Virus record (IMG/VR): IMGVR_UViG_3300033150_001311
Coordinates: 1 to 44,804 of that record
Length of the DNA stretch: 44,804 nucleotides
Reading direction: 5' to 3' (one strand)
Source: a virus
Part shown: piece by piece, positions 1 through 44,804 of the stretch
How the letters are laid out: the number at the start of each line of letters is the position of its first letter
How positions within the stretch are numbered: position 1 is the first letter of the stretch
The notes under the pieces: generated by a model
Told to the model about the DNA's origin: nothing
The model's input: only the letters and a program-made list of their open reading frames with translations
Database searches by the model: none
Made by a program: the position numbers and the translations under genes

Positions 1-114
1 AAAACAATGTTAGATATTGACCCTGAACCTTTGTCGTAGGAGTAAGCATGGGTATCAGAATTTCGTATGGAGATATAGGAGCTTACGCCCAGTTAGGGGC
101 TTTGGCAGGACAGG
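1..114. repeat. Terminal direct repeat, copy 1 (identical to 44691..44804)
   Basis: The first 114 nt are repeated exactly as the last 114 nt. The repeat covers the 3-prime end of ORF 44538..44729 and the RBS and start of ORF 48..1277, so the contig closes on itself. Confidence 0.95.
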
Positions 115-1277
115 CCCAGGCGGCACAGGCAGAAGCTGCCAGGAGACATCAACTGGCTCTTCAGCAAATGTCTGAGCGGGCGGCCATGGACAGACAGATG
201 GCGGCCATTCAGGCTCAGAGAGAAGCCCGGGAATTCAATGCTTGGCTACAGATGGAGTCTCAAAAGAGAGCACAAGCCTGGGAACAAGAGAAAATTGAGA
301 TAGCTGCCAGGAACAGGTTTGCCATGGAAGAGCAGGCTTTTATGTGGGAGCAGCAATTGCGAAACAAGGAGAGACTCCAGGCAATGCAGGAGAGACAAAG
401 AAAGCTAAAGGTTATTCGGAAACTGGAAGCGGAAGGGGAATTGTCAGAGGAAGAAGCCAGAAGGGCTATGATTGGGATAGAGACGGGTCTGGCTCCTGGG
501 ATGTATGAAACCGGAGGGTCCGCCTGGGAGAAAGCAATATTTCAAATGATGAAGCCCGAGCTGCATGAACGGGGCATTACTGCGGAAGATGCGGAAAGAG
601 TAGCTGCTATGCCCGCAGGAAATCTTGTATTAGAAGCCATCCAATCAGATGAAGTTGACCCCGAGAGTAAGGTAGAGCTTATTGCGATAGTAAAAAGAGG
701 AACCCCGGAACAGGTAAAAGCAGCAGCACGGACTTACTTTGAGTTCAAAAGACAAAAGGCAACGGTTGCCCCAGCAGCACCGGCACCAAGAGGGCTGCCA
801 CCGACTGGCCGCCCCGAGGAAGTTCTTGTTACTGGAGTAGCCGAACCAGAACTAAGTGTCGAGGCCCGAAACTTGCTGGCCCTGGCGAGACGGCCTGATG
901 TTCCTGCGGAGGTTAGAAGACGGGCCGAAGTGGCAGTGGCCATGAATGACACTGAAGAAATGAGAAAGCTCCGCAGGGAACTTTCAAAAGGCAGGACTTT
1001 GCCGAAGACTGGCCCCGAATTCCGGACCCCCGGCTTTGTGCAGGCGCTTCCTCCCGGAGAGATAGCCACTGAAAAGCTTTCCAGTACCTTGATAGAGCTT
1101 GTGGATGAAAATAGCAGACATCTCATAGACGAGGAGAAGAAAGAGGCGCTCGCGGCAGCTAAGTCAGGGGACAGGAACAAAATCAGGGATACCCTGCGAA
1201 AGCTCAGAAAAATAGTAACAGAACGCAAGTTGAGTGCTATTAGTCCATATCACCAAGCCTATCGTAGATGGTATTAA
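48..1277 (+). CDS. Coiled-coil Q/A/E/R-rich virion-associated protein (function unknown; possibly an internal or ejection protein)
   Basis: 409-aa ORF with AGGAG 6 nt upstream of the ATG. It lies in the late plus-strand operon after the tail fibre. The composition is a long heptad-like Q/A/R/E stretch. No catalytic motif recognised. Confidence 0.6.
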   Translation: MGIRISYGDIGAYAQLGALAGQAQAAQAEAARRHQLALQQMSERAAMDRQMAAIQAQREAREFNAWLQMESQKRAQAWEQEKIEIAARNRFAMEEQAFMWEQQLRNKERLQAMQERQRKLKVIRKLEAEGELSEEEARRAMIGIETGLAPGMYETGGSAWEKAIFQMMKPELHERGITAEDAERVAAMPAGNLVLEAIQSDEVDPESKVELIAIVKRGTPEQVKAAARTYFEFKRQKATVAPAAPAPRGLPPTGRPEEVLVTGVAEPELSVEARNLLALARRPDVPAEVRRRAEVAVAMNDTEEMRKLRRELSKGRTLPKTGPEFRTPGFVQALPPGEIATEKLSSTLIELVDENSRHLIDEEKKEALAAAKSGDRNKIRDTLRKLRKIVTERKLSAISPYHQAYRRWY

Positions 1278-1287
1278 GGAATAGACC

Positions 1288-4200
1288 ATGGGGATGTTCG
1301 CAAATCTTGTTCCGGCAGGAGCGCAGACTGGACTTGTGCCGCAAAGTTCATATGTAGACCCGGATATGCTTGCTCGGTTTCAGGCAGGAGGAGAGATTGA
1401 GAGGTCTGCCTGGGAGAACTTTGCGGTTTCCCTTGAGAGGGGCTTTTGGAATATTGTAGACAAAGCAGGTACAAGTGTCAGAAAACTCTCTACTATTACT
1501 TTGGAGGAGGATGACCCGAGGAAGAAAAGAGGTCTGGGTTGGATAGGAAAGCACGCCGCAGATTTCGCCCTTGCCGCCCAGGAAAGATTGGCAGACCCCA
1601 GCCTGGCTCCGGAAACAGACCCGGAGACGATGGATAAATTTGCGGAGCTTGTCGGTACGAGCGTTCCTTATATGCTTGCTCTTCTTGGCGGAGCCGCCGC
1701 CGGTACTGTTGGTGCCGGTATCCTTGGAGCAAGCAGTGCTGTAACTGCCGCAGCAGGCTCAGCGGGAGCCGCCCTGACTTCCTTTGCGATTAACCGGGAG
1801 GAGGCTTACCGATATGCCAAGGCAACTGGGGCAAGCGAAGAGGCCGCCAATCTGGAGGGCAACATAGTCGGCGGAGTAATGGGACTGCTTGACATAGCCA
1901 AACTCGGAATAGTTCTCAAGGGCAGTCGTTCCGGAGGTGTGATTCTCAAGTCTTTGGTTACCTCTGCCCGCAATAAAGCGTGGAACAAGGCTCTCGCGGC
2001 TGGCGGAGAGCTGACAATGTCGATGGTTAGAACCTCCGCAGAGGAGGCCCTACAGGAGGCACTGCAAGGAACGGCGGCTGAGGTGATTCCCGCCCTCCTG
2101 CGTAACGTGCACATAGAAGAGGGCTTCATTGGACGGAGAGCACAGGAGGCCGCTGGTGGTGCCCTGCTCGGCGGAGTCTTTGCAGGACTCGGGTCTATTG
2201 TCAGTAGTGCGCTGGTGGAAGGAAAAGGGGTAGCCCCTTACGTGGAGGAGATAGAGGGAGAAATAGGCGAAGAGGCTCAGATACAAGAGCTTGTGATGGA
2301 GAAACTTGCCGAGGGTGGTGAGATGTTAGACTGGGATGCTTCTTACACCAAGCTGCGGGAGGAATTAGGAAGGGAACCTACGACCGAAGAAGTACAGGAC
2401 GAGATGATACGCTCCGCCCTTACACCGGAACAGGTAGCAGATGCTGTGATGGAAGGCATAGAGATAGATGTTACCGAAGCACGGGAATTGGACACGAATC
2501 CTCTTGCCAAGCTCAATATGCTGGTGGAGAAGATAGAGCCAGAGAAAATACGGAGGCTGACTAAGAAGCAAGTAAAGGCCGAAAGGATTAAGAGGACCCT
2601 CCTTGCAGAGAAAGCCGAGAAACTTGTGTTCGAGCGTACCGGCAACATCGAAGCTGCCCAGAGAATAGGGATGTCTTTCCTCAAGGGGGAATATCCGAAA
2701 GCCCAGTTCCTGAAATTCTCCCCGGAAGAATTCTCAAGGGAGGACTGGCGGGCTATCCGCATTGCTATACACAAAAGTGATTTGATGTATTTCGAGAAAA
2801 CACGCGCCTTGACTGCGTTGACGAAGCTGAGGCAAGGAATAGTCCCCGCCGAGTCCGAGATGAAATCGCTCGGAAAGGTTACAGGGATGAGCGAAGAGGC
2901 CGTGAAAATGCTGTCCGAGAAAGAGGAGGTAGTAAGGGACATTGCTTCCGAAGTGTCAAGTACTTTTAGAACTCTCCTGACCTCGTATGATGCTGGATTT
3001 CTCGGAAGACAGGGATTGCTGGCCTTGCCATCCCACCCCATAAGTTGGAGTAAAGCGTGGTGGGATGAGCACCGAGCATTCTTTAGCCCGGAATACACCG
3101 ACATGGTACAGAAGGAGATAGCCACCTCTAAAAATGCCCCTCTCTATGAATTGGCAGGTATACTTACAGAAATTGGCGGACCTCGGGAGAGGATGGATGT
3201 GAGGTTCGGGGCACAATGGCTCAAGAAAGTTCCTGTCATAGGCATAGGCGTGCGGGCTGCCGAGAGGGCTGCTGTTGTTGGTGGGAACAGGCTCAGGACT
3301 CTGCTGTTCGATTCCGGATATGAAGAGCTGGAAAGTGTTTATGGTGTAGGGGCTGTTCCGGAGGCAGAGATAAAGAAACTTGGTAATGCCATAAACCACC
3401 TAACCGGAAGGGGAACGGGAAAGTGGCTGCGAAAGAATGCCCAGATTCTCAATGTTGCGTTACTTGCCCCCAGCTATGGGTGGTCGAAATTCCAGTTAAT
3501 AGGGGACGGGGCTTCCGCTCTCTTTGACATAGTTACAGGCAAGCCCAGTCCGGTAAGTAAAATCATAGCATCGGAACTTGCAGTTGCTACTTTTTCCATA
3601 ATAAGTCTCCTTACTCTTCTCTCCCGCTTGGGACATGAAGTAGAAGACGACCCCAGGTCTTCTGATTATGGCAAGGTAAAAATCGGCAGAACGAGAATTG
3701 ATGTTACTGCTGGATATGGTGCTTTATTTAGATACCTCACCCAGTTCGTTACCGGAAAAGGCAAGGCCCTCCGCAGTAAAGAGTTGTATGACGTCAATAG
3801 ACTGACAGTACTGGGGAGATTCTTGCAGTCTAAGCTTGCCCCCGTTCCTGGTATGGTGCTTGAGATTCTTGGAAAGAGAACATTCCTCGGGGAGAATCTG
3901 CCTGATGAGGTGGATACTCCAGAGGGGCTGATGAGATATGTTGCTTCCAAAATAGCTCCCCTGGTTCTTCAGGATACCTACGAGGCTCTAAGATACCAGA
4001 GTGGAAGGATGGCCCTTATTACTTTCCCCCTTGCGTTTGAGGGAATAGGCGTCCAGACCTTTGAGCCGAGGCCGATGGACTATCTCACTGAGGCAAGGAA
4101 TCACTACGCAGAGAGAGTCTTTGGAGATTACTGGGACAATCTCGGCCCGACAGCCCAAAGAGCACTACGCAAGAGATACCCCCAGATTGAAAGGCTTGAG

Positions 4201-4575
4201 CAGGAAGTAAGATTCGACCGCAGAAATGCCATCTTCAATGCGGAAGCCCAGAGAATTGCGGGCAGGAATGTAGAGAAGCAATTGCCCGAAGAGTTGCTTG
4301 ATGAGATGGATAGGCTCAGGGTAACTATCGGGGGACTCAGTAGACTTATTAGCCGAGATTGGAGATTGAATGCCAAAAGATATAAGCAGTACCAAAACGA
4401 ACTGGCCCGAATTTGGACAAGAGTTGGGACCAAGATTATCAATGCCCCTGGCTATAACAGGCTGCCGGATGAAATCAAACGGGCGGTAATCTCGGAAGTA
4501 CTTAGAAAGGCCAAGTCCATTGTTCGCAGGAAAATCGTAGCTGAAGCTGAGATGAGAGACCTGGAGAGATTATGA
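1288..4575 (+). CDS. Large (1095 aa) virion protein, internal/ejection or tape-measure-like
   Basis: Longest ORF in the genome, starting 11 nt after the previous stop. The N-terminal region has Gly/Ala-rich hydrophobic segments (LALLGGAAAGTVGAGILGASSAVTAAAGSAGAAL), followed by long helical charged stretches. It sits at the end of the virion module. No lysozyme or transglycosylase motif seen. Confidence 0.6.
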   Translation: MGMFANLVPAGAQTGLVPQSSYVDPDMLARFQAGGEIERSAWENFAVSLERGFWNIVDKAGTSVRKLSTITLEEDDPRKKRGLGWIGKHAADFALAAQERLADPSLAPETDPETMDKFAELVGTSVPYMLALLGGAAAGTVGAGILGASSAVTAAAGSAGAALTSFAINREEAYRYAKATGASEEAANLEGNIVGGVMGLLDIAKLGIVLKGSRSGGVILKSLVTSARNKAWNKALAAGGELTMSMVRTSAEEALQEALQGTAAEVIPALLRNVHIEEGFIGRRAQEAAGGALLGGVFAGLGSIVSSALVEGKGVAPYVEEIEGEIGEEAQIQELVMEKLAEGGEMLDWDASYTKLREELGREPTTEEVQDEMIRSALTPEQVADAVMEGIEIDVTEARELDTNPLAKLNMLVEKIEPEKIRRLTKKQVKAERIKRTLLAEKAEKLVFERTGNIEAAQRIGMSFLKGEYPKAQFLKFSPEEFSREDWRAIRIAIHKSDLMYFEKTRALTALTKLRQGIVPAESEMKSLGKVTGMSEEAVKMLSEKEEVVRDIASEVSSTFRTLLTSYDAGFLGRQGLLALPSHPISWSKAWWDEHRAFFSPEYTDMVQKEIATSKNAPLYELAGILTEIGGPRERMDVRFGAQWLKKVPVIGIGVRAAERAAVVGGNRLRTLLFDSGYEELESVYGVGAVPEAEIKKLGNAINHLTGRGTGKWLRKNAQILNVALLAPSYGWSKFQLIGDGASALFDIVTGKPSPVSKIIASELAVATFSIISLLTLLSRLGHEVEDDPRSSDYGKVKIGRTRIDVTAGYGALFRYLTQFVTGKGKALRSKELYDVNRLTVLGRFLQSKLAPVPGMVLEILGKRTFLGENLPDEVDTPEGLMRYVASKIAPLVLQDTYEALRYQSGRMALITFPLAFEGIGVQTFEPRPMDYLTEARNHYAERVFGDYWDNLGPTAQRALRKRYPQIERLEQEVRFDRRNAIFNAEAQRIAGRNVEKQLPEELLDEMDRLRVTIGGLSRLISRDWRLNAKRYKQYQNELARIWTRVGTKIINAPGYNRLPDEIKRAVISEVLRKAKSIVRRKIVAEAEMRDLERL

Positions 4576-4733
4576 ACCAAGAAGACAGAGACATCCTAAT
4601 AGAGGTACATAACGATGTAAAGTGGATAAAAAAGCTCATTGAAACACATTTCTCTGAGCATTTCAAGATACGGCTGGCCCTGTTCGGCTCTGTCCTTGCT
4701 GCAGCAACTGCTATTATGATAGCCCTGATGTAG
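4572..4733 (+). CDS. Small (53 aa) protein with a C-terminal transmembrane helix; last gene of the late operon (holin-like candidate, speculative)
   Basis: Not in the supplied ORF track because it is under 60 aa. The ATG overlaps the upstream TGA (ATGA). Translation: MNQEDRDILIEVHNDVKWIKKLIETHFSEHFKIRLALFGSVLAAATAIMIALM. Stop TAG at 4731..4733. Confidence 0.45.
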   Translation: MNQEDRDILIEVHNDVKWIKKLIETHFSEHFKIRLALFGSVLAAATAIMIALM

Positions 4734-4808
4734 CCAGATTGCCGTAGAAAGCCCCAGATTGGTCCAGGATGGACGAACGTGGGTTGACGGGTACTTAGGG
4801 CAGGGCAA

Positions 4809-4843
4809 ATAAAAAAACGCCCCAGAATTGAATCTGAGGCGTT
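4809..4843 (-). terminator. Rho-independent terminator at the convergence of the leftward and rightward modules
   Basis: Hairpin AACGCCCCAGA / loop ATTGAA / TCTGAGGCGTT with 10 of 11 bp paired. On the minus strand it is followed by a T7 run (plus-strand A run 4809-4815). It lies 26 nt past the stop of the minus-strand gene 4869..5174. The plus strand has no T-run after the hairpin. Confidence 0.65.
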
Positions 4844-4868
4844 CTATGAGAAATTAGATTTTCTGGCC

Positions 4869-5174
4869 TTAGCAGCACTCGTCCTCGTACCGCAAATAAT
4901 TCTCAACCTCATCCACAATATGGGTTCCATCCTCAAGAACGAAGTGCACCTTCATCTCCACGACTGGGTCGGAAAGGCGGGATGCGTACCCCAGGTTCGG
5001 GGGCGGTATCAGCTCGTCCCCGGGAAGAACCCGGCAACCGTCCATCGTGGCGGGCAGCCGCTTTAACAACTTCAGAATCCCTTTTAGAACGAGCCTGTCT
5101 CTCTCAGAGAACTCCCCATTGGACAGAGAATGCGTCCTCTCTTCCAAATAACCTATCGCATCGTTAATGTTCAT
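4869..5174 (-). CDS. Hypothetical protein (101 aa)
   Basis: The ATG overlaps the upstream stop (ATGA). It is the last gene of the leftward operon. No recognisable motif. Confidence 0.6.
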   Translation of the reverse strand: MNINDAIGYLEERTHSLSNGEFSERDRLVLKGILKLLKRLPATMDGCRVLPGDELIPPPNLGYASRLSDPVVEMKVHFVLEDGTHIVDEVENYLRYEDECC

Positions 5175-5881
5175 TTTGCTCCCTCTATATTAGAACGGTG
5201 ATATGACTCTCCCTTGCCGCAAGGAAAAGGCTCCCAGTAAGCATACATTCCTTCAAGAACTATACCAACTCCGAGCAGTGATTTCTTAGGAGACTCTTTG
5301 GCATACGCAAAGGCGAAGGCTTTATCGTCTATCCCACATCCACAATCCAGCCCGAAGTACCGACTGAGGGGGCTTGCAAACCAACGAACCCCAGCAACAG
5401 AATGGTAGTGTCCCATCACTACAGACATCCCCATAGATTGGGCAAGATTGAAGGCGGGAGTTTTGCCTCCGCCCTTGCCATGTCCATGGCAGTAATAGAC
5501 ACCGTCAATCACGGCACTGTTTACCCAATCCCACCCCGGGGTATCCCATATCTCCCCGTAATTCCTCAGGAATTTCGACGGGATGTTTACGGATTCCGCC
5601 AGCCGCACCAGTCTCGCATCGTGGTTACCGAGTGTAACCGTTGCTTCTTTGAAGACTCGGTACCATTCCTGCACCTTCTCGTGAGCCAGCTTATACTCGT
5701 CCATGGGGCCGGGACACTCCGGGTTGTTCGCATGGAAGGAGATGGCCGAGAAGTCCACGACGTCCCCAACGAACACCACCTTATCGCAGCTCCAATCTTT
5801 ATACATCTCCTTGCAGAAGCTAAGGTATCCCGGATGTGTAACAGGAGCGTGTATATCCCCAATTACCAAGACTCTGGCCAT
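5171..5881 (-). CDS. Calcineurin-like metallophosphoesterase
   Basis: Motifs in canonical order: GDIHAP, GDVVD, GNHD, then the downstream H / GH.H (CHGHG ... GHYH). GGGAG RBS upstream of the ATG. Confidence 0.85.
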   Translation of the reverse strand: MARVLVIGDIHAPVTHPGYLSFCKEMYKDWSCDKVVFVGDVVDFSAISFHANNPECPGPMDEYKLAHEKVQEWYRVFKEATVTLGNHDARLVRLAESVNIPSKFLRNYGEIWDTPGWDWVNSAVIDGVYYCHGHGKGGGKTPAFNLAQSMGMSVVMGHYHSVAGVRWFASPLSRYFGLDCGCGIDDKAFAFAYAKESPKKSLLGVGIVLEGMYAYWEPFPCGKGESYHRSNIEGAK

Positions 5882-5882
5882 G

Positions 5883-6296
5883 TTAGTCTCCCGCCTTTTC
5901 CAGTATTCCGAGATAATCCATGCTCAGTAAAGTTATTGCCTCTTCCAGTTCAGAGAAAATGAGTACGGGAATCCCCACCTCAACGGCGTGCCTATATTCC
6001 ACGAGACGGCCCCCCTGTAAGGAATCCCCCTCTGGAATCCAGACTATGACCATATCGCAGGAATCAATTATCTGGCAGTCGATTTCAAGTATTTGTTTCT
6101 CGGAGATATATCCCGCCCGGTACGCACGGCCAACAAACTCTTCGCTCTCCGCAGGAACATACATCTCTATCTCAGGGAGCCTTTCCCGGATTTTATTCGC
6201 CATGTCTATGGCAGCGGCACAGTTGGCATCTATCTTTTTCTGCGTTGCCTCGTTTCCCTGCGACCCCCGTATGCGGTGAGATAAATATATCTTCAT
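5883..6296 (-). CDS. Nucleoside 2-deoxyribosyltransferase-like (NDT/DUF4406-type Rossmann-like) protein
   Basis: 137 aa with AGGAG RBS. N-terminal MKIYLS... strand and the C-terminal pattern CDMVIV...GG..VEYRHAVEVGIPVLIF are typical of the NDT-like fold (late acidic residue, then G.PV). Recognition by eye only. Confidence 0.5.
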   Translation of the reverse strand: MKIYLSHRIRGSQGNEATQKKIDANCAAAIDMANKIRERLPEIEMYVPAESEEFVGRAYRAGYISEKQILEIDCQIIDSCDMVIVWIPEGDSLQGGRLVEYRHAVEVGIPVLIFSELEEAITLLSMDYLGILEKAGD

Positions 6297-6298
6297 CT

Positions 6299-6580
6299 TT
6301 AATCTCCTTTCTGCTCAAAATAAATCAGGAACGCCAAGTTGCAGGCTACATGCCAGAGATGACTAAGGCCACTCTCGGAGTCTGTTTTCTCCCCACGCCG
6401 CCATGCCATCAGATGCCTCATAGTAGCCCCATATATCCGGTCGGTTTCAATCCCCTCTTTCCAGTTATCTGGCCCGTATTTCTTAGCTCCAAAAGTGAGA
6501 ACCCAACCTACCGCCTCGATAAACTCTGGTGGCACCAAATCAAGACGATTCTTGCCCTCGTCAAACTTCTTTCCCGCCAT
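6299..6580 (-). CDS. dATP/dGTP diphosphohydrolase-like (MazG-related all-alpha NTP pyrophosphohydrolase, DUF5664-type)
   Basis: 93 aa. KFDEGKNRLDLVPPEFIEAVGWVLTFGAKKYGPDNW...MRHLMAWRRGEKTDSESGLSHLWHVACNLAFL matches the remembered family consensus (D.GK.R.DL.P...GA.KYG..NW...RH..AW..GE..D.ESGL.HL.H..CN..FL). AGGAG RBS. Confidence 0.65.
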   Translation of the reverse strand: MAGKKFDEGKNRLDLVPPEFIEAVGWVLTFGAKKYGPDNWKEGIETDRIYGATMRHLMAWRRGEKTDSESGLSHLWHVACNLAFLIYFEQKGD

Positions 6581-6947
6581 CTAAAATCTCCTTTTCTTTC
6601 TTCAGTTCCTCATAGATTGCTTCTTTATCTACCTTCTGAACAGTATGATATCTCCTCAGCAGGTCATCATACCATTCTTGTCCCTTCTCTTTTCTGAGCC
6701 ACTCCGCAAATACCAGCGGAGCCTGATGGGCACTATCATTGCCAAAGACATGGCATTTGTGGCACAGGGCAATCCCGTTATTGAGCGACCACCTTGTATT
6801 GAATATCCTTCTGCCGTGGATATGGTGTGCATTTAATGGCCCCATTGCTCCGCATCTCTCGCAGCGACCGCCCGCACGTTTCTTAATTATTTCCGACCAA
6901 AGCCTGTCGAGCTTCCTGGTCATTGCTCGTTGAGATGTCTTTTTCAT
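6561..6947 (-). CDS. NinG/HNH-like zinc-finger nuclease
   Basis: LDRLWSEIIKKRAGGRCERCG...LNAHHIHGRR...NGIALCHKCH...AH. Start moved from the track start (7031) to the ATG at 6947, which has GGAG 8 nt upstream. Overlaps the 3-prime end of the protease gene. Confidence 0.55.
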   Translation of the reverse strand: MKKTSQRAMTRKLDRLWSEIIKKRAGGRCERCGAMGPLNAHHIHGRRIFNTRWSLNNGIALCHKCHVFGNDSAHQAPLVFAEWLRKEKGQEWYDDLLRRYHTVQKVDKEAIYEELKKEKEILDGGKEV

Positions 6948-7563
6948 TTTCAATCTCCGTACAAATCTCCCTATAGGTGTCCGCGAATTCTTTGAGCCGG
7001 GAGGCTGGGACACAAAGGACAATATTACCATTGCCCCCTACCACCATTCCAACTACCTGTCCCTTCTCGTTTACCAAAGGTCCGCCGGAGTTGCCGGGTG
7101 CCGCATCCGCATCAACACCAATAACGGACATCCAGAACGGCAGGGCCTTGAACTCCAAAGACGAGATAATTCCTTTCGATGTCCACAGCACAGGATTATT
7201 ATAGGGAAATCCCTTAGTGTAAACAGTATCCCCTGCTTCGTAGTGTAGGTCCCAATTGACACTTCCCTTTCTTGACACTGGAAGTATTCCGATGTCAAAG
7301 AAGGAAACAGCTCCGCCAGTAATCCACTCTGTCTCCCCATCTGCGTACTCTACCCGGAAGTTATTTCCGATATTCAAAACGTGGGCAGCGGTCATTACCA
7401 TCTTATCTCCGCAGATGAATCCGGTTCCCATGCCCATCTCTTCGTTATCCCAGTAAGCGTATATCTTCACAACCTCCGGCTCGTTTACCATGAGGGGAGA
7501 GATAATCAAGGCAAGGCCGATGGCGGCTGACAGTATTGCAACTGATGGTAATACATATCTCAT
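6883..7563 (-). CDS. Trypsin-like (S1/chymotrypsin fold) serine protease with an N-terminal signal/anchor sequence
   Basis: Catalytic motifs TAAHV (His), FFDIGIL (Asp) and GNSGGPL (Ser). The hydrophobic N-terminus is MRYVLPSVAILSAAIGLALIISPL. Start set to the ATG at 7563, which has GGAG 6 nt upstream. Confidence 0.8.
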   Translation of the reverse strand: MRYVLPSVAILSAAIGLALIISPLMVNEPEVVKIYAYWDNEEMGMGTGFICGDKMVMTAAHVLNIGNNFRVEYADGETEWITGGAVSFFDIGILPVSRKGSVNWDLHYEAGDTVYTKGFPYNNPVLWTSKGIISSLEFKALPFWMSVIGVDADAAPGNSGGPLVNEKGQVVGMVVGGNGNIVLCVPASRLKEFADTYREICTEIENEKDISTSNDQEARQALVGNN

Positions 7564-7623
7564 GTTTTTCTCCAAATTTCTTTTAATGTTAGCCCTTTTT
7601 CGTAACAAGTTCCCTTCGGGCTT

Positions 7624-7857
7624 CTAAGATATCACGGAAATACTAAATATTTCCTCTTTCAGCACTCTTGTATTCCACAAATCCAAAGCTTCCCCCGGAG
7701 TTTGCACTCTTTTACAATATGCAAACGGTCCAACAGCTCCGCAATGTTGACAACGCACCGCCATTGGATGGCCCTCACGGTCCTCTACACTTATTTTGTC
7801 TATTGACAGCTTACTTGAGCCACAAAACGGGCATAACTTTAGTCGATATGTAGCCAT
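7624..7857 (-). CDS. lar: Lar-family restriction-alleviation-like zinc-ribbon protein
   Basis: 77 aa. CPFCGS...RCQHCGAVGP...EALDLWNTR matches the Lar family pattern (CPFCG...C..CGA.GP...A...WN.R). TAATG overlap with the primase stop. Confidence 0.6.
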   Translation of the reverse strand: MATYRLKLCPFCGSSKLSIDKISVEDREGHPMAVRCQHCGAVGPFAYCKRVQTPGEALDLWNTRVLKEEIFSISVIS

Positions 7858-8636
7858 TATTGTTTGTTCCCCAATAAATCAGATAATTTTTTACCCTTTT
7901 CGTAACAAGCTTTTAAGTCTTTCTCTGGCGTTACTACGACCTTGACGTTAACTTTGTTCATTTTTTTTAGAAAATTTTTTGTTTTTTCTGCTCCGGTCCT
8001 GCCAACCTCATCTCGGTCCGAGAAGATAATTACCTCTCTGTAACCCAACTCCCGAACATAATACGACACCCACTCGTCCCCGACAAGGCAGTTGAACTTA
8101 CCGATGGCATTGAACCCGTACAGTCTCGCAATGACAGTATCCGTCCAGCCCTCGGTTACTGCCAGAACCCGGCCCGGATAGTCGAAGATTGGCAGCGGCA
8201 GGAACACCCCGGCCCTTGAGTTTTTGACGAACCGCTTGAGTTTCCCCTTGCGTTTCTGTATCCCGGCTATCTTGTTCCTCTCGTTGTATAGAGGGATGAG
8301 TAGCCAGCCATCGTGATAGCCCAGAAAGAATTGAAGTGCTGCTATCGGGTTTATATTTATATCCCGGCATAATTCCGAGAACTCCTTTCGGTGCATCATC
8401 AGGTTGCCAGATGCCCAGCTCATCCACATGTTCCAGTTTATCTTCGGGGCCGGTTTTTCTTCGTACCTCACAGGCTTGAAGTCTCCCAAGATATGCAGCC
8501 AACCCGCATCGCCTGCTTTCTTTATCGACCCCTCGGATATTCTGGCACAGATGGCAGCCTCTCCGCCGGGGGCTATCAAACACCAATCCGACTTTCTGCA
8601 CACAGGACATCTTCTATCTTTATTTACCCGCAGCAT
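7857..8636 (-). CDS. DNA primase (N-terminal zinc-binding element plus Toprim domain)
   Basis: N-terminus CPVCRKSDWC...ICAR...GWLH. Toprim motifs TEGWTD and IIFSDRDEVGRTGA. Lies next to the helicase gene. Confidence 0.75.
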   Translation of the reverse strand: MLRVNKDRRCPVCRKSDWCLIAPGGEAAICARISEGSIKKAGDAGWLHILGDFKPVRYEEKPAPKINWNMWMSWASGNLMMHRKEFSELCRDININPIAALQFFLGYHDGWLLIPLYNERNKIAGIQKRKGKLKRFVKNSRAGVFLPLPIFDYPGRVLAVTEGWTDTVIARLYGFNAIGKFNCLVGDEWVSYYVRELGYREVIIFSDRDEVGRTGAEKTKNFLKKMNKVNVKVVVTPEKDLKACYEKGKKLSDLLGNKQ

Positions 8637-8639
8637 TTC

Positions 8640-8831
8640 CTAAAACCCAAGTAAGGAGCCGGTAAGGAGGAACATTTCCACAACTATCCGCTTGTCAAGG
8701 AACTCTTCCATGTATTGGGAAAGTGCCTCAATCTCGTCAGCCAGTAGGTCTCTGCCCAAAATCTCCCTGGCAATTGGTTGAACATCCTTCAGTTTTATAC
8801 TGAACAAATTTTTGTCTTGATTTACTCTCAT
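8640..8831 (-). CDS. Hypothetical protein (63 aa)
   Basis: ATGA overlap with the upstream gene; embedded in the replication operon. Confidence 0.5.
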   Translation of the reverse strand: MRVNQDKNLFSIKLKDVQPIAREILGRDLLADEIEALSQYMEEFLDKRIVVEMFLLTGSLLGF

Positions 8832-9037
8832 GTTATTCTCCTGCTATCAGATGTCTTATGAACTATCCTTCCATTTTCATGCTCTAACAAATCGTAGGCC
8901 AGAACGGGATGAGTTGTCCACGGGACTTTCAGATATATCGAGTGTCTGTAATTCTTGTTTTTCCAGTCCCATGACCGGAGTTCTCTTGTGTCCCCATCTG
9001 CCATGCCTCTGCTATTCCCCGAAGTCTCGATACCCAT
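8828..9037 (-). CDS. Hypothetical protein (69 aa)
   Basis: ATG preceded by GAGAGGTGAG. Overlaps the helicase 3-prime end by 26 nt. Confidence 0.45.
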   Translation of the reverse strand: MGIETSGNSRGMADGDTRELRSWDWKNKNYRHSIYLKVPWTTHPVLAYDLLEHENGRIVHKTSDSRRIT

Positions 9038-9866
9038 GGCTCACCTCTCGAAAACTCATTGTCTCACGGTTCCACTTCAACTCTACTTTACCGACTGGGC
9101 CGGAGCGATTCTTGGCAACATACAGATAGGCTTCATCATCATCTTCGTCCTCTTCTATGGAGTAGTATCCTGGTCGGTGAAGGAGCATCACGACATCGGC
9201 GTCCTGCTCAAGAGTCCCGCTGCCCCGCAGGTCGGACAGGCAGGGCACGCGAGATTCTCGTTTCTCTACTTCTCGGTTAAGCTGGCTTGCTGCAACGATA
9301 GGAATGTTCAGGTCTATTGCCAGCCTCTTTAGTCGGGAGCTTATAAGACTTACTTCTCTTTCTCCCGACATCCTAAAATCAAGATGCAGTAACTGTAGAT
9401 AATCAATAAATAAGACAGGCCTAACATCTCCGAACTCCTCTCCGAACTCTTCTCCGAACTTTTCAAGAAAGAACTCTTTATCGAGCCTAACCTCATCCAT
9501 GACATAGATTTTCCTTCTTGAAATCTTCTCCAAGGCAGCCCTTGCCACGCCCTTTTCCCGGTCAGTAATCTTCTTACTCTTAAGGCGGTGCATCCCGAGA
9601 CCAGATACTTGTGAAATCAATCGCTCTCCAATAAGTTGTTTGGACATCTCAAGTGAGACAATCACAGCAGGGACGTCTATATTCCAAGCAATCTGGAGTA
9701 ACAAGCTGCTCTTTCCCATCGAGGGTCTCGCGGCTATGATGATAAACTCGGCGGGAGACAAACCAAGAATCATGGAATCGAGACGGGAAAACCCCGTCTC
9801 AATCCCACGCCCAGAGTTCACCATATTGTGGGCGATACTGTTAATGTTATCCCCGAGTCGATACAT
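9012..9866 (-). CDS. DnaB-like replicative helicase (RecA-fold C-terminal domain only, 284 aa)
   Basis: Walker A ARPSMGKSSLLLQIA, SLEMS, Walker B LFIDYLQLL, and the DnaB signature ASQLNREVEKR...LSDLRGSGTLEQDADVVMLLHR. Confidence 0.9.
   Translation of the reverse strand: MYRLGDNINSIAHNMVNSGRGIETGFSRLDSMILGLSPAEFIIIAARPSMGKSSLLLQIAWNIDVPAVIVSLEMSKQLIGERLISQVSGLGMHRLKSKKITDREKGVARAALEKISRRKIYVMDEVRLDKEFFLEKFGEEFGEEFGDVRPVLFIDYLQLLHLDFRMSGEREVSLISSRLKRLAIDLNIPIVAASQLNREVEKRESRVPCLSDLRGSGTLEQDADVVMLLHRPGYYSIEEDEDDDEAYLYVAKNRSGPVGKVELKWNRETMSFREVSHGYRDFGE
9427..9462. repeat. 3 x 12-bp tandem repeat inside the helicase gene
   Basis: tctccgaactcc / tctccgaactct / tctccgaacttt, which encodes FGEE-FGEE-FGD on the minus strand. 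Confidence 0.9.
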
Positions 9867-9875
9867 GTCCTGCCC

Positions 9876-10223
9876 TTAAAAAGGAACGTACTCTTCGTCC
9901 GGCGGTGTCTTCGGTTTTGGCCTGCCGGGCTTAGGTGAAGATACAAGGTAGAAGTCGGTAATCTTCACCCCGAGCTGATTACCTCGGTCTGTCTTCCTGC
10001 CGTACAGCTCGCCTTGTCCAACAAACACAGACCCCCTCTGGTAGAACTTCGCAAGATTTTCCCCCGTCTTCCCGAAGGATACACAGGGGATAAAGTGGGT
10101 TTTCTTGTTGTCGCCCCACCCGCTCTCTACCGCAAGGGTAAAGGTGGTAAACGACCTGTCCCCGGAATAGGTCCTCACCTCTGGGTCTGCTGTTAAGTTG
10201 CCCTTAAGGAATACACTGTTCAT
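9876..10223 (-). CDS. ssb: Single-stranded DNA-binding protein
   Basis: OB-fold N-terminus MNSVFLKGNLTADPEVR, a Pro/Lys-rich linker and an acidic C-terminal tip DEEYVPF. Start set to the ATG at 10223, which has AGGAG 5 nt upstream. Confidence 0.85.
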   Translation of the reverse strand: MNSVFLKGNLTADPEVRTYSGDRSFTTFTLAVESGWGDNKKTHFIPCVSFGKTGENLAKFYQRGSVFVGQGELYGRKTDRGNQLGVKITDFYLVSSPKPGRPKPKTPPDEEYVPF

Positions 10224-10234
10224 GTTTGCTCCTT

Positions 10235-10480
10235 TCAATCAAGAATTGTCAACGTAGCCGACACCGGCTCTACCATTTCATGCGGGAGGAATACCCCGAT
10301 GCTTCCTGTTCTGGCATTGAGAACATACACAGTCTCTCGGCACAAAGTACTTGTCATTGAAACATACTCAGGATTCTGCCCCACCACTACAAAAATAGAG
10401 TTCCTGTGGCAGAATACCTCCCCGGGTTTCAGTTCTTTGATTGCAATTTCGTTAGATTCTCTCTCGTCTCTGATTTCCAT
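10235..10480 (-). CDS. Hypothetical protein (81 aa)
   Basis: ATG with AGGAG 8 nt upstream; tightly packed in the operon. Confidence 0.55.
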   Translation of the reverse strand: MEIRDERESNEIAIKELKPGEVFCHRNSIFVVVGQNPEYVSMTSTLCRETVYVLNARTGSIGVFLPHEMVEPVSATLTILD

Positions 10481-10483
10481 TCT

Positions 10484-10873
10484 TTAATCTCCTTTCCTGG
10501 GCGGAGGTACCGCCACTCCTTGCTCAGCACAATAACGGATACAGTACTCGATATATTTTGCCAGCCAGTGCTTGTCGAAAGAGCTTTTCGACAGGGTAAG
10601 CCCCTTCGGGAGAAAGATTAGGTGCTCTCTCATGAACCTCTCTTTCATATAGTAGTCTACCTCTTCGACAGTCCAGCCAAAAGACTCGGCAAAGGTAGAG
10701 TACACCGAGCCGTACAGGTACCTGTACTGGTTGGCGGTGGAGTCTTCCTGTGGAGACCGGATAACCAGCTCAACCTTCTGGTCTTTCTGCTTAGAGATAA
10801 ACTCTCTAAACATGTACTGATTGTCAAGCACGAGCTTGCCGTTTTCTATCTTACCATAGAACGTATACCGCAT
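10484..10873 (-). CDS. Hypothetical protein (129 aa); weak NinB/Orf-like pattern
   Basis: The ATG at 10873 lies 2 nt after the upstream stop, with GAGGG upstream. The track start (10891) is a TTG. ELVIRSPQEDSTANQYRYLYGSVY loosely resembles the NinB RS..QN motif. Low-confidence function. Confidence 0.5.
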   Translation of the reverse strand: MRYTFYGKIENGKLVLDNQYMFREFISKQKDQKVELVIRSPQEDSTANQYRYLYGSVYSTFAESFGWTVEEVDYYMKERFMREHLIFLPKGLTLSKSSFDKHWLAKYIEYCIRYCAEQGVAVPPPRKGD

Positions 10874-10875
10874 GT

Positions 10876-11802
10876 TCAGACCCTCGCCCAATCCAACGCC
10901 TCTTCTTTAGTCATAAAAAAGTGTACTCCCTGGGCACAGGCAATCCTGATGTCATCATTGTAACCGTCAGGACGATAAATCTTACCCTCTACGTACTTCC
11001 CTCCCCAAGCAGATTTTCCGCTGCCCTTCACAACCTTTACGTACTCTGCCCGACACTTTCGGCTTACCAGACAAGACGTTCTCTTTGCCCCCGCAGGGAT
11101 GTATATTTTCAGTACCTTATCCGTGGCGGCCTTCCATGCGTAGAAACCGCCCGTCTCGGGACAGATTTGGAAATTAGGAAGTGTTGCTCCTTCGAGATTG
11201 GCCCCTGACAAATTAGCTTCCATTAGGCTAACTCCCCACAAATTGGCCTCCCGCAGGTCGGCCTTTGTCAATATTGACCTTTGTAGATTGGCTCTTTGTA
11301 ATCTTGCTTTCTGTAAGTTGGCATTTCTCAAATTTACCTGATATAGGTCAGCTTGTAATAGATTGGTTTCCCGCAGGTCTGCTCTTTCCAGGTCTGCCTC
11401 TCTTATGACAGCATCCGCCAGTGTGGCCCCCCTTAAATTAGTCTCGCGGAGAAGGGCACTTCGCAGATTGGCTTTCGCCATCTTTGCGTTCTGAAAGTTG
11501 GCAAAACTAAGGTCAGCCACAAAAAGGTCGGCTGTACATAACATGGCCCCATCTAAAATGGCCTCCCTCAAGTTAGCCTCTGTTAAATCTATTTTCCGGA
11601 GGGATGTCTTAGATAAATTGGCCTTTGACAAGTTAGCCCCCGAAAGAGTTGAGTGTTCCAAGGATGCTCCCCGCAAATCTACCCCAGACAAATCAACCCC
11701 CCGCAAATTTTCCCCAATCAGAACAGCTCTTTCGCCTCCGCTTGCCCCATTTAACCATTTCTTGTGGTTTTCCAATATCTTTTTTAGCTTTGTGTTATCC
11801 AT
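10876..11802 (-). CDS. Pentapeptide-repeat protein with a non-repeat C-terminal domain
   Basis: About 40 consecutive A(D/N)LxX pentapeptides (ANLSKANLSKTSLRKIDLTEANLREAIL...). The roughly 90-aa C-terminal domain ends ...CAQGVHFFMTKEEALDW. Start is the ATG at 11802, in a TAAAATG junction with the upstream gene. Confidence 0.9.
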   Translation of the reverse strand: MDNTKLKKILENHKKWLNGASGGERAVLIGENLRGVDLSGVDLRGASLEHSTLSGANLSKANLSKTSLRKIDLTEANLREAILDGAMLCTADLFVADLSFANFQNAKMAKANLRSALLRETNLRGATLADAVIREADLERADLRETNLLQADLYQVNLRNANLQKARLQRANLQRSILTKADLREANLWGVSLMEANLSGANLEGATLPNFQICPETGGFYAWKAATDKVLKIYIPAGAKRTSCLVSRKCRAEYVKVVKGSGKSAWGGKYVEGKIYRPDGYNDDIRIACAQGVHFFMTKEEALDWARV

Positions 11803-11803
11803 T

Positions 11804-12079
11804 TTACTCTCCCAAATAATCTGCAATAAGCTTGTTTACTTTCGTGATAACATATGACACCTCGTCCCTTACGTTATCCAATGTGTTGAGTAAACTAAGA
11901 AGCAGTTGTTCCGGAGATTCCTCGATGCTAAGACTCTCCTGTCCAGATATAAACAAGGGGAGCAATACGATTTCCTCTCCGTCATCGCTTACGACAAGCT
12001 CCAGATGCTTCAATTCCGGAACCCTTCTCTTGATATCCTCAATCACTGAACAGAACAGGTCAATTTTATCTGTGTTCAT
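11804..12079 (-). CDS. Hypothetical acidic protein (91 aa)
   Basis: The ATG at 12079 overlaps the upstream TGA (ATGA). The track start at 12085 is a TTG. Confidence 0.55.
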   Translation of the reverse strand: MNTDKIDLFCSVIEDIKRRVPELKHLELVVSDDGEEIVLLPLFISGQESLSIEESPEQLLLSLLNTLDNVRDEVSYVITKVNKLIADYLGE

Positions 12080-12972
12080 TTCCAAAGCTCCGGATTAACC
12101 TTCCTACATAGATGGCGAACATCACAGAATCCATGACATCTCCGATACATGCCCTTTCGGTGTTCTATCGTAACCCCCTTCAGCTTTCTCTCTCGAATTA
12201 TCCGCTCGGCTTCTTCGTATGAGGGGATGGGAATCCTCTTCCCATCTTTCACGATGGTGGCAACCACGGCCTTCTTCACGCCCCTCCGCATTATCGCATA
12301 GCAATCAGGGGTTTTCCACCTGTCTTCATCACTGCACTGAGGAACCGGTTTGGTGGTGTACCTCTCTACACAAGCCCGTATCTTCTCTTCCGTCTTCTCC
12401 ACGCTCCAAGACGGGATTGGAATGTATAAGAACGGGGACCTCGGGTAGTCCGGCTCTATCGTCTTGCTCGCCATCCAGTCCCGGAGCTTCAGGGCTATGC
12501 TCAGTCGGGAGGCCACATCGTTGATATCTCCGCCCTTGAGTTTCCACAGCATGTACCGATATACATTAAGCTGGAATGTCCACTCCGGCTTGATACCGAG
12601 CTTGACCGACATGACTCCAGTATTCTTGACATCAATAATTTCTTTCTTCTTCGTGTGCCAAATGTCCAGACGGCCCGAGATTTTTATGCCGAACAAGTCT
12701 TTTGGCAAGCTCAGGGACAACTCCGCCACGAGGTCAGGGTTGTTCTTAGCTGCCTTCTCTATGATGGAATGGAGAGCCACTCCGTCAAGACGGTAGAACA
12801 TATCACTGACATCCACCTCAAACTCATCCCAGTACTTTAGCATAAGGTGCCTAATCATGGGCGGGTTAGGGAGCTGGGTTACGTAGAGAGCATCCTCATT
12901 GGGGCGGTAGGTTAAATCCTTCACCGCATCCACGAATATTTGAGGGGCCTCGAATTCGTTGGAAATCTTCAT
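12076..12972 (-). CDS. PD-(D/E)XK (RecB/Cas4-like) nuclease
   Basis: GRLDIWH...EIIDVKNT (D...D/ExK) followed by QLNVYRYML (QxxxY). C-terminal Cys cluster CHGFCDVRHLC. Start set to the ATG at 12972 with GGAG 7 nt upstream; the track start at 12984 is a TTG. Confidence 0.8.
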   Translation of the reverse strand: MKISNEFEAPQIFVDAVKDLTYRPNEDALYVTQLPNPPMIRHLMLKYWDEFEVDVSDMFYRLDGVALHSIIEKAAKNNPDLVAELSLSLPKDLFGIKISGRLDIWHTKKKEIIDVKNTGVMSVKLGIKPEWTFQLNVYRYMLWKLKGGDINDVASRLSIALKLRDWMASKTIEPDYPRSPFLYIPIPSWSVEKTEEKIRACVERYTTKPVPQCSDEDRWKTPDCYAIMRRGVKKAVVATIVKDGKRIPIPSYEEAERIIRERKLKGVTIEHRKGMYRRCHGFCDVRHLCRKVNPELWK

Positions 12973-13007
12973 AGTTTTCTCCAAAAAAAGTTTTGTTTTT
13001 TCGTACT

Positions 13008-13035
13008 GTTATACGTTTCAACGAGCTTTTTGTTC
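13008..13035 (-). promoter_or_regulatory. Conserved promoter-like motif P1 (GAAC-N16-CGTATAAC)
   Basis: The minus strand reads A/T tract-TTTTTGCGAACAAAAAGCTCGTTGAAACGTATAAC, about 35 nt upstream of the nuclease ATG. Same architecture as P2-P5. Confidence 0.6.
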
Positions 13036-13057
13036 GCAAAAATTTTTTTTATTTTTT

Positions 13058-13792
13058 TTACGGTATTCCTATAGCACAATCCTCACACAGCACCGCCTCC
13101 CAAACAGGATTATACTTGCCTATCTTCCATCCGCAGAAAGTGCAGATATTATCGTGGTACTCTTCGTCATAGTCTATCCAGTAATCATCGTAATCCTGAT
13201 AGGTCTGGACGAACTTGATATCTTTATACTTATTCCAGAACCTCCGAAACTTGGCTATCTGCCTTTTCATCACACTCAGGTCTACATAGCTCCACTCACT
13301 ATGTGCCCCCTGATATCCGATGCCAAGGTTAAAGCAGCACGCATCGGTATTCATAAAGGCAATATCAGAGAAACTGCCGATGCCAATGTTCCAGTATTCG
13401 AGCAGAGCATCTCTGAAACCTGGACTATCCAGCTCGTAAGTTACCACATCCTTGCCCGCCCTGTCGAACTCCACAATCCAATTGTAGTCTTTGAGGTCAT
13501 GAAACTGGGCGGTAGACCTCCCTTGCTCCTCAAGGTCAGTGAGCAGAAGGTCAGCTCCCAGCTCTCGGCTGAGAGAGAAGGCTATATCGCAGCCCAGCCT
13601 GTCGTCTAATCCGGTAGCAAATATCCTATTCTTGGTTACTCGCTTTATTCTGGGCGGCAGCACGGTGTCCACGTGTGCCACAAACAGCACACTCCCCCCG
13701 TTGTCGATAAAGATTCTTCTATTTTCGCCGACAGCTCCGAAGTGCTCAAATATTTCGGACGCCGGTCTCCACCAAAAGCTGTTCAGATTCAT
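13058..13792 (-). CDS. M20/M28/M42-like dinuclear zinc peptidase with a C-terminal CxxC...CxxC zinc ribbon
   Basis: Metal-ligand order FVAHVDTV (H.D), GLDDRLG (bridging D), DLEEQG (EE), SFSDI, GAHSE (H). C-terminus CTFCGWKIGKYNPVWEAVLCEDC. Start set to the ATG at 13792 (TAAAATG junction) rather than the track start at 13981, which overlaps the upstream gene. Confidence 0.6.
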   Translation of the reverse strand: MNLNSFWWRPASEIFEHFGAVGENRRIFIDNGGSVLFVAHVDTVLPPRIKRVTKNRIFATGLDDRLGCDIAFSLSRELGADLLLTDLEEQGRSTAQFHDLKDYNWIVEFDRAGKDVVTYELDSPGFRDALLEYWNIGIGSFSDIAFMNTDACCFNLGIGYQGAHSEWSYVDLSVMKRQIAKFRRFWNKYKDIKFVQTYQDYDDYWIDYDEEYHDNICTFCGWKIGKYNPVWEAVLCEDCAIGIP

Positions 13793-13793
13793 T

Positions 13794-14021
13794 TTATGCC
13801 CCGAAAAAATCCACGTAATCAAACAGCCCCTCCTTGAGCATTTGCTCACCCTCTCCCTGCGTCCAGTACGAGATATCCTCTCCCACGACCTCGCCCCCAT
13901 CAGATATCCACTGATGGATGAGCCGGTAGTGCATGGGGAACCCGCCTTTCCACAGGGAAACTGGGCTGTCCAGTTTTTCAAGAATCAAAATGTTATTGGC
14001 TCGGTACTCTTTCTTTAACAT
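13794..14021 (-). CDS. Hypothetical protein (75 aa)
   Basis: ATG with GAGGAG 5 nt upstream; 7-nt overlap with the upstream gene. Confidence 0.55.
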   Translation of the reverse strand: MLKKEYRANNILILEKLDSPVSLWKGGFPMHYRLIHQWISDGGEVVGEDISYWTQGEGEQMLKEGLFDYVDFFGA

Positions 14022-15265
14022 GCGGTCTCCTCAAGTATTTCTGCTTCGCAATCCTCACAAACTATTTTACCGTTTATCTCTCGCAGGTCATCGGACAAGT
14101 ACTCTTTCCCGCATATTTCACACGCTTCTGCTAAGCGATAGCAGTCAGGGCAAAGGTCAAGAGTCTCAATCTCTATGATACTGCTCTCGAAATATACCTC
14201 CCCGCATTCATCACACTCTACGGTTTCTGTGTCATAGCAATCCTTGCAAATGGCCATGTCTTCGCATTTTTTCATATCTTCCCGCTCTGTCTCTTGCCCG
14301 CATATCTCGCATTTAGTGTAGGTTTCTTCATAACATTCGGGACAATACATATCTCCGCAGTCGTCCTCTACCGCATCTTCGTAAGACACAACCTCTTCAC
14401 AAGCATAGCACCGTGTGTAGAGTTCATCGAAGCAACTTTCACATACCTCAGTGTTCGCTACTAACTGCTCAAAATCGCCGCATCTTTCACACCTCTCGGA
14501 GAAATGGCCGTCTGTGTTGTTAAGTGAAAGCGTAGCCCCCTCTTCGTCTGAATAAAGAGTTATGTATCCGCCCCCTTCTGGAACCGCATACTCGAAAATG
14601 TCCATGTAAGGCACGTGCCCATAGTCAAACTTTACGCTGGATACCATCTCCCCGATAGGCGGCTCATTAAGTTTCCAACCCTCTTTTTTAGCATAACTGT
14701 CGGCCACATCCCTTAACCACTCTGCGGTACAGTAGTATCGACTTACGTATGTCTCCCCGTTGTCCGCCTTGATTATCACCGCCCGCAGGCTATCATTACC
14801 GGACCGAACAACAAGAAGACCAAACTTATCTGGGTTATTGGCGTACATTTTTACGCAGTGCGACCTATGGCCGGACATGCAGGAATGCCCGCCGACTTCG
14901 TCCTTGTATGCCTTTACTATATCCTCTCCCCGCAGAATCTCTACCTGGCATCTCTCTTCATCATCCCAGATGTGCTCTTCTATCCTTACCGCGATGTCTC
15001 GAATGGCCGTATCGGACAGAAACTCTGTCAGTTTCAGTTTTCTGGTAAGATATCGAGCCGTTCTCAGCTTCACCCTGTTTCCCTTCGGCCCGTCATAAGC
15101 GATGAAACCAAAGATTCCATCTTCTGGGCGTGTCGGCTTCAGAAAATCTACTCTTTCGATATCTTCCATTGCCGCCCCGAAATCCTCTTTTGGTAGTTTG
15201 GTTATTTCACTAACCACCAAGCTTTTGATATACTCTGTCAAGTCTTTTGAACTACACACACTCAT
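14015..15265 (-). CDS. Paralog B: unknown N-terminal domain (SCMSG motif) plus five tandem CxxC...CxxC zinc ribbons
   Basis: 416 aa from the ATG at 15265 (GAGGG upstream). About 55% identical by eye to 15621..16838 over a 130-aa core (RYLTRKL...DIVKAYK..VGG.SCM.G...MYA.NPD...GNDSLRA...KAD.G.TYVSRYY.TA..L.DVAD.Y...GW). The C-terminal 150 aa is five repeats of C-x2-C-x(10-18)-C-x2-C. Confidence 0.8.
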   Translation of the reverse strand: MSVCSSKDLTEYIKSLVVSEITKLPKEDFGAAMEDIERVDFLKPTRPEDGIFGFIAYDGPKGNRVKLRTARYLTRKLKLTEFLSDTAIRDIAVRIEEHIWDDEERCQVEILRGEDIVKAYKDEVGGHSCMSGHRSHCVKMYANNPDKFGLLVVRSGNDSLRAVIIKADNGETYVSRYYCTAEWLRDVADSYAKKEGWKLNEPPIGEMVSSVKFDYGHVPYMDIFEYAVPEGGGYITLYSDEEGATLSLNNTDGHFSERCERCGDFEQLVANTEVCESCFDELYTRCYACEEVVSYEDAVEDDCGDMYCPECYEETYTKCEICGQETEREDMKKCEDMAICKDCYDTETVECDECGEVYFESSIIEIETLDLCPDCYRLAEACEICGKEYLSDDLREINGKIVCEDCEAEILEETAC

Positions 15266-15275
15266 TTTCCTGCCC

Positions 15276-15620
15276 TCAAAACTCAATATTCCGAATCGGT
15301 CTTGTCTCCGACACCTTGCTTCTTTTCTCCGTAATGACAACATAGTAATCGTCCTGCCTCAGCATGGCAAGAATGATTCTTTTCTGGACATCCGTTAGGC
15401 TGGCGTATTCAAAGGCTGCCACCATACCCTGTCGGCCCTCTCTGAGCATATACCGACAGACGCCCTCTTCTATCGCCTGCTCAAGAGTATATCCAAGAGA
15501 CCGGCAAGTTGCGGCGTGGTCTGTAGTTACAATAACTTCTCCGGTCCGCAGGATAAACCCGCCGGAACCACAGTGCTTGACCGGTACGCTTTTCAGGGAC
15601 TTCAACTTTTTTTCTATCAT
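15276..15620 (-). CDS. Hypothetical protein (114 aa) between the two paralogs
   Basis: The ATG directly follows the upstream TAA, with GGAGG 5 nt upstream. No recognisable motif. Confidence 0.6.
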   Translation of the reverse strand: MIEKKLKSLKSVPVKHCGSGGFILRTGEVIVTTDHAATCRSLGYTLEQAIEEGVCRYMLREGRQGMVAAFEYASLTDVQKRIILAMLRQDDYYVVITEKRSKVSETRPIRNIEF

Positions 15621-16838
15621 TTACGCCTCCACTACAGCTTTTTCTTGGCAGTCTTTGCACAGTGGTCTTTCTTTGTCTTTTATGTTGTCCCGAAGCTCCG
15701 CACCGCCACACTCCGAGCACAATTCTGTCCCATAAGCATAGCAATACGGACAAAGCAAAACTCCAGAGACCTTCACAAGGTTTCTTTTGAAAAACTCTTC
15801 TTCGCAATGACTGCATGAAGCCACATATTCATCATGGCAAGTATAGCAAACAGGATAACCCCCCACTTCAATTCTCGCCTCTATGGTCTCTCCACATACT
15901 TTGCATTCTGTGAAAAACAGGTCATAGCAATCTGGACAGCAAGGTTGACCGGCAGGACCCCGCAAGATATGCCTTTTCTCTGTTAATTCTCGGCAAAGGT
16001 CGCAGTATTCATATCTTGCCTCTAAACATTCATCACAGATACCTTCTGGCGAAAGCCCCCTACAGCCCTGTCCACACTCTGGGCATATGTAGAGTAACCA
16101 CCCAGAAGTAGCCCCCAGAATTACTTCTACCTCGTCGTTATTATAGGGCAAAAGGGTAAGATGATTCGGAGATTCTCTGTAGGCATACTGGAATATATCC
16201 ATATACGGAATCCCGCCCTGAATATACATCACGTTAGATACCTTCTCTTCTGGGGGTATTCCTGCTTCTCCATCTTGTCCCCATCCATGGGTCCAGCCTT
16301 GTTGTTTGATATAATTGTCCGCTACGTCTTCAAGGAACCTTGCAGTCCGGTAATACCGGCTGACGTAGGTCCTTCCACTGTCAGCCTTAACCAGAATTGC
16401 TCTGAGACTGTCATTACCGCAAGTAATAACCAGCATGCTGAAGATATCGGGGTTATCAGCATACATTCTTGTACAATCTGCGGAGTCTCCCGTCATACAG
16501 GACCTTCCACCTACATGGTTCTTGTACGCTTTCACGATATCATCTCCCCAAATCACCTTTATGTCGCACAGCTCTTCTGTACTCCACAGATGGAAGTTGA
16601 GTCGATGACTGAGAGACACAATCTTTGCCTCAGAAAGATATCTCCGCAAGTCGAGTTTTCTTGTCAAGTACCTCTGGGTTTTCAGCTTTCTTCGCTCTCC
16701 ATTCTTGTAGTCATGGGCGATGTACCCCACACTCCCGTCCTTGGGAGTCGAGGGGCTCAGAAAATCTATGGAGTCTATCTCATCCTTGTACAGGCCATAT
16801 ATCTTCAGCTCTCGTGTTAAAAACTCTTCAATACTCAT
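15621..16838 (-). CDS. Paralog A: unknown N-terminal domain (SCMTG motif) plus five tandem CxxC...CxxC zinc ribbons
   Basis: 405 aa from the ATG at 16838 (ATGA overlap with the upstream gene). Same architecture as 14015..15265. Confidence 0.8.
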   Translation of the reverse strand: MSIEEFLTRELKIYGLYKDEIDSIDFLSPSTPKDGSVGYIAHDYKNGERRKLKTQRYLTRKLDLRRYLSEAKIVSLSHRLNFHLWSTEELCDIKVIWGDDIVKAYKNHVGGRSCMTGDSADCTRMYADNPDIFSMLVITCGNDSLRAILVKADSGRTYVSRYYRTARFLEDVADNYIKQQGWTHGWGQDGEAGIPPEEKVSNVMYIQGGIPYMDIFQYAYRESPNHLTLLPYNNDEVEVILGATSGWLLYICPECGQGCRGLSPEGICDECLEARYEYCDLCRELTEKRHILRGPAGQPCCPDCYDLFFTECKVCGETIEARIEVGGYPVCYTCHDEYVASCSHCEEEFFKRNLVKVSGVLLCPYCYAYGTELCSECGGAELRDNIKDKERPLCKDCQEKAVVEA

Positions 16839-17092
16839 ATCAGCTTCGCTCCAACCTTTTCTCTGGTAACCATGCAGCATTCTTGTCCGTTTGTCTTGTT
16901 TATCTCCATACAGATACTACGGACATCCATGGCCCCTTTCTCTACGATAATCTCTATCACCAGAGAATCCTCTTCTCCAGACTTCCAGTATCCTGTTGCA
17001 GAGAAGAGGGTAAAGCTGTCAAAATATTTTCTTACGATTTCGACTATCCTGTCCCGATTGACATCCTCTGTGTAGATACGATACCTTACCAT
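16835..17092 (-). CDS. Hypothetical protein (85 aa), first gene of the P2 operon
   Basis: ATG at 17092 with GGAG 8 nt upstream. The track start at 17137 would run into the promoter motif. Confidence 0.6.
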   Translation of the reverse strand: MVRYRIYTEDVNRDRIVEIVRKYFDSFTLFSATGYWKSGEEDSLVIEIIVEKGAMDVRSICMEINKTNGQECCMVTREKVGAKLI

Positions 17093-17123
17093 ACTCAATA
17101 CTCCGAAAAAAAGTTTTTTGTTT

Positions 17124-17151
17124 TTTATACGCTGCAAAAGTTTTTTTGTTC
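17124..17151 (-). promoter_or_regulatory. Conserved promoter-like motif P2 (GAAC-N16-CGTATAAA)
   Basis: The minus strand reads TTGAACAAAAAAACTTTTGCAGCGTATAAAAAAC, about 30 nt upstream of the ATG at 17092. The following leader (AACAAAAAACTTTTTTTCGGAG) resembles the P1 leader (AACAAAACTTTTTTTGGAG). Confidence 0.6.
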
Positions 17152-17178
17152 AAGTTTTTTTCAAAAAAGTTTTTGCAC

Positions 17179-17206
17179 GAACAAAAAAAGTTTTTCAATG
17201 TACTAA
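17179..17206 (+). promoter_or_regulatory. Degenerate sixth copy of the promoter-like motif (GAAC-N16-TGTACTAA), rightward
   Basis: TTTTGCACGAACAAAAAAAGTTTTTCAATGTACTAAG on the plus strand, immediately upstream of the 2 x 30-bp direct repeat. Confidence 0.35.
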
Positions 17207-17265
17207 GGTAACCAGCCAACTTTTCTCAGAAGAGCAGGTAACCAGCCAGCTTTTCTGAGAAGGGG
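17206..17265. repeat. 2 x 30-bp tandem direct repeat in a non-coding region
   Basis: aggtaaccagccaacttttctcagaagagc / aggtaaccagccagcttttctgagaagggg, about 26 of 30 identical. Confidence 0.9.
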
Positions 17266-17458
17266 CGGTCTGGTCTCTGTCGAGACGATAGGGCGGTATT
17301 GTGTAGTCATTTTCTCTGATACAGTATCCGATAGAGCTTGTCTGATATAATACTTTACTTGTCTTGTCGGGTATCCTGTCCGGACGATAGTTTACCCGTT
17401 CTATCTTGTATCTGTATGGTACCTATTGAGGGCGCGAAAAAAAAACAAAAAAAAGAAT

Positions 17459-17485
17459 GAACAAAAAAAAGCAAACATCGTATAG
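17459..17485 (+). promoter_or_regulatory. Conserved promoter-like motif P3 (GAAC-N16-CGTATAG)
   Basis: A-rich tract-ATGAACAAAAAAAAGCAAACATCGTATAGTAAGC on the plus strand, about 115 nt upstream of the ATG at 17600. Divergent from P2. Confidence 0.55.
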
Positions 17486-17599
17486 TAAGCGTCAACCGGC
17501 GGCGGTTCGATGCGGTTTTCGGCGGCGTTTCTGAAAACTGTCTGTTTTCGACGTTGCCACCCGCTTTTTACAAGTTAATAGTGTTTTACGGAGCCGAAC

Positions 17600-17770
17600 A
17601 TGAATAAAGACTACAGAGTTTGTCCGGTATGCAAGCAGGAAAAGCACTTTATCGAGTTTCAGGATGTCCAATGTTCTGATAGCGTGCAAGAGTACCACGT
17701 TTGCACGGACTGCAAATCGGAGTTTCTGGACATGCAGTACACTTTTCTTGCTGATGCGGTGAAAAAGTAA
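17600..17770 (+). CDS. Small zinc-ribbon protein (56 aa)
   Basis: Not in the track because it is under 60 aa. GGAG 6 nt upstream. Translation: MNKDYRVCPVCKQEKHFIEFQDVQCSDSVQEYHVCTDCKSEFLDMQYTFLADAVKK. Confidence 0.5.
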   Translation: MNKDYRVCPVCKQEKHFIEFQDVQCSDSVQEYHVCTDCKSEFLDMQYTFLADAVKK

Positions 17771-17804
17771 AGTAAAGTTTTATTATCTTTTTCGGAGGTT
17801 TGCT

Positions 17805-17987
17805 ATGAAGGCTGAAATCAAGAACGGAAAACTCGTGATTACATTGGACGCCAACACCAAAGAACCGCCGGACAGCAAGTCCGGCAAAAGCAAAATCATT
17901 GCCACTACAGGGGGCAATGTCTTGACCGGTTTGCAGGTCAACGGCAAGCAGGTTTTCATCGGCGTCAATGCCTTTATCAAGAATTAA
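17805..17987 (+). CDS. Hypothetical small protein (60 aa)
   Basis: GGAGG 7 nt upstream of the ATG. Beta-rich sequence GKLVITLDANTKEPPDSKSGKSKIIATTGGNV... Confidence 0.6.
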   Translation: MKAEIKNGKLVITLDANTKEPPDSKSGKSKIIATTGGNVLTGLQVNGKQVFIGVNAFIKN

Positions 17988-18004
17988 GTAACGGAGACTC
18001 TAAA

Positions 18005-18121
18005 ATGCCTTGTGATATGTATGCCCGATGTAGTGAGTGCCCCTATTGGGACGCTGATATAATGGACTGTGTCTGTAGTCCTGACACGGTCTATCTGGAC
18101 ACAGACGATAGGGACGATTGA
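18005..18121 (+). CDS. Cys-rich micro-protein (38 aa)
   Basis: Not in the track. GGAG upstream. Translation: MPCDMYARCSECPYWDADIMDCVCSPDTVYLDTDDRDD. Confidence 0.4.
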   Translation: MPCDMYARCSECPYWDADIMDCVCSPDTVYLDTDDRDD

Positions 18122-18193
18122 GGATACCGACAGGCAAGGATGCCTTTTGTTTTTTAGCCCCACAGGAATATTATCGGACTATAACAAGCTATT

Positions 18194-18244
18194 AGCCGAT
18201 TTGCTGTATAAAGCCGTAGGATTGATTCTAATCGGCTTTTTTTC
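18194..18244 (+). terminator. Putative terminator of the rightward micro-operon
   Basis: AGCCGATT ... AATCGGCT (8-bp arms, 28-nt loop) followed by a T-run (TTTTTTT, 18238..18244). The long loop lowers confidence. Confidence 0.4.
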
Positions 18245-18396
18245 TTGACGGGTGTTTAGTATCGACCGCAGAGAGTTCGCCCATCCTGATGGAATCTGGT
18301 GCGTTCTGTGGCAAAATACGAAAAAGGTCGTAAAGCCAGTTGACCAGATGGACGGGAAAACCTACCAGAACAGGGAAAAAGTGGATATTGTAAGCA

Positions 18397-18425
18397 TAAA
18401 AAAAGACCGACCAAAAGGCCGGTCT
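18397..18425 (-). terminator. Rho-independent terminator of the leftward micro-ORF operon
   Basis: The minus strand reads AGACCGGCC-TTTT-GGTCGGTCT (8 of 9 bp paired) followed by TTTTTTT. Confidence 0.7.
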
Positions 18426-18473
18426 GTGGTGTGGTGGTGTGGGTGTCAACACAAGGCTAAGTAAGCCAGGATG

Positions 18474-18644
18474 CTAACAAGCAGAAGGTCGATTAACTCT
18501 TGTCTGGTCATTGCTATCGCCCCCTAAAACGGTTTCTAAAACGGCTTCTTTGATGATGATGGTGTCGCTCTGACGGTCGTAGATGTCGCCGTTATGCAAC
18601 TTCAAATAACGACCTTTGGGCTTTGTGCTGATTCTAACTTTCAT
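18474..18644 (-). CDS. Possible small protein (56 aa)
   Basis: Not in the track. The ATG at 18644 has only a weak GGGA upstream. Translation begins MKVRISTKPKGRYLKLHNGDIYDRQSD... Confidence 0.3.
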   Translation of the reverse strand: MKVRISTKPKGRYLKLHNGDIYDRQSDTIIIKEAVLETVLGGDSNDQTRVNRPSAC

Positions 18645-18660
18645 TGTCAATTTTCCCTAT

Positions 18661-18768
18661 TCAATATTCAAGCCAAACTGAGTAAATCCATGCTATTAAG
18701 CCAACTGTTCCAAACGTACCGGCCAATACCAACACCATTAAGCCAATTGCCGCAAGACCTTCAGTCAT
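18661..18768 (-). CDS. Single-pass membrane micro-protein (35 aa)
   Basis: Not in the track. ATGA overlap with the upstream gene and GGAGG upstream. Translation: MTEGLAAIGLMVLVLAGTFGTVGLIAWIYSVWLEY. Confidence 0.45.
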   Translation of the reverse strand: MTEGLAAIGLMVLVLAGTFGTVGLIAWIYSVWLEY

Positions 18769-18896
18769 TTCAACGCCTCCAGTTTGAAGTAATAGTAATT
18801 CAACAACTGCTTTAATGCCGCTTTTTCCGCAGGCTGGCAAGTGTGCAGCTTCTTGAGCACCTCCCTGTATCGCTTTTCTATCTCTCGCTTACTCAT
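18765..18896 (-). CDS. Small helical protein (43 aa)
   Basis: Not in the track. The ATG overlaps the end of 18889..19074. Translation: MSKREIEKRYREVLKKLHTCQPAEKAALKQLLNYYYFKLEALK. Confidence 0.45.
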   Translation of the reverse strand: MSKREIEKRYREVLKKLHTCQPAEKAALKQLLNYYYFKLEALK

Positions 18897-19074
18897 GGTT
18901 CAACCTCCAAGTCGTGGTTTTATCGCCTACAAGGTTCAATCCGAAACTTTCAGACTCTGCGTCGTCAAGTTTTGCCGCGTCTAACGTCCCTTCATTCGTA
19001 TTCCAGACCGTTAACCAAACCTCTGTGCTGTCGTCCAGCCCCTCCAGTGCCTTTTTCAATTCTTTGACTGTCAT
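18889..19074 (-). CDS. Small acidic protein (61 aa), first gene downstream of the sigma70-type promoter
   Basis: GGAGGG 7 nt upstream of the ATG, about 37 nt downstream of the predicted -10 element. Confidence 0.6.
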   Translation of the reverse strand: MTVKELKKALEGLDDSTEVWLTVWNTNEGTLDAAKLDDAESESFGLNLVGDKTTTWRLNHE

Positions 19075-19117
19075 AGTTCAGCCCTCCAACAAAAAACAGT
19101 ATTAACTTGTCGTATAA

Positions 19118-19146
19118 ACTATACCACACAGAGCACAGCTTGTCAA
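19118..19146 (-). promoter_or_regulatory. Near-consensus sigma70 promoter (TTGACA-17 bp-TATAGT, with TGG just upstream of the -10)
   Basis: The minus strand reads AAAAAAAGTAC-TTGACA-AGCTGTGCTCTGTGTGG-TATAGT. The -35 is at 19146..19141 and the -10 at 19123..19118. It is the best match to the canonical hexamers that I found in the window. Confidence 0.7.
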
Positions 19147-19180
19147 GTACTTTTTTTCAGCCAGCCTATAACCAAGCTTT

Positions 19181-19427
19181 CAAGTCTTTAATACTTCTTT
19201 ATCAACTACTTCAGCCGGTCAAATCCTTGACCTTTAGAGTCTTTATTATAACTATTGCTTTTTACTGATAAACTTGTTTTCAAGTCTTTTATCCTGTTTT
19301 GTCTATTGCCGGTTATTGAGTAATTGAGTCTTTATTATAACAACAGCCTTTATCTGTAGTTGAATAGTCAAGTCTTTATTACAAGAATTACTCTTTGCCG
19401 CCAAGACTGTTTTCAAGTCTTTAATAC
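19181..19427. repeat. Iteron-like array: six dispersed copies of a 14-bp motif
   Basis: Copies at 19181 caagtctttaatac, 19237 gagtctttattata, 19281 caagtcttttatcc, 19326 gagtctttattata, 19369 caagtctttattac and 19414 caagtctttaatac. All are in the same orientation, spaced 56, 44, 45, 43 and 45 bp apart, in a non-coding region. Confidence 0.8.
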
Positions 19428-19705
19428 CTTTTTATCGACTATCCCTGCGGGCCGGATTATAGACCGATAATATGCTGTGGCTTTGAGGCCCACAGGGCCT
19501 TTGTCTGTATCGTCCGTGTGAATTGAATCGGTTATGATTCTGATTGTATCGATTGTAGGGTTTATTTTGTCCGATAAAAGGCCCTTTTTCATGCCCGCGC
19601 TCAAAGGGGTACAGGTAGGTCGGGAATTCAATGAGTAGGCCCCGGGCAGGTATTAAGCAGCCAGGCAAATTTTACAAATTTTTGACCGGACAAAACCCCG
19701 ACCTG

Positions 19706-19727
19706 AAAAAATATACATATATTTTTT
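19706..19727. repeat. AT-only palindrome (10-bp arms)
   Basis: AAAAAATATA-CA-TATATTTTTT, about 280 bp from the iteron array. Confidence 0.85.
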
Positions 19728-19857
19728 GGGAACTTAATTTCCCGTAGAAGGCCTCAGATTGGCTCACAATCCATTTTCTTTTTTGGGGGGTGTCTGGTAT
19801 AGGCCAATATGAGTTCGTCGATTCTGAGCCATCCTCGTGCGTTATACGGCAATCTAA

Positions 19858-20061
19858 CTAATATAGTGCCCGCAGGGCCTCAAGAACGAGCTTTTCAAAA
19901 CCCAGGGACCTGTCGTGTGTTACATATTCTGTTTTATCCCCGGATTGTATCCTATAATTGGATATGTTTCCTCCACTAATGTTTGCAATTTCCACGATAT
20001 CCAAGACTTTCTTATCCTCTTCCACGCCAAACGGTACTATTTCTACTATTACCCTAAGCAT
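19858..20061 (-). CDS. Hypothetical protein (67 aa)
   Basis: ATG at 20061 in a TAAAATG junction with the SPFH gene stop. Confidence 0.55.
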   Translation of the reverse strand: MLRVIVEIVPFGVEEDKKVLDIVEIANISGGNISNYRIQSGDKTEYVTHDRSLGFEKLVLEALRALY

Positions 20062-20062
20062 T

Positions 20063-20578
20063 TTAGTCCTCTTCTCTTCCAAGTAATCTCAGATTCATGC
20101 ACTTCCCTATGTCGGTAATATAGACCCGCATTATTTTTAGTCCGAAGCCGGAGGCTTCTTCTCGCAGAGAGGTTAGAATCTGGTCCCGGATTTGGCCTAC
20201 TTCAAGCTCCGAAAACTTCTTTTTGCCCACGTACTCTGTGATAACGCCCATGCAGAATGTCTGGATGCTGCGGTCGAAGTCCTGGACATGAAGCAGGGCT
20301 TTCTTGGCGTCGCTTATTTTGTACAGGACTCCTCCAGATATACTGACGTTATCCCGGTCCTTTGTCAGGACGCTCTGGGGTCGCAGGTCGATTGGCTGCG
20401 GGGTTACTGTAACTTTGTAGGCTTCCTGGATTACGGGCCAGTAGATATACCAGCCCGGGGGCAGTCGCTTTACTCCCGTCCCGAGAGTTATCCTGACGCC
20501 CCCCTCGTCAGGAAATACGATAAATACTCTCGGGAAAAAATCCCTTATTGTCTCCAGTAGATTTGAAAACCAGCTCAT
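20063..20578 (-). CDS. SPFH/band-7 (stomatin/prohibitin-like) domain protein
   Basis: 171 aa. VFPDEGGVRITLGTGVKRLPPGWYIYWPVIQEAYKVTVTPQPIDLRPQSVLTKDRDNVSISGGVLYKISDAKKAL follows the SPFH core pattern. Confidence 0.75.
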   Translation of the reverse strand: MSWFSNLLETIRDFFPRVFIVFPDEGGVRITLGTGVKRLPPGWYIYWPVIQEAYKVTVTPQPIDLRPQSVLTKDRDNVSISGGVLYKISDAKKALLHVQDFDRSIQTFCMGVITEYVGKKKFSELEVGQIRDQILTSLREEASGFGLKIMRVYITDIGKCMNLRLLGREED

Positions 20579-20584
20579 GTTACC

Positions 20585-20770
20585 TTACCTCTTCAAGAAG
20601 GAGCGGCGAATAGCACTTTTTTTTCTTTCCAGCTCCACAATCTTTCTTTCAATTTCCTGGACCTTTGGAAGGCAGCAGTGTTTGTACTTCTTGCCGACCC
20701 CAATATTCGCAGCACAGGGACAGATTTCGTTCCGACCAATCTTCTCATACTCTCTTTTGTACGTCATCAT
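20585..20770 (-). CDS. SEC-C-motif small metal-binding protein (61 aa)
   Basis: [22 protein letters not shown] resembles the SEC-C motif (RN.PCPCGSGKKYK.CC), followed by a basic helix. ATGA overlap with the polymerase stop. Confidence 0.6.
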
Positions 20771-22584
20771 TTTAACTCGCTAAGCACCTTACCAAATCCC
20801 ATGTCTACCTCCATCCGGAGAGGCAGCTTCATCGCGTTTTCAGCCAGCGGCCTGATTTTATTCATTACTTCCTCTACATACTCATCTTTGACCTCCACTA
20901 CTATCTCGTCGTGTACCAGCATAATAAACTTGGCCTCCCATTCTGGATGCTTGAGGAACAGTTTTCTAATTTTATTGCAGGCACACCGGAGCATATCGCT
21001 CGCCAGGGACTGAATCAGGAAGTTGAACGCCTGGCGGTAGGACTTCTTTTCCTTGACGTCAAGCCTTCGTCTTCTCAGGGTAAGGCTCCTGACGTGAAAG
21101 TTGTGCTTGAGGAATTCATGGCACCTGCGGATGGCCCGGCGAATTCCCGGATAAGTCCCGTAGAATTTCTCTATACCACGCTCCGCCTCCTCCTCCGTAA
21201 TTCCCACGTTCTTCGCAATCCCGTAAGCCGTAGTCCCATATATTATTGGGAAATTAAATCCGTTTTTTCCTATATGCCTCTCGTGTTTATACTTTTTCTT
21301 GTATTTCTCGTAGTCCGGATGCGAGGTGCACAGGGCCTCTTCTGGGATGCCGAGGTCAAATACCTCATTTGCGGTCATTAAGTGGAGGTCCTTGCCGGAC
21401 TTAAAAGCTTCCATCAGCACTTCATCCTTGGAGACAATGGCCAGTATTCGCAGCTCCTGCCCGGAATAGTCAAGAGACACAAAGGACCTGCCTTCTGGGG
21501 CCATAAAAACGCTCTTGAAGTCAATGGGCATGTCAGGGGATGTTTTTGGCAACTGTTGCAGGTTAGGGTCTGAGCAGGACATGCGGCCAGTAACAGTTCC
21601 GCAGTTATTCCAGTGCGGTCTAACCTTTCCGTCCCCATCTATGTGCTCAGGAAGTTTATCAATGAAGGCTGTCAGCATCTTATCTAAGGCCCGGAATTCT
21701 CGCAGGGCGTCAACAAATTCGTCTCCCTTCAGGTATTCGAGCGTCTCTTTTCCCGTGCTCATCTGGCCCTTGTCGGTGGTGTAGGGGGATTCAAGTCCCC
21801 GCTCCTCAAATATTTTCAGCAGGGTTTTGGAGCTTAGTTTGTGCTTGCTCACCAGCTCTACGTCTCCGGTAAACATGTCAGACTGCAAGGAGTAGGGCAG
21901 GCCGCCGAGGTCATATAACTTCTTCTCAAGCTCCAGGCGCTTTCTCGATACCTCTATGCGTAATTCCTCCAGCCTGTCGGCGTCAACCAATATCCCGTTT
22001 TCTCCCATCTCAGCCACCACGAACTGGAAGGGCATCTCGACTTCATAGAATAACCTATTCATACCAAGTTCATACAACTTCTTATTGTATATTTTATGGA
22101 GTTTCCAAGTCCATATAGCATCATTGGTGGCATACTGGTAAAATTTCTCCGACTGTAGTCCGCTCTTCACTGCCTCGCTATACGGGATTGGCTCCTCTCT
22201 TAAATGTCTCTTGGCAAGTTTTTTGAGTCCACAGGACTTGTTTTCATTTAACAAGTGAGCCGCCGTCATAGTACAAAAGATATTCTCGGTGGTCCGTATT
22301 CCCTCATTGTGGAGAACCTTTAGGTCAAACGGGGCGTTATGGAATACGATAGCCTTTATGATTAAAAATAATTCTCGCAGGAAGGAGATGATTTTGTCTC
22401 GCTCGGGGTTGTTCACTAAGTCGATGTATACCGTCTCGCTGCCATTGCAGAAGGAGATTCCTTCGAGCCGCATAGTATAGTAATCGAGACCATTGGTTTC
22501 CGTATCGCAGGAGGTTACAGAGAAATCCCGGGCATCGAAGTAGTCTTTGATGTCATCAAGTTTTTTCAGTACGTGGCAGTCCAT
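20767..22584 (-). CDS. Family A DNA polymerase with a 3-prime-5-prime exonuclease domain
   Basis: Exo I CDTETNGL. Motif [14 protein letters not shown], motif [16 protein letters not shown], motif [11 protein letters not shown]. Confidence 0.95.
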
Positions 22585-23162
22585 TAAAATTTCTCCACGA
22601 TTCTGTCCTTCTCAAAGCGCGGGTCATCCATATCACTTACTGTCATTGGGTTATTTACCTTATGCCACTTATTACTATCGGCACTGCCCCACTTCTTCAT
22701 TGTTTCTTCCAGTGCCGGGAATCTTGTCATCAGGTCTTTCCATATACGAGTAACAGTGCTTTCTCCAATACCAAGTCTTCTCCCGGCGGCTTTCTTTGTA
22801 AGACACATGCCAAAAATAGGATGAATGGCTTTTATCAGTTCAAGCTCCACAAATTCCAGTCCAAGAGATTCTGCCAGTTTCTCCAGATTACTTCCGCAGG
22901 GAACAGGAATGTCATACACTTTAGATTCCTTTGATGATTTCCTCAGTCTATTTCTTCCCTGTTTTCCAAGGTATTTCCGCAGGTCAGGAAACTTCTTGAC
23001 AATCTCGTCTGCTGCACTAATCACATCGGCCTCTACAAGTCCAAGTTCTTGCGCAGTCTCTCTGGTGGTCTTACCAAGTATATTTGGGTGTAGATTAAAC
23101 AGTATCTGTTGCTGCATTTCAGAGAGCTTACCACAATACTTCTCGATTTTTTCCCAATCCAT
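22584..23162 (-). CDS. Protein with two sigma-70-region-4/LuxR-like helix-turn-helix modules (putative transcription regulator)
   Basis: 192 aa, with AGGAG 6 nt upstream. Module 1: LSEMQQQILFNLHP...TTRETAQELGLVEADVISAADEIVKKF. Module 2: LELIKAIHP...LTKKAAGRRLGIGESTVTRIWKDLMTRF. Confidence 0.6.
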   Translation of the reverse strand: MDWEKIEKYCGKLSEMQQQILFNLHPNILGKTTRETAQELGLVEADVISAADEIVKKFPDLRKYLGKQGRNRLRKSSKESKVYDIPVPCGSNLEKLAESLGLEFVELELIKAIHPIFGMCLTKKAAGRRLGIGESTVTRIWKDLMTRFPALEETMKKWGSADSNKWHKVNNPMTVSDMDDPRFEKDRIVEKF

Positions 23163-23172
23163 TTTAGTCTCC

Positions 23173-23724
23173 TTAAATAAATTGTTTATGCCTTTGTCGG
23201 TGGCAACTTCTGCAAAGCCAATCCACCTCTAATGGCTTGTTGTAGTCCTCGTGATGGGCCTGAGTTTCTGCGGGAAGTCCACACTCTTCGCAGAAGACAG
23301 AGGGCTTGAGTTCTTCGGCCTGGATAGCACAATTAACAGCATTATGTGCTCTAACTTTTTCGGGATTATTTTGCCGCCACTTTTGTACATATTCCCTGAC
23401 TTGTGCTTTGTGTCCATGTCGCCATCTTCGGTGATACTCAGCCCACCTGGCTCGGTGTTCTTGTCTCCATTTTCGCTGATATTCGGCACGTTCAGCCCTA
23501 TGCTCCTGCCTATACTTCCGATGGTACTTTACAATATCGGTTTTGTGTTCTTGATAATATTTCTGGTGGTATTCTGCAATCTTTTCCTTATTCTTCTGTC
23601 GCCATTTCCGTTTGTACTCCTCTTGACAAACCTTACATATACCCTGGCGGCCATCCTTGCTACTGTCTTTTCTGTAGAACGCGTCCAAGGGTTTTTCGAT
23701 TTTGCATTTAGAACAAACTTTCAT
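23173..23724 (-). CDS. HNH endonuclease, paralog 1 (Zn ribbon, six basic repeats, HNH)
   Basis: ATG at 23724 with AGGAGG 4 nt upstream. N-terminus CSKCKIEKPLDAFY...GRQGICKVC. Six roughly 15-aa repeats of the form EY..K(W/Y)RQ(E/K)(H/N). C-terminus FCEECGLPAETQAHHEDYNKPLEVDWLCRSCHRQRH. Confidence 0.85.
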   Translation of the reverse strand: MKVCSKCKIEKPLDAFYRKDSSKDGRQGICKVCQEEYKRKWRQKNKEKIAEYHQKYYQEHKTDIVKYHRKYRQEHRAERAEYQRKWRQEHRARWAEYHRRWRHGHKAQVREYVQKWRQNNPEKVRAHNAVNCAIQAEELKPSVFCEECGLPAETQAHHEDYNKPLEVDWLCRSCHRQRHKQFI

Positions 23725-23835
23725 GGTACCTCCTTTTTCAAAGGCCTCAATTTTTATACATATATTATAGCATATTTGAGCATAAATGTCAAGCGAAAAA
23801 TCCTCGTTTTGAAATTTTTTTTTCATATTATATTA

Positions 23836-23863
23836 GTTATACGCAGGGAGCGAAAGTTTGTTC
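23836..23863 (-). promoter_or_regulatory. Conserved promoter-like motif P4 (GAAC-N16-CGTATAAC)
   Basis: The minus strand reads TTTTTTTGAAAAATCGGCGAACAAACTTTCGCTCCCTGCGTATAAC, about 110 nt upstream of the HNH-1 ATG. It heads the HNH / HTH / polymerase operon. Confidence 0.55.
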
Positions 23864-24080
23864 GCCGATTTTTCAAAAAAACTTTAATAATAGTATTAAC
23901 CTCTCTTCTCCTTTATAGTACCTTCGCATCCATGCTCAGACAGCTTGTCTACCCGCATATACTTTTCTTTATATCTTTGTCCCCACTCGCCATCGTGGCT
24001 CGTTGCTTGCTATCCACGCGGCTTATCCAATCGCCGCTGCCCCATCTTTCCTTCCTGCGTATTAACCGTCTGCGGACCTC

Positions 24081-24147
24081 GTGCCCGCGATATTTACTGT
24101 TCTATCGCATCCGTGCGGGAATTGGAAGCGGGCACCTCCATGTGCCC
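24081..24147. repeat. Nested and competing GC-rich inverted repeats in a non-coding region
   Basis: GTGCCCGC (24081-88) pairs with GCGGGCAC (24128-35). Inside this, GCGATA (24087-92) pairs with TATCGC (24103-08). GGGCAC (24130-35) can alternatively pair with GTGCCC (24142-47) across a 6-nt loop. Confidence 0.75.
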
Positions 24148-24175
24148 TTATAATATAGCTGCTTAAATTCCCGGT

Positions 24176-24213
24176 GCCCCTACAGACGTTACAGTCGTTA
24201 TAATCGTTACCCC
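24176..24213. repeat. GCCCCTACA box followed by 3 x 9-bp CGTTA-periodic repeat
   Basis: gcccctaca-ga-cgttacagt-cgttataat-cgttacccc, with CGTTA at 24187, 24196 and 24205. Confidence 0.85.
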
Positions 24214-24480
24214 ATTTTTAACTTGAAACCACGGCTATTATTGGACTAAACAATTTATGTCCAATTTTCTATAACATTAAAATCTGCATTTCTGGCCGGA
24301 AAACGGGGATTTTGAAAATAATTTTTCAAAAAGTCTTTGATGTCGTGTTTCCCAGACCCATCTGGATAAAAGATATCCAGTTGGGGCGCCCATTTTGCCC
24401 AAAAAAACGAGGATTTTATTTGGACGTTATAAAGGATAAAGTTTATATCTGGTATACAAAACTCCAGACCCGGGCTGTCC

Positions 24481-24503
24481 GCCCCTACAATCGTTATAAC
24501 CCT
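24481..24503. repeat. Second direct copy of the GCCCCTACA...TCGTTATAAC box
   Basis: gcccctacaatcgttataaccct has the same flanks as 24176..24213 but a single CGTTA unit. Confidence 0.8.
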
Positions 24504-24615
24504 TACCACCTGAACTAACGAAAGTGAATTTTTTTGCCGAATCCTTATTATTAGGCTAAAAATGAGGAAAAATAATTTGGCCCCTCTTCTTTCCCCCGGT
24601 ATTGATTATAACATT

Positions 24616-24634
24616 TGTAACGATTGTAACGAAT
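24616..24634. repeat. Inverted copy: 2 x 9-bp TAACG-periodic repeat
   Basis: tgtaacgat-tgtaacgaa has the reverse complement tcgttaca-atcgttaca. It lies 40 nt upstream of the first late-operon ATG. Confidence 0.8.
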
Positions 24635-24674
24635 ACGGGAATTTAGCCAACTATATTATAGAGGGGGTACACAT

Positions 24675-24878
24675 ATGAGAATAGAAAAAGAAGTAGAAAT
24701 TGGTAATCTTATTGTAATGCTGTCGATGGATTTGAGCCGGTGGGGACTTCCCCTCCGCCTATCTCTATTCCGGGTGAATAACGAGTTCAATGAGCTAATC
24801 GGGAATGTTGGCATTGTTGAGATTGGCTTTTTATGCTTCGGACTCCGCATTGAAAGGTGGGAATTGTCTAATGACTAA
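24675..24878 (+). CDS. Hypothetical protein (67 aa), first ORF of the rightward module
   Basis: GGGGG 8 nt upstream of the ATG; 8-nt overlap with the next ORF. Confidence 0.4.
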   Translation: MRIEKEVEIGNLIVMLSMDLSRWGLPLRLSLFRVNNEFNELIGNVGIVEIGFLCFGLRIERWELSND

Positions 24879-25119
24879 GAAATGTTCCCGGTGCCACAAG
24901 ACAAAAGATATCTCAAACTTCCAAGAAAGAGAAGACTTTTGGGGCAGATATAGCTGGTGCAACGATTGCCGAAAGCGGGAGGGGAGATTGAATTGTCCCA
25001 AGAGTATCCAAAGATATATTATAAAAACCGGACTCTTTATATCGGGGGACGAGAGGTTGAGCTGGTGCAGGAAATTCGATAACACAGCTCCCTCCCCGAA
25101 GGAGTCCACGAAACGCTAA
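24871..25119 (+). CDS. Zinc-ribbon protein (82 aa) resembling the N-terminus of the HNH paralogs but lacking an HNH domain
   Basis: ATG at 24871 with AGGTGG upstream. CSRCHKTKDISNFQ...GRYSWCNDCRK parallels C.KC...KPL..F...G....C..C in the HNH paralogs. Confidence 0.5.
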   Translation: MTKKCSRCHKTKDISNFQEREDFWGRYSWCNDCRKREGRLNCPKSIQRYIIKTGLFISGDERLSWCRKFDNTAPSPKESTKR

Positions 25120-25135
25120 CGAAAGGAGACCTAAG

Positions 25136-25744
25136 ATTTCTGATTTCTGTAATCCTACATCTACGACAGGCGCACCTATACGACGGAAGCTGAAGCGCGG
25201 GGCTAAGTTTAACTACGACTTCGTAGAGATTGCTTCCCGCCTTGTGGCTGCTGGGATGACAGAAAAAGAGATAGGGTTTGTACTCGGCGTAAAACCTACT
25301 ACGATAAACCAGTGGAAACAGAGATACCCAGAATTCAAAAAGGCTTGTGCCGAGGGTAAATCTATAGCAAAAGCATACCTGGTTGCTAAGGGTCTTCGAG
25401 CAGCCATGGGGTATGATGTAGAGGAGCGAGATACCACCCTCGTCCGTAATGAAGAGGGGGAATTGGTAGTCCAAAAGGAGGTTAGGAAGCTAAGGCATCG
25501 ACCGGCGGATAAAGACCTCCTGATATTCTTCCTGCTCAATATGGATAGAATGGAAGGCAAGGAGGAATGGAAACACGTTAAAAGCATAGAAATCACAGAA
25601 AAGAAACAGAACTTAAATGTGAACCTGAGCGGGAATATTGCCTCAGAGGACATTCGCAAATTAGCAGGGGCCGCCCTGAAAGAAGCGGATAAACAGGATA
25701 AAAAGCGGAAATCCGTTGAATCAAAAACTGTCAAAACAGATTGA
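25136..25744 (+). CDS. terS: Terminase small subunit (start codon uncertain; ATT proposed)
   Basis: GAKFNYDFVEIASRLVAAGMTEKEIGFVLGVKPTTINQWKQRYPEFKKA fits the TerS HTH pattern (KY..EF....L...G.T..EIA..LGV...T...W....PEF). That conserved segment begins upstream of the first canonical start (GTG at 25244). The frame is open from 25061 with no ATG, GTG or TTG before 25244. AGGAG (25124-28) plus 7 nt leads to ATT at 25136. Confidence 0.7.
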   Translation: MSDFCNPTSTTGAPIRRKLKRGAKFNYDFVEIASRLVAAGMTEKEIGFVLGVKPTTINQWKQRYPEFKKACAEGKSIAKAYLVAKGLRAAMGYDVEERDTTLVRNEEGELVVQKEVRKLRHRPADKDLLIFFLLNMDRMEGKEEWKHVKSIEITEKKQNLNVNLSGNIASEDIRKLAGAALKEADKQDKKRKSVESKTVKTD

Positions 25745-27746
25745 TACCCCAGAAGGTTTTTTCGCTGCGATTCCGCAGGACCTGCGGGAGAATTTGCAGT
25801 ATCGGATGAATCTCCACGATAAGCTGGAGAAAGACCCCGGTATGCAAAAGGCGTACCTTGAGCTGTGCTGGGCCGACCTGCGAATTCTGTTTAATACTGC
25901 CTTTTGGGTATTCGACACTCAGGACACCAAGGGCAATCGCAACAAACCCTTTATCCTGTGGCCGCATCAGGAAAAAGCCGTAGAGAAAATACATCAGAGT
26001 ATCATTGAGCAGAAAGACCTTGCGATAAATAAGTCTCGGAAAGAGGGGGCTACCGAGATTATCTGCAAGGCATTCGCTGGGCATTTTCTGCTGGACCCGG
26101 AATCCAACTTTCTTGTTGGCTCCCGTAAGGCGGAGTATGTTGACAAGGGCGTGGAGATTGTAAACGGGGCAGTGCACGGGCTTCACAAGACCCTGATGCA
26201 CAAAATTTGTTATGCCATTATGACCCTTCCGCGGTGGATGCGCCCTAACGTAGTAAAGACTTATATGCTGCTCCAAAACCTGGACAACGGGGCAACTATA
26301 TCGGGCGAGGCCACTAACGAGAACTTCGGGGCGGGGGACCGGCAGAACGCCATACTTATCGACGAGTTCGGAAGACTCGACCACCTGATGGCCCTGAATA
26401 TAATAGATTCTGTACATGATACCTCTGAATGTATTATAGTGAACTCTACTCACTTCTGGGGACCGGAGCATCCATACAATCAACTACTGACCCAGAGATA
26501 TGGTAAAATAGAGGTCTGTAAGTTACCGTGGTGGGAGAATCCGACGAAGAATAAAGGACTCTACATGTCCCCGAAATACGATGTTATCGAGATTGAGGAC
26601 ATTGATTACTACAGAGAACTGTGTCCCGAGGTTTTCAATAACATCGAGAGAAGAGAGCCGTTCGTTTTAAGTAAATTAGAGCGGGATAACATTACCGAGA
26701 AATGGGCGGATAAGCTCTCCAGCATAAAATTTGTCGCCGACGGCGGGGACCTGAATGACGGCAATTGGAGAAGTCCGTGGTATGACAAGGAGGAAAGTGA
26801 GAGGCGCCCGAGCGACGTAGCAAGAAATCTGAACATGACACCAAGAGGCTCTGATGTATCTGTCTTTACTACCTCTACCCTGCGAAAAATAGAGGTAAAA
26901 ACAGTTCTTCCTCCGAAATACCATGGCGACCTCAAGGTAATTTACAAGGACGGGAAGGTTGTTGCCGGGAAATTTGTTCCAGGAGCACATAAAAAGCTAC
27001 TGTGGTGGGGAGAGCTGGAAAAGGGCAGACCAAAGCAAGACCACAATTATATCGTGGGATGCGACATTTCGCTTGGTCGCGGCTCTTCTAACTCAGTGGC
27101 TTCTATTGTTGATGTTAATACTCGGGAAGAGGTAGGAAAGTGGGTAGACTCCTCGACCCCTCCGGAAAGTTTTGCAGATGCTGTTGTTGCCTTATGCAAG
27201 TGGATTGGGGGAAAAGATAAATTCCCGCTGCTTATCTGGGAATCCAACGGCCCCGGCCTTGTGTTCGGGGACAAGGTTCTGAGGAACAAATACCCGTTTG
27301 TATATGTGCAGCGGGACGAGAAGGCCCGCAGGAAAAAGAAGAAAAACAGATACGGCTGGGTAAATACCAAAGGCCCGGATGGTTCCAAGTTCCACCTTTG
27401 CGTATCCCTTGATGCTGCTCTAACCGAAGGGGTAAGCGATAAACCCGAGGGAAAGTATATTATAACGCATGACATAAATGTAGTGAACGAAGCGGAGGGC
27501 TATGTCTTCAATTCCTCTGGAACTCCGTGCGTAACTAAATCTCTGGAAGATGATGATACATCTGCTTCTGCAACACATGGCGACCGGGTCATAGCTCTTG
27601 GGCTGTGCAATCTCGCGCTGGCTTACCAGCCCGCCGCTCTTGTTGAGGTGCAGAAAAAGATAAATAAAAATACCATTGGTGGCAGAATGCTACAGAGAAA
27701 GAGAGAGCTTCAAAAGAAAAAGCTTCATCAGAGGTTTATATTTTAG
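25716..27746 (+). CDS. terL: Terminase large subunit
   Basis: Walker A-like NKSRKEGATEI and Walker B AILIDEFG. The size (about 650-676 aa) and position between TerS and the portal fit. The start is ambiguous: TTG at 25716 (overlapping terS), or in-frame TTG at 25794 or ATG at 25806. Confidence 0.88.
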   Translation: MNQKLSKQIDTPEGFFAAIPQDLRENLQYRMNLHDKLEKDPGMQKAYLELCWADLRILFNTAFWVFDTQDTKGNRNKPFILWPHQEKAVEKIHQSIIEQKDLAINKSRKEGATEIICKAFAGHFLLDPESNFLVGSRKAEYVDKGVEIVNGAVHGLHKTLMHKICYAIMTLPRWMRPNVVKTYMLLQNLDNGATISGEATNENFGAGDRQNAILIDEFGRLDHLMALNIIDSVHDTSECIIVNSTHFWGPEHPYNQLLTQRYGKIEVCKLPWWENPTKNKGLYMSPKYDVIEIEDIDYYRELCPEVFNNIERREPFVLSKLERDNITEKWADKLSSIKFVADGGDLNDGNWRSPWYDKEESERRPSDVARNLNMTPRGSDVSVFTTSTLRKIEVKTVLPPKYHGDLKVIYKDGKVVAGKFVPGAHKKLLWWGELEKGRPKQDHNYIVGCDISLGRGSSNSVASIVDVNTREEVGKWVDSSTPPESFADAVVALCKWIGGKDKFPLLIWESNGPGLVFGDKVLRNKYPFVYVQRDEKARRKKKKNRYGWVNTKGPDGSKFHLCVSLDAALTEGVSDKPEGKYIITHDINVVNEAEGYVFNSSGTPCVTKSLEDDDTSASATHGDRVIALGLCNLALAYQPAALVEVQKKINKNTIGGRMLQRKRELQKKKLHQRFIF

Positions 27747-27753
27747 GATTATT

Positions 27754-29490
27754 ATGGCAAGCATTTATGATATGGACAAGAAGACGAGCTTCCCTAAGAG
27801 ACTGATAAGGGGAGCCAAGGCCTGGAAGCAGCTGGTAAAACCGGCCCTGCGAAACAGGATTAGAATATTAAATGCTCTTCAGGCTGGATATTATTCTGAA
27901 AAAGCCAAAAACCAGGTTGCGCACCCTATAAATCTCATAGACCGCGGGCTTAGTATTCTTGTTCCGTATTTGGTAATGACCAATCCGAAGATTTTGATAA
28001 GGACCGAGTATAAGGAACTTCGGCCCTTTGCTAAAACCTCGGAGCTTGCTTTTAATCACTTGATGGCAGAAATTAAATTTGCCCAGAGGACACTCCGTCC
28101 CGCTGTCCGTGATGCCCTGATGGGACTTGGGATAGTTAAAACCGGAGTAATGAAGGCCAGCGAGGTGGAACTTTTTGGGTATACGCATTCTGTTGGGGAA
28201 GTATACTCTGACCCGGTAGATTTTGTAGATTATATTGGAGACCCAACGGCCCGAGTATTTAGCGATTTTGAATTTGAGGGAAACTATTATAAGATTCCGG
28301 TCGAGGTTGCAAGAGACCTGTTTCCAAAGTTTGCAGATATACTAAATCCGACGTATTCTCTGGCCTCGGAGGATAGACAGCATTCCCCGGAGAAGTTGGC
28401 AAAGGACAACTCTGACGTAGAATCTTATGAGTCCCTGCGAGAACTTGTTGAGCTTGCGGATTTCTGGATTCCGGACGAGGGGGTTATTCTCACAATAGAG
28501 CCAAACACGGGAAAGATATTGAAGACTCGCTCTGCCGAGGCCCCGGAAGAAGGCCCATATGATAAATTGTATTTCAAGGAATTCCCGGGAACCCCGATTC
28601 CAATTCCCCCGGTATGGTATTGGATGGACTTGGATGCAGCGATAAACGTAATTGTGAATAAGATGAGGATTCAGGCGGCTTCGCAGAAGGCGGTGTTGGC
28701 CTATGAGGGGGACGCTGTTGATGATGCGGAGAGACTCGCCAGTGCGGCTGACCGGGAGGCCATTAAGGTAAGCAATGCCGACGGGATTAAAACAATCGAA
28801 TGGCCGGGAGTTGACCCGAATCAGTACAATTGGATTCAGTACTTGGAGCATCAGTACTCCATGCAGGGAAATAATCTCTACACCCTCGGCGGACGAAACG
28901 CCCAGGCGGAAACCCTTGGGCAAGAGCAGATGCTGATGGCCAATGCCTCCCGAGCTATTGATGACATGTACCAGATGGTATATGACTTCACTGCGAATGT
29001 TGCCAGGAAAGTGTGCTGGAACTTCTGGACTGACCCACTGAAAAGTATAGCTCTCTCTAAACGCATAGAGGGCGTTGGGGATGTTGAGGTAATATTTGAC
29101 AAGGCTGCACAAGACGGGGAGTTTTGGGATTATTCCCTGAAGATTGAGCCATATTCGATGCACAGACTCAATCCTCAGTTAGAATACCAGAGGATGATGG
29201 GCTTGCTTTCTCAGTGGATTCTGCCGACTGCTCAGATTGCAGCACAACAGGGTGCTATGCTTAATGTTCCTAAGGCCACGAAGCAACTTGCAAGGTTGGC
29301 AGGAATAGGGGAACTGGACGATTTTTACGAAGCTGCGGTTCCATCAAATGATATAGCTCTTAATCCGTATACTCCACAACAGGGCAAGATAAAAGAGCAC
29401 GGTGTCCAAGATGGCCAAACGGGAAGTAACCCAAACTCAACTGAAGCTAATTCAAGACAGGCACTGCAACGCCTTGGGGAGCAGTTATAA
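27754..29490 (+). CDS. Portal protein (by size and synteny)
   Basis: 578 aa, immediately downstream of terL. ATG at 27754, 8 nt after the terL stop. No motif-level confirmation possible by eye. Confidence 0.65.
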   Translation: MASIYDMDKKTSFPKRLIRGAKAWKQLVKPALRNRIRILNALQAGYYSEKAKNQVAHPINLIDRGLSILVPYLVMTNPKILIRTEYKELRPFAKTSELAFNHLMAEIKFAQRTLRPAVRDALMGLGIVKTGVMKASEVELFGYTHSVGEVYSDPVDFVDYIGDPTARVFSDFEFEGNYYKIPVEVARDLFPKFADILNPTYSLASEDRQHSPEKLAKDNSDVESYESLRELVELADFWIPDEGVILTIEPNTGKILKTRSAEAPEEGPYDKLYFKEFPGTPIPIPPVWYWMDLDAAINVIVNKMRIQAASQKAVLAYEGDAVDDAERLASAADREAIKVSNADGIKTIEWPGVDPNQYNWIQYLEHQYSMQGNNLYTLGGRNAQAETLGQEQMLMANASRAIDDMYQMVYDFTANVARKVCWNFWTDPLKSIALSKRIEGVGDVEVIFDKAAQDGEFWDYSLKIEPYSMHRLNPQLEYQRMMGLLSQWILPTAQIAAQQGAMLNVPKATKQLARLAGIGELDDFYEAAVPSNDIALNPYTPQQGKIKEHGVQDGQTGSNPNSTEANSRQALQRLGEQL

Positions 29491-29499
29491 GGAGACAAA

Positions 29500-29979
29500 A
29501 TGAAAAGGTGCAATAAGTGCAAAACTGAGAAACCATTAGAAGATTTTTATAAAGATAGAAGTAGCAAAGACGGACATCAGGGGATGTGTAAGGTTTGTAA
29601 GAAGGAGTATCACCGGAAGTATCATTTGAAATATTATCAAAAACACAAAGATGGGATTAAAGAATACCAACAGGGTTACTACCAAAAGAACCGAACCAAA
29701 GTTATAGAAAGAACGAAGAAATATCAGCAAAATCATATGGAAAAACATACAGAAGCTGTCCGGAAATACCGACAAAATAACCCTGAAAAATACAAGGCCC
29801 GCAGCATGGTTAATTGGGCTGTCCAATCAGGAAAACTTGAAAGGCCGGTCTTTTGTGAAAAGTGCGGACTCCCTGCGAAGACGGAAGGGCATCACGAAGA
29901 TTATAGTAAACCCTTGGAAGTGGATTGGCTTTGCAGAAGCTGCCATATAGAAGTGCACAAAGAATTGGTTTTAGTATAG
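29500..29979 (+). CDS. HNH endonuclease, paralog 2 (Zn ribbon, about four basic repeats, HNH)
   Basis: GGAG RBS. CNKCKTEKPLEDFY...GHQGMCKVC. C-terminus FCEKCGLPAKTEGHHEDYSKPLEVDWLCRSCHIEVH. Inserted between the portal gene and the downstream head genes. Confidence 0.85.
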   Translation: MKRCNKCKTEKPLEDFYKDRSSKDGHQGMCKVCKKEYHRKYHLKYYQKHKDGIKEYQQGYYQKNRTKVIERTKKYQQNHMEKHTEAVRKYRQNNPEKYKARSMVNWAVQSGKLERPVFCEKCGLPAKTEGHHEDYSKPLEVDWLCRSCHIEVHKELVLV

Positions 29980-29988
29980 GAGACCAAA

Positions 29989-30477
29989 ATGAGGAATATT
30001 GTTATTGGAATTGTGCTGCTGTTTGTGATGGCTCTCGTTGGTTGCCGGTCTATGCTCGACGAGATTACTCCTGCGATAATAAATGACCGCAGCATAGACT
30101 ATGCGGAGATTGAGAGGGAAGACCTCGGGAGTATTGTCTCTGTTGCGGATGCCGTAAGAGTCCGGGACGAGATTATCATAAAGCACCGCAAAACCCAGAT
30201 AGACCTGAAGAGAATTGCCGAGGACGATAAGATAGCCTATAAGGATGCCCTTGGGTTTATTGACCAGGCAATTGCTGAGTCGTATGCTCTGCAAGATATC
30301 GTCATAGGAAGTCCGGACAATCCGATAAGCATTCTGGGAATGCTGGCGCCGCTCGGCATCGGGGCTTATGTGGGTAAAGAGGCTTTCAAGCGGCGTAAGG
30401 ATTACAGCCCAGAAGAAGTTGAGGCGATTGTGGCGAAGGCTAAACAAGAGGCTCTGGAAAACAAGGGAGAAAAATAA
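29989..30477 (+). CDS. Lipoprotein with an additional C-proximal hydrophobic helix
   Basis: Signal peptide plus lipobox MRNIVIGIVLLFVMALVGC. Second hydrophobic segment ISILGMLAPLGIGAYVG, followed by a 38-aa charged tail. GGAG RBS. Confidence 0.7.
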   Translation: MRNIVIGIVLLFVMALVGCRSMLDEITPAIINDRSIDYAEIEREDLGSIVSVADAVRVRDEIIIKHRKTQIDLKRIAEDDKIAYKDALGFIDQAIAESYALQDIVIGSPDNPISILGMLAPLGIGAYVGKEAFKRRKDYSPEEVEAIVAKAKQEALENKGEK

Positions 30478-30659
30478 TGCCACAAGGAATTGGTTATAAC
30501 GAAGCTCCTCAGAAATTGTTTTTCTTTGGTAGAAAGAAGAAAAAGAAAAAGAAGAAGGAGGAGTTTAAGACGGATAGGACTAAGGACATTGAAAAAAGAC
30601 TCCGACAGGCAGGATTTACAGAGGAGGAGATTAAACGATTGAGGGGCAAAAGAAAATGA
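30477..30659 (+). CDS. Very basic small protein (60 aa) with a K8 tract
   Basis: The ATG overlaps the upstream stop (TAATG). GRKKKKKKKKEE is encoded by a purine-only tract. Confidence 0.45.
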   Translation: MPQGIGYNEAPQKLFFFGRKKKKKKKKEEFKTDRTKDIEKRLRQAGFTEEEIKRLRGKRK

Positions 30660-30883
30660 GCGACGGATTACAAAAAAGAAGAGCTGCTCGGAAAAGATAT
30701 GAGAAGGCAAGGAAGACCTCCAAGCTTGGTGCGGGGGAAAGATTCAAAGCCCTGAAGGCAGTTGCGAAGGCTTCCGGAGCCAGGAATCCGGCTGCTGTCG
30801 CGGCGGCAATAGGCCGCAAACGCTATGGAGCAAAAAAATATGCAGAATTAGCTGCCCTCGGAAGACGGAGAAAGGGGAAATGA
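30656..30883 (+). CDS. Very basic small protein (75 aa)
   Basis: ATGA overlap. Rich in K, R and A (GERFKALKAVAKASGARNPAAVAAAIGRKRYGAKKYAELAALGRRRKGK). Confidence 0.6.
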   Translation: MSDGLQKRRAARKRYEKARKTSKLGAGERFKALKAVAKASGARNPAAVAAAIGRKRYGAKKYAELAALGRRRKGK

Positions 30884-31473
30884 ACTCCGGAACTTTTCAA
30901 AAAGGGCATAAGCGTACCTTTAATAAAACCTGCGAAAGGTGTAATGAAAATTATACCGCACGGTCGGGAAATAGTAAATGGTGCGATAATTGCAGGTTGA
31001 TTTTATCAATATGCCCTGTTTGTGGCGAGCAAAAAGATATTTATGACGAAACATGTGGAAATAGTTGTGCCGGGAAATTAAAGTGGGAGCGGAGTGAAAA
31101 GCTTAACTCTCCCTGGATGAAAGCATCTCAAACCCCCGAGGTAAAAAAGAAACGTGCTATTTCTGTTGGGAAAGCTCAAAGGGGAAAACCCCGGCCAGAG
31201 CGTAGGGGAGAAAACAACCCCAATTGGAAAGGCGGAATCTATGGAACGGAAAGACATCGAGAGATGGGTCGTGTTGAGTACATCAACTGGCGTATTGCCA
31301 TTTTTGAGAGGGATGGATATAAATGTCAGATATGTAGTCAAGTTGGAGGAGACTTAAATGCCCATCATATTAAGTCGTGGAAAGATTTTCCTGAATTACG
31401 GCTTGATGTTGACAACGGCATAACTTTATGCGTTGAGTGTCATAAAAAAGTACACAGAAAGCGGGGGAAGTAA
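30880..31473 (+). CDS. HNH endonuclease (a family distinct from the three paralogs)
   Basis: N-terminal Cys pairs (CERC...CDNC, CPVCG...CGNSC), NPNWKGG, and CQICSQVGGDLNAHHIKSW...NGITLCVECHKKVH. Confidence 0.85.
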   Translation: MNSGTFQKGHKRTFNKTCERCNENYTARSGNSKWCDNCRLILSICPVCGEQKDIYDETCGNSCAGKLKWERSEKLNSPWMKASQTPEVKKKRAISVGKAQRGKPRPERRGENNPNWKGGIYGTERHREMGRVEYINWRIAIFERDGYKCQICSQVGGDLNAHHIKSWKDFPELRLDVDNGITLCVECHKKVHRKRGK

Positions 31474-31628
31474 TGCCGAGGGCGTTTAATCAGGCTATAA
31501 AGAGGGGAGCAAAGGTTCGTACAAAAAAGCTTCCCGGAAATAGATATATCCACCTGGCTATCCTGGACGGAAAAGTAATTCCCGGAGAAGTGAAGAGGAA
31601 AAAGAATGGCGGCAACCGGAAACGTTAA
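31473..31628 (+). CDS. Small basic protein (51 aa)
   Basis: Not in the track. The ATG overlaps the upstream TAA. Translation: MPRAFNQAIKRGAKVRTKKLPGNRYIHLAILDGKVIPGEVKRKKNGGNRKR. Overlaps the next ORF by 23 nt. Confidence 0.4.
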   Translation: MPRAFNQAIKRGAKVRTKKLPGNRYIHLAILDGKVIPGEVKRKKNGGNRKR

Positions 31629-31971
31629 TATAAGTGTGGAGTTGCTTGGTCTTGGGAAAGACGTGTCTTTCATTGACAGGTTTACTCTTACCAATACTCC
31701 GACTCGCGTAAACTACGGCTACTTGGAGCAGGCGTCGGCAGATACTGAGGAGGCCTTGGAACTGGGCGGAGTTTCGACTGTTGACCTTATTGTCATAAAG
31801 GCGGTTACGAATGATGCTACGGTTGACACAAGTTTTGACACCTCCTACAATGCGGAGTTGAATGTCCCAGAGGGGGAGATTTGTGTGTTTAAGCCGTCCG
31901 GAACTGTCTACATAAAGAACGGGTCCGCGGGCGAACAGGTGATTCTGGAATACGTAGTTATAGGTCGTTAA
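31606..31971 (+). CDS. Hypothetical beta-rich protein (121 aa), head module
   Basis: ORF in the late operon. No motif recognised. Confidence 0.55.
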   Translation: MAATGNVNISVELLGLGKDVSFIDRFTLTNTPTRVNYGYLEQASADTEEALELGGVSTVDLIVIKAVTNDATVDTSFDTSYNAELNVPEGEICVFKPSGTVYIKNGSAGEQVILEYVVIGR

Positions 31972-31972
31972 A

Positions 31973-32215
31973 ATGAGAAAAAAGCGAGATGAGGAGTATG
32001 AGTCATGGATTAACGAAGAACTGCTTAGTCTCGGCCTTCTGTTCTGCAAGAATATTCGCAGAAAGAAATTGCCAGACAGATTGATTGTTGGTGCGGAGCG
32101 CCGCGGGGATTCTATCCGGGAGTGTATTTCTGACAATCTCGATTTCCTCAGACTTGCGATAAAATATGTGCTGTTTGAGGTGGATGCGCTGGAACGGGAA
32201 AAGGAGACGAAGTGA
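31973..32215 (+). CDS. Hypothetical protein (80 aa)
   Basis: Starts 2 nt after the previous stop. Confidence 0.5.
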   Translation: MRKKRDEEYESWINEELLSLGLLFCKNIRRKKLPDRLIVGAERRGDSIRECISDNLDFLRLAIKYVLFEVDALEREKETK

Positions 32216-32550
32216 TGCCCCTCTACAGATATATTTGTGATGACTGCGGTCGGCGGGACGAAGAATTCTCTATGATAAAGGACAGAAAAGAGTACATAGA
32301 TTGTCCTTGCGGGAAAAAGATGAGAAGGGATTACTCCCTACGAGAAGATATGATATGTGGAGACAAGGAAAGGATATCCGTCGCCCTCGGAGTTCACCCG
32401 TCTCAGATTGAGAGCGGGGAAGTTTTCAAGGTGCACCCCGGGGCTAAATTCACTAAAGAGGGCTACATGATTTTGAGAAACAGGGCGGAGCAAAAGCAAC
32501 GCCTGAAAGAACGCGGATGGATAAACCAGGACAGTTATGGTAATTATTAA
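32215..32550 (+). CDS. FmdB-type zinc-ribbon protein
   Basis: MPLYRYICDDCGRRDEEFSMIKDRKEYIDCPCGKKMRRDY matches the MP.Y.Y.C..CG...CP.CG pattern. The ATG at 32215 overlaps the upstream TGA, with GGAG 8 nt upstream. Confidence 0.6.
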   Translation: MPLYRYICDDCGRRDEEFSMIKDRKEYIDCPCGKKMRRDYSLREDMICGDKERISVALGVHPSQIESGEVFKVHPGAKFTKEGYMILRNRAEQKQRLKERGWINQDSYGNY

Positions 32551-32561
32551 AGGAGACAAAA

Positions 32562-33521
32562 ATGGTTTCGCCGGATGATGAACGTATTGAAGAGATGGAT
32601 GAGAACTTAGACGCCGAGGATTCCGTAGAAGAGACTGCCGAGGAGACAGAGGATAAATCTGAAGAGAGCAAAGAGGATGGAATCCTCTCCAAGATTGCTT
32701 CGATGCTGAAACCAAAGAAGGATGAAGCGGAAGAAGACGAGGAAGAGGAAGAAGAGAATATAGAGGAAGAAGCCGGGGACGAAGAGACTGACCTCGTAAC
32801 AGATGTTTTGGGATGGGATAAAGAGGTAGTCGCTAAACTGAAAGAGCTTGACCCCGGATTGCTGGACGATGTTAAGAATCTTTTAGAAAAGCCTGCGGAT
32901 GAGGAAACCTCCGAGGAGGATGATGCAGGTGAGGAAACATCAGAGGCCATTGACTTGGACAAAATAAAGGCTCTCAAGGAGAAAGACTCTGAGGTCGGGA
33001 GTCTTGTAGAGTCTCTTGCCAAGCAGGTCGAGATGCTTTCTTCTTCGCTCCAAGCTGTTGTTTCGGAAGAGCAGCAAAGGAGAGAACAGGAAGAGCGACA
33101 GACTCTTATCAAAAACTTCCGATATGCAAATAATAAGTTGGATGAGTTGGCGAAAGACTTTCCGGTACTTGGCAGTACGTCTAAATTGCCGAAGACAGAT
33201 GATGGCCAGTACGATGTAAGAAACCGGGCTGTTAGGGAGAGAGCACGTTTATGGGATACCGCAGTGGCTCTCCAAAATGCGGGACTGGCTGAAACATTTG
33301 AAGACGCTTTTGAAGACGCTATTGCCCTGTACAAGGGAAGAAATGCTGAGAATCTCGCAAGAAGGAAAATCTCAAAGGAGTTGAGAGAGCGAGCGACCAA
33401 ATTCACAGCACGCCCCTCACACAGAAAGACAAAAGAAAAAACTCCGCCGAAGGGCAGTGATGAATACAAGGAGGCCGTCATCAAGAAAGCCATGAAGGCG
33501 GCGGGGATTGATGGAGGTTAA
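32562..33521 (+). CDS. Scaffolding protein (acidic, helical)
   Basis: 319 aa, strongly acidic with E/D runs (EEDEEEEEENIEEE). Lies immediately upstream of the capsid gene. GGAG RBS. Confidence 0.6.
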   Translation: MVSPDDERIEEMDENLDAEDSVEETAEETEDKSEESKEDGILSKIASMLKPKKDEAEEDEEEEEENIEEEAGDEETDLVTDVLGWDKEVVAKLKELDPGLLDDVKNLLEKPADEETSEEDDAGEETSEAIDLDKIKALKEKDSEVGSLVESLAKQVEMLSSSLQAVVSEEQQRREQEERQTLIKNFRYANNKLDELAKDFPVLGSTSKLPKTDDGQYDVRNRAVRERARLWDTAVALQNAGLAETFEDAFEDAIALYKGRNAENLARRKISKELRERATKFTARPSHRKTKEKTPPKGSDEYKEAVIKKAMKAAGIDGG

Positions 33522-33523
33522 TA

Positions 33524-34609
33524 ATGGGAACAGAAATTAGCATAGAACAAGCGAGAGATATTGGTCTTGCAACTCTTGAGAGCTTTAAGAAAGATGCTCT
33601 GGAGATGACGTTTAACGACGTTACCCATGAGCTTTACAACAGATGGTTCAAGGAAGCCGAGAGGGACAGCGGCGATGTCGTCAAGGCGTTCATTACACTC
33701 GGCGATGTTGGCAATGCCAAGATGGCAGGCCGGTGGGAAGAGGATACCCACAACGTTGTCAACACTGACCAGGAGATTAAGGTAGACTGGGTACATGCCA
33801 CGACCAACATGGATTACAGCCGTATCGAGTTGGCCATGCACAGTGGCAACGCGGTTAGGGTCTACAACTATCTTACCAGCAAGCAGAAGAATATGTACCG
33901 AGAATTGGCTGAGCTTTTGCAGCCCCGACTTATTCTTTCTCCGGTCAGCTCCGCGGACAAAAAGAATCCGCATGGATTGGCAAGCTGGCTTTCTCTCGGC
34001 ACAGATGATTCGTCTGGCGGATTTACTGGCTATAAGGGTAAGTATAATGATGGTTCCGGCACTGATTATGCTGTTGGTAACATCAACTCCAGTTCGAGCG
34101 TGAATCCCCGGTGGGCCTCGTATTACGCCGACCACAATGACGAATTCGGGGATGCTCTTCTCGACCTGCTGTCCCGGGCTACTCGAAAGACGCACTTCAT
34201 CCCTGCGATTATTCCCTCGCCGGTTGCGAAGGAAACCCCGGAGAATCCGTATCGGTATTACACAAACGACACCATATTGGGCAACCTTGAGGCAATGGCG
34301 AGGAAGATGGACGACAAGGTTGGTCCAGACCTGGCCAAGTACTATGGGGCGGTTTGGTTCAAGGGTGTTCCGTTTATCTACGTTGACTATCTTGACAGTG
34401 ATAATAGCACCATCATGGGCACGAACCCCATCTTTGGCGTGAACCATGAGTACTTCAAGGTAAAAGTCCTGCGGGAAAATGATTTTGTTCTTGGAACTCC
34501 TACGCCCAGGGATAACATGCACAATGTCCTGACAGTCCCGCTGGATGTGTCGTTTGCCGTGATTTGTACAAACCGCCAGAGAGCTGGATTCCTTATTAGC
34601 GGACAGTAA
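33524..34609 (+). CDS. Major capsid protein (by size and synteny)
   Basis: 361 aa, GGAGG RBS. Directly follows the scaffold-like gene and precedes the decoration-like gene. Confidence 0.7.
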   Translation: MGTEISIEQARDIGLATLESFKKDALEMTFNDVTHELYNRWFKEAERDSGDVVKAFITLGDVGNAKMAGRWEEDTHNVVNTDQEIKVDWVHATTNMDYSRIELAMHSGNAVRVYNYLTSKQKNMYRELAELLQPRLILSPVSSADKKNPHGLASWLSLGTDDSSGGFTGYKGKYNDGSGTDYAVGNINSSSSVNPRWASYYADHNDEFGDALLDLLSRATRKTHFIPAIIPSPVAKETPENPYRYYTNDTILGNLEAMARKMDDKVGPDLAKYYGAVWFKGVPFIYVDYLDSDNSTIMGTNPIFGVNHEYFKVKVLRENDFVLGTPTPRDNMHNVLTVPLDVSFAVICTNRQRAGFLISGQ

Positions 34610-34642
34610 TAGAAGCAATAACTATTTTTTGGAGAGATAACC

Positions 34643-35881
34643 ATGAGCATGACACAATTTGGTACTGAAGCTCAGGCCCGAAGAAAAAGGGTGTATTTTG
34701 AGGGGTCTACTACCATCTACGAAGGGATGCCGGTAGCCTACAATTATGATACGGATGATAATATCCTTGGTTGGGACAAAGAGAACGACCAGGCAGGTTC
34801 TACCACGGCTGACGGCTATCAGAACGAGGGCCGCTTCCTGCGGGTGGAGCTTTTGTCTGCCGCTAATGCTTTTGCATTTGCTGGTGTTGTTGCTGGCGGC
34901 TCGTATGCTGGATTGACCGGCCCTCGCTGGATTGAGATTTATATTCCCAACGGGGCGATTGTTCCCGTGCGGACAGATAAGAGCATCACTATTAAAGACA
35001 AGCTGTATCTCGAAGCAGGACAGCCCACGTTTGTCAATGATGCTTATACTCTTCCTTACGCTGCGGTAGCGATGGAGACGGTTGACCGCTCCAGCACGGC
35101 GGGCCTGGTTCTTGCAAAGCTGGAAGGTGTGCGGGCAGAAAATGTCATTCCAACGGATGACACTGCGGCGAAAGGTTTTGGAGCAACTCTCTGGGCTGAT
35201 TGCCCTGTTGAGGAAATTAAAAATAATCCGGGCCTTGGAGTATATTACTTCAACGATTTCCTTGATGAGATTGATATTACGGACGATGACGGCTGGGCAA
35301 TTACCACTACTACGTCCGGAGCTATTGTTCCCAGTGCTACAGATGACGGCGGGGCTATTGTTTTTGATTCAGCCGGGCATGCTTCTGCGGATGATGGTAT
35401 TGAGGCACAGTTGACAAACTGCCTCTTTAAGAGTGCTTCCGGACGTAAGATTTGGTTTGAGGCCCGAGTCAAAATGAACGACGCCACTGACCAGTATTTT
35501 GTCGGCCTTGCCGGTATTGATACTACTCTGATGGCAAGTGGTGTGCTGGATGATGTTGTTGATAAGTGTGGCTTCTACCATGAGGCGGCCTCAACTGATG
35601 ACAAGATTAGTACTGTTACTGCCCGGGCAGATGCTGATGACAAGACTACAGACGTGGCAGACAATGCAGACGATACTTATGTTACTCTTGGTTTTGTCAT
35701 TGATGGCCTGACGAGCGTAAAGTTCTATGTCAATGATACCTTGGTTGAGACAGGCACAACGGCTGCGAATATTCCCAATGATGTTATGGCCCTGAGCTTT
35801 GTTTCCAAGACTGAGGAAACCGATGCGGACTCAGAGCTTACCGTTGATTGGGTTAGGGTTGTCCAGCTTGGCCGAAGTTAA
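34643..35881 (+). CDS. Capsid decoration/fibre-like protein: DUF2190-like N-terminal domain plus a jelly-roll-like C-terminal domain
   Basis: The N-terminal roughly 150 aa (IYEGMPVAY...AFAGVVAGG...IEIYIPNGAIVPVRTD..ITIKDKLYL) resembles DUF2190 head-decoration proteins. The C-terminal roughly 230 aa is beta-rich (WFEARVKMND...YFVGLAG...VTLGFVIDG...VKFYVND). Confidence 0.5.
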   Translation: MSMTQFGTEAQARRKRVYFEGSTTIYEGMPVAYNYDTDDNILGWDKENDQAGSTTADGYQNEGRFLRVELLSAANAFAFAGVVAGGSYAGLTGPRWIEIYIPNGAIVPVRTDKSITIKDKLYLEAGQPTFVNDAYTLPYAAVAMETVDRSSTAGLVLAKLEGVRAENVIPTDDTAAKGFGATLWADCPVEEIKNNPGLGVYYFNDFLDEIDITDDDGWAITTTTSGAIVPSATDDGGAIVFDSAGHASADDGIEAQLTNCLFKSASGRKIWFEARVKMNDATDQYFVGLAGIDTTLMASGVLDDVVDKCGFYHEAASTDDKISTVTARADADDKTTDVADNADDTYVTLGFVIDGLTSVKFYVNDTLVETGTTAANIPNDVMALSFVSKTEETDADSELTVDWVRVVQLGRS

Positions 35882-35918
35882 TTTATATGGTTTATTGGTT
35901 TTAATTTAGGAGACAGCC

Positions 35919-36281
35919 ATGAAGACCTATAAGCTTGATTTGTCTGACTATGAAGTGGTTTCAGAAGTAGTTGAAATCAAGGACGGGGAACCGGTTAAAA
36001 ATCTTAAAGTGGAGGCTGTATCTGTCAAGAAAGAACTTTCTGAACTGTTACGGCTTCCTGGGATTTATTCCGATGGAATGGAATTGTTTGACGGAGCAAT
36101 GCTGAGTAGGCAGATAAAGGAGTGTGAGGGGGATGAGCTTGAGATAAATGAAGATGAATTAAATCTTCTGAAAAAGGTTATGAACAAGCTCATTGGCCGA
36201 GAGCACGCCCCAGAAAAGGGGAAGATAGCTCTTGGTGGCCCCAGATATGAGACCATGATTGTCAGGGTTTTCGGGCTTTAA
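35919..36281 (+). CDS. Hypothetical protein (120 aa)
   Basis: GGAG RBS; virion module. Confidence 0.55.
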   Translation: MKTYKLDLSDYEVVSEVVEIKDGEPVKNLKVEAVSVKKELSELLRLPGIYSDGMELFDGAMLSRQIKECEGDELEINEDELNLLKKVMNKLIGREHAPEKGKIALGGPRYETMIVRVFGL

Positions 36282-36343
36282 TGTCTCCGTAGTCGGGGTG
36301 GGGGTCGTTTTCCCCGCCCTGGCTATATCTTAGGATTAAACAA

Positions 36344-37114
36344 ATGGATATGCGCTGGACTTTTTCGGACGTTTATAAGAAGGTGTCGGAGTTCCTCGGG
36401 CTGGGAAGCTCCCCTACTGGCGATGACCTGACTCTTGTCAAGAACATTGTCTATCGGGGCTATATGAAATTCCTAATGCCGCTGAACCCGGGGGATTCCG
36501 ATATCTATACCTGGAGTTTCCTGCGGCAGGAGTGGAAGCTCTCTATCGTTCCCAATAAATGGGAGTATGCCTTGCCAGGAGACTTCGAGCGTTTCTTTCG
36601 GGACCTGGAATATGATGCCGGGGAAAGGCTGGCTAACCTCAAGCTTGTGAGTCTGCAAACAATAATGTCGAATCGCAACGTCCTGGAGTTCAGCAGCTAT
36701 CCAGAAATGTATGCTATCAGGACTGCGAAGTTTGATAAATCGGTAGGCTCTCAGAAGGAGCTTGTGGTTTATCCAACCCCCAATGGCAGCTATACCATAA
36801 ACACCACCTATGTTATGACTCCAGCTAAGCCAGAAAATGATGATGATTACTTCATTGGCGGACCCCTGGAGAGCGAGGTGATTCTTCAGTGCTGCCTTGC
36901 GGTTGCAGAAAACGAGCAGGATGAGGTGATAGGGGTTGAAACCCAGAGAGCGGTGGATATGCTCCAGGCTCTTATCAGAAAAGACAAGGGAGAAAGTCCT
37001 AATACTGTTGGTATGGTGTATGATAGAAACATAGGATTTAATTATGACCCGATGTTCTATCGACGTTATTGGATTCCGCGTGGCACGTGGACCGTATATG
37101 GTCAAGAGATATAG
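36344..37114 (+). CDS. Structural protein, putative head-to-tail adaptor
   Basis: 256 aa. The position after the capsid genes suggests a connector or adaptor. Not verified. Confidence 0.4.
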   Translation: MDMRWTFSDVYKKVSEFLGLGSSPTGDDLTLVKNIVYRGYMKFLMPLNPGDSDIYTWSFLRQEWKLSIVPNKWEYALPGDFERFFRDLEYDAGERLANLKLVSLQTIMSNRNVLEFSSYPEMYAIRTAKFDKSVGSQKELVVYPTPNGSYTINTTYVMTPAKPENDDDYFIGGPLESEVILQCCLAVAENEQDEVIGVETQRAVDMLQALIRKDKGESPNTVGMVYDRNIGFNYDPMFYRRYWIPRGTWTVYGQEI

Positions 37115-37130
37115 TTAAAGGAGAGAATTT

Positions 37131-37613
37131 ATGAGCGTTGGTAATGTAAATTTTGAGTTGGAAAACTCTTTTGTTGGAATGGGAATTCGCAAGGTCTCCC
37201 AGATTGTGAACTACGATGACTTCACTGATGGCGGGAGCACTACGGGTACGCTGACAATGACGAAGCAGATTCCTGCGGGTTCTTTTGTGCTTGGCTCTAA
37301 AGTAACGGTGAAGGACGGATTTACCGGCGACACCACGGCTACCCTGAAAATCGGCAAGTCCGGGGATGACGATGCTTACTCTGGCGGCACGACCCATAAC
37401 ATTGTGTCGGCTGCTTCCAATCTTGTCAAGGCAGCGAAGGCTGGCACTGACCTCGGTCCCGTTGCGGAAGGCAGTGCGGTGGATGTTGTCCTGACAGTAA
37501 CCGGGGCGTCTGATTTCACCTCCATCTCTGCGGGCAGAATGCTTGTTGAGGTGTTTTATCTGAGCACGAATGTCGAACTGACTGATAGTGGCAGGAATAA
37601 ATCGGACCTGTAA
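37131..37613 (+). CDS. Structural protein (160 aa), beta-rich
   Basis: AGGAG RBS; Gly/Thr/Ser/Val-rich. Confidence 0.5.
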   Translation: MSVGNVNFELENSFVGMGIRKVSQIVNYDDFTDGGSTTGTLTMTKQIPAGSFVLGSKVTVKDGFTGDTTATLKIGKSGDDDAYSGGTTHNIVSAASNLVKAAKAGTDLGPVAEGSAVDVVLTVTGASDFTSISAGRMLVEVFYLSTNVELTDSGRNKSDL

Positions 37614-37625
37614 TAGGAGGTAAAC

Positions 37626-37916
37626 ATGGGTTTTAGAGCTAATGCCTCTCCATCGAATATTGTATCAGGCTCCTTTGGGGTGGAGGTAATTACTCTCGAC
37701 GGGAGTGGTCTGGGCCAAGGCGCAGACCAACCTTGTCGGGAGGTAACAGTGTGGCCAGAGGCATCTAAGAGTATCAAGATTGGTGAATCCGCCAGTGCTG
37801 CGAATGGTGGCCCTGTTCTTATTGCGGATTATCTGATAATTCCAATAGAGAATACATCCCTTCTTCACTTCAAGGGTACATCAGGTGATAAAGTGTACGT
37901 ATTATGGAGGAGCTAA
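37626..37916 (+). CDS. Hypothetical structural protein (96 aa)
   Basis: AGGAGG RBS. Confidence 0.5.
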   Translation: MGFRANASPSNIVSGSFGVEVITLDGSGLGQGADQPCREVTVWPEASKSIKIGESASAANGGPVLIADYLIIPIENTSLLHFKGTSGDKVYVLWRS

Positions 37917-37963
37917 GTACAGATATTTTTGCTGGCAGCATAAAAATTTACAGTTTTTTTTGC

Positions 37964-37993
37964 GAACAAAAGCAACGTTCAGGTCGTAGTAAC
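37964..37993 (+). promoter_or_regulatory. Conserved promoter-like motif P5 (GAAC-N17-CGTAGTAAC)
   Basis: TTTTTTTTTGCGAACAAAAGCAACGTTCAGGTCGTAGTAAC. This is about 85% identical to P1 over roughly 35 nt and lies about 55 nt upstream of the HNH-3 ATG. Confidence 0.55.
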
Positions 37994-38046
37994 TCCTAAG
38001 AGGCGCCTTAAAGTGTATTTGGGGTTGGTTTTAAGGAGGTCAGTAA

Positions 38047-38634
38047 ATGAAAATCTGTACTAAATGTAAGGCTGAGAAGCCCTTGGGCGAGTTCAATAGT
38101 AAACAGGGCAGGTGCAAGGATTGCCAAAGGGAGTACAACCAGAAGTATTATCAAAAAACCAGAAAGAAAGCTCTGTGTCGCCAGCGGGAGTATTATCGGA
38201 AGAATAAAGAAAAGATAAGAGACTATCAACGAGAATACTACCAAAGCAATAAAGAAAAAGTGGAAGAACGCAATCGAGCTTATAGGCGGCGGCATAAGGA
38301 AAAATACTCTGCGTATTATCGGGAATACCGGAGACGGCATTCCGGGCATCTTTCGGAGTACCAGAAACAATATTTTCAGACCGAGCGGGGCAAGGAGAAT
38401 TGGAAACGGGCGAGAGAGAAGTACGCCGAAAAAAATCCTGAGAAAATAAAAGCCCGGAGGATACTTAACAACGCGGTCCGGGACGGAAAACTTGAACGCT
38501 CCGTTTTCTGCGAAAGGTGCGGGCTTCCCGCGGAAACCGAGGGACATCATCCAGACTATAGCAAACCCCTCGAAGTGGAGTGGCTTTGCAGAAACTGTCA
38601 TAGAGAAATACACAAAGAGCCGGTTTTAGTTTAG
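38047..38634 (+). CDS. HNH endonuclease, paralog 3 (Zn ribbon, about six or seven basic repeats, HNH)
   Basis: AGGAGG RBS. CTKCKAEKPLGEF...GRCKDC. C-terminus FCERCGLPAETEGHHPDYSKPLEVEWLCRNCHREIH. Ends ...KEPVLV, like paralog 2 (...KELVLV). Confidence 0.85.
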   Translation: MKICTKCKAEKPLGEFNSKQGRCKDCQREYNQKYYQKTRKKALCRQREYYRKNKEKIRDYQREYYQSNKEKVEERNRAYRRRHKEKYSAYYREYRRRHSGHLSEYQKQYFQTERGKENWKRAREKYAEKNPEKIKARRILNNAVRDGKLERSVFCERCGLPAETEGHHPDYSKPLEVEWLCRNCHREIHKEPVLV

Positions 38635-38643
38635 GGGGTCGTG

Positions 38644-38880
38644 ATGGCAAAGGTTGTATTTAATCTTCCGATAAAAGGTATTCACAAGGGAGGTGTCGTT
38701 GAAAATACTCCCGCCTTAAATAGCGGCCATATGTCTAATGTCAGGGCAAGAGATGTGCTCGAAAATAAAATACGAATTGGGCAACGCCCAGGATTGGATA
38801 AGTGGGGAGACGGCGATTTGATAGGAGATACGGACGGAAGTCCCCCCGTAGCCTTTTGCGTAGTTTCCTCAGTGTCCTGA
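38644..38880 (+). CDS. Hypothetical protein (78 aa)
   Basis: ATG at 38644 with GGGGG 6 nt upstream. The track start at 38641 is a GTG. Confidence 0.45.
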   Translation: MAKVVFNLPIKGIHKGGVVENTPALNSGHMSNVRARDVLENKIRIGQRPGLDKWGDGDLIGDTDGSPPVAFCVVSSVS

Positions 38881-38894
38881 GTTAGTGGTGCAAT

Positions 38895-41045
38895 ATGTCG
38901 GAAAAGTACGAATTTAATGATAATTATTCCACTTCCAATGTATCCTCCCTGTACGGAGATGAGTGGTCGTCTATGTCCTTTACCCCCTCAGTCTCCCACT
39001 ATGTCCAGAAAGTCAAACTGGTACTTGGAAAAGCGGGGAACCCCGGAGACCTCACAGTAAGTATTCGGGCAGTTGATGGGAGCGGACACCCTACCGGCGA
39101 TGATTTAGCTTCCGGAGTACAATTAGAGGCGGATATTCCACTTAGCTGGGATGAAACACAAAAGTTTATTACCTTTTCTTCCCCCGCATTTTTGTCCGCC
39201 GGAACGACATATACAATTGTTGCTCGGGCACTGTCGGGAGATGCCTCAAATTATGTTAATTGGTATAAGCAAACTTCTGACGTTTATCCTGGCGGCAATA
39301 TATCATACAGCGAGGATGGGGGAAGTAGCTGGAATATCTCTTCTTTTGATGCCGCCTTTGAAGAGTGGGGAATTGTTGGTCCCCCGCATGATAGGATTAC
39401 TATTAAAAAACTTGTTGCCGCCGCCAATAATAAAATCTACTATGAGGATTCTTCCGGGTCAATGGTGGAAATAAGTGATTCCAGCGGGGACTTTGATACC
39501 TCTGAGCAGACAATGATTTTTGAGGCGTTCCAGAAGGTGGTAGTTGTTAATGGCTCAAATCTTAAAATTGCCGATTTTATAAATACTTGTCTCGATTTAG
39601 GGGTGGGCAATGAACTCACCTCTCCTCCCGCGAGAGGGGATGTGATAACGCAGGCAACGAGCGGGGCTTCGATGATTGTGGACTTTGTGGACCCCACGAA
39701 AAGATATATCTACGGATATACTACCACTGACGCTGCGTTTGAGACTACCGCGGGATATACTCTATCCTCTGATGACGGCACAGGAACAATGGACCCCAAT
39801 CCAGCCCCGGCCCCGGAGGCCGTAACAGAAGCTTCCTCAACTCCGTTGTGGTATGATTATACCGCCTATCCAGATATTGTTCTATCTGTGGATAAATTTG
39901 GGCAGGAATCTGGAACAACAAAATCCTTCGGAAGTCTCCCAGCAAAGGCTTATTTAGGCTGTCTCTACCGCGGCAGAGTAGTTCTTTCCGGAAATCCTGA
40001 CTATCCTCATCAGTGGTATATGTCAAGACAGGCCAATATCTGGGACTGGGAATATATTGCAAATGATGCACAGACTCCGGTGGTTGGAAATAACTCAGAT
40101 GCCGGGGAAGTCGGGGATATAATAAAGGCACTTATCCCGTACAAAGACGACTTTCTCATTTTTGGGTGTGCAAGTTCTATGTGGATGCTTCGGGGAGACC
40201 CAGCTGCTGGGGGTGTGCTTGCGGAGATAGACCTTACCGTCGGGATTTTTGGACATAAGAGCTGGTGTTTTGATGGAGACGGGAACCTGTATTTTTGGGG
40301 CACTAACGGAATATATGTCATTCCTGCGGGGACTAATTCTGTAAAATCTCTTACAGAGAATTCTCTTCCAAATCTCATAGAAGATACGGGGGCAGACCCA
40401 AATACCCATAGAATTACAATGGAGTATGATAGAAAACGACGAGGAATTTTAATATGTGTTACTAAGCTCTCTGATGGAACTAACTCTAATTATTGGTATG
40501 ATTTGAGAACAAGAGGATTTTTCCCAGAGACGTATCCAAATGAATGTGGCGTGTATTCTATTTTCTACTACTCCCCAAATAGCCCGGACTATGAGGATTT
40601 GCTTTTAGGTTGCCGAGATGGATACATTAGAAAATTTCTTGATTCCGCGAAAGACGATGATATCGGGGTCTCCGATACTGCAATAAATAGTTACTGTGTT
40701 CTGCCAATTATTCCGATGGGCAGTGATGGAGACTACGAAGGTTTGTTATCTTCCCTCACAATAACCACGGCTGGCGGGAATTCCGGAGGAGAGTTTGGGG
40801 ATACGGACTCTGTAAATTACGAACTCTTCTCGGCAGATGCCGGGGAGGTCGTTCTTGAGAATATCATTGATGGAGATACTGCAAGAGAGTCTGGAACTAT
40901 TACCGGCAGCGGGAGGAGTAACAGGGCAAGAAAGAGAATCCGAGGAGCTTATCTTGGAATCAAACTCTCAAACTCCAATTCCTTAGAGACATGGGCTATT
41001 GATAAAGTAGAGGGGAATATTCAACAGAAAGGGCGGATTAAGTAA
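38895..41045 (+). CDS. Large tail structural protein (716 aa)
   Basis: The long ORF in the tail region is beta-rich. The N-terminal roughly 170 aa looks like a separate module. No catalytic motif recognised. Confidence 0.6.
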   Translation: MSEKYEFNDNYSTSNVSSLYGDEWSSMSFTPSVSHYVQKVKLVLGKAGNPGDLTVSIRAVDGSGHPTGDDLASGVQLEADIPLSWDETQKFITFSSPAFLSAGTTYTIVARALSGDASNYVNWYKQTSDVYPGGNISYSEDGGSSWNISSFDAAFEEWGIVGPPHDRITIKKLVAAANNKIYYEDSSGSMVEISDSSGDFDTSEQTMIFEAFQKVVVVNGSNLKIADFINTCLDLGVGNELTSPPARGDVITQATSGASMIVDFVDPTKRYIYGYTTTDAAFETTAGYTLSSDDGTGTMDPNPAPAPEAVTEASSTPLWYDYTAYPDIVLSVDKFGQESGTTKSFGSLPAKAYLGCLYRGRVVLSGNPDYPHQWYMSRQANIWDWEYIANDAQTPVVGNNSDAGEVGDIIKALIPYKDDFLIFGCASSMWMLRGDPAAGGVLAEIDLTVGIFGHKSWCFDGDGNLYFWGTNGIYVIPAGTNSVKSLTENSLPNLIEDTGADPNTHRITMEYDRKRRGILICVTKLSDGTNSNYWYDLRTRGFFPETYPNECGVYSIFYYSPNSPDYEDLLLGCRDGYIRKFLDSAKDDDIGVSDTAINSYCVLPIIPMGSDGDYEGLLSSLTITTAGGNSGGEFGDTDSVNYELFSADAGEVVLENIIDGDTARESGTITGSGRSNRARKRIRGAYLGIKLSNSNSLETWAIDKVEGNIQQKGRIK

Positions 41046-41914
41046 TGGCCATTTTAGATGATTTGCTTTCACAATTTCAGCAGCAGCAGGAGGCTGCCCG
41101 CTTGGCAAATGAGCGGAGATACCAAGAGGGTCTTGCAATTTATGACAGAATCATAAAGCAATATGAGCCTGGCGGGGCTTTCCTTCAGGGAGTCGAGGCC
41201 CAGCTTCAGAGAGAAAAGGCCCGAACAGTTGCTCAGCAAACCCAGGACTTAGTGTCTTCAGGACTTTTTGGAACTTCTATACGTGCCGGTCTCGGCAAGA
41301 AATTCGAGGAAGAGATAGGAACTCCTGCGAGGCTGCGGGCACAGGATATCGCCTTTGAAAGACTTGCCCAAGCTGGGGTAGGAAAGGCTGGATTTATAGA
41401 GAGAAGGGAAGATGTTGGTCCTGACTACGGCCTTGTGGCCCAGCTTGCGGCCCAGGCCGCTTCTGCTCCGAGGACCCCAACATCGACTATTCGCGGTACT
41501 TCAAGTGCGGGTGGAAGGAAATCCTACGTTTCAACGACAAAACCCACTACGGGACTATTTGCCCAGAAGAAGACCACCACGACAGGAACAGAGTCTCCCT
41601 GGCGCGGGGCTTTTATCCGTGGAGTTAGTGGGGCCTATGCTGGGCGCGGAAAAGAACTTACCGATGCCGGATGGACATATATGGGGGGAGGAGATTGGAT
41701 GTGGAATAGGCCATATGCCCCTCCGGGATATGGGCAACCGGGCGGCCCGGCAGGACCTCCAGTATCCTCTGCGGGACCTTCCTATGTTAATGCCGCAACC
41801 CTTGCTCTTGGGCAGGGTCCAATTACGCAGGAGGCGGCAAAGAGAGAGGCAAGTAAAGCAGCCGATTTAGTAAAGAGTATTACTGCCCCTTATTGGAATC
41901 CTTACGCATTATAA
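41045..41914 (+). CDS. Virion protein with a helical N-terminus and a low-complexity Pro/Gly-rich C-terminus
   Basis: TAATG overlap with the upstream gene. PPGYGQPGGPAGPP tract. Confidence 0.55.
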   Translation: MAILDDLLSQFQQQQEAARLANERRYQEGLAIYDRIIKQYEPGGAFLQGVEAQLQREKARTVAQQTQDLVSSGLFGTSIRAGLGKKFEEEIGTPARLRAQDIAFERLAQAGVGKAGFIERREDVGPDYGLVAQLAAQAASAPRTPTSTIRGTSSAGGRKSYVSTTKPTTGLFAQKKTTTTGTESPWRGAFIRGVSGAYAGRGKELTDAGWTYMGGGDWMWNRPYAPPGYGQPGGPAGPPVSSAGPSYVNAATLALGQGPITQEAAKREASKAADLVKSITAPYWNPYAL

Positions 41915-41915
41915 T

Positions 41916-44529
41916 ATGGGCACCCCAAACCTTATACCAATTCCGAACCCGGACGACAAGCACGGGATAGTGCGGGCTTTGGCCAAACTGGCCTCGCTCA
42001 GACTTAACGCAGATTCCACGCCCACTTTCGCAGAATTAACTTTGACTGGACTAACCGCCTCCCGTCTGGTGGCTTCGGATTCAGACAAGGGCCTGTCCTC
42101 CGTATCTGATTTAACTGCTTGGATAGCAGGACGTATCTGATTTAACTGCTTGGATAGCAGGAACAACCGATGAGATAGAGGTTGCGGACGACGGAGATGG
42201 AACTATCACTATCGGGATTGCAGACCCCCTTATAGTGAGCAAGGGGGGCACCGGAGCCACCTCTTTAACCGACCACTCCCTGCTCGTAGGTTCCGGAACA
42301 GATGCCATCACTGCGTTGGGGGAAGCCACAGACGGACAGCTCCCCATTGGAAGTACCGGCAATGACCCCGTACTGGCGACACTGACGGGAACGTCCAACC
42401 AGATAAATATATCCAACGGTCCTGGCTCCATCACACTCTCCACTCCGCAGGATATACACACGGGCGCCTCGCCGACCTTCGTTGACATAACTCTCACTGC
42501 GTTTGATTCTTCGGAGACTATAGGCCATGTTCTCACTGATACTATAAATCCCGGAATCCTGGATGCCATCACAGTTAGCGATGACGGGGGTCGGGATATC
42601 TCTTGGACTGCCGGTGAAATCTATACGCCGAACGGAGATATTATCAGTACAGTTTCCGGAAGTTCTACTTGTACCGACAACGCCATCAACTATCTCGTAT
42701 GGAGCAGCGGAACCTCTCTGACTCTCCAGACTTCCCCGCCGTCTGACGGAGAAATAGGCATAGCAGAGATAGCAGTGGCTGCTGGGGATATCTGGGAGAT
42801 AGATGAAATCTCCATATTAAGTAGACTCTTATACGATATCCAGAGGGAACTTGTACGTACCTTCCCCATTATCGTGGAAACTGGACTGGTTGTTTCTGAG
42901 GATACGGACGCCACGAATGCTTTTGATGTTGTGTCTTCTGCCGGAGCCTACCATAGGGACATCAACAATCGGCATGTAGTTCCGCAGATATACTCAAGAA
43001 CAACTCCCATGAGGAGATGGTACCGCTCCGGCGGGGTGTGGACGAATGACACAAATGCGGAAATAGATAATACACAATACGACAACGGCACTAACCTTGT
43101 TTCCTTGTCTCCCGGAAAATGGACAAAGTCCCTGTTTCTCGTGTCTGAAGATGAGATACATTGGATTTATCCCCAAGAGGAGTTTAATAATCTGAATGCT
43201 GCCCTTGTTGGGGATTTACCGACCTTGCCCGGGGGACTGGAGGCTTTTCCACGCACTACCGCCCTCATAATGAAAGAGGGAGAAACCTCTTTTCCTCCCG
43301 CTGGGAGCGACAGGTGGATAGACGTGCGGCCTTTGTTCTCCCCTGCGGAAATAGTCTCCGCTCTTATCACACAGCACTCTTCTCTCGGGGGACTTACCGA
43401 GGACGACCATCCCCAATATCTCCTGGTTGATGGGACAAGAGCAATGTCTGGAGACCTTGACCTCGGTGGCAATGACTTATTGAACCCCGGGGTCGGACAT
43501 GACTCTTTTACAGATTTTGTTGCTAATGAACATGTAGACCATTCTACGGTAAGTATCTCCGCCGGAGGTATTCTTTCTGGCGGCGGGGATATTACTGCGA
43601 GCAGAACAATAAGTCTGGCCCAGGCAGATATCGACCACAACTCTATTACAAATACACATAACCTCACCACAGACATTGACCATGACCAATTGACCAACTA
43701 TGTCGCGGGAGAGCATTTCCTGCAAACAGACATAACAAATGTAAGCGCGGCCCTGTCTACTGGCCTGTTGAAGGTAACAACCGGAACAGGTGCCTTATCA
43801 GTTATTACGGATAATAGTGCTAACTGGGACGCTGCTTATACCCACAGCCAACTGATTTCTGGGAATCCCCACAACGTTACCCCGGCAGACTTAAGTTTGG
43901 TAATCGGAACAGACGTACAAGCATGGAGTGCAACTTTAGATGATTTGTCTGGAACTTCCGCCACTGCTGCCCAGCTTGATAGTCTTACCGACGGCTCAGT
44001 TATAAATACATTGCACCGGCATAATAAACTTGTGGGCAGCGACGGTTCCCCTGACCCCGCACTGTATGTAGACGCTGCCGGAAGAGTTGGTATAAATACC
44101 ACCAGCCCTGCGTGGCGACTTGATGTAAAATCCGTGGATACTTTTATTGGGCGTTTTATTTCCACCAATACGTCCTGCTGGTTTCATCTTACTACTGAGG
44201 GTCTCGGGGCGACGACCTCGGCGGGAATGGTCTTTGGGGTATCAGAGACTACTGGTGAGTGCTTTTTTGTGAATAAGCAGGCCTCAAAATTCCATATACT
44301 CACTGACAATACTATTCGATTCACGATGGATGGCAATGGAAAAGTGGGGATAGGAATCAGCTCCCCCAAAACAAAACTTACGGTGGAAGGAACTCTTACC
44401 TTAAAAGAACGGTCTGCCGCCGACGTGGATACTGCCGGTTACGGCCAGCTGTGGGTAAAAAATACTTCCCCCTGCCAACTCTGGTATACTGACGACACTG
44501 GAGTTGACCATCAGATTGCTTTTGTATAG
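41916..44529 (+). pseudogene. Tail fibre gene interrupted by a 31-bp tandem duplication (fragments 41916..42140 and 42235..44529)
   Basis: ORF 1 ends ...SVSDLTAWIAGRI* inside the second repeat copy. Deleting one copy fuses it in frame: ...SVSDLTAWIAG-TTDEIEVADDGDGTITIGIADPLIVSKGGTGATSLTDH..., giving one 860-aa ORF. The track M at 42235 is an internal GTG (Val) of that fused frame. Confidence 0.75.
42101..42162. repeat. Perfect 2 x 31-bp tandem duplication
   Basis: cgtatctgatttaactgcttggatagcagga occurs at 42101..42131 and again at 42132..42162. The flanking bases differ. Confidence 0.97.
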
Positions 44530-44537
44530 GAGGTCCT

Positions 44538-44729
44538 GTGAATATTTACATTGAATTGACAGATGACATGAAAAGGGCGGCCCGTTATCTGGGGTATACA
44601 AAGGAAGATATCGAGGCCGAGATAAACAGGCAATGTTCAGATTTCTTTGAGAATCTCATCGCACAGGCGAAACGCAAGTATGTCGAAAATAAAACAATGT
44701 TAGATATTGACCCTGAACCTTTGTCGTAG
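44538..44729 (+). CDS. Hypothetical protein (63 aa)
   Basis: GTG start with AGGAGG 4 nt upstream. The 3-prime end lies inside the terminal repeat. Confidence 0.5.
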   Translation: MNIYIELTDDMKRAARYLGYTKEDIEAEINRQCSDFFENLIAQAKRKYVENKTMLDIDPEPLS

Positions 44730-44804
44730 GAGTAAGCATGGGTATCAGAATTTCGTATGGAGATATAGGAGCTTACGCCCAGTTAGGGGCTTTGGCAGGA
44801 CAGG
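44691..44804. repeat. Terminal direct repeat, copy 2 (identical to 1..114)
   Basis: Exact 114-nt identity with the start of the window. Confidence 0.95.

Follow-up and report, generated by a model that had tools for sequence, protein, structure and literature searches.

The analysed stretch, referred to as the window, was a viral DNA of 44,804 nucleotides (IMG/VR record IMGVR_UViG_3300033150_001311). Six tightly coupled minus-strand ORFs were present between positions 13058 and 17092, at the coordinates given in a first-pass annotation made from the sequence alone, and constitute a real six-gene operon. In order of transcription these are g85 (16835–17092), a small protein matching phrog_16022 (PHROG E 5.7e-6); paralog A (15621–16838; 405 aa); g114 (15276–15620), a small protein without family match; paralog B (14015–15265; 416 aa); the small ORF g75 (13794–14021), which separates B from the gene after it; and that gene, pep (13058–13792; 244 aa), encoding the peptidase. 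The successive junctions measured −4, 0, +10, −7 and +1 nt, and a gap of 73 nt separated pep from the next gene, exo302.

Paralogs A and B could be aligned over their full length (BLASTP, E 1e-98, 38% identity; 40% overall), and the core estimated by eye at 55% identity over 130 aa was computed at 56% over 134 aa (B residues 64–197). The six sequence blocks quoted for this pair, RYLTRKL, DIVKAYK, VGG.SCM[ST]G, MYA.NPD, GNDSLRA and TYVSRYY, were found in both proteins. Each consists of an orphan N-terminal domain (A: residues 1–248, 16095–16838, with the SCM motif encoded at 16494–16502; B: residues 1–256, 14498–15265, with the SCM motif at 14876–14884) and a C-terminal zinc-finger array (A: 15621–16094; B: 14015–14497).

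Upstream of g85, an AT-rich control region with a putative promoter or leader function (17093–17265, minus strand) contained three exact copies of AAAAACTTTTTT at 17107–17195 (0.66 expected in the whole window) and a tandem direct repeat of 30 nt at 17206–17265. A similar leader, AAAACTTTTTTT-GGAG, preceded exo302. A sigma-70 consensus scan called no site at 17093–17200, nor did it find a minus-strand terminator after pep. The AT-rich region and the repeated motif fit the proposed boundaries of the unit, short of proving them.

Conservation and genomic position of the gene pair

Co-occurrence was found in related phages: the gene for the orphan domain and zinc array adjoins a peptidase gene in essentially every related locus, and the peptidase gene lay directly downstream of the domain gene in 17 of 18 informative distinct loci (L001–L003, L008–L013, L015, L016, L018, L019, L021, L022, L028 and L029). 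Loci with the pair included 120-kb contigs (L019/L020) and a subfamily of only approx. 25% identity (L028, L029), and in close relatives the second gene was translationally coupled to the first. The core is a widespread, undescribed two-gene phage module, in which an orphan domain with a zinc array is followed by a minimal metallopeptidase. In this phage the first gene is duplicated, giving A and B, with small ORFs peculiar to the lineage placed in between. B was nearer than A to the single-copy orthologs of related phages, and the duplication is confined to this phage lineage. Homologs of g85 were located upstream of the pair only in L001 and L009 and a homolog of g114 only in L001 (E 4.5e-26), while for g75 none was found in any related locus. 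Of the six-gene set, only the domain protein and the peptidase are conserved as a unit; g85 and g114 are accessory.

The only cultured-phage instance found was the Thermus phage TSP4 (83 kb), in which gene order is reversed, with the peptidase homolog directly upstream. Its hypothetical protein QAY18141 contains this orphan domain, SCM and NPD motifs included, and the adjoining QAY18142 ('metal-dependent hydrolase') is M28-like and homologous to the window peptidase. Neither protein carries a zinc array; QAY18141 has an acidic C-terminal tail instead. In the TSP4 record, QAY18141 bears the annotation 'No HHBLITS hits'.

In relatives as in the window, the module is located upstream of genes for an exonuclease, SSB, a DnaB-like helicase and a Metallophos protein. 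Because it heads this replication/early gene block, it would probably act early in infection, its target being a protein of the host or the phage or something bound to nucleic acid. Early expression and an anti-defence role, which the first-pass annotation had suggested from position, are guesses; neither the paralogs nor the peptidase were matched by PADLOC. A pentapeptide-repeat protein, a likely mimic, is encoded in the neighbourhood.

Orphan domain, zinc-finger arrays and metallopeptidase

The N-terminal domain, which the first-pass annotation could not assign to any family, hit no well-characterised family here either: it had no match in Pfam, NCBIfam or PADLOC, nor by sequence in the PDB, PHROGs returned nothing for A and B, and a Foldseek search of the domain model (pLDDT 85.5, pTM 0.72) against the PDB gave no significant hit (best E 0.04). 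An exhaustive profile search, clustered at 50% identity, yielded 3,725 clusters at E ≤ 1e-3 and 1,938 at ≤ 1e-10. The architecture had been put forward as belonging to no described system; it is indeed undescribed, but with 3,725 clusters not rare.

The 150 best representatives, reaching down to approx. 20–25% identity with B, were aligned. The cysteine of the SCM motif (C129 in B, C114 in A), proposed as invariant from A and B, was kept in all of them, as were M130 and N144 (B numbering); R64, Y120, S128, Y141, P145, R161, D168, R176, Y178, P219 and D222 were at least 90% conserved. In the model, the Cys-Met pair is predicted to sit in a Gly-rich loop with a helix directly after it (C129 three residues before helix 132–143), and the order of secondary-structure elements is beta-alpha-alpha-beta-beta-beta-alpha-beta. 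Judged from the alignment, such conservation appears typical of an active site rather than of a scaffold, and the invariant cysteine could alternatively bind a metal or cofactor, or have a structural role only. No His is conserved in the domain family, which rules out a classical Cys-His protease mechanism. As neither structure nor sequence comparison gave the head a significant relative, its chemistry cannot be named.

Exactly ten CxxC motifs were counted in each array, paired as five units of C-x2-C-x(12–18)-C-x2-C. The five-unit count of the first-pass annotation therefore held, with its spacing of x(10–18) narrowed to x(12–18), and so did its total of 11 zinc units in the operon (five in A, five in B, one in the peptidase). 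The units that it labelled zinc ribbons are better described as treble-clef, LIM-like fingers, according to the model, Foldseek and Pfam LIM. In the AF2 model of B (pLDDT 80–89 for the array part), Foldseek placed the array with the LIM domains of CRP1 and PINCH at E approx. 1e-4. The tandem treble-clef arrangement is shared with the eukaryotic LIM domains of CRP1, PINCH and TES (Foldseek E 1.8e-4 to 8e-4), and Pfam LIM matched 6 of 103 family members, down to 1e-6. Unlike in LIM domains, each of the eight ligands in a double unit is Cys, the linker between units has 7 residues instead of 2, Pfam LIM does not match the window proteins, and the fingers are encoded by a prokaryotic virus. Most likely the fold is related or convergent and the fingers are not members of the LIM family.

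Across the family the orphan domain is followed by three to five tandem fingers, and by none in 10 of 156 detected members. One member (P0156) has DnaJ-like CxxCxGxG repeats, and no peptidase is encoded on its short contig. Streptomyces plasmids encode proteins that have the array too and are annotated as XRE/Cro-CI regulators, and in L026 a second, unrelated head carries the same array and is followed by an M20/M28-like peptidase.

For pep, the metal-ligand order read in the first pass was recovered as H40-x-D42, D63-D64-R65, E88-E89, D110/D143 and H164, and all of these residues were invariant across 16 diverged homologs. The M20/M28/M42 assignment proved correct at clan level: profile matches in the PDB were 3gb0 Peptidase T (M20; 4.9e-7), 2cf4 TET1 (M42; 5.3e-6) and 3cpx (M42; 1e-5), and the homologs in L007 and L026 exceeded the Pfam M28 gathering score, while the window peptidase itself remained below the Pfam thresholds (M42 12.7 bits vs. 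23.2). Its minimal dinuclear MH-clan core of approx. 205 aa (13178–13792; phrog_4191 'peptidase', 2.6e-9) shares ligand order and identity with M42 TET/FrvX, M20 Peptidase T and M28 aminopeptidases (H-x-D, the bridging D in DDRxG, the catalytic/ligand EE, D, H). It has neither the M20 lid/dimerisation domain nor the M42 PDZ-like domain. Other differences from MH-clan peptidases are that it is phage-encoded, locked to a partner gene and fused to a C-terminal Cys4 unit in the style of the arrays (CTFC-x15-CEDC; 13058–13177). The peptidases usually have one or two such units, those of L007, L018 and L019 none, and in L012 the C-terminal stretch of the peptidase ORF could be aligned to B in its array region (E 3e-4).

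Proposed function and alternative readings

The reading preferred here, tentatively and at somewhat less than even confidence, is that three components would act on one shared target early in infection: a head with catalytic activity, a scaffold of zinc fingers for targeting or docking, and a hydrolase. The orphan domain would be the head, using its invariant cysteine, and the finger array would keep it on a macromolecular target. The metallopeptidase would cleave an amide or peptide bond on the target of the head, and this hydrolysis could expose, trim or reverse what the head does. The array may also dock the peptidase via its matching zinc unit; since some domain proteins have no array (TSP4; 10 of 156) and some peptidases no zinc unit, such docking cannot be obligatory.

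This logic would parallel the gene pairs of a phage Amidoligase_2 (PF12224) and a GATase class-II-like peptidase, reportedly described by Iyer et al. in 2009, with a likeness in architecture only. In both cases an enzyme head and a hydrolase form a two-gene unit within the early/replication modules of phages. Some Amidoligase_2 proteins carry a zinc-finger array to which those of A and B are, on profile comparison, homologous (hhalign 98.6%, E 8e-16), and in both loci examined (n = 2) a GATase class-II-like gene follows the Amidoligase_2 gene with the array. The heads are unrelated (hhalign 0.4%), the array is N-terminal in Amidoligase_2 proteins but C-terminal in A and B, and the partner is an NTN-type thiol amidohydrolase there and an MH-clan metallopeptidase here. 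The function of the Amidoligase_2 pairs is itself unproven (PMC10580990, PMC8989533).

It is unlikely, if worth weighing, that the orphan domain is no enzyme and works by binding or inhibition, for instance by sequestering or mimicking a host factor, with fingers adding avidity and the peptidase linked only for maturing or turning over the domain protein or its bound partner. No catalytic family can be assigned to the domain, Cys arrays of the LIM-like and DnaJ-like kinds typically mediate protein interactions, the strongly acidic tail of the TSP4 homolog recalls DNA mimics or SSB tails, and the neighbouring pentapeptide-repeat protein is another likely mimic. The invariant Cys-Met with the (near-)invariant Asn, Arg, Asp and Tyr, however, exceeds what a binding surface usually keeps, and the almost constant presence next door of a hydrolase whose active site is intact suggests shared chemistry. 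Nucleic-acid modification is a quite improbable alternative, in which the cysteine attacks a base (pyrimidine C6) in the manner of thymidylate-synthase-like enzymes, C5-methyltransferases or amino-acid:DNA transferases, the fingers serve to bind DNA or RNA, and the MH-clan amidohydrolase then sculpts an appended amino-acid moiety. The conserved Cys, Arg, Asn, Asp and Tyr match the residue palette of pyrimidine-C6 nucleophile enzymes, the module is located in the replication block, and the array is found in the annotated XRE/Cro-CI regulators. Thiolate enzymes of this kind have been discussed, and viral contigs with thymidine-hypermodification genes also carry amidoligases and amidotransferases (PMC8989533). 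Yet the window ORFs scanned included no dUMP hydroxymethylase, 5-hmdU kinase or aGPT-Pplase, and Foldseek found nothing resembling the fold of thymidylate synthase or of methyltransferases.

Remodelling of N-termini is very doubtful: an aminopeptidase would expose new N-termini on host proteins, which a GNAT-like head would (amino)acylate, leading to proteolysis or inactivation. L/F-transferase and Fem-type transferases are models for such a head. The M42/M28/M20 relatives are mostly aminopeptidases or tripeptidases, the element order of the domain model is GNAT-like, similar to that of Eis, NAGS and the malonyl-CoA decarboxylase catalytic domain, and these proteins and small GNATs recurred as weak Foldseek hits for two independent models. 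Those hits reached a probability of only ≤ 0.41 for the better model and ≤ 0.80 for the first, lower-confidence one, with TM ≤ 0.25; no Pfam GNAT, Leu_Phe_trans or FemAB match occurred among 103 members; the pyrophosphate-binding loop motif (Q/R-x-x-G-x-G/A) is absent; and the invariant Cys has no GNAT counterpart and is not normally needed by GNAT transferases. Synteny without function, with adjacency inherited within one phage lineage and the small ORFs and duplication neutral, is highly improbable and already disfavoured. Many loci do come from similar phages of approx. 45 kb with the same downstream exonuclease, but the adjacency also occurs in the 120-kb contigs (L019/L020), in L028/L029 at approx. 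25% identity and, reversed, in the 83-kb Thermus phage, and in the cases of L019/L020, L028, L029 and the Thermus phage the flanking genes differ.

Operon structure and paralogous proteins

The contig, 44,804 bp in full, carries the locus tags JRI56_00115 and JRI56_00125 and was deposited within a MAG labelled 'Deltaproteobacteria bacterium'. By its genes it is a tailed phage, with a family-A DNA polymerase, a DnaB-like helicase and a terminase, and it also encodes a PD-(D/E)XK exonuclease, an SSB, a Metallophos protein, an HNH protein and a trypsin-like peptidase. The six tightly coupled genes described in the first-pass annotation form a real operon. They are arranged head-to-tail on the minus strand: an 85-aa ORF (g85, 16835-17092), paralog A (15621-16838, 405 aa), a 114-aa ORF (g114, 15276-15620), paralog B (14015-15265, 416 aa), a 75-aa ORF (g75, 13794-14021) and the metallopeptidase gene pep (13058-13792, 244 aa), with junctions of -4, 0, +10, -7 and +1 nt. 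A DNA-level search of the operon region against phage records gave no match.

A and B each consist of an orphan N-terminal domain, here termed the head, followed by a C-terminal zinc array. Their paralogy was verified by BLASTP (E = 1e-98, 38% identity across the full length); the core identity, estimated by eye at about 55%, was determined as 56% across B residues 64-197, with 27% in the Cys-rich part, and all sequence blocks quoted for the core were found in both proteins. The claim of five zinc units per paralog held, with ten CxxC motifs in each, and the spacing was corrected from C-x2-C-x(10-18)-C-x2-C to C-x2-C-x(12-18)-C-x2-C; the one further CxxC unit reported for pep was likewise present. 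A and B are mutual best matches (288 bits; best external match of B, 219 bits) and the domain gene is single-copy in the related loci compared, so the duplication is specific to this phage lineage. The small ORFs lie outside the conserved core: two close relatives have g85 and one has g114, and no homologue of g75 was found across the related loci compared.

The orphan domain and its peptidase partner

As the first-pass annotation had it, the head was not assignable to any family. The window proteins gave no match to it in Pfam, NCBIfam and PADLOC, and A and B none in PHROGs. Extension of these scans to 103 diverse family members yielded no Pfam match on the head, only faint matches to three PHROGs without known function (phrog_23053 in 6 of the 103), and sequence and profile searches of the PDB were empty. 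A word-indexed protein search returned only 5 relatives, and a second indexed search with 103 queries returned 25 proteins; the rarity suggested by the word-indexed search was overturned by an exhaustive profile search, which collected 3,725 representatives at 50% identity (E<=1e-3), 1,938 of them at <=1e-10. The family occurs almost only in phage sequences, including, by tblastn, 630-735-kb uncultured 'huge phage' records, and narrow search patterns revealed no prophage copies in genome contigs. Three to five fingers follow the head in 125 of 156 retrieved domain-carrying proteins.

Across 150 representatives (B numbering) C129, M130 and N144 are invariant, and R64, G113, I116, Y120, G125, S128, Y141, P145, R161, D168, G170, R176, Y178, P219, D222 and G253 are conserved to at least 90%. 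The head is thus a real orphan domain under strong constraint. The invariant Cys lies in a Gly-rich loop, GG-x-S-C-M-[TS]-G, three residues ahead of helix 132-143; a position in a loop before a helix is common for reactive cysteines. No His was found among the invariant or at least 90% conserved columns of the 150 representatives, and a papain-like or other Cys-His thiol peptidase was rejected on this basis. Structure prediction with AF2 from a 5-sequence alignment gave a head model that was too poor (pLDDT 68.8), and a second model from a 12-sequence alignment reached pLDDT 85.5 and pTM 0.72, with an N-terminal helical hairpin, a beta-hairpin, helices and a beta-alpha-alpha-beta-beta-beta-alpha-beta core. 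Foldseek found nothing significant for the head in the PDB (best E 0.04); 11 matches in BFVD, a collection of predicted viral structures, at 1e-8 to 1e-12 were all uncharacterised phage proteins.

The product of pep was matched to phrog_4191 'peptidase' (E 2.6e-9); searched alone, it stayed below the threshold of Pfam M42 (12.7 bits vs 23.2), and tblastn against phage records gave no match. The product was aligned with 15 homologues from related loci, and in all 16 sequences A39-H40-x-D42, D63-D64-R65-x-G67, E88-E89, D110-R111, D143 and H164 (pep numbering) are invariant. This MH-clan ligand set (His, bridging Asp, Glu, Asp/Glu and His, the ligand Glu being preceded by a catalytic Glu) bears out the dinuclear M20/M28/M42 ligand order proposed earlier, and PepT and TET1 show the same motifs at the aligned positions. 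The family profile retrieved Peptidase T (M20B) from the PDB at 4.9e-7, with both N- and C-terminal halves aligned, and the M42 structures TET1 at 5.3e-6 and 3cpx at 1e-5; the homologues in loci L007 (26.2 bits) and L026 (23.6 bits) exceed the Pfam M28 gathering score of 21.3. Ligand order and significant profile match both point to the MH clan. The M42 PDZ-like domain and the M20 lid/dimerisation insert are absent from pep, whose catalytic part spans about 205 aa with only about 20 residues between neighbouring motifs (H40, D63, E88, D110, D143, H164). Since this leaves no room for a lid or PDZ-like domain, pep was filed at clan level and not under any single family; judged by these motifs, it is an intact, minimal MH-clan subfamily with predicted Zn/Co-dependent hydrolysis of peptide or amide bonds. 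The peptidase C-termini carry one Cys4 unit in most homologues, two in some and none in the most distant. Two such units, not one, were seen in the partner peptidase of a distant relative (L028 6483-7559), and the extension of the L016 peptidase weakly resembles the ClpX C4 zinc finger and DUF7129 (4.8e-4 each, both below the Pfam threshold).

Related loci were collected by exact-protein look-up and an IMG/VR scan, and their ORFs were searched with the window proteins and a peptidase HMM. A peptidase homologue lies directly downstream of the domain/array gene in L001-L003, L008-L013, L015, L016, L018, L019, L021, L022, L028 and L029; in L014 and L017 the sequence stops with the domain gene, and both were excluded as uninformative. 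The sole exception is L030, a short contig whose member carries DnaJ-like CxxCxGxG repeats instead of the array. In the cultured Thermus phage TSP4, the domain protein (QAY18141; record note 'No HHBLITS hits') is without an array and has an acidic tail, and it adjoins an M28-like 'metal-dependent hydrolase' (QAY18142) homologous to pep, in reversed order. The proposed co-occurrence of domain and peptidase genes in related phages is therefore a near-obligate adjacency in the loci compared, across distant phages, and the conserved unit is a gene pair of domain/array gene and peptidase. Fusions of head and peptidase were not found among 169 retrieved proteins.

The zinc array and the proposed function

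The array is the confident part of the full-length AF2 model (pLDDT 80-89). In the model a short helix begins at the second CxxC of each unit (e.g. C308-C311, helix 309-315), corresponding to treble-clef geometry. A classical zinc ribbon would instead have its two CxxC knuckles on beta-hairpins that form a three-stranded sheet; Pfam DZR scored 14.4 bits against a threshold of 27.3. By Foldseek the array resembles tandem LIM domains (CRP1, PINCH, TES; E 2e-4 to 2e-3), and Pfam LIM (PF00412) has matches in 6 of the 103 family members (best 1e-6) and none in A or B. Its ligands are all Cys and its units are joined by 7 residues, whereas LIM domains combine C2HC with C4/C2HC and a 2-residue linker; the array is hence LIM-like and not a LIM domain.

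The array is homologous to the N-terminal arrays of Amidoligase_2 proteins (hhalign 98.6%, E 8e-16, 141 columns) and also stands behind a third, unrelated head in the retrieved proteins P0157-P0159. By tblastn, array-like stretches were also detected in plasmid proteins of Streptomyces and Pseudonocardia that bear the annotation XRE or Cro/CI regulator. By these matches the array is a mobile module. Two candidate relatives of the head itself were rejected by hhalign: the 'TSCHS/GSCM' head of P0157-P0159 as a divergent homologue (0.2%), and the amidoligase alignment, i.e. the head as a divergent Amidoligase_2 (0.4%), with the zinc array alone in common. One plasmid-borne stretch (tblastn 5e-6) belongs to a 764-aa 'Cro/Cl family transcriptional regulator' (L027 2620-4914, Streptomyces albidoflavus plasmid NZ_CP109227.1) in which no Pfam domain was found, and array-like matches were seen on 13 other Streptomyces and Pseudonocardia plasmids. 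In P0156 (L030 152-1453) a run of DnaJ-type CxxCxGxG repeats replaces the LIM-like array, so differing zinc-repeat types can follow one head domain.

GATase class-II-like genes follow the array-bearing Amidoligase_2 genes in L023 and L024, which is the neighbourhood given for PF12224 in Pfam, and an M20/M28-like peptidase gene follows the third array-bearing head in L026. The recurring design is a variable head on a shared zinc array, accompanied by a dedicated amide hydrolase, in phage early/replication modules. The modular logic of the pair thereby resembles the known, still unsolved amidoligase/GATase pairs, and the common array suggests one modular design with interchangeable heads, one targeting scaffold and an own hydrolase each. 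Roles put forward for amidoligase pairs include cell-wall modification, secondary metabolism and DNA hypermodification (PMC10580990; PMC8989533).

As one reading, favoured tentatively and at somewhat less than even chances, the head would be an enzyme using its invariant Cys, the array would direct it to a macromolecular target and may also serve as a docking site for the matching zinc unit of the peptidase, and the peptidase would act on the same substrate as the head. That the head-array protein is instead a non-catalytic binder or inhibitor is considered unlikely. Modification of nucleic-acid bases by the module is more doubtful still, and against it stands the absence of thymidine-hypermodification genes among the window ORFs scanned. 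An N-terminal remodelling system with a GNAT-like transferase has a slightly smaller chance: GNAT-fold proteins (malonyl-CoA decarboxylase, Eis, NAGS, small GNATs) recur as weak Foldseek matches of both head models, with TM <=0.25 and, for the better model, prob <=0.41, and the modelled order of elements is compatible with the GNAT core topology. Pfam GNAT had no match in the 103 members and the GNAT pyrophosphate-binding loop motif was not seen in the head alignment; the GNAT-likeness is treated as a lead only. Mere synteny as the cause of the adjacency is scarcely probable, with paired loci also on 120-kb contigs and in a subfamily that shares only ~25% identity with B.

The Cys-enzyme reading also has a farther-reaching form, which we regard as a long shot: the head would constitute a new class of Cys-dependent macromolecule-modifying enzymes and, with its dedicated mini-aminopeptidase, a new widespread phage system covalently rewriting host or phage proteins as infection begins, e.g. 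through trimming of N-termini and subsequent acyl or aminoacyl transfer. The zinc array would then be a common scaffold for this domain, Amidoligase_2 and the third head. In the libraries and literature covered, neither the head domain nor the gene pair is described; the folds of the peptidase and of the zinc fingers are known, and both proteins represent new variants of them. The head family comprises thousands of clusters with an invariant Cys and a near-obligate metallopeptidase partner, yet is absent from Pfam and NCBIfam. Once one such system is solved, a sizeable part of the phage 'dark matter' found in early/replication modules would probably be accounted for, and new host-takeover or counter-defence chemistry could emerge from such systems. 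With TSP4 a cultured representative exists, which makes the question open to direct experiment.

Control region and neighbouring genes

Early expression and an anti-defence role of the module are plausible from its position; PADLOC gave no match for A, B, g114, g75 and pep, and for g85 one at chance level only (E 0.029). The phage promoter placed ahead of the operon was not confirmed by a sigma-70/terminator scan, which called no site at 17093-17200 and found no minus-strand terminator after pep. The region upstream of g85 is AT-rich and contains three exact copies of AAAAACTTTTTT at 17107-17195 (0.66 exact matches expected in the whole window) as well as a tandem 30-nt direct repeat (87% identity) at 17206-17265. 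A similar leader, AAAACTTTTTTT-GGAG, lies at 12984-12995, within the 73 nt that separate pep from the following gene and ahead of the exonuclease start. The upstream AT-rich repeats and this leader fit the proposed unit boundaries, and the AAAAACTTTTTT and AAAACTTTTTTT-GGAG elements may represent a phage-specific promoter or leader unseen by the sigma-70 scan.

A gene-poor stretch of about 3 kb (17138-20062) separates the operon from the DNA polymerase block; with several inverted repeats and, at 19178-19465, direct-repeat families (31-66 nt, 74-81% identity), it looks like an origin or control region. Within this stretch, on the strand opposite to the operon, a 56-aa ORF (17600-17770, plus strand) has a CPVC…CTDC pair followed by Phe; this zinc unit stands alone and resembles the operon's units in style. 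The early block of the operon also holds a 316-aa pentapeptide-repeat protein (10876-11826, minus strand; Pfam 3.7e-48) that has DUF5758 at its C-terminus; DNA mimicry is frequent among proteins of this type. The early/replication block of the phage further contains a gene for a trypsin-like serine peptidase (6883-7608, minus strand), and the related 45-kb contig has one too (L001 1306-2046), so that this phage group has a second, unrelated peptidase. Adjoining the DNA polymerase gene, an SPFH/Band 7 domain protein (20063-20578, minus strand; Pfam 6.4e-22) was found, which is unusual phage cargo.

Follow-up and report, generated by a model that had tools for sequence, protein, structure and literature searches.

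A perfect 31-bp tandem duplication that splits a putative phage tail-fibre gene most likely reflects a local assembly error

Introduction

A putative tail-fibre gene that is interrupted by a perfect 31-bp tandem duplication raises the question of whether the phage has lost this protein, switches it on and off, or carries only one copy of the 31-mer and an intact gene. The duplication lies in the window, by which we mean the whole stretch of phage DNA that was analysed (44,804 nt), and an earlier note on this DNA had offered three explanations for it: a loss-of-function allele, a reversible high-frequency switch of the receptor-binding protein, and an assembly or consensus artefact. Here we examine the structure itself, its state in sister assemblies and relatives, and the errors that accompany it in the same data set. 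Our findings indicate that the duplication is most likely a local assembly or scaffold-join error rather than a biological switch.

Results

The window is a complete phage genome assembled from a short-read metagenome. It carries an exact 114-nt terminal repeat, positions 1..114 being identical to 44691..44804, and a sister contig (L006) crosses the end-to-start junction with one copy of these 114 nt, which together identify the record as a circularly assembled complete genome. The encoded proteins include a family-A DNA polymerase, a DnaB-type helicase, a primase, an SSB, a large terminase and an SU10-type adaptor; the phage is a tailed phage, and no tRNA genes were found in the window. The annotated open reading frame of the interrupted gene, at 42235..44529 on the + strand, yields a 764-aa product that is the representative of a JGI cluster (P0001) and is held at NCBI as MBW1931475.1, 'MAG: hypothetical protein JRI56_00310 [Deltaproteobacteria bacterium]', on a contig that is likewise 44,804 nt long, so that the phage genome is mis-binned there into a 'Deltaproteobacteria' MAG. 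This product is recorded on one contig only, which is the window itself. Apart from these two holdings of the 764-aa product, exact-product look-ups of the 74-, 764-, 676- and 162-aa open reading frames returned no match, and searches for close relatives in IMG/VR, INPHARED (DNA and protein), metagenome_contigs and genome_contigs returned only distant C-terminal matches.

Two copies of the 31-mer CGTATCTGATTTAACTGCTTGGATAGCAGGA, and no more, lie head to tail in the window with 0 mismatches between them, copy 1 at 42101..42131 and copy 2, the extra copy, at 42132..42162 (both on the + strand). The perfect duplication at 42101-42162 that the earlier note had described is thus present in the deposited sequence. 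No other perfect tandem duplication in the 44.8 kb of the window has a unit of more than 12 nt, and no array there scores higher with TRF; none of 100 dinucleotide-preserving shuffles (0/100) matched it, and on neither flank does the homology extend beyond the 31 nt. The whole putative tail-fibre or receptor-binding protein gene spans 41916..44529 (+ strand). Its ATG at 41916 lies one base after the stop of an upstream 289-aa gene (TAATATG), and this single-base gap makes translational coupling of the start probable. From this ATG the frame runs to a stop at 42138-42140, which leaves a truncated N-terminal open reading frame of 74 aa (41916..42140, + strand) that ends in ...VSDLTAWIAGRI. The +1 frame is open from 42127, overlapping the first frame by 14 nt at 42127-42140 (CAGGACGTATCTGA), and its first start codon is the GTG at 42235, from which the 764 aa ending at 44529 are read. 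Deletion of one copy of the 31-mer in silico restores a single 860-aa open reading frame across the junction (...LTAWIAG/TTDEIEV...). The split into 74-aa and 764-aa pieces and its repair by removal of one copy, both as first proposed from the letters of the window, could therefore be reproduced, and the repaired gene is identical to an intact gene on the sister contig Ga0366836_1006977. The internal GTG had likewise been described as lacking a ribosome-binding site, and we find no Shine-Dalgarno-like motif within 22 nt of position 42235, although such a motif is present at 15 of the 19 other + strand starts that were checked.

The gene lies in the tail module, where it follows the SU10-type adaptor (36344-37114, PF24175), a 716-aa protein and the 289-aa protein. 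The 860-aa protein has no match in Pfam, PHROGs or the PDB sequences, yet it has 481 homologues, and the conserved part comprises the N-terminal and central regions. The C-termini of the homologues are mosaic, some of them with Peptidase_S74, Laminin_G_3 or Mtd_N domains, and among co-occurring strains and relatives we find C-terminal variants of 860, 933, 1016 and 670 aa. An AF2 model of the 764-aa piece is confident only at residues ~110-370, where it predicts a beta-rich domain, and the best Foldseek matches, at a TM of 0.3 or lower, are a phi812 baseplate protein, the tail fibre of cyanophage A-1(L) and the receptor-binding protein of the lactococcal phage p2. A conserved N-terminal anchor joined to an exchangeable, mosaic C-terminus is the organisation seen in tail fibres and receptor-binding proteins, and a place in the tail module behind the adaptor and further large structural genes is also the one expected of them. 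The fold matches are weak but point the same way, and the label tail fibre or receptor-binding protein is a reasonable one for what is probably the product of this gene.

The earlier note had also proposed a comparison with related genomes, and this returned one copy in sisters and relatives alike. Sister contigs were found through exact-product look-ups of neighbouring genes, in samples 3300033141, 3300033148, 3300033149 and 3300033156, and seven contigs of the same strain were walked base by base against the circularised window, to which they show 0 mismatches over ~60 kb. Four of the sister contigs span the site (L006/L010, L007/L011, L008 and L009), and in all four the 31-mer is single-copy: they run mismatch-free with the window up to 42131 and resume at 42163, so copy 2 is missing from 4/4. 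The duplication is thereby absent from independent assemblies of the same strain. One of these contigs, Ga0366836_1006977 (L010), encodes exactly the predicted 860-aa protein (P0122). In homologues with 54-92% identity over the aligned N-terminal region the sequence is contiguous across the junction (...VSDLT.W[VI][AS]GT[AT][DN]E...), with the two flanking residues, G72 and T73, invariant in the six protein homologues that were compared, and the DNA of an 86%-identical relative (L018) has no duplication. By these comparisons the one-copy state is the ancestral one.

This result bears directly on the possibility that both pieces are made on purpose, either as a normal two-part fibre or through programmed +1 frameshifting. 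The feature in favour of such a design is the 14-nt overlap of the two frames and nothing beyond it. Within that overlap there is no slippery motif, and ...CGT ATC TGA T allows no +1 re-pairing. In the sister contigs, as in all homologues, the gene product is one polypeptide; the second piece has no Shine-Dalgarno motif before its GTG, and it would miss the conserved N-terminal 96 aa. We give a deliberate two-piece arrangement practically no chance, and an orthologue that is 100% identical in its nucleotides and encodes the intact 860 aa has effectively refuted it.

The same comparison speaks to the proposal that gain and loss of a 31-bp copy turn the receptor-binding protein on and off reversibly and at high frequency. 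What favours a switch is the structure itself, since a tandem duplication easily collapses again and the gene affected is one for host range. However, the two-copy state was seen in no other sample, and the count of one contig with two copies, four with one and 0 with three offers neither a three-copy state nor a copy-number series. The site is not repetitive in relatives (L018 and the six protein homologues), and the one-copy sequence is not flanked by any repeat that would let the duplication arise anew at high frequency. Nor is the fibre gene preferentially affected, similar lesions being spread across every gene compared, as detailed below. The switch raised by the earlier note thus finds no backing in recurrence, copy number or repeats at the site, and we hold it to be highly improbable. 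Were the duplication both real and reversible, the conserved N-terminal anchor of the receptor-binding protein would harbour a contingency locus within a structural gene of a phage, an adsorption toggle at the level of the population that works by duplication and collapse without an invertase or a diversity-generating retroelement (DGR), a prospect that we rate as just as slim.

The sister contigs of the same strain differ from the window in another respect, namely 18 private deletions of 7-113 nt, with a 19th in a contig of a divergent strain. The private events in same-strain contigs come with no SNPs, and each indel is limited to one contig. In window coordinates, the 13.9-kb contig L014 has lost 47 nt at 37545, 25 nt at 38513, 38 nt at 44508 and 113 nt at 1035; the 8.3-kb contig L016 has lost 69 nt at 29130, 60 nt at 30067, 59 nt at 30557, 29 nt at 32052, 75 nt at 33556 and 74 nt at 34199; L017 (3.1 kb) lacks 79 nt at 28627, 83 nt at 29161 and 50 nt at 30157; and L019 (3.3 kb) lacks 104 nt at 43255, 64 nt at 115 and 60 nt at 1170. 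Single deletions are found in L008 (7.0 kb), of 7 nt at 37654, and in L009 (5.1 kb), of 37 nt at 41985, the latter being a frameshifting event in the fibre gene itself, 80 nt upstream of the duplication. The 29.9-kb contig L010 carries a perfect 8-bp tandem duplication at 37776 that cuts a 96-aa gene to 72 aa. The 19th deletion, of 91 nt at 43061, is in the 2.8-kb contig L015 of a ~94%-identical strain. None of the 19 deletions reaches 114 nt, just 4 of them have a length divisible by 3, with no preference for keeping frame, and microhomology at the junctions is 0-3 nt, which is the chance level. The short, poorly covered contigs have as many as 1 event per kb, the two long ones ~1 per 20 kb or more. 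A viable genome could not combine 0 SNPs with frameshifting deletions at up to one per kb in essential or conserved structural genes; such a pattern is what an assembler generates.

The positions of the events point in the same direction. For nine of 17, an event of another contig lies no more than 150 nt away, where simulations give 2.2 such events on average (P = 0.002). One join in L019 falls exactly between window positions 114 and 115, and L015, the contig of a divergent strain from the same sample, has as its last 114 nt exactly those of the window's terminal overlap, its first mismatch to the window lying immediately upstream of these shared 114 nt. The 114-nt overlap thus behaves as a branching (k-1)-mer vertex of a node-centric de Bruijn graph that is common to a second strain, which implies a final assembler k of 115, and with a (k-1)-mer vertex of 114 nt every deletion would be expected to be shorter than 114 nt. 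We infer an assembler of the node-centric de Bruijn type with a final k of 115 and paired-end scaffolding, of the IDBA-UD kind. The contig numbering, a side observation, is not sorted by size, which speaks weakly against standard sorted JGI output. Ten of the 15 amino-acid differences that a variant protein (P0125) shows in 42997-43534 sit inside the two deletions there; the polymorphic segments would accordingly be those that were dropped, which would account for the total lack of SNPs. The fibre gene is where the co-occurring strains diverge, and the duplication lies in the most variable patch of its otherwise conserved N-terminal region.

An artefact could also have arisen before assembly, through PCR or amplification template switching in vitro during library preparation, with the chimeric product then assembled. 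The many junctions without microhomology in the sister contigs could be chimeric molecules of this kind. However, the events lie at contig ends and k-mer vertices and in strain-variable patches, and they cluster across independent libraries, which points to the assembly graph and not to random chimeras; moreover, where coverage is good, one chimeric molecule by itself would be outvoted in the consensus. We therefore consider an origin in library preparation very unlikely.

Several other candidates for the duplication or the accompanying junctions were tried and set aside. Local GC at the recurrent breakpoints (0.38-0.55, against 0.47 for the genome) is unremarkable and gives no support to GC bias. 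Slippage or microhomology as the origin does not fit the 0-3 nt of microhomology found at all junctions. An untrimmed circularisation overlap at the site, with a k of 31, is contradicted by the real terminal overlap, which is 114 nt long and located at the window ends. Removal of Ns from scaffolds was rejected as the recovered loci have the same size as the recorded contigs and contain no N. Repair of CRISPR or homing-endonuclease breaks was considered for the clustered indels and rejected on the frequency of up to ~1 frameshifting deletion per kb of essential genes with no SNPs, which no viable genome could have; most events, in addition, are not close to endonuclease genes.

Discussion

The three explanations of the earlier note do not fare equally: the artefact is favoured by the single copy in 4/4 sisters and by the many private junction errors, while the switch was left without support. 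The two copies are identical and adjacent, their 31 nt fall below the apparent k-1 of 114, and the same pipeline has produced other junction errors at contig ends or graph branch points. The join at 42131/42132 thus probably belongs to the same class of error as the events in the sister contigs. IDBA-UD joins scaffolded contigs by their estimated distance and is not known to check for overlap. Under the mechanism that we propose, the graph would break at strain bubbles or where coverage is thin, and the flanking pieces would then be joined by paired-end information with their ends unaligned. Pieces separated by a short segment would lose that segment, giving a deletion shorter than k-1, and pieces that overlap by fewer than k-1 nt would have the overlap written twice, giving perfect tandem duplications such as those of 8 bp and 31 bp. 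In the window, two assembler pieces that truly overlap by 31 nt were probably concatenated end to end, with copy 1 representing the 3' end of the left-hand piece, and the real phage would carry one copy and a normal 860-aa fibre. Sequence duplicated at scaffold joins whose flanks overlap has been described by Chen, Anantharaman, Shaiber, Eren and Banfield (2020, Genome Res, PMC7111523), who found local assembly errors to be especially frequent in IDBA-UD assemblies and who recommend checking at the level of the reads, as is the practice in phage genome curation.

Not all observations sit comfortably with an error at a join. The window contig is without any other indel against its sisters over the ~24 kb compared, and so clean a contig suggests good coverage, where joins should be rare. 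Furthermore, at a k of 115 the entire 62-nt structure fits within one k-mer, so a pure path through the graph would need real reads to support it, and an error would have to arise at the stage of scaffolding or merging.

These same observations lend some weight to a real loss-of-function allele, that is, a spontaneous 31-bp duplication in the fibre gene that was abundant in one sample and faithfully assembled. The duplication is perfect and stands in the deposited record, the contig is otherwise error-free relative to its sisters, which suggests high coverage, and k-mers that span a junction at k = 115 would normally come from reads. Defective genomes of this kind could persist by complementation in co-infections. 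Against such an allele, the duplication is found in 1 of 5 assemblies of an otherwise SNP-free strain, its junction has no microhomology, and it would destroy the conserved N-terminal anchor region with no signal for a restart; moreover, an essential structural gene is unlikely to have a frameshifted form as its majority allele. The data set also yields artefactual lesions of the same type, a further private and perfect tandem duplication among them, so that a real allele would require two independent, perfect and frameshifting tandem duplications, of 8 bp and 31 bp, each confined to one of two sister populations that show no SNPs, in a data set with at least 19 other demonstrable junction errors. 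On balance, we regard a faithfully assembled allele as unlikely and a local assembly or scaffold-join error as the probable origin of the second copy.

If the artefact reading is true, the duplication is of no biological interest in itself, and its consequences lie in the databases. A truncated 764-aa 'hypothetical protein' already stands for the receptor-binding protein in JGI/IMG and at NCBI, and in the sister contigs genes are cut short or fused by deletions that nothing flags. Searches of these assemblies for pseudogenes, split genes, frameshifting or phase variation would yield false positives. The comparison of assemblies from sister samples revealed these errors without recourse to the reads and provides a filter that can be used again, its signature being 0 SNPs alongside numerous indels that stay below k-1 in length, with the breakpoints falling on k-mer vertices. 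If instead the duplication is real, it would be an ordinary loss-of-function mutation, and wider interest would attach to it only under a reversible switch.

The locus can be compared with three kinds of known system. Programmed variation of phage receptor-binding proteins is exemplified by the invertible segments of Mu G and P1 C, the diversity-generating retroelement of BPP-1 and contingency loci made of simple sequence repeats, and it requires an invertase, a reverse transcriptase with a template repeat, or long runs of 1-7 nt units. The present case shares with these systems the class of target gene, one homologue even having an Mtd_N domain (PF18454), and a change of copy number would toggle expression here too, but the locus offers a single duplicated 31-mer only, and this is missing in the sister assemblies. 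In classical phage and bacterial genetics, spontaneous tandem duplications cause frameshift mutations that can revert by loss of a copy. The likeness to these is closer, in that a perfect head-to-tail copy of some tens of bases, not a multiple of 3 in length, leads to a premature stop; unlike them, the duplication in the window is non-recurrent, lies amid artefactual junctions and is known from assembled sequence alone. The third comparison is with the scaffold-join errors of PMC7111523, in which the duplicated copies usually have Ns between them, whereas the copies in the window abut with none, a difference that counts to some extent against our preferred reading of a join error. In their other features the two would agree: sequence duplicated exactly at a join where the flanks overlap, and a consensus presumably without support, arising at strain-variable loci, that delivers broken genes into the public databases.

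Indels in the fibre gene and in sister contigs

The putative tail-fibre gene carries a further lesion in the assembly of another sample. In L009, a same-strain contig from sample 3300033149, a 37-nt deletion (window 41985-42021) lies 80 nt upstream of the 31-bp duplication and frameshifts the same gene, representing a separate and independent event. Although the same-strain JGI contigs from the sister samples contain 0 SNPs vs the window, private indels are distributed over the same-strain contigs L014, L016, L017, L019, L008, L009 and L010 and the divergent-strain contig L015, comprising 19 deletions, each 7-113 nt long, and a single tandem duplication of 8 bp. Many genes are cut short or fused by these private indels. 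These indels are probably assembly errors that have by now entered public gene catalogues. Among the affected products are a 409-aa protein reduced to 333 aa and a 914-aa fibre joined to the downstream 63-aa ORF.

Exchange of the fibre C-terminus

The C-terminal part of the fibre is exchanged between co-occurring strains (window 42775-44690 and 1-114), as seen in L015, the relative's DNA L018, the fibre strain variant P0125, and P0127. One version carries a Laminin_G_3 domain and is 670 aa long, and others measure 933 aa and 1016 aa. In L015, the divergence stops exactly where the 114-nt terminal overlap begins.

Genome organization and database placement

The ends of the window overlap by 114 nt, and its sequence represents an entire circular phage genome. 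It encodes PolA, DnaB, a primase, SSB, TerL and an SU10-type adaptor. At NCBI, the identical 44,804-nt contig is placed within a 'Deltaproteobacteria bacterium' MAG (MBW1931475.1) and therefore looks mis-binned. ORFs of at least 80 aa are absent from both strands of a region of approximately 2.9 kb (17206-20062), which holds short ORFs only and includes an imperfect tandem repeat of 30 bp in 1.9 copies (17206-17262). A small tandem repeat at 33297-33324, with 2.3 copies of the 12-bp unit TTTGAAGACGCT, falls within a 319-aa ORF and leaves its frame unbroken because its length is a multiple of three. Four free-standing endonuclease genes are found at 6561-7031 (-), 23173-23826 (-), 30880-31473 (+) and 38047-38634 (+), two of the HNH type and two PHROG 2340/endonuclease VII-like; one is located within the tail module and another adjoins the DNA polymerase gene, and all four may be homing endonucleases.
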